A stretch of DNA of 32,185 nucleotides from Patescibacteria group bacterium. Its GTDB lineage: Bacteria > Patescibacteriota > WWE3 > UBA101185 > UBA10185. Under the pieces are notes generated by a model, which saw nothing but the letters and a program-made list of their open reading frames with translations, searched no databases and had not been told where the DNA came from. The translations under genes were made by a program, and so were the position numbers. Location: the NCBI GenBank assembly GCA_042571445.1, contig JBHPFT010000003.1, positions 1-32,185 on the forward strand, written 5' to 3'. Below are positions 1 through 32,185 of the stretch, one piece after another (position 1 is the first letter of the stretch; each line of letters begins with the position of its first letter).

Positions 1-1
1 A

Positions 2-442
2 ACCACAGTATCAGCTTTTGTTTATACACCTATATTAAATAAGGGGTATCCTTGGAAACACTCGAAATTACTAGGAATTAACTTTAATCCTCCACTAAAG
101 GATAGATTCCACCTTTACCTTTATGGTTTTCCATATAACAGAGGTTGGAGGCAAATAAATGACTTCATGAGATCTCAAAAAGGAGTGAGAGGAATTTATA
201 CCAACGATAACGATACGATAGCAGAATACTACTTACTTGGATTTAATTACACCCCTCCAGGGTCTAACTTTATCCCCCACTACTACATTCATGTATTTAA
301 TAATCAGCAATTTACTAGAGAAGATGAAGGATTTTATCTAAAGTTTATTAGTGAATATGAAGAGATGGAAAAGATATTTGTAGATAATGAACTAAGTGCA
401 ATAGTATTCAAAAGAAAAGAGACTCACCAAATTATTAATTAG
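2..442 (+). CDS. C-terminal part of a GT-C (ArnT/PMT-like) membrane glycosyltransferase, truncated by the window start; paralog of 2667..4130 and 6323..7819
   Basis: Frame is open from position 2 (TTVSAFVYTPILNKGYPWKH...LYLYGFPYNRGWRQINDFMRS...YTNDNDTIAEYY), matching GFPIRRGWVEINEY...YITNENQSISNFY and GFPHNRYWDEIDNY...YITNEVKTISEWY in the two paralogs. The ORF-track start at 167 is internal. Confidence 0.8.
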   Translation, partial: TTVSAFVYTPILNKGYPWKHSKLLGINFNPPLKDRFHLYLYGFPYNRGWRQINDFMRSQKGVRGIYTNDNDTIAEYYLLGFNYTPPGSNFIPHYYIHVFNNQQFTREDEGFYLKFISEYEEMEKIFVDNELSAIVFKRKETHQIIN

Positions 443-455
443 TAAGTCTCATTCT

Positions 456-983
456 TTACTCTTCTTCAGGAGTTTCGTCCCCTTTAAACCTTTCTTTATC
501 ATCCAGAGCAGTCATTATGTGACCGGAGTAGCTATCCCATTCTTTCCCCCTTTTCTTTTTTGGTTTGAGGTATACTTGCTTAGTCTTTCTCCATGTTTCA
601 GTTCTTACATCAAATATTGCTGAGGATCCCTCAATTCCGTTCTCTTCCATGAGTTTGAGAGCGTTAACATATTTTTCCATCAACTTTATCCCCTCTTGCT
701 CATCCTCAGCCCGTGTCGTTCTTTTTGGATATAGTTTTAGAAAGGTTTCTTCTCCGCTAAGATATTTTCCATTCTCATCTTTTGCTGCAAAAAAAATTTC
801 TTTCCAGATTGCTGGATTAACATCTATTCTTATCTCTTTTTCGTTGCTTCGGGTCACAGGAAGATCTTCCCAGACTACTTGCATGTTTGGCTCTCCTTTC
901 TCTTGTGTATTTTCCGAGATATTTTCGCTTGTTTCTCGGGAAAGGTCAAATGTTTTTTGGTCGTAGTTTTTAATATCTTCCAT
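456..983 (-). CDS. hypothetical protein (175 aa, acidic, soluble)
   Basis: Full ORF with a TAAAAT -10-like hexamer 6 nt upstream of the ATG; no recognisable motif. Confidence 0.7.
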   Translation of the reverse strand: MEDIKNYDQKTFDLSRETSENISENTQEKGEPNMQVVWEDLPVTRSNEKEIRIDVNPAIWKEIFFAAKDENGKYLSGEETFLKLYPKRTTRAEDEQEGIKLMEKYVNALKLMEENGIEGSSAIFDVRTETWRKTKQVYLKPKKKRGKEWDSYSGHIMTALDDKERFKGDETPEEE

Positions 984-992
984 ATTAATATT

Positions 993-2639
993 TTACCTTG
1001 TATCTAGTTCTACCGGAATTATCCTTTTATATGTGTAAATCTTTGGATCTATGTATATACTAAATGGAAATTCTATTTTGTGCTCATTTATTATTTCAAA
1101 GTAATCAACATCTCTTGGTTGTTTCTCAATAGGGTCATATTTAAAGACATAGTCATAACATCTTGGATTGGTTCCTTTTCTTTCACATAGATAGAGTTTT
1201 CTCCAGCTGTGATTAACATTAATTTCATGTCTTTCTTTACCAGTTTCTTCTACTATTCTTTCCGCCTCACCCCAAATATATGTATTAGCTAAATAAAAGT
1301 CGCTTAAATATAGGTAACTTATAAATAGATTTAAGACTAAAAAACCACCCAAAAGAAACTTATCAAGTTTTTCTAACTTTTTGATACCAGCTGCAAGCAT
1401 TAGTATTCCCATCGTTACTGGAGGGAGAAAGTAGCGATCCCAGAGCATTGGTGAAATTAATAAGAGACACATATAACCCCATGTAAATATTGAGAAAAAG
1501 TTTATTGATTCTTTTAGATTTAGCAGTATGGAAATGATGAGTATAGGACCTAAAATCTTTGAACAGAGATCCCAAAATCTAAATAGATCAAAGTTGCCGG
1601 GATAATGATACTTATCACCTATTATGGCTTCTTGTAAATATCCTTTTCTACCAAATACATTATCTATGTAGGGAAATTCCCCTTTTCCGTAACTTGTGTA
1701 CACCTCACCCTCAGCGGTTCTAGTTCTATAAGTTATCTTTTCAGGTTTGAAATTTTTATTTAAGAAGAGGAATAGTGGTATTGCAAGTAGTATTGGCAGT
1801 ATTTTCTTTTTCTTTCTAATAAAAGTGATCACCAGAGGCATTGTAAAGGCAACAAGATATATGAGAAGGACATATGCAAGGCTTAAGGTTCGTTCTTTTT
1901 TCAAAAGTACCTTTAACCTAATATTCTCGTCATACATTTGGGGAGTAATTGGAAATACGTTGTAGTGAAATAACCAAAGACCTGCGAAAAATAGAAGTTG
2001 ATAAAAAGCATACTTGTATCTTTTAGTGAGGAGGAGATACACAAAGAAGGCTATGGACGTGACCAGAGACAGTTGCCGGACGAAATAACCCAAGATTATG
2101 AAAAGGTTTACTATGAGAAAGTCCTTTGGCTTCTTTGAGGAATCAAACTCTAATATGAAGTAAGTAGAGAGAATGAGAAATGGTAAAAAGTAGTTGTCAC
2201 TCATAAACCCAAAGCTTAAGTAAACAAAGATAGGATTTAGAAGAAGAAGACTACCAATTAAAAGGGATTCTACAGTAGATTTATTTAAGTGTTTTTTTAA
2301 AATCTTTGTGAAAAAGTAGAAACTAAGTACTGAAACTAGAAGGGTTAATATGGCCATCTTATCCATTCCAAAGATTTTTGCCCACAACGTTCCCACAAAC
2401 CCTTGAAGATAAAATGTTGTTCCGATGTATGGATCTAAATCAAATTTACCATTTATAAAGTTTTGAAAAATACGGTAGCGAGTATACTCGTCATTTTGTA
2501 AATAGCTTATTGAATTTGCTAGAGGTAGAAAGATTAAAAAGAGAGCTATGGAGACGGCACTTAGTACGTCGTCTTTTCCAGCATCTTTTCGTTTCTGAAA
2601 GTATTTCTTAATATCTTTTAGTTTGTTTACCCTGGCCAC
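993..2639 (-). CDS. GT-C fold membrane glycosyltransferase (GT39/GT83, ArnT/PMT-like)
   Basis: About 11-13 hydrophobic segments; acidic NDE motif after the first TM; NP..Y.SFGFMSD..F and RQ motifs; DRYFLP; soluble C-terminal domain. GTG start. Confidence 0.75.
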   Translation of the reverse strand: MARVNKLKDIKKYFQKRKDAGKDDVLSAVSIALFLIFLPLANSISYLQNDEYTRYRIFQNFINGKFDLDPYIGTTFYLQGFVGTLWAKIFGMDKMAILTLLVSVLSFYFFTKILKKHLNKSTVESLLIGSLLLLNPIFVYLSFGFMSDNYFLPFLILSTYFILEFDSSKKPKDFLIVNLFIILGYFVRQLSLVTSIAFFVYLLLTKRYKYAFYQLLFFAGLWLFHYNVFPITPQMYDENIRLKVLLKKERTLSLAYVLLIYLVAFTMPLVITFIRKKKKILPILLAIPLFLFLNKNFKPEKITYRTRTAEGEVYTSYGKGEFPYIDNVFGRKGYLQEAIIGDKYHYPGNFDLFRFWDLCSKILGPILIISILLNLKESINFFSIFTWGYMCLLLISPMLWDRYFLPPVTMGILMLAAGIKKLEKLDKFLLGGFLVLNLFISYLYLSDFYLANTYIWGEAERIVEETGKERHEINVNHSWRKLYLCERKGTNPRCYDYVFKYDPIEKQPRDVDYFEIINEHKIEFPFSIYIDPKIYTYKRIIPVELDTR

Positions 2640-2645
2640 AAGGTA

Positions 2646-2660
2646 ATTTTACAGTAAAAT
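2646..2660. promoter_or_regulatory. palindromic bidirectional -10 pair (ATTTTAC-A-GTAAAAT) for two divergent, probably leaderless genes
   Basis: TAAAAT on each strand lies exactly 6 nt from the start codon at 2639(-) and at 2667(+); no Shine-Dalgarno. Confidence 0.7.
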
Positions 2661-2666
2661 ATAAGT

Positions 2667-4130
2667 ATGAGTAAGAAGTGGGAAGTAATTTTGGTTGGTG
2701 CCGTGGTTGTTGCACTAGGATTTCTTCGTTTTTACAATCTAGGTCACTCTGAATATATTCCAGATGAAACCACAGTCTTATACCCTTTAAAGGAATCAAG
2801 AGGATTCTCTCGTGAATTCTTCTTAAATCAGCGAAAAGGGCCATTACAATTCGTAATTTCCTATATCCCATTCATTTTTGAGAAGAATATTTTTGATGAA
2901 GGTGTTTTCAGATTACCCTTTGCTATAGCCAGTACTTTGTCACTTGTGTTTTTTTACCTTTTCATTAGAAATATCTCGGGGCGGAAATTAGTGGCGTTGC
3001 TTTCAACGTTTTTAATAGGCGTTTGTGGATTTACTGTTGGTTTAGGAAGAATCGTGCAGTATCAAGGTTTAAATTTACTGTTTTCATCTGCAGCCCTTTA
3101 TTTTTATTCGTTGATATTGATAGGAAGTACTAAGAGGCGGTTAGTTAATTCTTTATTAGGAACATTTTTCTGCTGTCTTTCACTTCTCTCTCACTGGGAT
3201 GCAGTGTTTTACTTCCCTATTATGTTTTGGATTTTTGGAAGACTACTTATTGATAAAGATGTTCCAAGAGATTTTAAGATAAAAATTATCATTACTAATA
3301 TCTTTCTCTCGATGTTACTCTTACTACCATTCTTACTCCCTTATATAAAAAGTATAAGCGCGAGTAATTTGGAATATTTTGAGACAAGAGTTGGTGCAGG
3401 TGGTGAAAACAATACTTTTATAGAAAAACTAACTGGATACAAATCAAAAGTTGATCTTTATAACCCATTTTATTATTTGTGGCTCATTTTAGGAAGCGCT
3501 GCTTTAGCATTTCTGAACTTTCGAAGGACTAAGGCTGTGTTTTCTTGGTTTATTATTAACTTTCTAATTTTCTTACTGTTTATCAAGCATGAAGGAACTC
3601 ATCTATATAACCTATTTATTCCACTAAGTATTCTTTCTGGATTTGGGCTAACCCTTTTGATTGATAAGTTTAATAGAGTCTGGAAGATTATTATTGCAAC
3701 CTTAACTTTTGTGCCACTGCTATTTTTCTTCTACCAATCCTTTTTAGTTTTTGCATGTGTACAAAAGGAGTACCCCTTTGAGAGGGAAACAATATTAGGT
3801 AGAGAAACAAAAAGATACACACATAAGCAGCTACCCAACAATGTAATAGGCTTTCCAATTAGGAGAGGATGGGTTGAAATTAATGAGTATCTTAAAGAAC
3901 TAGGTTACCCCAGATATATTACAAACGAAAATCAATCTATTAGTAATTTCTATGTAGAAGGAATGTATGGTGAAGGTGAGGGTGTTTACTACATCATTGG
4001 GATTAAAAAGCCCCTTTCGTTCACTTTGGATTACTCCTTTCCTCAGGTAAAGGGAAAACATACAGTTAAAGAAATTGACGTAAGTGGTTCAACCACTGCT
4101 AAAATATATATAGTTGATGGTCAAAGATAA
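2667..4130 (+). CDS. GT-C fold membrane glycosyltransferase (ArnT/GT83/GT39-like), paralog family A
   Basis: LRFYNLG..YIPDE motif, RKGPLQF, RLPFA, GRIVQYQ, LSHWDAVF; many TM helices. Confidence 0.8.
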   Translation: MSKKWEVILVGAVVVALGFLRFYNLGHSEYIPDETTVLYPLKESRGFSREFFLNQRKGPLQFVISYIPFIFEKNIFDEGVFRLPFAIASTLSLVFFYLFIRNISGRKLVALLSTFLIGVCGFTVGLGRIVQYQGLNLLFSSAALYFYSLILIGSTKRRLVNSLLGTFFCCLSLLSHWDAVFYFPIMFWIFGRLLIDKDVPRDFKIKIIITNIFLSMLLLLPFLLPYIKSISASNLEYFETRVGAGGENNTFIEKLTGYKSKVDLYNPFYYLWLILGSAALAFLNFRRTKAVFSWFIINFLIFLLFIKHEGTHLYNLFIPLSILSGFGLTLLIDKFNRVWKIIIATLTFVPLLFFFYQSFLVFACVQKEYPFERETILGRETKRYTHKQLPNNVIGFPIRRGWVEINEYLKELGYPRYITNENQSISNFYVEGMYGEGEGVYYIIGIKKPLSFTLDYSFPQVKGKHTVKEIDVSGSTTAKIYIVDGQR

Positions 4131-5217
4131 GATTTTAAAAATTACGTCAAATAAATACTTTAGGATAGTGCTTCTAGTAATTATATTTTCCTTTGCTGTT
4201 GAAAAAAGATTGAGGTACTTTACTCAAACCAGCAAGGATATTTATGCGTATGAGAGAGCTATTCATGATCTTTTTGGAGGTGTAAATCCATACGAGTGGA
4301 CAATTGAGTCATATTCAAATGTAGATGATCCTACAAATCATGGTTATGCTTATCTGCCTGGTCTTCTTTACCTTTTTTCAGGCCTGTACTTTTTACATCT
4401 AAAATCTGGAATATCGCTTGAAGTTTTGTGGAAAATACCAGTTTTAATCGCAGATATAAGCGTGGGATTACTACTTGTTAAGTACTTCTTTAAAAAAGAT
4501 TATTTCCTCGCACTTATTGGAAGTCTGATATGGTTTTTTAACCCCTACAACTTTTTTAGAACCGGATACACTTATTCAGACCCAATACCTATTCTTTTAA
4601 TGTTTCTCGCAATTATATTTTTAGAGAAAGACGATGTATTAGCAGGGGCTTTTCTAGCTCTTTCAATTGTTTTTAAAACATTTCCAATAATACTGATTCC
4701 ACTGTTTTTGATAAAGACAAAGAATAAATTGAAGTTTTTAACGTCAGCAGCTCTAGTTGGGTTATTTTTCAGCATTCCTTTTCTAAGAAGTATGGGAGAC
4801 TTTTTAACGTATTTAAACGGCACTATTTTTGTGCATACCGAAAGATTTGTTCAAGGAAGGCCATTCCTTTTTTATATTAGTTATTTTTATAAAGTAGAAC
4901 TTTTTCAGATAATTCCACTGAAATTATATTCTCTAATGGCTACACTTTTTCCATTTGTGTTGATACCACTTCTCTACTTCGTTTTTAAGGTGAAAGACAA
5001 GTATGTTTTAGCTACAGCTGCGTTCTTAAACTTCTATTTGTTTACACCAGTTTTTAACAGAACATACGTCTTATGGTTTCTACCAGTCTTTATTATTGGA
5101 GCCTATAAGTTTTTTAAGAAGAAGATGTATGTTTACTTAACCTTTGTGGTTTTTTATTCGTTTATGTCATGGTATTTACTTCAATGGGAAGATGGATTTC
5201 ACATATGGCGTCCTTAG
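4117..5217 (+). CDS. GT-C membrane glycosyltransferase, GT87/DUF2029/PIG-M-like, paralog family B
   Basis: DIYAY...GVNPY...YAYLPG N-terminal loop, FFNPY, SIVFKTFP, QGRPF, FTPVFNRTY; polytopic. ATG at 4117 preferred over TTG at 4114. Confidence 0.7.
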   Translation: MVKDKILKITSNKYFRIVLLVIIFSFAVEKRLRYFTQTSKDIYAYERAIHDLFGGVNPYEWTIESYSNVDDPTNHGYAYLPGLLYLFSGLYFLHLKSGISLEVLWKIPVLIADISVGLLLVKYFFKKDYFLALIGSLIWFFNPYNFFRTGYTYSDPIPILLMFLAIIFLEKDDVLAGAFLALSIVFKTFPIILIPLFLIKTKNKLKFLTSAALVGLFFSIPFLRSMGDFLTYLNGTIFVHTERFVQGRPFLFYISYFYKVELFQIIPLKLYSLMATLFPFVLIPLLYFVFKVKDKYVLATAAFLNFYLFTPVFNRTYVLWFLPVFIIGAYKFFKKKMYVYLTFVVFYSFMSWYLLQWEDGFHIWRP

Positions 5218-6326
5218 TTTCTATACTTTGGGAAAAAAGAGTTGATATTTTTAAGATTGGAGTACTTGTACTCATTATCCTAGTTACTTCTCATGAGAAA
5301 TATAAGGTATTTGATGAAACTGGAGGTGAACTAAATACATATAGTAGTGCCACAATGGATTTGTTGGAGGGAAATAATCCCTATGAAAAGACAGTTGCTA
5401 GTTATGAAGGCTCGGAAATCTATACAGATCACGGTTACGCATACTTTCCAACCCTGCTTTATTTCTATGCCCCTCCCTTGCTACTACATCAAAACTTTGG
5501 GTTGCCTCTTCAAAGACTATGGAAACCAGTAGTGTTTTTTTTTGATATTGGAGTTTCAATCCTTCTAATTAAATACTTGTATAAGAAAAACTACTTGGCA
5601 GCTTTACTATCTGTTTTAGTTTGGTCCTACAATCCCTATTTTTATATCAGAGGTACATATTCTTACACTGAGCCTTTTGGAATATTCTTTTTGCTTTTGG
5701 CGCTAAACTTTTTAGGAAAAAACGATATCCTAACGGGACTTTTTTATGCTTTATCTATTTCGTTTAAATCTTTTGGAATAATCTTGTTTCCCATATTTAT
5801 GTTTGAGAGTAAAGATAAGCTGAAGTTCTTGTTATCTGGAGCAACTTACGCTCTAGTAATGAGTTTGCCCTTTCTGAAATCAACTCAAGATATCCAAAAT
5901 TATATAAAAGGATCCTTATTAGTTCATAGAGATAGGGATCCTCAAGGAAGGCCTTTTCTATTTCTGATTAAATGGTTTACAGCTTTTCCAATATTTAGTA
6001 TTGCCTTAGCTAGAATATATGTTTATGTTGCTACTTTTGGAGGATGGGTAGTTACTTCTTTCTTGTATCTAACAAAGAAAGTGAAAGATGTTTATATTCT
6101 TTCTATGATTTCATTTTTAATATTTTTTATCTTCACACCTGTCTTGAATAGAACTTATTTAATTTGGTTTATTCCTTTTCTAATCTTAGGTTTAGAAAGA
6201 GTATTTAAAAACAAGTGTAGAGCTGCATTTTTAGCATCAATAGTATTGTTTTATGTATTCTATGCCTGGTATCTTAGCTTATGGGTGAGAGGAGTACGGG
6301 TTTTTGGAGATTTTATTACATTATGA
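5205..6326 (+). CDS. GT-C membrane glycosyltransferase, GT87/DUF2029/PIG-M-like, paralog family B
   Basis: GNNPY...HGYAYFP, YNPY, SISFKSF, QGRPFLF, FTPVLNRTY shared with the upstream gene. ATG at 5205 overlaps the upstream gene end. Confidence 0.7.
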   Translation: MASLVSILWEKRVDIFKIGVLVLIILVTSHEKYKVFDETGGELNTYSSATMDLLEGNNPYEKTVASYEGSEIYTDHGYAYFPTLLYFYAPPLLLHQNFGLPLQRLWKPVVFFFDIGVSILLIKYLYKKNYLAALLSVLVWSYNPYFYIRGTYSYTEPFGIFFLLLALNFLGKNDILTGLFYALSISFKSFGIILFPIFMFESKDKLKFLLSGATYALVMSLPFLKSTQDIQNYIKGSLLVHRDRDPQGRPFLFLIKWFTAFPIFSIALARIYVYVATFGGWVVTSFLYLTKKVKDVYILSMISFLIFFIFTPVLNRTYLIWFIPFLILGLERVFKNKCRAAFLASIVLFYVFYAWYLSLWVRGVRVFGDFITL

Positions 6327-7819
6327 AAAAGTATTTAAAGCTTGAATATCTGTTAATACTTACTCTTCTTATTGGATCTTGTTATCTAAGATTGAAAAAC
6401 TTAGGATATTCTGACTACATTGGAGATGAACACAAGGCCTTTTTAGAGGTACCAACTACTCAAACCACGTGGGAGTTTCTTTTAAGTAGAAGGAAAGGTC
6501 CCATGCAGTTTTTAGTATCACATATTCCCTACTCAATCACTGGGGATTTTAGAAATGAATTTGCGCAAAGACTACCCTTTGCTATCGTATCCATTTTATC
6601 TGTTCTAGTTTTTTATTCCCTAGTTAAAAAAGTTACTAAAAACTACGTGGTTGCATTCATCTCTGCATTCTTGTTCATGGTAAATGGATTTATTGTTGGG
6701 TTTGGAAGAATAGCTCAGTACCAAAACCTTAACCTTCTATTTTCTTTTCTAGCCCTATATTTCTATTTTGATTTAGTAGAAAAAGAAGAGGAGCTAGCAA
6801 AAAGCTCTATACTTGGAACTTTATTTTGGTGTCTTTCTATTCTTTCTCATTGGGATGCAGTGTTTATCTTTCCAGTAATTTTAATTATTTTTGTTAAATA
6901 TATTGTTAGAAAGGATGTTGTAACTGCATCAAAATGGAAGCTTATTATATCTAACGTTATGTTTGGGTGTTTACTTTTACTTCCTTTTCTCATTCCATAC
7001 CTAAAATACCAACTAGATAGTCCAGAAAACTCTGACTACTTCCAAAGAAGAATAGAGATAGGCCACAGTTTAAGTGACAGATACAAACTTTTAATCACTT
7101 TGTATAATCCTTTTGCTACCTTTTCGTTCCTAATAGTAGCTGGGATATTGGGAGTACTCTTTCTTGGGAAGAGTTGGATATTTATACTTTGGTTTTTGTT
7201 CAGTTACTTTTTCTTTGAACTTTTTTTTAGAAAGCCAGGTACTCATATATATAATTTCTTAATTCCAGCCTTTATTCTTTCGGGGATAGGCATATATAAC
7301 CTGATAGATGGACTTTCTGGGGTTTTAAAGAAAGTATTAATATTTATAGTGTCACTAATTCTTGGTCTCTTGTTTTACCAGACTTACTTCATATTTATAG
7401 ACCATGTTAGAGAGTACCCTTGGCAATCAAAAACTTTCTATGAGATAAAAAAGCCTCCTAAATGGCTTAAGAAGTACTCTATCTTAGAAACACCAGTTTA
7501 TACATATGAGCAAAAGCTTCCTTTGTTTGGGTTTCCACATAATAGATATTGGGATGAGATAGACAACTACATAAACGAACAGAATGAAACGAATAACGAG
7601 GGATACGGCTATATTACTAATGAGGTAAAGACGATTTCTGAGTGGTATATGAGTGCAAAGTATAAAGCTGATGATGGTTTTTATGTTGTGGGTGTTAAGT
7701 ATCCTCTAAGCTTTGTGCTAGATTATGAATTTCCTCAGATTAATGGTAAAGAACATGTCTACTCTATTAAAGATGATGGGGGAAGTACAGTTGTTAAAAT
7801 TTACAGAGTAGATAAATAG
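6323..7819 (+). CDS. GT-C fold membrane glycosyltransferase (ArnT/GT83/GT39-like), paralog family A
   Basis: LRLKNLG..YIGDE, RKGPMQF, RLPFA, GRIAQYQ, LSHWDAVF; ATGA overlap with the upstream stop fixes the start at 6323. Confidence 0.8.
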   Translation: MKKYLKLEYLLILTLLIGSCYLRLKNLGYSDYIGDEHKAFLEVPTTQTTWEFLLSRRKGPMQFLVSHIPYSITGDFRNEFAQRLPFAIVSILSVLVFYSLVKKVTKNYVVAFISAFLFMVNGFIVGFGRIAQYQNLNLLFSFLALYFYFDLVEKEEELAKSSILGTLFWCLSILSHWDAVFIFPVILIIFVKYIVRKDVVTASKWKLIISNVMFGCLLLLPFLIPYLKYQLDSPENSDYFQRRIEIGHSLSDRYKLLITLYNPFATFSFLIVAGILGVLFLGKSWIFILWFLFSYFFFELFFRKPGTHIYNFLIPAFILSGIGIYNLIDGLSGVLKKVLIFIVSLILGLLFYQTYFIFIDHVREYPWQSKTFYEIKKPPKWLKKYSILETPVYTYEQKLPLFGFPHNRYWDEIDNYINEQNETNNEGYGYITNEVKTISEWYMSAKYKADDGFYVVGVKYPLSFVLDYEFPQINGKEHVYSIKDDGGSTVVKIYRVDK

Positions 7820-7822
7820 CTA

Positions 7823-9358
7823 TTACTTCTCGTGATACTCTCCCTCAGCATTGATATTCCATATATTATCTTTTGATTTAATATTCTCCTTGATATTTTT
7901 TACTGCCTCCATAGCAGAAAGCATTGAGTGATCTTGGTTGTTGTACCTATGCATTCCATTTCTTCCTATTGGAAATAAGTTTTCTAGAGTATTTAGGTAT
8001 TCCTTAACAGTACCTAGTTTTTTATATGTTCCAAAATATGCAGGGTATGTTTTTGGCATTCTTACCACATGAGTTTTTAAGACATTTTCTTTTTTTAATA
8101 CACCAATCTTTTCTAGTTCTTCTACTGCAAACTTAGACATTTCATTATCTTTTTTATTCCATATCTTGTCATCTTCACCACACATATACTCAAGTCCCAT
8201 CCAAACTTTATTCTTATCTTTAACCATAAAAGGACTCCAGTTATTAAATATTTGAATTCTAGCAATCGTTACATTAGGCTCTTGAATGTATATCCAGTTA
8301 TCTGGCACTAAATTATTTCTAGTTTTAATATCGGTTTCGTTTTTTATCTGCAGTTTATTAGCTAGTATGCCTACGGTAACAAAATTCCTGTACATCAGTC
8401 CGTTTGCTACCTCAATAACCTTCTCTGGAGGTTTTGGATCAAGTTCACTTACTAAGTCTCTAACAGCCATAGATGAGAAGAAAAAATCTCCTTTAAACAT
8501 TTCTTTAGTACCGTCTTTTTTAGTAACTTCTACTTCTAATACCTTTCCATTTTTAGTAAGTACTTTAGTTACCTTATGATTACAAAGAATTTTTCCACCT
8601 CTACGTTCGATTTCTTTAGCTACATATTCCCAAAAGTAGCCTGGCCCTAACTTTGGGTACAAAAATTTTTGAATAAGACTAGTCTGAGTACCCTTTTGGC
8701 TAACATCACTACTTCTTCTAAATATGTTTTCAACTGCATTAAGAATCACCTCTCTGAGAGACACGCCTTTTATTCTTTGAGATCCCCAATCTGGATCAAT
8801 TTTGCTTGGGTGATACCCCCATACTTTTTCTGTGTAGTCTTCAAAAAAAGTACTATAAAGCTCTTTACCAAACCTATTAATGTAGAAATCTTCCAAGGTT
8901 TCCTCTTTCTTTATGGGGAAAAGCCTAATATAAATATAGGAAAGACCAATCTTTATAGATTTTACTAACCCCAGATTTTTTAAAGTATTAAAGCTAAGAG
9001 TAACTGGATAATTGAAGAATTTTTTATTGTAGTAAATTCTTGAAAGTCTATTTCTAATCAAAAATGAGTTTTCTCCCAGTTTGTTACTTACCTCTATCCT
9101 ATCTAGGTTTGGATTTTCTTGTTTTTCTGTGGGGAATATGTCTGCCCACCAATCCATAACTATCTCAGACTTAGAAAAGAATCTGTGTCCACCAAGATCT
9201 ATTCTGTTCCCATCAAATTCTAGTGTCTTTGATATTCCTCCTATATGTGGAGATGATTCTAGAATTATGGGTACTACATCAGTTTTTCTTGTTAACTCAA
9301 GTCCCGCAGTTAATCCTGCCGGACCTGCTCCTATAATAATTGCTACTTTTTTAATCAT
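7823..9358 (-). CDS. NAD(P)/FAD-dependent oxidoreductase (protoporphyrinogen oxidase/UDP-galactopyranose mutase-like superfamily, PRK07208-like)
   Basis: N-terminal GAGPAGL dinucleotide motif, GGIS..., [11 protein letters not shown]-terminal [15 protein letters not shown]. Confidence 0.85.
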
Positions 9359-10665
9359 TAGTACTTTGGTAGTCTCTTTGGAGGTTGGAGGCAGTAAAAA
9401 GACCAGTTATGTTCTCTCTCACACCTAGACTTTCTAAATATTACAGCATTGGCCTGAATATATATTGAGTACACTATAAGTGCAATCAATATAGTTTTTC
9501 CAATTTTATTAAAGCCTTCACTAACCATATATGAAAACATTGTTATTATTGGTAAGAACTCGGTCAACATTCTATATCCAAAGGCGTCTGCCCCATCCCA
9601 TCCCCACCATTTAGACATTAATAAAAGACTAAGTATAAATGCGATAGATAGAAAGAGCATAAAATTATGTCTATTAGAATTATTTTTTGTGGTAAAGACT
9701 TTGATTATTCCAAAAAAGCTTAGAACAAGGGGTGGGGATATGAAAAGAAGACTTCTAGCGGGAGATACTAGAAATCCTACAAGTCCTGGAATCAGTGAAA
9801 AAGACCACCCAAGATCTCCTCTTTGGGAGTATCCTTCTGAAAAAGGAGAGTCGAATATTAGATAGTTATATATTAAGAGAAAGATAATCGTAGGAAGTGT
9901 ATAAACACAGAATTTTATAAATTTCTTCTTATGATAATAAAATATATAGAGCCCAATTATTGTTGAGAATACGATATTTGATGGCCTTATTAGTACTAAT
10001 AGGCCACAAAGAAGACCTGCTAGTGAGACTAACTTAGGTTTGTTCTCTTCATTTAGAAGGATAAGAATAACAAGAGATACTAGTAGTTGGGAAATTGTAT
10101 GTTGCCATAATCCCCTACTTGATATTGACCAAGTTAGAGTTCCTAGAGCATAAAAAATAGTAAAGATGTATTTCCATGCTTTATCTTTGCCAACTTTATC
10201 AAGAATTAAATACATTAACGCTACAGATGTAGCTGCATAAAAAGATGCTGCAACTCTTCCAATAGCTAATATTTTCAAGAAGTCTTTAAGATACAAAAGT
10301 GTTGGTACTTTATTTGCGAGTATAGGTATAAGGTAAAAAGGAATGGCGAACAACCCTGTAAGTATGGGGTAAGAAGAATATAGCGCACCCTCCTTTCTTA
10401 TAAAGAAGTATGGCGTTTCTGCATCTAGAAAGTATCTTGGTCTTAAGTTTTTCTCAAGTGAAATAAAATCTATAGTTTTGTTCTTAATTATCTGATAAGA
10501 AAGAAAAGTATTGGGTATTAAATCAGTTGATGTTAAAAGCCTTCTTGTTAGGCCAGTTTCAAAGTCCCTTTTGTAGTCAAATGGTAGATTTATTAGGTAG
10601 ATAAAAAAAGATATAAAGAATATGGTAAGGGCAGTAATCAGGCTTTTCCGTTTTGTTAATCCCAT
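9358..10665 (-). CDS. GT-C-like polytopic membrane protein, putative glycosyltransferase
   Basis: Multiple TMs; acidic residue in the first loop (STDLIP), SRGLWQH, IRPSN, SPARSL, WWGWDG..FGYRML motifs typical of this class. Stop overlaps the oxidoreductase start. Confidence 0.65.
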
Positions 10666-10681
10666 GTCATAATTATCTCAT

Positions 10682-12094
10682 ATGGAAAAGAAGGGTTTAA
10701 CATTTCTTGCAGTATTATTATTTTTAATAATTCGTATGTGGGGTCTGGGTCCTGATATTTCTAATTCAGATGCGGCTAGGTGGCACAGAAGATCTGAGAG
10801 TTTTCTAACTGCATTAAAAGAAGGTAATTTTAGTGAAACTTACCAAAAGTATCATCCCGGGGTCACTTTAATGTGGATCAACTCTGTTGTTAAGCAAGCT
10901 GCCTTCACTTATCAACTAAAGACAACTGGAGAACCAAAAACCTTAGAAAATGCAGACTACTACCCTATCATTCATGGAGTGTCTAAAGGAGTATTGGTTG
11001 TGATACTCACTTTTCTTCTGATACTTCAAATTAAATATATTTCTAGGCTATTTGATAAGAAAACTGCCCTGATTTATGCCTTTTTAATAGCAGTAGAGCC
11101 CTACCTAATAGGTATAAATAGGTGGTTTCACTTAACTTCTCTTGAAGTTTTCCTAGTTTTTACATCTCTTTTAGCACTTTTAGTGTGGAGTAAGGAAAAA
11201 GAGAAGAAAACATTAGTTTTTTCCTCGATGCTTTTTGGTTTAGCAGTATTAACAAAGACCTCAGCTCTAATTCTTTTTCCTGTATTTCTCTATATATTTA
11301 TTAAGGAGAGAAGGTGGAGAGATCTCGGAATATTTGTGTTGGTTTCGATAGCAACATTCTTCGTTTTATTTCCTGCAATGTGGGTGCAGCCTAGACAAGT
11401 TATTCAGAAGATAGCTAGTTCTCTCTTTGGAGCAGTATCTGAAGATATCAGAACTAGTTTAATCTCACCTATCTTAGTTCCTTTCTACTACATTATTATG
11501 TTAGCTTTTAGACTTTCTCCTATTACCTTAGTACTATTTCTATTTTCTTTATGGAAACACAAAAGAAGTAAAGATTTTAATATTCTTATTCTTCTTCTTT
11601 GTATTGTTTCATATTACTTAGTCCTAACCCTAGCTAACCAAAAGATAGATAGGTATATAATTAGTTTTATTCCATATACACTACTTTTGATTGCTACTAC
11701 AAGGATCCCAAAGATAGTGTTTCTACCTTCCCTGGCCTTTTTAGCTTATGTAGTTACTATGTACTGCCCTGTCTTTTCTGGGTATTACTCACCAGTATTT
11801 GGCGGTACAAAGCAGGTATTAAAGCTGGGACTTTATGATAATAGTGGGGAGTATTTCTCACAAGCAGCCACTTACCTTAACGAGAAAGGGAGAGACAAAA
11901 ATGTGTATGTTCCAAACAATGTAGAATCATTCTCTTACTACTACAAAGGTAACCTACAGAGAGAATTTAATGAGGACACTGACTACATTGTTAGAAGTTT
12001 ATATATGAACAGAAATGAGTTCAAAGAAAATATGTGTCCGAGCATTGATAAGTCTTTTGATAAAGATACGGTTCGAATTTACGTTTGCAATTAG
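10682..12094 (+). CDS. GT-C fold membrane glycosyltransferase (GT39/ArnT-like)
   Basis: NSDAARW loop, HPGVTLMW, EPYL, LTK, DRYI motifs; polytopic. Confidence 0.75.
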   Translation: MEKKGLTFLAVLLFLIIRMWGLGPDISNSDAARWHRRSESFLTALKEGNFSETYQKYHPGVTLMWINSVVKQAAFTYQLKTTGEPKTLENADYYPIIHGVSKGVLVVILTFLLILQIKYISRLFDKKTALIYAFLIAVEPYLIGINRWFHLTSLEVFLVFTSLLALLVWSKEKEKKTLVFSSMLFGLAVLTKTSALILFPVFLYIFIKERRWRDLGIFVLVSIATFFVLFPAMWVQPRQVIQKIASSLFGAVSEDIRTSLISPILVPFYYIIMLAFRLSPITLVLFLFSLWKHKRSKDFNILILLLCIVSYYLVLTLANQKIDRYIISFIPYTLLLIATTRIPKIVFLPSLAFLAYVVTMYCPVFSGYYSPVFGGTKQVLKLGLYDNSGEYFSQAATYLNEKGRDKNVYVPNNVESFSYYYKGNLQREFNEDTDYIVRSLYMNRNEFKENMCPSIDKSFDKDTVRIYVCN

Positions 12095-12111
12095 TACTAC
12101 CTACAGTTATT

Positions 12112-13341
12112 TTATTCTAGATAGCTTCTTATATCTTTATTTTTTAAGTTCTTAGATATAACGGTAATCTTAGGATATTGATTTAGTATTTCTTGAGAGA
12201 CCGTTCTAACATTTCCTACATTGACTTTTTTTATAGTGTCTATGTCGTATAGGTGATTCTGTTTCTTTGTTCCATGTAGTAAAACTGTAGAGTAGTAGTC
12301 CGCACGAATAGAAACTTTCTCAAAATCAAATATTTGAGAGGCAACTATTGGTATTTTTATAGTTTCTACTGCCCTAGTACTCAATACATTAGTCAGGTTA
12401 TCTTTTACTTTCATTATATGTTTAATAATATCTCCAACATCTTTTTCTTCAGATGAAAAATAGAATGAAAATAATCCGTAACTCCCCGTAGAGAAGTTTT
12501 CACAAGATACTTTATATGTTAGACCAAGAGTACTTTTTATGAAGTTTCCTAAATAATTGTTTAAAAGTTTAGAAGCTACAAAAGCAGCGTACGAGCTCTC
12601 ATCTTTTAGAGGAAAAGAATAATATGAGATATTTACAAAAGCCTTGTCTAATGAAGGATCTTCTATACATTGAATTTCAAGTTTGTTCTCTTTGCTTATG
12701 CTTAAAACTGGAGAGGTTTCTCCTTTTTTGAATTCTCCAAAGAACTTCTCAACGTATTTTTTAGCTACTTGTTTGTTTACTCCCCCACTTATAACAAGAA
12801 CAAAGTTGTTTGGGTGATATAACCTATCATGGAAATCTTGTATGGTTTTTATATTTAGTCTTTGCACGTCTTCTAACTCTCCTGTATTTAGTTTTCCCAT
12901 CCTCTGATTAGGGAAGATAGTTTTTTTACTCAGTCGTGTTATAGCCTTCTCAGGCATGCTTAGAGATCTTTTTATCTCTTGAACTACAATACTCTTTTGT
13001 TTTTTGAGATCCTCCTTACCAAAGGTTTTAGGTTTTAATATTTCAGATAGGAAATCCAAGCCATCAGGAAAGTGCTGTTTGAGAGTTTTTACCATGAAGA
13101 GTACATCATCTCTACTGGTTACCCCCACAATATTTCCACCAAATGACTTAATCTTATTTTTTTGGGAATTATTAAGTAGTAAATGCTCAACAATATGTGC
13201 TGACCCTATTTCATTTCCTAGTTCATAGTTACTTCCCACCCTACCTCTTAAATGAATAGTTACACTATCTAGGTTTTCATCTGGAATAATGCAAACTCTT
13301 AATCCATTTTCTAATTCAAAGGATTTAGGGATTTTTATCAT
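12112..13341 (-). CDS. M16 family (pitrilysin/insulinase-like) zinc peptidase
   Basis: LENGLRV start, GS.YE...G.AHIVEH (HxxEH), downstream VVQE, FHDRLYHPNNFVLVISG. Confidence 0.9.
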   Translation of the reverse strand: MIKIPKSFELENGLRVCIIPDENLDSVTIHLRGRVGSNYELGNEIGSAHIVEHLLLNNSQKNKIKSFGGNIVGVTSRDDVLFMVKTLKQHFPDGLDFLSEILKPKTFGKEDLKKQKSIVVQEIKRSLSMPEKAITRLSKKTIFPNQRMGKLNTGELEDVQRLNIKTIQDFHDRLYHPNNFVLVISGGVNKQVAKKYVEKFFGEFKKGETSPVLSISKENKLEIQCIEDPSLDKAFVNISYYSFPLKDESSYAAFVASKLLNNYLGNFIKSTLGLTYKVSCENFSTGSYGLFSFYFSSEEKDVGDIIKHIMKVKDNLTNVLSTRAVETIKIPIVASQIFDFEKVSIRADYYSTVLLHGTKKQNHLYDIDTIKKVNVGNVRTVSQEILNQYPKITVISKNLKNKDIRSYLE

Positions 13342-13343
13342 TT

Positions 13344-14006
13344 TTATCTTTCAGATTTGCTGATTTCTTTTTCTTCATGTTTCTTGAGTCTTCTAAATCT
13401 AAAGATTAAAAATACAAATGTTGAAGCTATTATGATTCCTCCTAGGTTAGCACCAAATACTTTTAAGGAGTTTTGAAGCAAGCTCTTACTCTCTTGAGCC
13501 ATTGCGATTCCACTTACACATAAAGGTGGCAATAAAGAAACGGATACAGCAACAGCAGGCAAAGCAGATGGCAATTTTGGATCCATTAGAGTGTATGTGG
13601 CTCCTATTCCAGAAAGAATAGCCACAAAAAGATAAAGATGAGAATATATGCCTCTTGTTAGTATTGCGTTTGTCAGATAAGAGTCAGGGTGAATCATCCA
13701 ACTAGAGAAATAGGAAAGAACAAGAACAAGCCCTACCGAAGTAAATATACCAAATAAAGACCTCCAGAAGGATTTAAAGCTTATGGTAACGATAGCAAGC
13801 CCAAAAGCAAGAATTGGTCGAAGAAGTGGTGCCATTAGCATTCCACCAATGAGTATAGATTCACTATCAAGTGTTAAGCCAAAGGTAGTAATAAGAGTAG
13901 CTAGAGCAAGTAAAAGGTAGTAGTTTGTTCCTATGGTACTCTCTCTAATAACTGTAGCAACAATATTCTTCTTGTGTGTCTCCTTTACTATCGTTGTTAC
14001 GGGCAT
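13344..14006 (-). CDS. DUF389/TIGR00341 family membrane protein
   Basis: LITTFGL..DS..ILIGGMLMAPLLRPI and LPAVAVSVSLLPPLCVSG signatures. Confidence 0.85.
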   Translation of the reverse strand: MPVTTIVKETHKKNIVATVIRESTIGTNYYLLLALATLITTFGLTLDSESILIGGMLMAPLLRPILAFGLAIVTISFKSFWRSLFGIFTSVGLVLVLSYFSSWMIHPDSYLTNAILTRGIYSHLYLFVAILSGIGATYTLMDPKLPSALPAVAVSVSLLPPLCVSGIAMAQESKSLLQNSLKVFGANLGGIIIASTFVFLIFRFRRLKKHEEKEISKSER

Positions 14007-14028
14007 ACATTTATTTTACACAAACTGA

Positions 14029-14057
14029 TTGACATTAAAAACATCTTTTATTACATT
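14029..14057 (+). promoter_or_regulatory. sigma70-type promoter
   Basis: TTGACA (14029-14034), 17 nt, TACATT (14052-14057), upstream of the ATG at 14074. Confidence 0.6.
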
Positions 14058-14073
14058 TAACCTACCTAGAATT

Positions 14074-14604
14074 ATGTCTCCGAAACTTAAAATTAAGATT
14101 AAATCTGTAGTAGTGCTACTTTTGTTTGTTCTTATCCCTATTTATTCCCTTGGTGCCTCCCTTTCATTAAATAGGATAGGTTCTTTAGACCTAGATGGAA
14201 AAACATATAGTGAGTGGTGGTATACAGGCTCAAAACCAACATTTTATGGTACAGCAGTTGAATCTTCTTCAGTTACGGTATCTGTAGATGGTACTGAAGC
14301 TACCACAACTGCAGATGCATCTGGAAACTGGACATATTATTTGAATAAAGATCCTGGAGATTATGCAATAGTTATAACCCAAGGATCAGAAAGCTACTCT
14401 TTTACACTTCACCTAGGGCAAAGTCTCCCTAATGGATCCGTAGAGTCAACAGAAGCTACTTCATCGGTTCCAGAAACAGGCATTGATCAATACATGGCAT
14501 TAATGCTTGGAGTAGGAATAGTACTTTTAGCTACCTATTTTTACATCTCAGGTGATTCGAACAGAAAAGCAGTATTTGAAACCAGAGTTCTAAAAGAAGA
14601 TTAG
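14074..14604 (+). CDS. secreted surface protein with bacterial Ig-like domain and LPXTG-like (VPETG) sorting signal
   Basis: N-terminal signal peptide, PTFYGTA...TADASGNWTY Ig-like pattern, Ser/Thr linker, then VPETG, a hydrophobic helix and a charged tail. The ORF-track TTG start at 14029 is the -35 hexamer. Confidence 0.75.
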   Translation: MSPKLKIKIKSVVVLLLFVLIPIYSLGASLSLNRIGSLDLDGKTYSEWWYTGSKPTFYGTAVESSSVTVSVDGTEATTTADASGNWTYYLNKDPGDYAIVITQGSESYSFTLHLGQSLPNGSVESTEATSSVPETGIDQYMALMLGVGIVLLATYFYISGDSNRKAVFETRVLKED

Positions 14605-15218
14605 TCTTCTACAAAAGGTACAAATGCGAAACTTCCATGCTCTTCTCTTTTGAAGTCATTTTTGTATGTCTTTTCTTCTCTAACAATATTCCATCTCTGA
14701 GGATAAACCATTACACCATTGATCTTTAGTTGGTTCCTCCATACTTTAGGAACACTTCTAACATCTGCAGATACGAGTATTCGATCGAGTTTCGTATTGG
14801 GAATTCCATTTTTTGCACTCTTACAAAAAAGCTCAGACCTTTTTAGTAGTTTTGGATACTTTTTCAAGTTGGTTTCTCCTACGTCACATAGTTCAGGAAC
14901 TATTTCAAAGGAGTACACCCTACCCTTTTCTCCAACAAGGTGAGATAGGAGTGCAGTAACCCATCCAGATCCATATCCTACTTCCATTACCACATCTCCT
15001 GGAAAAACATTTAAAAGTTCAAGCATAAAAGTAACTGTATATGGTTGAGAGATAGTTTGTCCTCTTCCAATTGGCAAAGCATCATCTACATATGCATAAT
15101 CTGAATATTTTTCTGGTATAAAATCTTTTCTATCTACGTATAAAAGGGCCTTCTCAATACTTTCTGATCTTAGAATACCCCTATTTTTTAGATGCTTAAC
15201 CAGGTTTTTGTTACTCAT
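14601..15218 (-). CDS. pcm: protein-L-isoaspartate O-methyltransferase
   Basis: VDRKDF, AYVDDALPIGRGQTISQPY, EVGYGSGW, FAFVPF. Confidence 0.93.
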   Translation of the reverse strand: MSNKNLVKHLKNRGILRSESIEKALLYVDRKDFIPEKYSDYAYVDDALPIGRGQTISQPYTVTFMLELLNVFPGDVVMEVGYGSGWVTALLSHLVGEKGRVYSFEIVPELCDVGETNLKKYPKLLKRSELFCKSAKNGIPNTKLDRILVSADVRSVPKVWRNQLKINGVMVYPQRWNIVREEKTYKNDFKREEHGSFAFVPFVED

Positions 15219-15705
15219 TTAGTTTTATCTCACATAAAATCCTATATCTTTTATCCTCAAAATTAGGAATAGACTCAAAAAGAGCAATCTTATCTATACT
15301 AACCTTCCAGTTAATGTCTTGCTGACTAAAGATTGTATTCTCATTAACTGATCTTGCTAGAGTAACATGCGGTAGTAACTCTCTTTTACTTGTAGTGCTT
15401 ACAAAGACACTTTTTAATTTCTTTTCCATTTTTAATATAGAAGAGTTTTCGGGACCAATAGCCGTAATAATCTTTCCCCCCTTTTGGATAGTTGTTAACA
15501 CTACGTCCATAATAGAAAACATATTGTTAAACATTTTTAATTTTTCGATTTCGCCCTCAACATTTTCAGTTTTCCACGGTGGGATTAGTGTTATATGAAG
15601 ATCAGAAGGATTTAACCACTTTGCTTTTATACCTTTATGTTTTTCCTGAAAGGAAAGATAGTAAGATTCTATGTTTGTTACTGGAATTCCGATAAAAATT
15701 CTCAT
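15211..15705 (-). CDS. thpR: RNA 2',3'-cyclic phosphodiesterase (2H phosphoesterase)
   Basis: MRIFIGI start, two HxT motifs (LHITL, PHVTLAR), LFES near the C-terminus. Confidence 0.88.
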   Translation of the reverse strand: MRIFIGIPVTNIESYYLSFQEKHKGIKAKWLNPSDLHITLIPPWKTENVEGEIEKLKMFNNMFSIMDVVLTTIQKGGKIITAIGPENSSILKMEKKLKSVFVSTTSKRELLPHVTLARSVNENTIFSQQDINWKVSIDKIALFESIPNFEDKRYRILCEIKLNE

Positions 15706-16100
15706 GAATTTCTAATTTTCTCTGCAAGTTTTTCTAGTTCTTCCTGAGATGGTTCTTTATGCCCACTTTCTGATATTTCTCTGAGTGACTTTCCGTGTGA
15801 TGGAAAAAGTTTATAGTGAAAATGAGCTACATCTATTCCCTCAATCGCTAAAAACACCCTTTCTGAGTCTAGAGCTCCCTGAATCATTTTAGCTACCTTA
15901 TTTGCAACCTTTATACCTCCTGCTAAAATCTCTGTGTCTGTGTCAGGGAGGTTTGATTGAGCATGTTTTTTAGGAATAACTAGCGACTGTCCTTCAGAGA
16001 GGGGTCGAATATCAAGAAAGGCTAGATAGTCATCGTCTTCATATACTTTCTGACAAGGTATCTCTCCAGCAACTATTTTACAAAATATACAATCTTTCAT
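15702..16100 (-). CDS. HIT family nucleotide hydrolase
   Basis: DCIFCKIVAGEIPC.KVYEDD..LAFLDIRP...G..LVIPKKH; variant triad HFHYK. Confidence 0.9.
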   Translation of the reverse strand: MKDCIFCKIVAGEIPCQKVYEDDDYLAFLDIRPLSEGQSLVIPKKHAQSNLPDTDTEILAGGIKVANKVAKMIQGALDSERVFLAIEGIDVAHFHYKLFPSHGKSLREISESGHKEPSQEELEKLAEKIRNS

Positions 16101-16102
16101 GC

Positions 16103-16744
16103 TTAAAGTTTACCAAAAACTAGGTATTCATTAGTATTATCTTCTCTAAATTGGTCTAAAAGCTTCAAATTTGCCTTCTCGTAGCGTTTTATTATCTTAT
16201 TTAGCTCTTTTCCGCTGTATTGATGGCAGAATCTAATAGCATCTTTCCTGTCCAAAGAGTCACTTAGGTAGTTTCCTGGATCATCTTTAAAATCCCAAAA
16301 TGTTAAAACTAGTATCCCTTTTCTATTTAGTAAATCTACAAGTGATAGGAACCACTTTTTGCGGAAATATTTATCTGGAATATGATGAGTCACTCCAAAA
16401 GCTACAATTAAATCAAACTTATCTTGAATTTCTTTAAGATCGGAAAATACATCTATATTGAAAAACTTATCATTTCCATATTTCTTTCTAGCTACATCCA
16501 AGACATCGTTATTTATGTCTAAACCAACGTATTTAATATCTGGAAACTTCTGAGAAAGATATTCGTAAAATCTTCCGTCTCCACAACCAAGGTCTAAAAC
16601 ACTCATCTCATCATTTTTTATATGTTTTACTGCCCTATCCCATCCTTTCCATGGTTTGTTAAAGGTTTCAGCAAACTTTTTACCCATCTGTTGGTAAAAT
16701 TTTTTATTTAAGTTTATTATTTGCTTAATGCGTTTTTCGTCCAT
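16103..16744 (-). CDS. class I SAM-dependent methyltransferase, Trm9/ALKBH8-like
   Basis: VLDLGCGDGR motif I; FY....KFAETFNKPW N-terminal motif; FDLIVAFGVTHHIP and G.LVLTFW resemble Trm9-type motifs. Start placed at ATG 16744. Confidence 0.8.
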   Translation of the reverse strand: MDEKRIKQIINLNKKFYQQMGKKFAETFNKPWKGWDRAVKHIKNDEMSVLDLGCGDGRFYEYLSQKFPDIKYVGLDINNDVLDVARKKYGNDKFFNIDVFSDLKEIQDKFDLIVAFGVTHHIPDKYFRKKWFLSLVDLLNRKGILVLTFWDFKDDPGNYLSDSLDRKDAIRFCHQYSGKELNKIIKRYEKANLKLLDQFREDNTNEYLVFGKL

Positions 16745-18377
16745 AAATGAAAATAAAGAGATTCTAGTTGATATTATCTCAAAAATTGCATCATTAGAGA
16801 ATCCAAGACATGAACAGGTAGCTAGTATCATTTCTAAAAACCCTGATATTACAGGTAATCTTTTTTCTAAAAAAGATGTACTCCAAGCATATAGGCAGTT
16901 AAAGAAGGAAATTAATCTAGATCCAGTAAAAGAAAAGGTATTTCTTCAAAGAGTAAAGATAAGGAAGGTAAGAACAATATCTGGAGTAACTCCAGTAACT
17001 GTACTCACTAAACCATATAAGTGTCCTGGAGGGTGTATTTATTGTCCTTCCGAGAACGGTCTTCCTAAAAGTTACCTATCTTCAGAACCTGGTGCACAAA
17101 GAGCTGTAGCAAATAAGTTCCATCCATATCTTCAAGTATTTAATAGACTAGTTGCATATAAAAACATTGGGCATCCTACAGAAAAGATAGAACTAATTGT
17201 TCTTGGGGGTACGTGGTCGTATTACACAAAAGATTATCAACGATGGTTCATTATGAACTGTTTTAAAGCAATGAATGACTACAACGGTCAAACTGAACCT
17301 ATTGATGTATCTACTTATGAAGATAAAGAGCAAAAGACTTCCTGGGAGGACTTATTTAGTGAACAAAAGATAAATGAAACCACTCAAAGTAGGTGTGTTG
17401 GTATGTCTTTGGAGACAAGACCAGATTATGTAACCAAAGAAGAAGTAGAGAGAATGAGAAAGCTAGGAGCAACAAAAGTTCAAATAGGTGTTCAAACTCT
17501 AAGTAATAAGATACTTCGGATGAATAATAGAGGTCACACTGTAAAAGATACTAAGAATGCATTTGATTTACTGCGACTCGCAGGTTTTAAGATTCAGGCA
17601 CACTTCATGCCCAATCTTTATGGAAGTAATCCATCAAAAGATATTTCTAATTTCAAAAAGCTGTTTAGTAGGAAATTTAGACCAGATGAGTTAAAGATTT
17701 ACCCCTGTTCTTTAATAGAAGGGACCGATCTCATGACATTAAGAAGAAAACATCTATGGGAGCCCTATTCTGAAGAGACCTTATCTTACGTTTTAGAAAA
17801 CCTACTTATGCTTGTTCCTAGGTATTGCAGAGTAACTAGAGTAATCAGGGATATTTCATCTGATGATATTGTGGAAGGTAATAAAAAGACTAACTTTAGG
17901 CAAATTGTTGAAAAGAAGTTAAAGGAAAGAAATCTACACCCTAAAGATATCAGATATAGGGAGATACGAGGAGAGGAAGTTAATTCCAATGAGTTATCTC
18001 TGAAGATAACAAAATATAAAACAGTAGTATCTGAAGAGATATTTCTAGAGTATCTAACAAAAGAAGATAAAATAGCAGGGTTTCTAAGGCTGTCTTTACC
18101 AACTAAGGAGAATTTCTTAGAAGAACTTAAAGATTGCTCAATCATCAGAGAAGTTCATGTGTATGGACAATCTCTAGAATTAGGTTCTCAGAAGTTGGGA
18201 AAGGCTCAGCATACTGGATTGGGGACTAAACTAATAAAGGTAGCTGAAAAAATATCAATAGATAAGAAATTTAAACAGATCTCAGTAATATCCTCTGTAG
18301 GAACAAGGAAATATTACGATAAGTTTGGCTATATTTTAGGCAGCCTTTATCAAACCAAGAACTTACTCACACCCTAG
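16728..18377 (+). CDS. elp3: Elp3 tRNA uridine(34) carboxymethyltransferase (radical SAM + GNAT)
   Basis: RTISGVTPVTVLTKPYKCPGGCIYCP (CxxxCxxC), PKSY...EPGAQRA, GGTW, ETRPD, HFMPNL, PDELKIYP, IREVHVYG, QHTGLG, VISSVGTRKYY. TATTAT lies 7 nt before the ATG. Confidence 0.93.
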   Translation: MRFSSINENKEILVDIISKIASLENPRHEQVASIISKNPDITGNLFSKKDVLQAYRQLKKEINLDPVKEKVFLQRVKIRKVRTISGVTPVTVLTKPYKCPGGCIYCPSENGLPKSYLSSEPGAQRAVANKFHPYLQVFNRLVAYKNIGHPTEKIELIVLGGTWSYYTKDYQRWFIMNCFKAMNDYNGQTEPIDVSTYEDKEQKTSWEDLFSEQKINETTQSRCVGMSLETRPDYVTKEEVERMRKLGATKVQIGVQTLSNKILRMNNRGHTVKDTKNAFDLLRLAGFKIQAHFMPNLYGSNPSKDISNFKKLFSRKFRPDELKIYPCSLIEGTDLMTLRRKHLWEPYSEETLSYVLENLLMLVPRYCRVTRVIRDISSDDIVEGNKKTNFRQIVEKKLKERNLHPKDIRYREIRGEEVNSNELSLKITKYKTVVSEEIFLEYLTKEDKIAGFLRLSLPTKENFLEELKDCSIIREVHVYGQSLELGSQKLGKAQHTGLGTKLIKVAEKISIDKKFKQISVISSVGTRKYYDKFGYILGSLYQTKNLLTP

Positions 18378-18995
18378 ATTTACTAAACACTCAGATTTCT
18401 CCTCTGCTGATGGCATCATGTCACACATACTACACATACTCTTTGCATCTTCTTGGAATTGGGTCATTTGTTCTTCCATATCCTCCATCATCTGACTCAT
18501 ATCTACAAATTCAACATCACTTGGAGGATTAAACTTTGAGTTATCTGGGATCCAAGCTCTACACTTAAAATTAGTTTCTTTTTTCACATCTTGATATTCT
18601 CCGTACGCTTCTTTCATTTCTGCTGCAGTAGGCATCTCAAAGTCTTCCTTTTCCATATCAAACTCAGAAAGTTTCATCTTTGTACCCTGTTCCTGTACAT
18701 TTGACCATGTATACATCCACTCACCATCAATTATTGTATGTGATTCAAAGTCTTCCCCACCCTCTGCTGATGCGTAGAGATCGTTTCTTGATTTCTTTCC
18801 TGCTATGTATATAGTACCTTCAGACTCCCCATCTTCACTTACATCACTAAATGTACACTTAGTATTCTTTCCAAGTTTCATTAGATCAAAAAAAGAACCA
18901 CTAAATAGTTCTTCTTCACTAGCCTTTTTCTTTAAACAACCTGTAAGAGAAATAGATACCACAATAAGTAGAGCAATAGTTAATGCTTTTTTCAT
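18363..18995 (-). CDS. putative lipoprotein of unknown function
   Basis: MKK, hydrophobic stretch, LTGC lipobox; AGGAG Shine-Dalgarno; Cys-rich C-terminus. Confidence 0.75.
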   Translation of the reverse strand: MKKALTIALLIVVSISLTGCLKKKASEEELFSGSFFDLMKLGKNTKCTFSDVSEDGESEGTIYIAGKKSRNDLYASAEGGEDFESHTIIDGEWMYTWSNVQEQGTKMKLSEFDMEKEDFEMPTAAEMKEAYGEYQDVKKETNFKCRAWIPDNSKFNPPSDVEFVDMSQMMEDMEEQMTQFQEDAKSMCSMCDMMPSAEEKSECLVNLGCE

Positions 18996-19010
18996 AGATA
19001 CTCCTTTAAA

Positions 19011-19331
19011 TTAAAATTTAAACCACTGATCGGCATACTTACCGATTACTGGTAATGGTTCTTTCTTACCAGCTACTGCATTTAATATCCCAATGATCCA
19101 TAGTACAAAGATCAATAAGGGAGCTAGCATAGCAATCAACCAACCAATGATTGGGATCCAACCAACGACTGCAGTTGCCACAAGTCCACAAACAATGAGA
19201 AGACTTTGTTTTACGTGGAACTTAACAAAGGGGTCCTTTGCAGAATCGGTTAGGAGTGGAACAAAAAACAAAAGATAGGCAACAACTGCCATACCTGTGT
19301 TTTTCTCAGTAGTAGAACTACTTTTTGCCAT
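19011..19331 (-). CDS. DUF4870 (Tic20-like) membrane protein
   Basis: AVVAYLLFFVPLL...KDPFVKFHVKQSL...GK..PLPVIG; AAGGAG Shine-Dalgarno. Confidence 0.85.
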   Translation of the reverse strand: MAKSSSTTEKNTGMAVVAYLLFFVPLLTDSAKDPFVKFHVKQSLLIVCGLVATAVVGWIPIIGWLIAMLAPLLIFVLWIIGILNAVAGKKEPLPVIGKYADQWFKF

Positions 19332-19374
19332 ATGTTCTCCTTAACAGGAATTTGTTACTGAATAAAATTATACA

Positions 19375-19719
19375 CTAGCCTATTCTAATTGCTTTACCGT
19401 TTATTAGAGCATCAGCAATCTTTTTATTTGCACTGTCTAGAGTTCTTGCAAAGGTAGGTTGAGATATTCCCATCTTTTTTGCAGATGTTTTTTGGTCTAA
19501 ACCATCTACCTCATAAAGCTTTATGGCCTCTATTTCTTCATCGCTTAGAATAACTTCTTCCAAGTTTCTTAGAGGAATCCCTTGTGGTTTAAAGTATCTT
19601 ACATCTGTATCAAACCCTAGTCTTCTTTTTATTCTAGGTCTCCCAGGACCACATTTTCCTGCACCTCTACCAGTTAACGCCCCTTTGCCTAATGGACCAG
19701 AACCATCAAAATTTGGCAT
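19375..19719 (-). CDS. DUF134 family predicted DNA-binding protein with an N-terminal DUF5320-like Gly-rich segment
   Basis: YFKPQGIPL..LEEV.L..EEIEAIKL....GL.Q..SAKKMGISQPTFAR.L.SA.KKIADAL.NGKAIRI; N-terminus MPNFDGSGPLGKGALTGRGAGKC. Confidence 0.9.
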   Translation of the reverse strand: MPNFDGSGPLGKGALTGRGAGKCGPGRPRIKRRLGFDTDVRYFKPQGIPLRNLEEVILSDEEIEAIKLYEVDGLDQKTSAKKMGISQPTFARTLDSANKKIADALINGKAIRIG

Positions 19720-19745
19720 TTAAAACACCTTCTTTCTTAAATAAA

Positions 19746-19793
19746 TATATTATGAATACACATTCATTATATACTTAATATATTTTGTGTCAA
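19746..19793 (-). promoter_or_regulatory. sigma70 promoter overlapped by a 28-bp inverted repeat (candidate operator)
   Basis: Minus strand TTGACA (19788-19793), 16 nt, TATAAT (19766-19771). Inverted repeat TATATTATGAAT-ACAC-ATTCATTATATA (19746-19773, 11/12 match). Confidence 0.7.
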
Positions 19794-20194
19794 ACGAGAG
19801 TTCTTTGTATAAGGACTTTATAGTAGATGTATAAAGTAAAGAGATTTGTAGGTATTTGAAAAAGCCAGATAGATAAAAGATTATCTGCTGAGCTTATATA
19901 CCCTTGTGTGACATAGTGGAGAGGTACATAGATAATAGGAGCCCACAAAAAGCTAAGTAGAAATACCCATGCTAGGTGGTACTTTCTACCAATAAATAGT
20001 TTTTTGAAAAACTTTGCTGATATAAAACCCCACATAAGAAAATCAAAAACTACACCTAAACAGGCAAGAGGGGCCTGAACAATTCTTTGGCTTAACCCTC
20101 TAAACATCATTTTATATATCCCATACGCAAATATAATTGATGTGATATTTGAGAAAGCAAGAATAAAGCTATTTATTGATACTTTTTTAATCAA
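19790..20194 (-). CDS. hypothetical membrane protein (about 4 TM)
   Basis: Hydrophobic ORF whose TTG start overlaps the upstream TGA. Confidence 0.6.
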   Translation of the reverse strand: MIKKVSINSFILAFSNITSIIFAYGIYKMMFRGLSQRIVQAPLACLGVVFDFLMWGFISAKFFKKLFIGRKYHLAWVFLLSFLWAPIIYVPLHYVTQGYISSADNLLSIWLFQIPTNLFTLYIYYKVLIQRTLV

Positions 20195-20844
20195 GTTTCT
20201 AATATTTCGACAGAATTTATTATTACAGGCTCAATTGGTAAGGAAGTCTCTCCACCCGGACTCTGCGTTACCTCACTTTCAGCAATTGCATCTAGGACAT
20301 CAAGACCGTCAATAACCTTTCCAAAGATTACATAGTTTTTAGGTAGGTCTGGCTGATCTTTGTGAACAATAAAAAACTGACTACCATTAGTATTAGGACC
20401 ACTGTTTGCCATAGCAACTATTCCTCTTTCGTAATCCTTTGTTATTTCTTCATCACTAAAGTTATAACCCGGGCCTCCCGTTCCATTTCCAAGGGGGTCT
20501 CCACCCTGAATCATGAAGTTATTAACTATCCTATGAAAGATTGTTCCATTATAAAAACCTAATCTTGAGAGATACACAAAGTTAGTTACTGCTACTTGGG
20601 TTTCAAGTGAATAAAGCTCAATAGTCATATTTCCTTTGGTTGTTTTGATTACAGCAGTGTAACTTTTAGTAGGATCTACCCTTTCTGTTGGAGGGGGTAC
20701 GTTGGTCTTTTCTGTTGTTTGTGATGTATTTAGCACTTCTTCTGGATTCCTTGTTGTATCAAAATTTTTATCAACTGAAAATATTACTAGTATTAATATT
20801 AAAGCAGGAATGCCAAGTAATGTAAGTAAGTTTTTATTATTCAT
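20191..20844 (-). CDS. membrane-anchored cyclophilin-type peptidyl-prolyl cis-trans isomerase
   Basis: FHRIV.NFMIQGGDP.G.GTGGPGY, AMANSGPNTNGSQFFI, FGKV; N-terminal TM. Confidence 0.93.
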   Translation of the reverse strand: MNNKNLLTLLGIPALILILVIFSVDKNFDTTRNPEEVLNTSQTTEKTNVPPPTERVDPTKSYTAVIKTTKGNMTIELYSLETQVAVTNFVYLSRLGFYNGTIFHRIVNNFMIQGGDPLGNGTGGPGYNFSDEEITKDYERGIVAMANSGPNTNGSQFFIVHKDQPDLPKNYVIFGKVIDGLDVLDAIAESEVTQSPGGETSLPIEPVIINSVEILET

Positions 20845-20859
20845 ATTTTTGAAGGCAGT

Positions 20860-21798
20860 TTAAAGATTTGATCTAAAATATTCTATAGTTTTTTCAAGTC
20901 CTGTTTCAAGGTCTGTTAAAGGTTGCCAACCTAGCTTCTCCTTAGCAAGTGAAATATCTGGCTTTCTCCTAGATGGGTCTCCCTCAGGTCGTTCTACATA
21001 TTCTAACTTTGATTTAGAGTTTGTCATTTTAATTATTTTTTCAGCAAGTTCTTTTATGGTTAGTTCAATTGGGTTACCAATGTTAATAGGCCCTTGAAAT
21101 GTTGGATGATTCATTAGTTTATAGTCACCATCTACTTGATCATCTACGTAACAAAACGATCTAGTTTGGGAGCCATCTCCATGTATTGTTATTGGGTCTC
21201 CTCGTAAGGCTTGAAGAACAAAATTTGAAACTACTCTACCATCATCCTTAAACATCCTAGGGCCATAAGTATTAAAAATCCTCACTATTCTTATCTCTAA
21301 ACCATGTTGTCTGTGGTAATCCATAAAAAGAGTTTCTGCTACTCTCTTGCCTTCTTCATAACATGCTCTTGGGCTTAAGGTATGAACATTACCTCTGTAA
21401 GTTTCTTTTTGAGGGTGCTCTAAAGGATCTCCATAAACTTCAGATGTAGAAAACTGCATAATTCTAGCCTGATGTCTTTTAGCAAGGCCGAGCATATTTA
21501 TTACGCCCAGCGTATTAGCCTTTATTGTTCTGACTGGATTTTTCTTATAATGAACTGGGGATGCTGGACAAGCTAAATTATAGACTTGATCAATTACCTC
21601 ATCATCTAGAAATAAAGGATCAATAATATCGTGGTTGATGAATTTAAAGTTTTTATTTTTAAGTAAATGTTTAATATTTCTTTTTTGACCAGTAAAGAGA
21701 TTATCAACACAAATTACATTCTCTCCCTTATCAAGTAACTTTTCACAAAGAAAGCTACCTATAAAACCTGCTCCGCCTGTAACTAAAACCGTTTTCAT
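20860..21798 (-). CDS. UDP-glucuronic acid decarboxylase (UDP-xylose synthase), extended SDR
   Basis: [56 protein letters not shown]. Confidence 0.92.
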
Positions 21799-21802
21799 AA
21801 TA

Positions 21803-22408
21803 TTAGTAACCTTTCCAAATTTTATCCTTCTTTAACTTCCTAAGAACAACATAATACATTAATCCTGCAAGAATTGTAAGAAGACCACTTACCATCAAAA
21901 ATATTCTAATTCCATATAAACTTGCAAGGTATCCTCCAAGGAAGGCACCTAATGCTGCTGAGAATAGAATTACAGAATCATCTGTTCCCCACAGGAGTGT
22001 TCCTGTTCCCTTTTCACCTTTTAATATGTTCGAAAATACAGTTTTATCTGCTGCAGAGTACATAGCAGCAGCTAATCCCAAGATAAACTGAAAGAGATAT
22101 AAGTGCCACACACTAGTAGAAAAAGTGAATGCCATAAAGGTAAAACCTCTTAAAAAGTATCCCCCTATTACAAATGAGGCTTCGTCTCTTAGTCCCTTTC
22201 TTTTTTCTTCAATAAAGCTAAACACTGGTTCAACTGTACCTGCTGTTAAGAAAAAGATTAATGATGATGTTCCAATCTCAACAAGTGTAACTCCTCTCAA
22301 TTCCTCTAGAAAGAAGATTGCTAAGAAAGGTTGGATAAGTTTTTGTGCCATCCAAAATATTGAGTGTGCTAGGATGATTGTTTTAACCTTACCGTCGATT
22401 TTAGGCAT
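21803..22408 (-). CDS. half-size (6-TM) MFS transporter-like protein
   Basis: 201 aa with about six TMs and an MFS-like LY..QF..G...A pattern; intact start with a -10 box and an intact stop. Confidence 0.7.
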
Positions 22409-22415
22409 ATAAAAA

Positions 22416-23231
22416 TTATATCTCAGATTCTAGAAGTTTTTTAATCATTGTTATTTTTTTCTCAGTAGCCTCTACCCCATCTTCAATGACTTCTTTTTCT
22501 TTTACAAACTTTAGAAACCACTCAAGTCTGAGTTTAGATATAAATTTTTGTTTAGAAATTCTTGGAGTAATAACTACGTCTGCCTCTCTACAGTTATATT
22601 CTGCAAGTTTATCTATCATGGCCCTGTTTGTTGCTAGTAATATTCTTGTTTTATAGACAAAGTCTTCTTCTTTCATTGGAAAAAATCCTGTATTTAGATT
22701 AACTGCAATAACAAAATCAGCACCCATCTCTCTTACAGCTCTAACAGGGACCGGTTCAGTTGATGCCCCATCTATAAGAATTTTACCCCTTCTTTTTTGT
22801 GGATCGAAAAGAATTGGAACAGAGCAACTGGCCCTTATTGATTGGGCAAGATTCCCGTGCCTAATATAGACAGTTTTTCCAGTAATTAAATCAGTGGATA
22901 CAGCGCAAAACTTAATATCGAGGTCTTCGATATCTTTATCTTTTGTTATTTTATTCAAGTACTTAGCAGCCTTGTCACCTTTTAATAAACCAGATTTTAA
23001 ATGGGGGTCAGAAAAAATCTTCAAAAGATCCCTATAACCGAAGTTTAAGAAAAAATTTTCTAGTTTTTCTGAGTTACCAAAGTATGAGTAAAGTCCACCG
23101 ATTAACGAACCAGCACTACTTCCAGCTACGTAATCTATTGGTATACCGGCTTTTTCCAAGGTTTTTATTACTCCGACATGTGCAAGACCTTTCCAACCAC
23201 CACTTCCCAGGGCTAATCCTACTTTTTTCAT
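22416..23231 (-). CDS. patatin-like phospholipase (RssA/NTE family)
   Basis: LALGSGGWKGLAHVGV, GSSAG nucleophile elbow, IRASCSVP, IDGA. Start moved to the second Met (TATAAT 7 nt upstream). Confidence 0.9.
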   Translation of the reverse strand: MKKVGLALGSGGWKGLAHVGVIKTLEKAGIPIDYVAGSSAGSLIGGLYSYFGNSEKLENFFLNFGYRDLLKIFSDPHLKSGLLKGDKAAKYLNKITKDKDIEDLDIKFCAVSTDLITGKTVYIRHGNLAQSIRASCSVPILFDPQKRRGKILIDGASTEPVPVRAVREMGADFVIAVNLNTGFFPMKEEDFVYKTRILLATNRAMIDKLAEYNCREADVVITPRISKQKFISKLRLEWFLKFVKEKEVIEDGVEATEKKITMIKKLLESEI

Positions 23232-23260
23232 ATGACCCATTATATTACAATTAGAGTGTC

Positions 23261-24094
23261 ATGTACTTAACTGCCGATTTTGGAGCTACTAATACAAGAG
23301 TTGCTTCCTCTAATGATTTAAAATCTATTCTCAAGATTAAAAAATTTGAAACATCTCCTGATTTTGATGAACAAGTAAAACTTTTAAATGATACTTTTGA
23401 AAAGCTTTCCAAGGGAGAGAGGGTCAAAGGTATTTGTGTGGGATCCGCAGGAACTCTTGATCAAAAAGAAAGAAAGTTTGTGAGATCTGTAAACTACGAA
23501 GTTAAAGATGGAAAAAGCCTTGATGAGTTGTTGGATGACAGATTTAAAGATATTCCTTTGTGTGTGGAAAATGATGCATCTCTTGCAGGTCTAGGAGAGG
23601 CTATGTTTGGATCTGGAAAAAAATATGATGTAGTCGCATATCTAACACTTAGTACTGGAGTAGGGGGTGTGAGAGTTGATAAATCAAATGAAGAAATCAC
23701 ATATTTTCCAGCAGAACCTGGACACCACATCACTTTAGAGGATGGAAGACTTCATCAAAAAAGTGGACTATTTGGTTCTATGGAAAGTTATGTATCTGGA
23801 ACATCTTTTGAAGAGATTTTTGGTGAAGCTCCTGAGTTTTGTGAAGATAAAGAAGCTTGGGATCTTTATGCAAAACACCTATCTACTGGGTTACTAAATG
23901 TTATTGCTTTTTGGAACCCTGAAATTATTGTCCTTGGAGGAGGGGTTAGTAACCAGTTTGATAGATTTTATGAGCCCCTTATGAAATACTTAGGGGACCA
24001 AGACTTTTTTAAGATACCTGAAATAAAAAGGAGTAAACTTGAAGATAAAGCAGGTATCTATGGAGGTTTTGTACACTTAAAAAACTGTCTATGA
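23261..24094 (+). CDS. ROK family sugar kinase
   Basis: DFGATN, VENDA..A.LGE..FG.G, LTLSTGVGG, EPGHH, IVLGGGV. Confidence 0.9.
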   Translation: MYLTADFGATNTRVASSNDLKSILKIKKFETSPDFDEQVKLLNDTFEKLSKGERVKGICVGSAGTLDQKERKFVRSVNYEVKDGKSLDELLDDRFKDIPLCVENDASLAGLGEAMFGSGKKYDVVAYLTLSTGVGGVRVDKSNEEITYFPAEPGHHITLEDGRLHQKSGLFGSMESYVSGTSFEEIFGEAPEFCEDKEAWDLYAKHLSTGLLNVIAFWNPEIIVLGGGVSNQFDRFYEPLMKYLGDQDFFKIPEIKRSKLEDKAGIYGGFVHLKNCL

Positions 24095-24522
24095 AATTTG
24101 TAATCATATATAAATATAAATCTACTGAAGATAAGCACGAGCTTGAACGCGAGTTGGAGCAACTCTCAACGTTAATCTCGACACTTGATAGCCATGAAAC
24201 CTTCATTTTTGATAAGGATGTAAAAAAATGGCAAGAAGTAGATGTTCCAAGAGATCAAGCCTCACTAATTGTTTTTAAAGAGTTAAAAGAATGTGACGCT
24301 GTTATTGCTTATATTAACCACAGTAACCCATCAGAAGGAATGCATCTTGAAGCTGGATATGCTAAAGCTCTCGGTAAAGAGATAATTTTATGTGTTAAAA
24401 AAGGAGAAAGTACTGGAAGAATGAGACCAATTTCAGATACCTTTATTCAATTTAAAGATTTTGAAGATTTAAAGAAACAACTCACTGACTATTTGAATAA
24501 AGCTGTCGCTGTATCCCAGTAA
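24091..24522 (+). CDS. nucleoside 2-deoxyribosyltransferase-like protein
   Basis: ECDAVIA.....SEGMHLEAGYAKALGKEII motif; ATGA coupling to the ROK gene. Confidence 0.75.
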   Translation: MKFVIIYKYKSTEDKHELERELEQLSTLISTLDSHETFIFDKDVKKWQEVDVPRDQASLIVFKELKECDAVIAYINHSNPSEGMHLEAGYAKALGKEIILCVKKGESTGRMRPISDTFIQFKDFEDLKKQLTDYLNKAVAVSQ

Positions 24523-25571
24523 AAACCATTATTGTTCTGAGTTTTTTCCCAGTACCACCACTCTACTCCCCAAAGATATATATTTTTAAATCCTGATTTT
24601 TGTGCATAACTAAGAGTTGTTAAGAAATCATTTCTACTCATTGTTTTATTCTTTTCTGCTTCAGACAATTGATCATTTCTACCTGGTCCCCAGGGTTCCC
24701 CTTGAAGCTCAGTAACATATATTTTATCCATAGGAACACCAACAAGATTTGCCTTTATCTTATATGTCCAGTGACCTAGTGGATACTGAAAGTATATAAA
24801 TTTACCAAAAAAGATATGCCAAAAGTCATACCAAATCTTTCGATACATAGATATACCTAAGTAATCTCCCATGTCATATGTTGGTTTCCAGACCCCACCC
24901 TCTCCACTATCTTGGACCATTATTGGTCTATCATCTAGTTCTCTAACCAATTCAATTTCTTTTTCGACCACATACTTTTCTATCTCAGGATTATCACATG
25001 TACCAAATGGCCAGAATGGCTCATTTTCTACTTGCCACATTTTTATACTTTGGTATCCTTGCAACTCCTTTACAGTATGCGTTATATACTCATAAAGAAC
25101 TTGCTCCTTTAGATTGTTAGAACTTAGGTTTTTCCACCACAAGGGTTCGAAACATTCGGGGTACCTTGGGACCTTTCTACCAAGAGATAGTATTACATTT
25201 AAATTTCTTTTTTCAGCTTCGTCCAGCTGCCATTTAATGTTTTCAAAGTTGTATACATCCTGATTCTCCTCAATTTCATCCCAGTAAGTAATTAATCTCA
25301 GATTCTTTGCTCCCAAATCATCAAGTGTTTTTAAGTACACCTCTTTCCAATTAAGTCCAATCTCTTTTGCATACTTGTTACTAAATGTGACTCCGTAGGT
25401 GATATCGTGCTGAACCTTAGGTCTAAGAATAAGAAAGATAATTACAGGAGATATAATAACGAAGGCTAGTAATATAAAAATGATCTTTATAATTTTTATG
25501 GAGAAAAATCTTCGTAGATAGCGCCCCGCTTTGGAAAGCTGTTTTTGTATGGCAGTTCTTCTTTCAAACAT
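24489..25571 (-). CDS. membrane-anchored clan GH-A glycoside hydrolase (GH5/GH35/GH42-like)
   Basis: N-terminal TM, YGVTFS, YWDEIE, GRKVPRYPEC, WQVENEPF (acid/base), VTELQGEPW (nucleophile), LWGVEWW. Confidence 0.75.
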   Translation of the reverse strand: MFERRTAIQKQLSKAGRYLRRFFSIKIIKIIFILLAFVIISPVIIFLILRPKVQHDITYGVTFSNKYAKEIGLNWKEVYLKTLDDLGAKNLRLITYWDEIEENQDVYNFENIKWQLDEAEKRNLNVILSLGRKVPRYPECFEPLWWKNLSSNNLKEQVLYEYITHTVKELQGYQSIKMWQVENEPFWPFGTCDNPEIEKYVVEKEIELVRELDDRPIMVQDSGEGGVWKPTYDMGDYLGISMYRKIWYDFWHIFFGKFIYFQYPLGHWTYKIKANLVGVPMDKIYVTELQGEPWGPGRNDQLSEAEKNKTMSRNDFLTTLSYAQKSGFKNIYLWGVEWWYWEKTQNNNGFYWDTATALFK

Positions 25572-25580
25572 TTTTATACG

Positions 25581-26762
25581 TTATCCTCCAATACTATTAT
25601 TATTGCAGATTTTTTGGTAGTAATAAAAGGATTTTCTAGGAACCCTCTTAAGATTTTCATTTCTTTTTATTGCTACAAGACCAAATCTTGGCCAAAATCC
25701 CTCATGCCACTCAAAGTTATCAATTAGAGACCAGTGAAAGTAGCCCTCAAGTTGAGCTCCTTCCTCCATGGCCTCGTAACAAGCAATAAGCATAGATTTA
25801 ATGAAAGTATTTCTAAGTTTATCCTCAGAGTCTGCAAGACCATTCTCTGTAATATATATTGGTTTCTTATATTTTTTTAGATACAGAAGTACTCTTTTTA
25901 GTCCATCTGGGTTTATCCACCAGTTCATATTGCTAACCAGCCCAGGAGGATTTTGAAATCGAAGGTTTTTAATCTTGTTTGTAAAGTAGTAATTAAGACC
26001 TATAACATCACAGTTTCTAGAGATTCTTTTTAGAAAGAAATCACAGTTTAAAAAGAAAAGGAGTCTGGATCCAAGCTTATCCCAAGGCCAGGCTTTTTGA
26101 TATGTTTCATACCAAACAACATTCTTAACCATTCCAACAGGGTAGTTCTTAATAGATTTGATGGCCCTGTATGCCTTGTTATGGGCAGATATCATATGTA
26201 GTTGAACAATAATGGAAGACAAGAAGTTTTTCTTTTGAGGAGGCCACATTCCTATTGTATAGCTCATCAGTGCATAAACTTGAGGCTCATTTATTGTTAA
26301 AAATACATCAACTAGATCTCCAAGACTCTCTGCACACTCTCTTGCATATCTTGCAAACCAAAAAGGAGATCTTGATGCTTCCCACCCGCCTTTCTTACTA
26401 AACCAAAGGGGATTTGTAAAATGATGGAGGGTAACAAAAGTTTTAAGACCCCTTTTCCTAGCTGCCTCTAAAACATCTTTATAGTGATTTAAAGCTTCTT
26501 CAGAGAATGTTCCTTGCTCGGGTTCAATCCTTGCCCATTCTATAGATATTCTTACTCCGTTATTTCCAAGTTCAGCACAGAGATCAAAGTCCTCCTCGTA
26601 CCGATTATATGAGTCGCAAGCAATGCCAGATGATTCTAGGGGATATTTTTGGCCTTCTGTTTTAGCGCTTTCCCATTCCCACCAGTCACTATTCTTATTA
26701 TTTCCTTCTATTTGGTGAGCAGATGTTGCTGTTCCCCATATAAAATCTTGTGGGAATTTCAT
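25581..26762 (-). CDS. glycoside hydrolase family 1 (beta-glucosidase/beta-galactosidase)
   Basis: FP..F.WGTATSAHQIEG, RISIEWARIEP, TLHHF, TINEP, GLNYY, YITENG, WSLIDNFEW. Confidence 0.95.
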   Translation of the reverse strand: MKFPQDFIWGTATSAHQIEGNNKNSDWWEWESAKTEGQKYPLESSGIACDSYNRYEEDFDLCAELGNNGVRISIEWARIEPEQGTFSEEALNHYKDVLEAARKRGLKTFVTLHHFTNPLWFSKKGGWEASRSPFWFARYARECAESLGDLVDVFLTINEPQVYALMSYTIGMWPPQKKNFLSSIIVQLHMISAHNKAYRAIKSIKNYPVGMVKNVVWYETYQKAWPWDKLGSRLLFFLNCDFFLKRISRNCDVIGLNYYFTNKIKNLRFQNPPGLVSNMNWWINPDGLKRVLLYLKKYKKPIYITENGLADSEDKLRNTFIKSMLIACYEAMEEGAQLEGYFHWSLIDNFEWHEGFWPRFGLVAIKRNENLKRVPRKSFYYYQKICNNNSIGG

Positions 26763-27568
26763 AATGCAATTTCAGAGATTCTTTTAAATCTTTCTGGTAG
26801 AGTTTTCTTTAAGAACTTCTCCTTGTCACCTTCTTCTTTCAAGGAAAAGTACTCTTGCCACAAAGCTCTTCCTGCTAAAAACCCAGAACATCCATTTTTA
26901 CATGCAATTTGGAGTTTATTTGTAAAATCATTAAAGTTATCACCTCTTGTTAACATTATCCATGGAGTTTTTCCCAGAACTTCGGTAATGGCCTTACAGT
27001 TTTGTTCATTTCCAGGATATTCAAGTTTAAATACATCTGGTTTTACTCCTTCTTGAAGAACAGCTGCTAGTGCCTCTACAACTTCACCCCCTGTTTCTCC
27101 ATAGGTAACTATTTCTAAAAAGAAGGGTAATCCCTCATCATGAGAGTCTTTCAAAGCGGTTTTTACAGTCTCTATTTGTTTTTTAGTGCTCTGACTTTTG
27201 TGATTGATATAAATTAAAAGTTTAGTACCTAGTGCACCCTGTTCTTTTAGAGCGTGGGCACTGTTCTCAATAGTTGTAAATCTTTCCCCATTTTCTTCGG
27301 TATAGCCTGATACCTCCATAGCAAGAAGAAAGGGTTTTGGTTTAATGTAGTTTGCGGTAGCGTAGGCTTCTAATCCGAAATCCATATCTATTAAAAGACC
27401 ACTCATTTGAGTAAAAACAGCCTCTATAATGGATTTTTTAGCTTCTATAGCATCAAACGGATCTACTTCATCTGGGTTTTTAAGATTAACGAGCTTTCTG
27501 AAGCTTCCCCTATGATCTAGGGCAAGCATTAGGTATTTACCATCTTTAGTAAAGGCAGTAGTATCCAT
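26759..27568 (-). CDS. class I aldolase, tagatose-1,6-bisphosphate aldolase (LacD)/DUF2090-like
   Basis: MLALDHRGSF, KLLIY, PFFLEIV, DVFKLEYP (Schiff-base Lys), GFLAGRALW. Confidence 0.85.
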   Translation of the reverse strand: MDTTAFTKDGKYLMLALDHRGSFRKLVNLKNPDEVDPFDAIEAKKSIIEAVFTQMSGLLIDMDFGLEAYATANYIKPKPFLLAMEVSGYTEENGERFTTIENSAHALKEQGALGTKLLIYINHKSQSTKKQIETVKTALKDSHDEGLPFFLEIVTYGETGGEVVEALAAVLQEGVKPDVFKLEYPGNEQNCKAITEVLGKTPWIMLTRGDNFNDFTNKLQIACKNGCSGFLAGRALWQEYFSLKEEGDKEKFLKKTLPERFKRISEIAL

Positions 27569-27583
27569 CTTCTTTATTTTATA

Positions 27584-28288
27584 CTACTTTTTCTTAAGGT
27601 AGTATTGTCTTTTTGGTTCAGGAAATTTTTCGATGGCATAACGAAGCATAGTTCTTGGCATTTTTAAGGTATATTTATCAAGAAATTTCTCTTCCACTTT
27701 CCTATTTCTATTCCCAACTTCTCGTAACATCCAACCTACAGCTTTATGAATTAAATCGTGATCATCATTAAGGAGAATTTCAGAAATCTTTAAGGCATCT
27801 TTAAAGTCGTTATTTCTTATAAAAGTGTAGGTAGACAAAATAGAGATGCGTTTCTCCCACAGATCTTTTGACCTAGCTAGCTTATAGAGTATTTTTCTGT
27901 CTTTGTCTAAAAGGTAAACTCCAACTATATTTGGTGCAGAGATATCTACAAGATCCCAGTTATTTATATACTTTGTGTTTCGTAGATATAATTTATAAAT
28001 CTTATTTCGTAGTTTTTCGTCTGCTTTCTCGAATTTATGAATAAGAATTCTTAAAGCTACACCTCTGTGAGTATGAATATTGCTTTGAAGTAACTTTTCA
28101 TTCTCAGTTAATGATATATCCATGTATTTCTTTGCAATTTCCTTTGTTACTGCTGTTTTTATACCTAGAAATATATCCCCTTCCCCGTACTCCCCTTTCC
28201 CTGTTTTGAAAAATCTCTGAGAGATAGCTGCATCCCTTTTGTTTGAGTGTTTCTTAAGCTCTTTTTTTAATTCAGATATCTTTGGCAT
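27584..28288 (-). CDS. DNA alkylation repair protein (AlkD-like HEAT-repeat family)
   Basis: RFFKTGKGEYGEGDIFLG, INNWDLVD, LWEKR, HDLIHKAVGWMLREVG, MPRTMLRYAIEKF. Confidence 0.92.
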   Translation of the reverse strand: MPKISELKKELKKHSNKRDAAISQRFFKTGKGEYGEGDIFLGIKTAVTKEIAKKYMDISLTENEKLLQSNIHTHRGVALRILIHKFEKADEKLRNKIYKLYLRNTKYINNWDLVDISAPNIVGVYLLDKDRKILYKLARSKDLWEKRISILSTYTFIRNNDFKDALKISEILLNDDHDLIHKAVGWMLREVGNRNRKVEEKFLDKYTLKMPRTMLRYAIEKFPEPKRQYYLKKK

Positions 28289-28327
28289 ATCAAAATTCTA
28301 ACAGAAATCAGTGTATAATTGATCGGT

Positions 28328-28921
28328 ATGTATTTTACTCATAGTTTAGCTGGTGCAGTATCAACGAAGTTAGTACTTCAAGATAAAGAAAGTATCTTTT
28401 CAAAAATTGAAAGAGACATTTTATGGTTTGTTGGTATCACAGCATCAGTATTTCCAGATTTTGATCTAATAATATATTTCTTAAACCCTAATTCCACAAG
28501 TCATAGGCAGTGGATAACACACAGTGTTGTTTTATATGGAATAGCATCAGTAATACTTTTGGCTTTTGGATTCTTTTATAAGAAGAAAGCAAAGTTTGGA
28601 AGACAGTTTTGTATGAGTCTAGCTTTAGTTTTTATCTTTGGAGTTATTACACACTTGGTTTTAGATTACTTAGTTGGTGGTATAGCTTTATTTTTACCTT
28701 TTGATAGATCTACTTATGGTTATGAAATAGAGTGTAAAGAAGGAGGTGACTGGATAACAGACTATATCTCTTCCTGGTATATGCTGTCGGAAGCAGTACT
28801 TATTGGAGCCTACCTTTTAGTTGCTAAGAGTATAAAAAACAGGATTGGTAAAGTGTTACCTCTTTTTTATGTCGCTATATCGATACTAGCAGCTGTCCTA
28901 GTTGGAATATTTATAGTTTGA
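28328..28921 (+). CDS. metal-dependent hydrolase, YdjM-like membrane protein
   Basis: TH, SVFPDFD, HRQWITHS, THLVLD motifs; TATAAT 8 nt before ATG 28328. Confidence 0.85.
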   Translation: MYFTHSLAGAVSTKLVLQDKESIFSKIERDILWFVGITASVFPDFDLIIYFLNPNSTSHRQWITHSVVLYGIASVILLAFGFFYKKKAKFGRQFCMSLALVFIFGVITHLVLDYLVGGIALFLPFDRSTYGYEIECKEGGDWITDYISSWYMLSEAVLIGAYLLVAKSIKNRIGKVLPLFYVAISILAAVLVGIFIV

Positions 28922-28945
28922 CAAACCCCGTATCTGTAGTATAAT
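28918..28945 (+). promoter_or_regulatory. consensus sigma70 promoter
   Basis: TTGACA (28918-28923), 16 nt, TATAAT (28940-28945). Confidence 0.75.
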
Positions 28946-28988
28946 ACCCTCTAGTATAGTGCGCAAATAAAATAGGATGGAGGAAAAA

Positions 28989-29612
28989 ATGACTGGTCTT
29001 CAAGATCTTATGGCGATGAAAATAGATGTCATACTCGATCTATTCAAAAATTACACGTTACCCAAGGGGTACCAAGAAAGAATAAAAAGGTATTACATAT
29101 TTCGAGGCGAGGACGCTGTAGTATCAGCAGCAAGTCACGAGAGTGATGACAAGCATGGAAGAAAGAAAGTCGCGTTTAATGCCGATAAAATGCCTGAGGA
29201 ATTAAGAATATTTGATGATCTGGGAAGAGGATCCTGGATAATCCCATTCATATCAGGTATGTGGCGGTTTAGAAACTCGTCTTGCGAAATTGATCCGCTT
29301 CAGGCTTTCACAACTCACTTCCACCAAGCTATGTGTGAAGTTTGGGAACCTGTCGAAGGTATTTTGTCTGTGGTGTTTGAAGGTGGCGATCTTGTTCATG
29401 TTTACGCAGGAGACATAATTGCTATCCCTCTCCAGACCTCGCATAAGCAACTAAACCTGACAGAAAAGCGTTTGGAGTACCGAGTAGATGGTTTTGATAT
29501 TCCGCTCGCACTTGGTGAAACTATTACTGATACAAAAGATGAAATACTGGATCTTACCAAGATCAACTGGTCTGACTACGGATTTAAAAAGCCACCTATT
29601 CTGGCCGATTAA
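28989..29612 (+). CDS. cupin-domain protein
   Basis: Motif 1 HFHQAMCEVWEPVEG and motif 2 GDIIAIPLQTSHKQLN; GGAGG at 28979-28983 favours ATG 28989. Confidence 0.7.
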   Translation: MTGLQDLMAMKIDVILDLFKNYTLPKGYQERIKRYYIFRGEDAVVSAASHESDDKHGRKKVAFNADKMPEELRIFDDLGRGSWIIPFISGMWRFRNSSCEIDPLQAFTTHFHQAMCEVWEPVEGILSVVFEGGDLVHVYAGDIIAIPLQTSHKQLNLTEKRLEYRVDGFDIPLALGETITDTKDEILDLTKINWSDYGFKKPPILAD

Positions 29613-29630
29613 ATCTCCTTGATCAAATAT

Positions 29631-29668
29631 AAGAAAAAGGTCCCCCGCACTGGGCCTTTTTTTCTTTT
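29631..29668 (+). terminator. probable intrinsic terminator
   Basis: AAAAAGGTCC...GGGCCTTTTTTT hairpin with a T-run, just after the cupin stop. Confidence 0.65.
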
Positions 29669-29672
29669 CCAT

Positions 29673-29704
29673 AGCAAATTTGCTGACCTTATAATAAAGA
29701 TACT
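29673..29704. repeat. 32-bp sequence repeated exactly at 32153..32184; contains the 12-bp palindrome AGCAAATTTGCT
   Basis: AGCAAATTTGCTGACCTTATAATAAAGATACT read at both locations. Confidence 0.95.
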
Positions 29705-29730
29705 TGCTTTTTTCTTCCCTTACACTCAGA

Positions 29731-29739
29731 TGTTATAAT
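29731..29739 (+). promoter_or_regulatory. extended -10 promoter for tRNA-Trp
   Basis: TGTTATAAT (TGnTATAAT) 10 nt before the tRNA 5' end. Confidence 0.65.
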
Positions 29740-29749
29740 TACGCTGTAA

Positions 29750-29825
29750 ACCGGCGTAGCTCAGTTGGCAGAGCGACGGTCTCCAAAACCGCAGGTCGCA
29801 GGTTCGATTCCTGCCGCCGGTGCCA
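29750..29825 (+). tRNA. trnW: tRNA-Trp(CCA), 76 nt, encoded CCA end, A27-C43 mismatch
   Basis: Acceptor stem ACCGGCG/CGCCGGT, D stem GCTC/GAGC, anticodon loop CTCCAAA, T arm GCAGG-TTCGATT-CCTGC, discriminator G73, then CCA. Confidence 0.97.
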
Positions 29826-29843
29826 ATAAGTTATACTTTAATT

Positions 29844-30866
29844 ATGAAAAGAATACTAACTGGAATTAGACCAACAGGACCACTTCACTTAGGGCACTTT
29901 GTAGGCGCACTTAAACAATGGATAAAACTTCAAGACGACTATGAATGTTACTTTCTACTTGCAGATATTCAAGCACTAACTACTCATGCTGATAATCCAA
30001 AATTAATTCAAGAGTCTATAAGAGAGGTAACGTTAGATATGTTATCTGTGGGTCTTGATCCATTAAAAGATAATGTTAATTTTGTTCTTCAAAGTGCAAT
30101 TCCTGAAATTAGTGAACTAACAACCTATTTCACGATGGTCACTCCCTTCACTTGGATACAAAAGAACCCCACTATAAAAGAAGAGTTAAAACAACTTAGT
30201 AAGGGTGCAACTCTTGGATTTATGAATTACCCTGTTTCTCAGGCGGCAGATATTCTAATGGTTTCTCCCAACCCTAAAGACTCGAAAGAGCCAGTTTTAG
30301 TGCCTGTTGGAAATGATCAAGTTCCCCATATTGAGTCTACTAATCGTGTTTCAAGGGCTTTTAATAGTACTTATGGTGAGACATTTGGAGAGTGTAAAGC
30401 GTTAGTTGGTGACATAGGTAGATTTGTAGGATTAGACGGTAATTCAAAAATGAGTAAATCATTAAATAATGCAATTTATCTAAAAGACAGTACCGAGGAA
30501 GTTAAGAAAAAGATAATGAGCATGTATACAGATCCAAAGAGGATTCATCCTGATGACCCAGGAACTGTAGAAGGTAACCCTGTATTTATATATCACGATG
30601 CATTTAATGAGAACAAAAAGGAAGTCAAAGATCTGAAGGAAAGATACGAGAAAGGTACAGTTGGAGACGTAGAAGTTAAAGAGAAGCTTTTTGACGCTAT
30701 TGAGAACTTTTTAGAGCCAATTAGACAGAAAAGAAAAGAGTTTGAGAATGAGGATATTATGAAATATGTATCCGATGGAACCAAGAAAGCCCAAGAACTA
30801 GCTGCTGGAAACGTTGACAGAGCAAGAAAAGCAATGGGTCTAGACTACCCTACCATTAGGTCCTAG
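29844..30866 (+). CDS. trpS: tryptophan--tRNA ligase (TrpRS II-like)
   Basis: RILTGIRPTGPLHLGH (HIGH), YPVSQAADI, VPVG.DQ.PHIE, KMSKS, MYTDP...DPG.VEGNPVF. Start is ATG 29844, not 29820 (inside the tRNA). Confidence 0.97.
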   Translation: MKRILTGIRPTGPLHLGHFVGALKQWIKLQDDYECYFLLADIQALTTHADNPKLIQESIREVTLDMLSVGLDPLKDNVNFVLQSAIPEISELTTYFTMVTPFTWIQKNPTIKEELKQLSKGATLGFMNYPVSQAADILMVSPNPKDSKEPVLVPVGNDQVPHIESTNRVSRAFNSTYGETFGECKALVGDIGRFVGLDGNSKMSKSLNNAIYLKDSTEEVKKKIMSMYTDPKRIHPDDPGTVEGNPVFIYHDAFNENKKEVKDLKERYEKGTVGDVEVKEKLFDAIENFLEPIRQKRKEFENEDIMKYVSDGTKKAQELAAGNVDRARKAMGLDYPTIRS

Positions 30867-30891
30867 TTTTCTACTAATATATAATTTTCCC

Positions 30892-31180
30892 ATGAGTTTA
30901 TTTGATAAAGAAAAGTTTTTGATTGGAATGGTTCATTTAAAGCCTCTTGTTGGTTATGAGGGGTTCGTTTCTATTGAAGATGTAGCTAAAGACGCAATTT
31001 CTGACGCTTTAAAGCTCAAAGAAGCTGGTTTTGACGCCATTATGATTGAGAATAATTACGATATACCTCATAAAGAGTTTATTACTAAAGAAAATGAAGA
31101 ATGTTTCAATGAAGTTGTTAAAAGTATTAGAGAAGCTGTTGGGAAAGAAGCTATTTTAGGTATAAATGCACTCTGGAATG
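30892..31180 (+). pseudogene. BtpA/SgcQ family protein, N-terminal fragment (broken at about 31180)
   Basis: IGMVHL.PL.G, DA..L.EAGFDAIMIENNYDIP, GINALWN, then homology stops abruptly. Confidence 0.85.
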
Positions 31181-31441
31181 GAACATGAGGATATTAGAAC
31201 AGCAAGAGATGAAGGAAAAACAATAATTGACCTAGTAGAAGAACAAGGTAGGACTCAAGAAGAATTCCAACAGTATATGCAAGACAGAGCTATTGAGAGA
31301 ATGCAAGAAAGAGGACTTTCTGAAGAAGAGATAGCAGAAAGACTAGAAATGATGGCTCAAAGACGAGCAGAAGGCTGCACAGGGACACCAAAAGGCCCTA
31401 GTGAGTTCTCAATGGGTAAAGGTAAGGGACTACATAGATAA
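31175..31441 (+). CDS. C-terminal fragment of a helical hypothetical protein joined to the BtpA fragment
   Basis: GMEHEDIRTARDEGKTIIDLVEEQG...; has no independent start signals and begins at the rearrangement junction. Confidence 0.55.
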   Translation, partial: GMEHEDIRTARDEGKTIIDLVEEQGRTQEEFQQYMQDRAIERMQERGLSEEEIAERLEMMAQRRAEGCTGTPKGPSEFSMGKGKGLHR

Positions 31442-31456
31442 AAACTGAATAGATAG

Positions 31457-31491
31457 AAAACACAAAAGAGCCGGTGACAAGTCATCGGCTC
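31457..31491 (-). terminator. intrinsic terminator, possibly bidirectional
   Basis: Hairpin GAGCCGGTGAC-AA-GTCATCGGCTC (31468-31491) with a minus-strand U-tract TTTTGTGTTTT. Confidence 0.75.
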
Positions 31492-31577
31492 ATTAGTGTT
31501 CAGGAAATGGATTTCTTCGGAAAGCTTGCGCTAACTAAATCGTCCGTGTCTTACACAAGTGCAAAACTTTCCTGAAC
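31460..31577 (-). ncRNA. candidate unannotated structured small RNA (about 118 nt)
   Basis: Own promoter, 10-bp closing stem GTTCAGGAAA/TTTCCTGAAC (31498-31507 with 31568-31577), internal hairpins, downstream terminator, no ORF. Confidence 0.6.
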
Positions 31578-31583
31578 TTTGAT

Positions 31584-31612
31584 AATTTACTAAATATGTA
31601 AAATAATGTCAA
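31584..31612 (-). promoter_or_regulatory. sigma70 promoter for the candidate sRNA
   Basis: TTGACA (31607-31612), 17 nt, TAAATT (31584-31589); predicted +1 at about 31577. Confidence 0.65.
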
Positions 31613-31625
31613 GTACTTTTTGGTG

Positions 31626-32141
31626 CTACTTATTTGTAAGATTATTAAACTTTTTAACGAAAGAAATTGCCTCTTTTAGATTTACTCTTTCCTCATAAGA
31701 TTTTAGATTTACTTCTTCTGACTTATCCTTTACTTTGCCTGTTTTTAATGCAGTACCAACAATAATTGCATCAGCATACTCTAAAAGAGTAGACATGTTA
31801 TCTTTCGTAGCACCACTCCCAATAATAATAGGAAAGTCTTTAACTGCTTTTCTAACACTTGCTAATTTTTCTAAATTAGGAGCATCTCCAGTCCACTTTC
31901 CAGTAACAATAAGCCCATCGCTATCTTTTTCAATAGCCTCTAAAGCACTATCTTCAATAGGCCTAATATTAAGTAACTCTGAATGTTTGACTTGGATATC
32001 AGTAAAAAGGCAAATATCTTCTGCTCCTAGTTCTTTTCTAAACTCAATAACTTTATACGCATGGCCCAATATATCTCCATAAGACGTTCTAACATGATCC
32101 ACGAACACTGCCACTCTGATAAATCTACAAGCAGTATCCTT
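31626..32141 (-). pseudogene. BtpA/SgcQ family protein, C-terminal fragment, inverted relative to its N-terminus
   Basis: KDTACRFIRVAVFVD...G...G.A..V...R, DIQVKHS, DGLIVTG..TG, IIGSG, ADAIIVGTALK. The frame hits a TGA at 32151-32153 inside the terminal palindrome. Confidence 0.85.
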
Positions 32142-32185
32142 ATTATAAGGTCAGCAAATTTGCTGACCTTATAATAAAGATACTG
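32132..32185. repeat. 54-bp palindrome (one mismatch) running to the window end
   Basis: CAGTATCCTTATTATAAGGTCAGCAAA|TTTGCTGACCTTATAATAAAGATACTG, centre 32158/32159, mismatch 32139/32178. Confidence 0.95.

Follow-up and report, generated by a model that had tools for sequence, protein, structure and literature searches.

Does a bacterium with a divergently paired elp3 and methyltransferase gene modify its wobble uridines by the route known from archaea and eukaryotes? Elp3 uses radical-SAM chemistry and acetyl-CoA to carboxymethylate U34 of tRNA at C5, giving cm5U. The question is raised by a 32,185-nucleotide stretch of a Patescibacteria contig (the window), in which a preliminary description had placed an Elp3 head-to-head with a methyltransferase resembling Trm9 and ALKBH8, the tRNA (carboxymethyluridine34-5-O)-methyltransferases. 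In the available text of the relevant reports, mcm5U-type wobble modifications are shown for eukaryotes and archaea only (PMC6144793), and bacteria are described as users of MnmE/MnmG (PMC6367351).

The divergent locus and its Elp3

The plus-strand gene at 16728..18377 encodes a 549-residue radical-SAM plus GNAT/KAT protein, identified as the tRNA uridine-34 carboxymethylating enzyme by TIGR01211, by Pfam and by alignment to solved chains. The protein is complete. It matches TIGR01211 with 487.5 bits (cut-off 350) as well as Pfam Radical_SAM and Radical_SAM_C; residues 68–544 align with archaeal Elp3 (6IAZ, 318 bits) and residues 81–546 with Dehalococcoides mccartyi Elp3 (5L7J, 309 bits). The alignment extends to the end of the solved chains and includes the QH.G.G acetyl-CoA region, and the radical-SAM cysteine triad (CPGGCIYC) lies opposite the archaeal CPHGKCIFC. 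All three cysteines of the linker Zn motif are missing; this segment reads NLHPKDIRYREI versus GLRCRCIRCREV in the archaeal chain. The available text of PMC6367351 describes these cysteines as strictly conserved across bacteria and archaea, but of 80 bacterial Elp3 proteins that were aligned, 68, the window protein among them, have none of the three. Most of the associated Elp3 proteins thus lack the described Zn-Cys motif, and the bacterial system therefore differs in detail. The D. mccartyi enzyme, a characterised bacterial Elp3 of the same family from which the window protein is set apart by the missing linker cysteines, is described as a rare bacterial example, and a bacterial Trm9 partner goes unmentioned in the available text of that report (PMC6367351).

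The minus-strand gene at 16103..16744 encodes a 213-residue Trm9-like class I SAM methyltransferase, an atypical member of a bacterial Elp3-associated family. Counted from its first ATG the open reading frame spans 16103..16831 (242 residues); the ATG at 16744 yields the 213-residue protein and agrees with the N-terminus common to the family alignment (A1). With the start codons read from the sequence, the divergent genes share 17 nt at their 5' ends (16728..16744), so that a complete radical-SAM and GNAT Elp3, divergent from and overlapping a 213-residue methyltransferase, is found as first described. The same −17 nt spacing occurs in a genome of the same genus (G001), and the start-to-start spacing, which is extrapolated, ranges from −38 to +60 nt in many relatives. 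A promoter-like site on the plus strand (TTGGTA-18-TATTAT, 16691..16720) lies within the methyltransferase coding sequence and stops 8 nt short of the Elp3 start codon. We regard this pure consensus match as weak, because three such sites were observed in the region versus 8.8 expected from shuffled sequences.

Two nucleotides downstream of the methyltransferase, a HIT-family gene (15702..16100, minus strand; Pfam HIT, 51.7 bits) opens a tight minus-strand run that continues with LigT-like and PCMT genes. These three were rejected as members of the module, being downstream of the methyltransferase in 19 (HIT), 2 (LigT) and 8 (PCMT) of 104 loci; with HIT following in 19 of the 104, its position here is local synteny only.

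Relationship of the methyltransferase family to Trm9

Taken singly, the window methyltransferase looks unremarkable. Its Pfam matches are generic (Methyltransf_12/23/25/31/11), an NCBIfam search gave generic matches and no family at its cut-off, and as a single query it matches Trm9 weakly (2.8e-4, in the 27th row). The family profile (A1) is more specific. Against the PDB it places the Trm9 of the Yarrowia lipolytica Trm9–Trm112 complex (5CM2, chain 5CM2_Z) second of 108 matches (E = 3.8e-12, profile positions 42–214 of 218), and among the 60 matches listed of those 108, 5CM2 alone extends past profile position 197 to the C-terminal motifs. The top match, the uncharacterised archaeal methyltransferase 3DTN, spans positions 22–151 and does not reach the C-terminal substrate motifs. 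This profile check bears out the proposed likeness to Trm9/ALKBH8 as against generic Methyltransf_11/25, and the motifs quoted in its favour (FY....KFAETFNKPW, VLDLGCGDGR, FDLIVAFGVTHHIP and LVLTFW) are all found in the translation.

Residue by residue, with numbering and mutant activities of yeast Trm9 taken from PMC4678810, the 5CM2 alignment equates family D76 with D72, H120/H121 with H115/H116, W150 with W145, W163 with W168, R171 with R241 and D202/N205 with D270/N271; the N-terminal Y17, F24 and R28 are spaced as Y18, F25 and R29. The mapped residues are retained in 236–251 of 253 family members. Position 76 is always acidic (248 Asp, five Glu); H120, H121 and W150 are each present in 251, as is R171, and D202 and N205 in 236 and 249 respectively. 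The window copy keeps the two His, W150, R171, D202 and N205, and has VLDLGCGDG and GLD76. Of the eight residues at which mutation impairs yeast Trm9, the family thus conserves seven, together with the spacing of the N-terminal F-S-x-T-R-x-x-P-W motif. The family shares with Trm9/ALKBH8 the class I SAM fold, the genetic partnership with Elp3, the Y...F-S-x-T-R-x-x-P-W spacing, the HH pair, two Trp, the Arg and the D..N motif. It differs in being bacterial and in the column equivalent to yeast Y243, which holds Cys (160), Val (52), Ala (18) or Tyr (3 of 253), in an alignment possibly off by one at that point.

Five family members carry the name TRM9 in JGI, and most public entries are labelled 'class I SAM-dependent methyltransferase'. 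A profile search of a large protein collection returned only family members among the matches listed, and the ESM Atlas only methyltransferase clusters with generic names. A search for longer relatives, which is weak as evidence of absence, gave no ALKBH8-like protein, no AlkB or RRM fusion, a further difference from Trm9/ALKBH8, and no Elp3–methyltransferase fusion; its top matches were fusions of a methyltransferase with a WecB/TagA glycosyltransferase, with 65–71% of the query covered. These comparisons support the assignment of the methyltransferases to a large bacterial family of Trm9 homologues, beyond generic Methyltransf_11/25.

Linkage to Elp3 and the wobble-uridine machinery

The pairing with Elp3 is far beyond chance. 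Among 61 genomes of the class, the methyltransferase was found in 24; all 24 carry Elp3, and in 23 the two genes are divergent neighbours. In a sample of 201 genomes of the phylum (85 Elp3-positive, 116 Elp3-negative), Elp3 is present in 62 of 62 methyltransferase-positive genomes and the methyltransferase in 0 of the 116 that are Elp3-negative. Named species (Patescibacteria, Chloroflexota, Deltaproteobacteria/Myxococcales, Spirochaetes and others) contributed 80 loci, and in 60 of these Elp3 lies directly upstream on the opposite strand. The linkage that the preliminary description had asked about is therefore present at the level of class, phylum and named species. A literature search found no description of an Elp3 plus Trm9-like pair in bacteria and no biochemical or tRNA mass-spectrometry data for bacteria that bear it.

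The dependence runs one way. In one relative (G016) an intact Elp3 stands beside a methyltransferase remnant consisting of the C-terminal half only, and in two others (G048 and G050) Elp3 is present and no methyltransferase was found. Four of 22 genomes examined, from the 23 in the phylum sample with Elp3 and without the methyltransferase, had a weaker family member (69.6–112 bits); with weaker adjacent copies counted, no family methyltransferase was found in at least 18 of the 85 Elp3-positive genomes. Since relatives carry Elp3 without the methyltransferase, the second step is dispensable. A substitute partner was sought beside Elp3 in these 18 genomes and rejected: the 13 neighbours scanned were unrelated or without a Pfam family (NDK, MPG, SLOG, TP_methylase and others). 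One of the 13 is an asparagine-synthase-like fragment.

A close parallel is archaeal. In the available text of PMC6144793 and PMC2584109, archaea have a stand-alone Elp3 without Elp1, 2, 4, 5 or 6, the Elp3 and Trm9 genes are clustered in Sulfolobus solfataricus, mcm5U in Haloferax volcanii depends in vivo on Trm9 and Trm112, and Haloferax Trm9 requires Trm112 for solubility and activity. The bacterial system resembles this one in its stand-alone Elp3 and in the clustering of Elp3 with a Trm9 homologue, but the bacterial pair is tight, divergent and often overlapping, and its thiolase is the bacterial MnmA rather than Ncs6/Tuc1. MnmA was found in the window genome with 350.5 bits. Trm112 constitutes a further difference, from Trm9/ALKBH8 as well. 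Its domain (PF03966) was not found in the window genome, which is 72% complete, and a Trm112-like gene is not recognisable in most relatives of the class either. PF03966 scored over the cut-off in 3 of 61 class genomes, always inside a frame of ∼ 310–330 residues (308–329); the frame in G001, the sole case of the three examined, also carries a methyltransferase match and is another methyltransferase. The domain occurs somewhere in four of five large genomes from other phyla.

MnmE/MnmG, which leads to cmnm5U/mnm5U, modifies the wobble uridine at C5 as well and in the same tRNA set, but by unrelated enzymes and chemistry. Neither protein was found in the window genome (72% complete), whose tRNAs include Arg-UCU, Gly-UCC, Lys-UUU and Gln-UUG. 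None of the 61 class genomes yielded MnmG, and 11 of the 201 phylum genomes did, all of them without Elp3; the five large genomes from other phyla all have Elp3 and none yielded MnmG, so that MnmG was found in no Elp3-positive genome searched. The suggestion that the pair replaces MnmE/MnmG is borne out to the extent that MnmG and Elp3 do not co-occur in these 201 and five genomes. As a claim of replacement it is nevertheless weak, because both Elp3 and MnmG are missing from 105 of the 201 phylum genomes.

Given the Trm9 active-site signature, the tight linkage to Elp3 and the lack of co-occurrence of MnmG with Elp3, the family most likely methyl-esterifies cm5U34 to mcm5U34. A family tied to Elp3 could instead act on another substrate or atom, such as a different Elp3-derived side-chain, another tRNA position or Elp3 itself. 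The loss of the Y243 equivalent, the mostly missing Trm112 partner, the rank of 3DTN as top PDB match and the lack of the Zn-Cys motif in most of the associated Elp3 proteins would fit such a role. We nevertheless consider it improbable, as the family keeps the F-S-x-T-R-x-x-P-W spacing and all but one of the activity-critical yeast residues, and the match to 3DTN leaves the C-terminal substrate motifs outside.

Atypical substitutions and the proposed pathway

The window copy itself departs from the family at two positions. Codon TTT (16661..16663, minus strand) specifies Phe28 at the equivalent of yeast Trm9 R29, a position that is Arg in 247 of 253 family members and Phe in the window copy alone; the codon is in frame, with no frameshift reading. 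Codon TCT (16256..16258, minus strand) specifies Ser163 at the equivalent of W168, in a column with Trp in 237, Phe in 12, Arg in one and Ser in one of the 253, the sole Ser being that of the window copy. In yeast, R29A leaves ∼ 5% of activity and W168A is inactive (PMC4678810). The preliminary description had noted the change from Arg to Phe as a caveat; the change is real, but its weight was understated, since it is unique in the family and is accompanied by the equally unique loss of the Trp. The window copy amounts to a naturally occurring double mutant, altered at two residues for which yeast mutants have been described.

Because of these two unique residues, the methyl-ester activity of the window copy is doubtful. 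One explanation is that the enzyme is catalytically dead or decaying, in which case Elp3 would still work and the pathway would go no further than cm5U or some other derivative, like that of the relatives with Elp3 only. Beyond the impaired or inactive yeast mutants, this explanation draws on a deviation at four of 35 highly conserved columns (median 1, with 0 in the four nearest relatives), on the remnant beside an intact Elp3 in G016 and on the Elp3-positive genomes of the phylum that have no family methyltransferase. The reading frame is intact, though, and all other signature residues are retained; relative-rate tests gave p < 0.05 in 2 of 24 comparisons, uncorrected, and thus no clear acceleration; the 17-nt overlap with Elp3 is conserved and the downstream operon is still in place. 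We judge a dead or decaying copy to be unlikely, while giving it real weight. With its carboxylate-positioning Arg and substrate-stacking Trp replaced, the second step in the window genome is probably weakened or retuned, although the gene is otherwise intact.

It is very improbable that the two clusters of substitutions are errors of metagenome assembly in a gene that is in truth a normal family member. Each substitution does belong to a stretch of some six altered residues where the closest relatives are conserved, and the unusual codons could not be confirmed independently: an exact 27-base search across the Phe28 site in metagenome contigs gave no match, no independent copy of this sequence was found, and a search for public sequencing runs brought up none, RNA included. 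Both stretches are nevertheless in frame and equal in length to those of G001, and no irregularity appears in the rest of the gene or in the adjacent genes. A compensated frameshift at the Phe28 site was rejected, since the Arg motif does not reappear in any other frame; at Ser163 it is weakly possible, as a shifted frame reads Leu-Trp. That a generic class I methyltransferase stands beside Elp3 by chance, as its generic Pfam and NCBIfam domains and mostly generic public names might suggest, is hardly credible and already contradicted by the divergent adjacency across phyla, by the perfect one-way co-occurrence and by the Trm9-specific motifs.

On balance we favour reading the pair as a bacterial version of the archaeal and eukaryotic Elp3–Trm9 wobble-uridine pathway, its second step probably weakened or retuned in this genome. 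Elp3 would convert U34 to cm5U in the window organism by radical SAM and acetyl-CoA. The family methyltransferase would then form the methyl ester, turning cm5U into mcm5U, apparently in the absence of any recognisable Trm112; the bacterial-type MnmA could supply a 2-thio group, and the usual MnmE/MnmG route may be missing, as it was not found in the window genome. The proposal of a two-gene U34 system in this bacterium, whose genome is tiny, thus gains from the Trm9 homology and Elp3 linkage of the family, and is qualified by an own copy that lacks the R29 and W168 equivalents.

More tentatively, bacteria of several phyla (Patescibacteria, Chloroflexota, Deltaproteobacteria/Myxococcales, Spirochaetes and others) might make mcm5U34, and with MnmA perhaps mcm5s2U34, by a hybrid of stand-alone Elp3 and a Trm9-type methyltransferase that is Trm112-free in small genomes and stands in place of MnmE/MnmG. 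The window would then represent a lineage losing or retuning the methyl-ester step, with Phe replacing the Arg proposed to contact the carboxylate and Ser replacing the Trp proposed as stacking residue. Established assays would suffice to test this hypothesis directly. If it is true, a naturally Trm112-free Trm9 would be available for mechanistic work, and a sizeable part of bacterial diversity, including 85 of the 201 sampled phylum genomes, would decode split codon boxes by archaeal and eukaryotic chemistry.

The divergent gene pair and its methyltransferase family

The Elp3 ORF (549 aa, 16728-18377, + strand) scores 487.5 bits against TIGR01211 (cut-off 350) and contains the Pfam domains Radical_SAM and Radical_SAM_C. 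Archaeal Elp3 (6IAZ) aligns to residues 68-544 with 318 bits and Dehalococcoides Elp3 (5L7J) to residues 81-546 with 309 bits, in both cases covering the radical-SAM cysteines and the acetyl-CoA region. At residues 402-413 (17931-17966) the window's Elp3 lacks the three cysteines of the linker Zn motif; among 80 aligned bacterial Elp3 proteins encoded next to the methyltransferase (loci L003-L112), 68 have none of the three cysteines, 6 have one and 6 have all three. The methyltransferase ORF on the - strand extends to 242 aa when read from the first ATG (16103-16831); taking the ATG at 16744 as start yields the 213-aa form, with the N-terminus common to the family (alignment A1). Read from these starts, which were checked in the sequence, the genes diverge with a 17-nt overlap of their 5' ends, a spacing (-17) also found in the same-genus genome G001. 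ORFs, start codons and Elp3 family score thus confirm the overlapping pair of the preliminary description, and all the methyltransferase motifs quoted there are found in the translation. The methyltransferase is followed on the minus strand (14601-16744) by genes for a HIT-family protein, a LigT-like 2H phosphoesterase and the protein-repair methyltransferase PCMT; adjacent genes are separated by a 2-nt gap or overlap by 4-8 nt, and the run looks like a single operon. Beyond the genus, only HIT of these three neighbours recurs beside the methyltransferase (19 of 104 loci).

Searched alone, the window methyltransferase is assigned nothing by Pfam beyond generic domains of class I methyltransferases, and it matches no NCBIfam family over its cut-off. 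Its best PDB match is the uncharacterised 3DTN, and Trm9 (5CM2, chain Z) is matched weakly, in 27th place (E 2.8e-4). Relatives number 53 proteins in a word-indexed collection and, in an exhaustive library, 1,748 cluster representatives at E<=1e-10 (68 at E<=1e-30). The consensus of A1 (39 sequences) reads FYQ..x..FSxTRQxPWKGW ... VLDLGCGNGRF ... GxDIN ... FGVTHHIP ... LTFW ... GDYLxGW ... RYCHxYS ... D..N.Y. With the A1 profile as query, 3DTN comes first (1.3e-13) but spans positions 22-151 only, and 5CM2 comes second (3.8e-12) over positions 42-214 of 218; among the best 60 PDB matches listed, 5CM2 alone extends to the C-terminal motifs.

Residues were mapped via the 5CM2 alignment (chain index + 35 = Yarrowia/yeast numbering, verified on four residues) and compared with the mutagenesis in excerpts of PMC4678810, which reports the Trm9-Trm112 structure and mutants. 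Family D76, H120/H121, W150, W163, R171 and D202/N205 correspond to yeast Trm9 D72, H115/H116, W145, W168, R241 and D270/N271. The N-terminus is absent from the crystallised 5CM2 construct; here family Y17/F24/R28 are spaced exactly as Y18/F25/R29 of yeast. Alanine mutation of eight yeast residues (R29, D72, H116, W145, W168, R241, Y243, N271) impairs the enzyme, according to the same excerpts, and the family keeps seven of them; at the eighth, Y243, the column is mostly Cys. The family profile therefore favours Trm9 over a generic methyltransferase, and we conclude that, judged by its sequence, this bacterial family is homologous to Trm9. JGI automatic annotation calls five members 'TRM9' (P0040, P0048, P0197, P0227 and P0244); the name in other sources is 'class I SAM-dependent methyltransferase'.

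A full-text literature search of main articles returned no description of a bacterial Trm9 homologue or Elp3-Trm9 pair, though supplements might list bacterial homologues. An archaeal prediction dates from 2008 (excerpts of PMC2584109), and excerpts of PMC6144793 report that Haloferax Trm9-Trm112 makes mcm5U and that the Elp3 and Trm9 genes cluster in Sulfolobus. In the excerpted parts of two papers on bacterial and archaeal Elp3 (PMC6367351, PMC13315578) Trm9 is named solely in connection with eukaryotes or among the references; those of PMC8879553, PMC10849945 and PMC5699542 hold nothing relevant.

Linkage of the methyltransferase to Elp3

In the class sample (60 relatives and the window's genome), a methyltransferase orthologue (E<1e-20) is present in 24 genomes and Elp3, over its cut-off, in 27. 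All 24 carry Elp3, as a divergent neighbour in 23; in G026 the genes lie on separate contigs. The Elp3-positive genomes G048 and G050 have no methyltransferase within the Elp3 flanks. In G016, from a sister genus, intact Elp3 adjoins a methyltransferase remnant consisting of the C-terminal half only (L114, G016:C4, 1397-1921, minus strand; family HMM 89.5 bits, query 110-211), without the SAM-binding half.

The same association is seen in an even sample of 200 phylum genomes taken together with that of the window. The A1 profile (E<=1e-25) matches in 62 genomes and Elp3 exceeds its cut-off in 85; all 62 are Elp3-positive, versus no A1 match in the 116 Elp3-negative genomes. By coordinates, 46 pairs are adjacent and divergent, four are divergent at 0.8-2.8 kb and 12 are unlinked, six of the latter being fragmented assemblies of one family. 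Four of the 22 genomes examined (out of 23 with Elp3 and no A1 match) have, as divergent neighbour, a family member with a weaker score (69.6-112 bits). Four genomes of one phylum family (f20: G093, G117, G140, G162; 0.9-1.6 Mb) each hold two methyltransferase-family copies, none on the Elp3 contig. In G187, a genome without the methyltransferase, the divergent Elp3 neighbour (L119, G187:C17, 4834-5265, +) lies where the contig ends and is a fragment of asparagine-synthase-like/PP-loop amidotransferase type (Pfam Asn_synthase, 76 bits), which hints at a possible amidation of cm5U to ncm5U; no such gene occurs among 13 other neighbours scanned, from 21 other methyltransferase-less loci.

In a scan of one genome per species, 80 loci with organism names span Patescibacteria lineages, Chloroflexota (Anaerolineae, Caldilineae, Phototrophicaceae), Deltaproteobacteria/Myxococcales, Spirochaetes, Limisphaerales and others. 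By tblastn with the window Elp3, 60 of these have a full Elp3 directly upstream, on the other strand; two have a partial Elp3 (L057, at 3.5 kb; L060, cut by the contig end) and in 18 none is found within the 4-kb flanks. All 85 pairs examined are divergent, and in many the extrapolated start-to-start spacing is -38 to +60 nt. The linkage that the preliminary description put up for testing is thus borne out in the class, the phylum and named species. The pattern covers many families and several phyla, in counts that include related, non-independent genomes, for which reason no p-value is given.

Pathway context of U34 modification

The window's genome (494 kb, 33 contigs, 72% complete) yielded no MnmG and, for MnmE, only a 25-bit P-loop match. 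MnmG was found in none of the 61 class genomes, and the 11 of 201 phylum genomes in which it was found are all Elp3-negative; five large methyltransferase-bearing genomes from other phyla (2.9-6.9 Mb) all have Elp3 and no MnmG. The proposed anti-correlation with mnmE/mnmG holds insofar as MnmG accompanies Elp3 in no genome searched, but 105 of 201 phylum genomes have neither Elp3 nor MnmG.

As the preliminary description had remarked of the window, no Trm112 (PF03966) is found, here in the whole genome at 72% completeness. Trm112 exceeds its cut-off in three of 61 class genomes, each time within a 308-329-aa frame. A Trm112-like domain occurs somewhere in four of the five large genomes. In G001 (G001:C7:915-1472) the domain (42.7 bits) sits in a 329-aa frame that also weakly matches a different class I methyltransferase, and the frame is therefore a fusion with another methyltransferase; comparable frames of 308 aa occur in G007 and G034. 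On bacterial Trm112 orthologues, the excerpts of PMC6144793 state that 'nothing is known'.

The window's genome encodes MnmA (350.5 bits), and aragorn finds 25 tRNAs, 11 with U34, among them Arg-UCU, Gly-UCC, Lys-UUU and Gln-UUG, as well as a single tRNA-like gene whose anticodon has four bases. The tRNAs include a tRNA-Ile (anticodon UAU), and TilS (TIGR02432) was not found, the only match being 18 bits on MnmA; a U34 tRNA may thus decode AUA in place of lysidine.

Unusual residues of the window's methyltransferase

The preliminary description had flagged an Arg to Phe change, and alignment of 253 members to the A1 model bears this out and adds a second loss. The column equivalent to yeast R29 holds Arg in 247, Lys in one, a gap in four and Phe in the window protein only; that of W168 holds Trp in 237, Phe in 12, Arg in one, a gap in two and Ser in the window protein only. 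Yeast R29A retains ∼ 5% specific activity and W168A is inactive (excerpts of PMC4678810). Over 35 columns that are >=90% conserved, the window protein departs from consensus at four (R28F, N56D, D158N, W163S), against a family median of 1 and a 95th percentile of 4; its four nearest relatives (59-65% identical) show no deviations.

A frameshift at Phe28 is dismissed, as no alternative frame gives back the motif; at Ser163 a shifted frame happens to give Leu-Trp. Codon comparison with G001 resolves both sites as in-frame substitution clusters of equal length, and in relative-rate tests the window branch has only slightly more changes, a difference that is mostly non-significant (2 of 24 at p<0.05). 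A search for an independent assembly or read set confirming the sequence found none. The gene is therefore intact, with no obvious decay as a whole, yet two residues tied to substrate binding and catalysis are lost.

Because two defining catalytic residues fail and no Trm112 partner was found (genome 72% complete), we class the window protein, on its sequence, as a Trm9-like variant rather than a member of Trm9. In this genome the second step may plausibly be impaired or retuned, given that relatives (G016) lose the methyltransferase while keeping Elp3. The two-gene mcm5U pathway of the preliminary description thus falters at the window's own copy, where the second step is in doubt, but is the likely reading for the family, for which sequence and genome context lend good support to a proposed bacterial, probably Trm112-independent, Elp3-Trm9 route to mcm5U.
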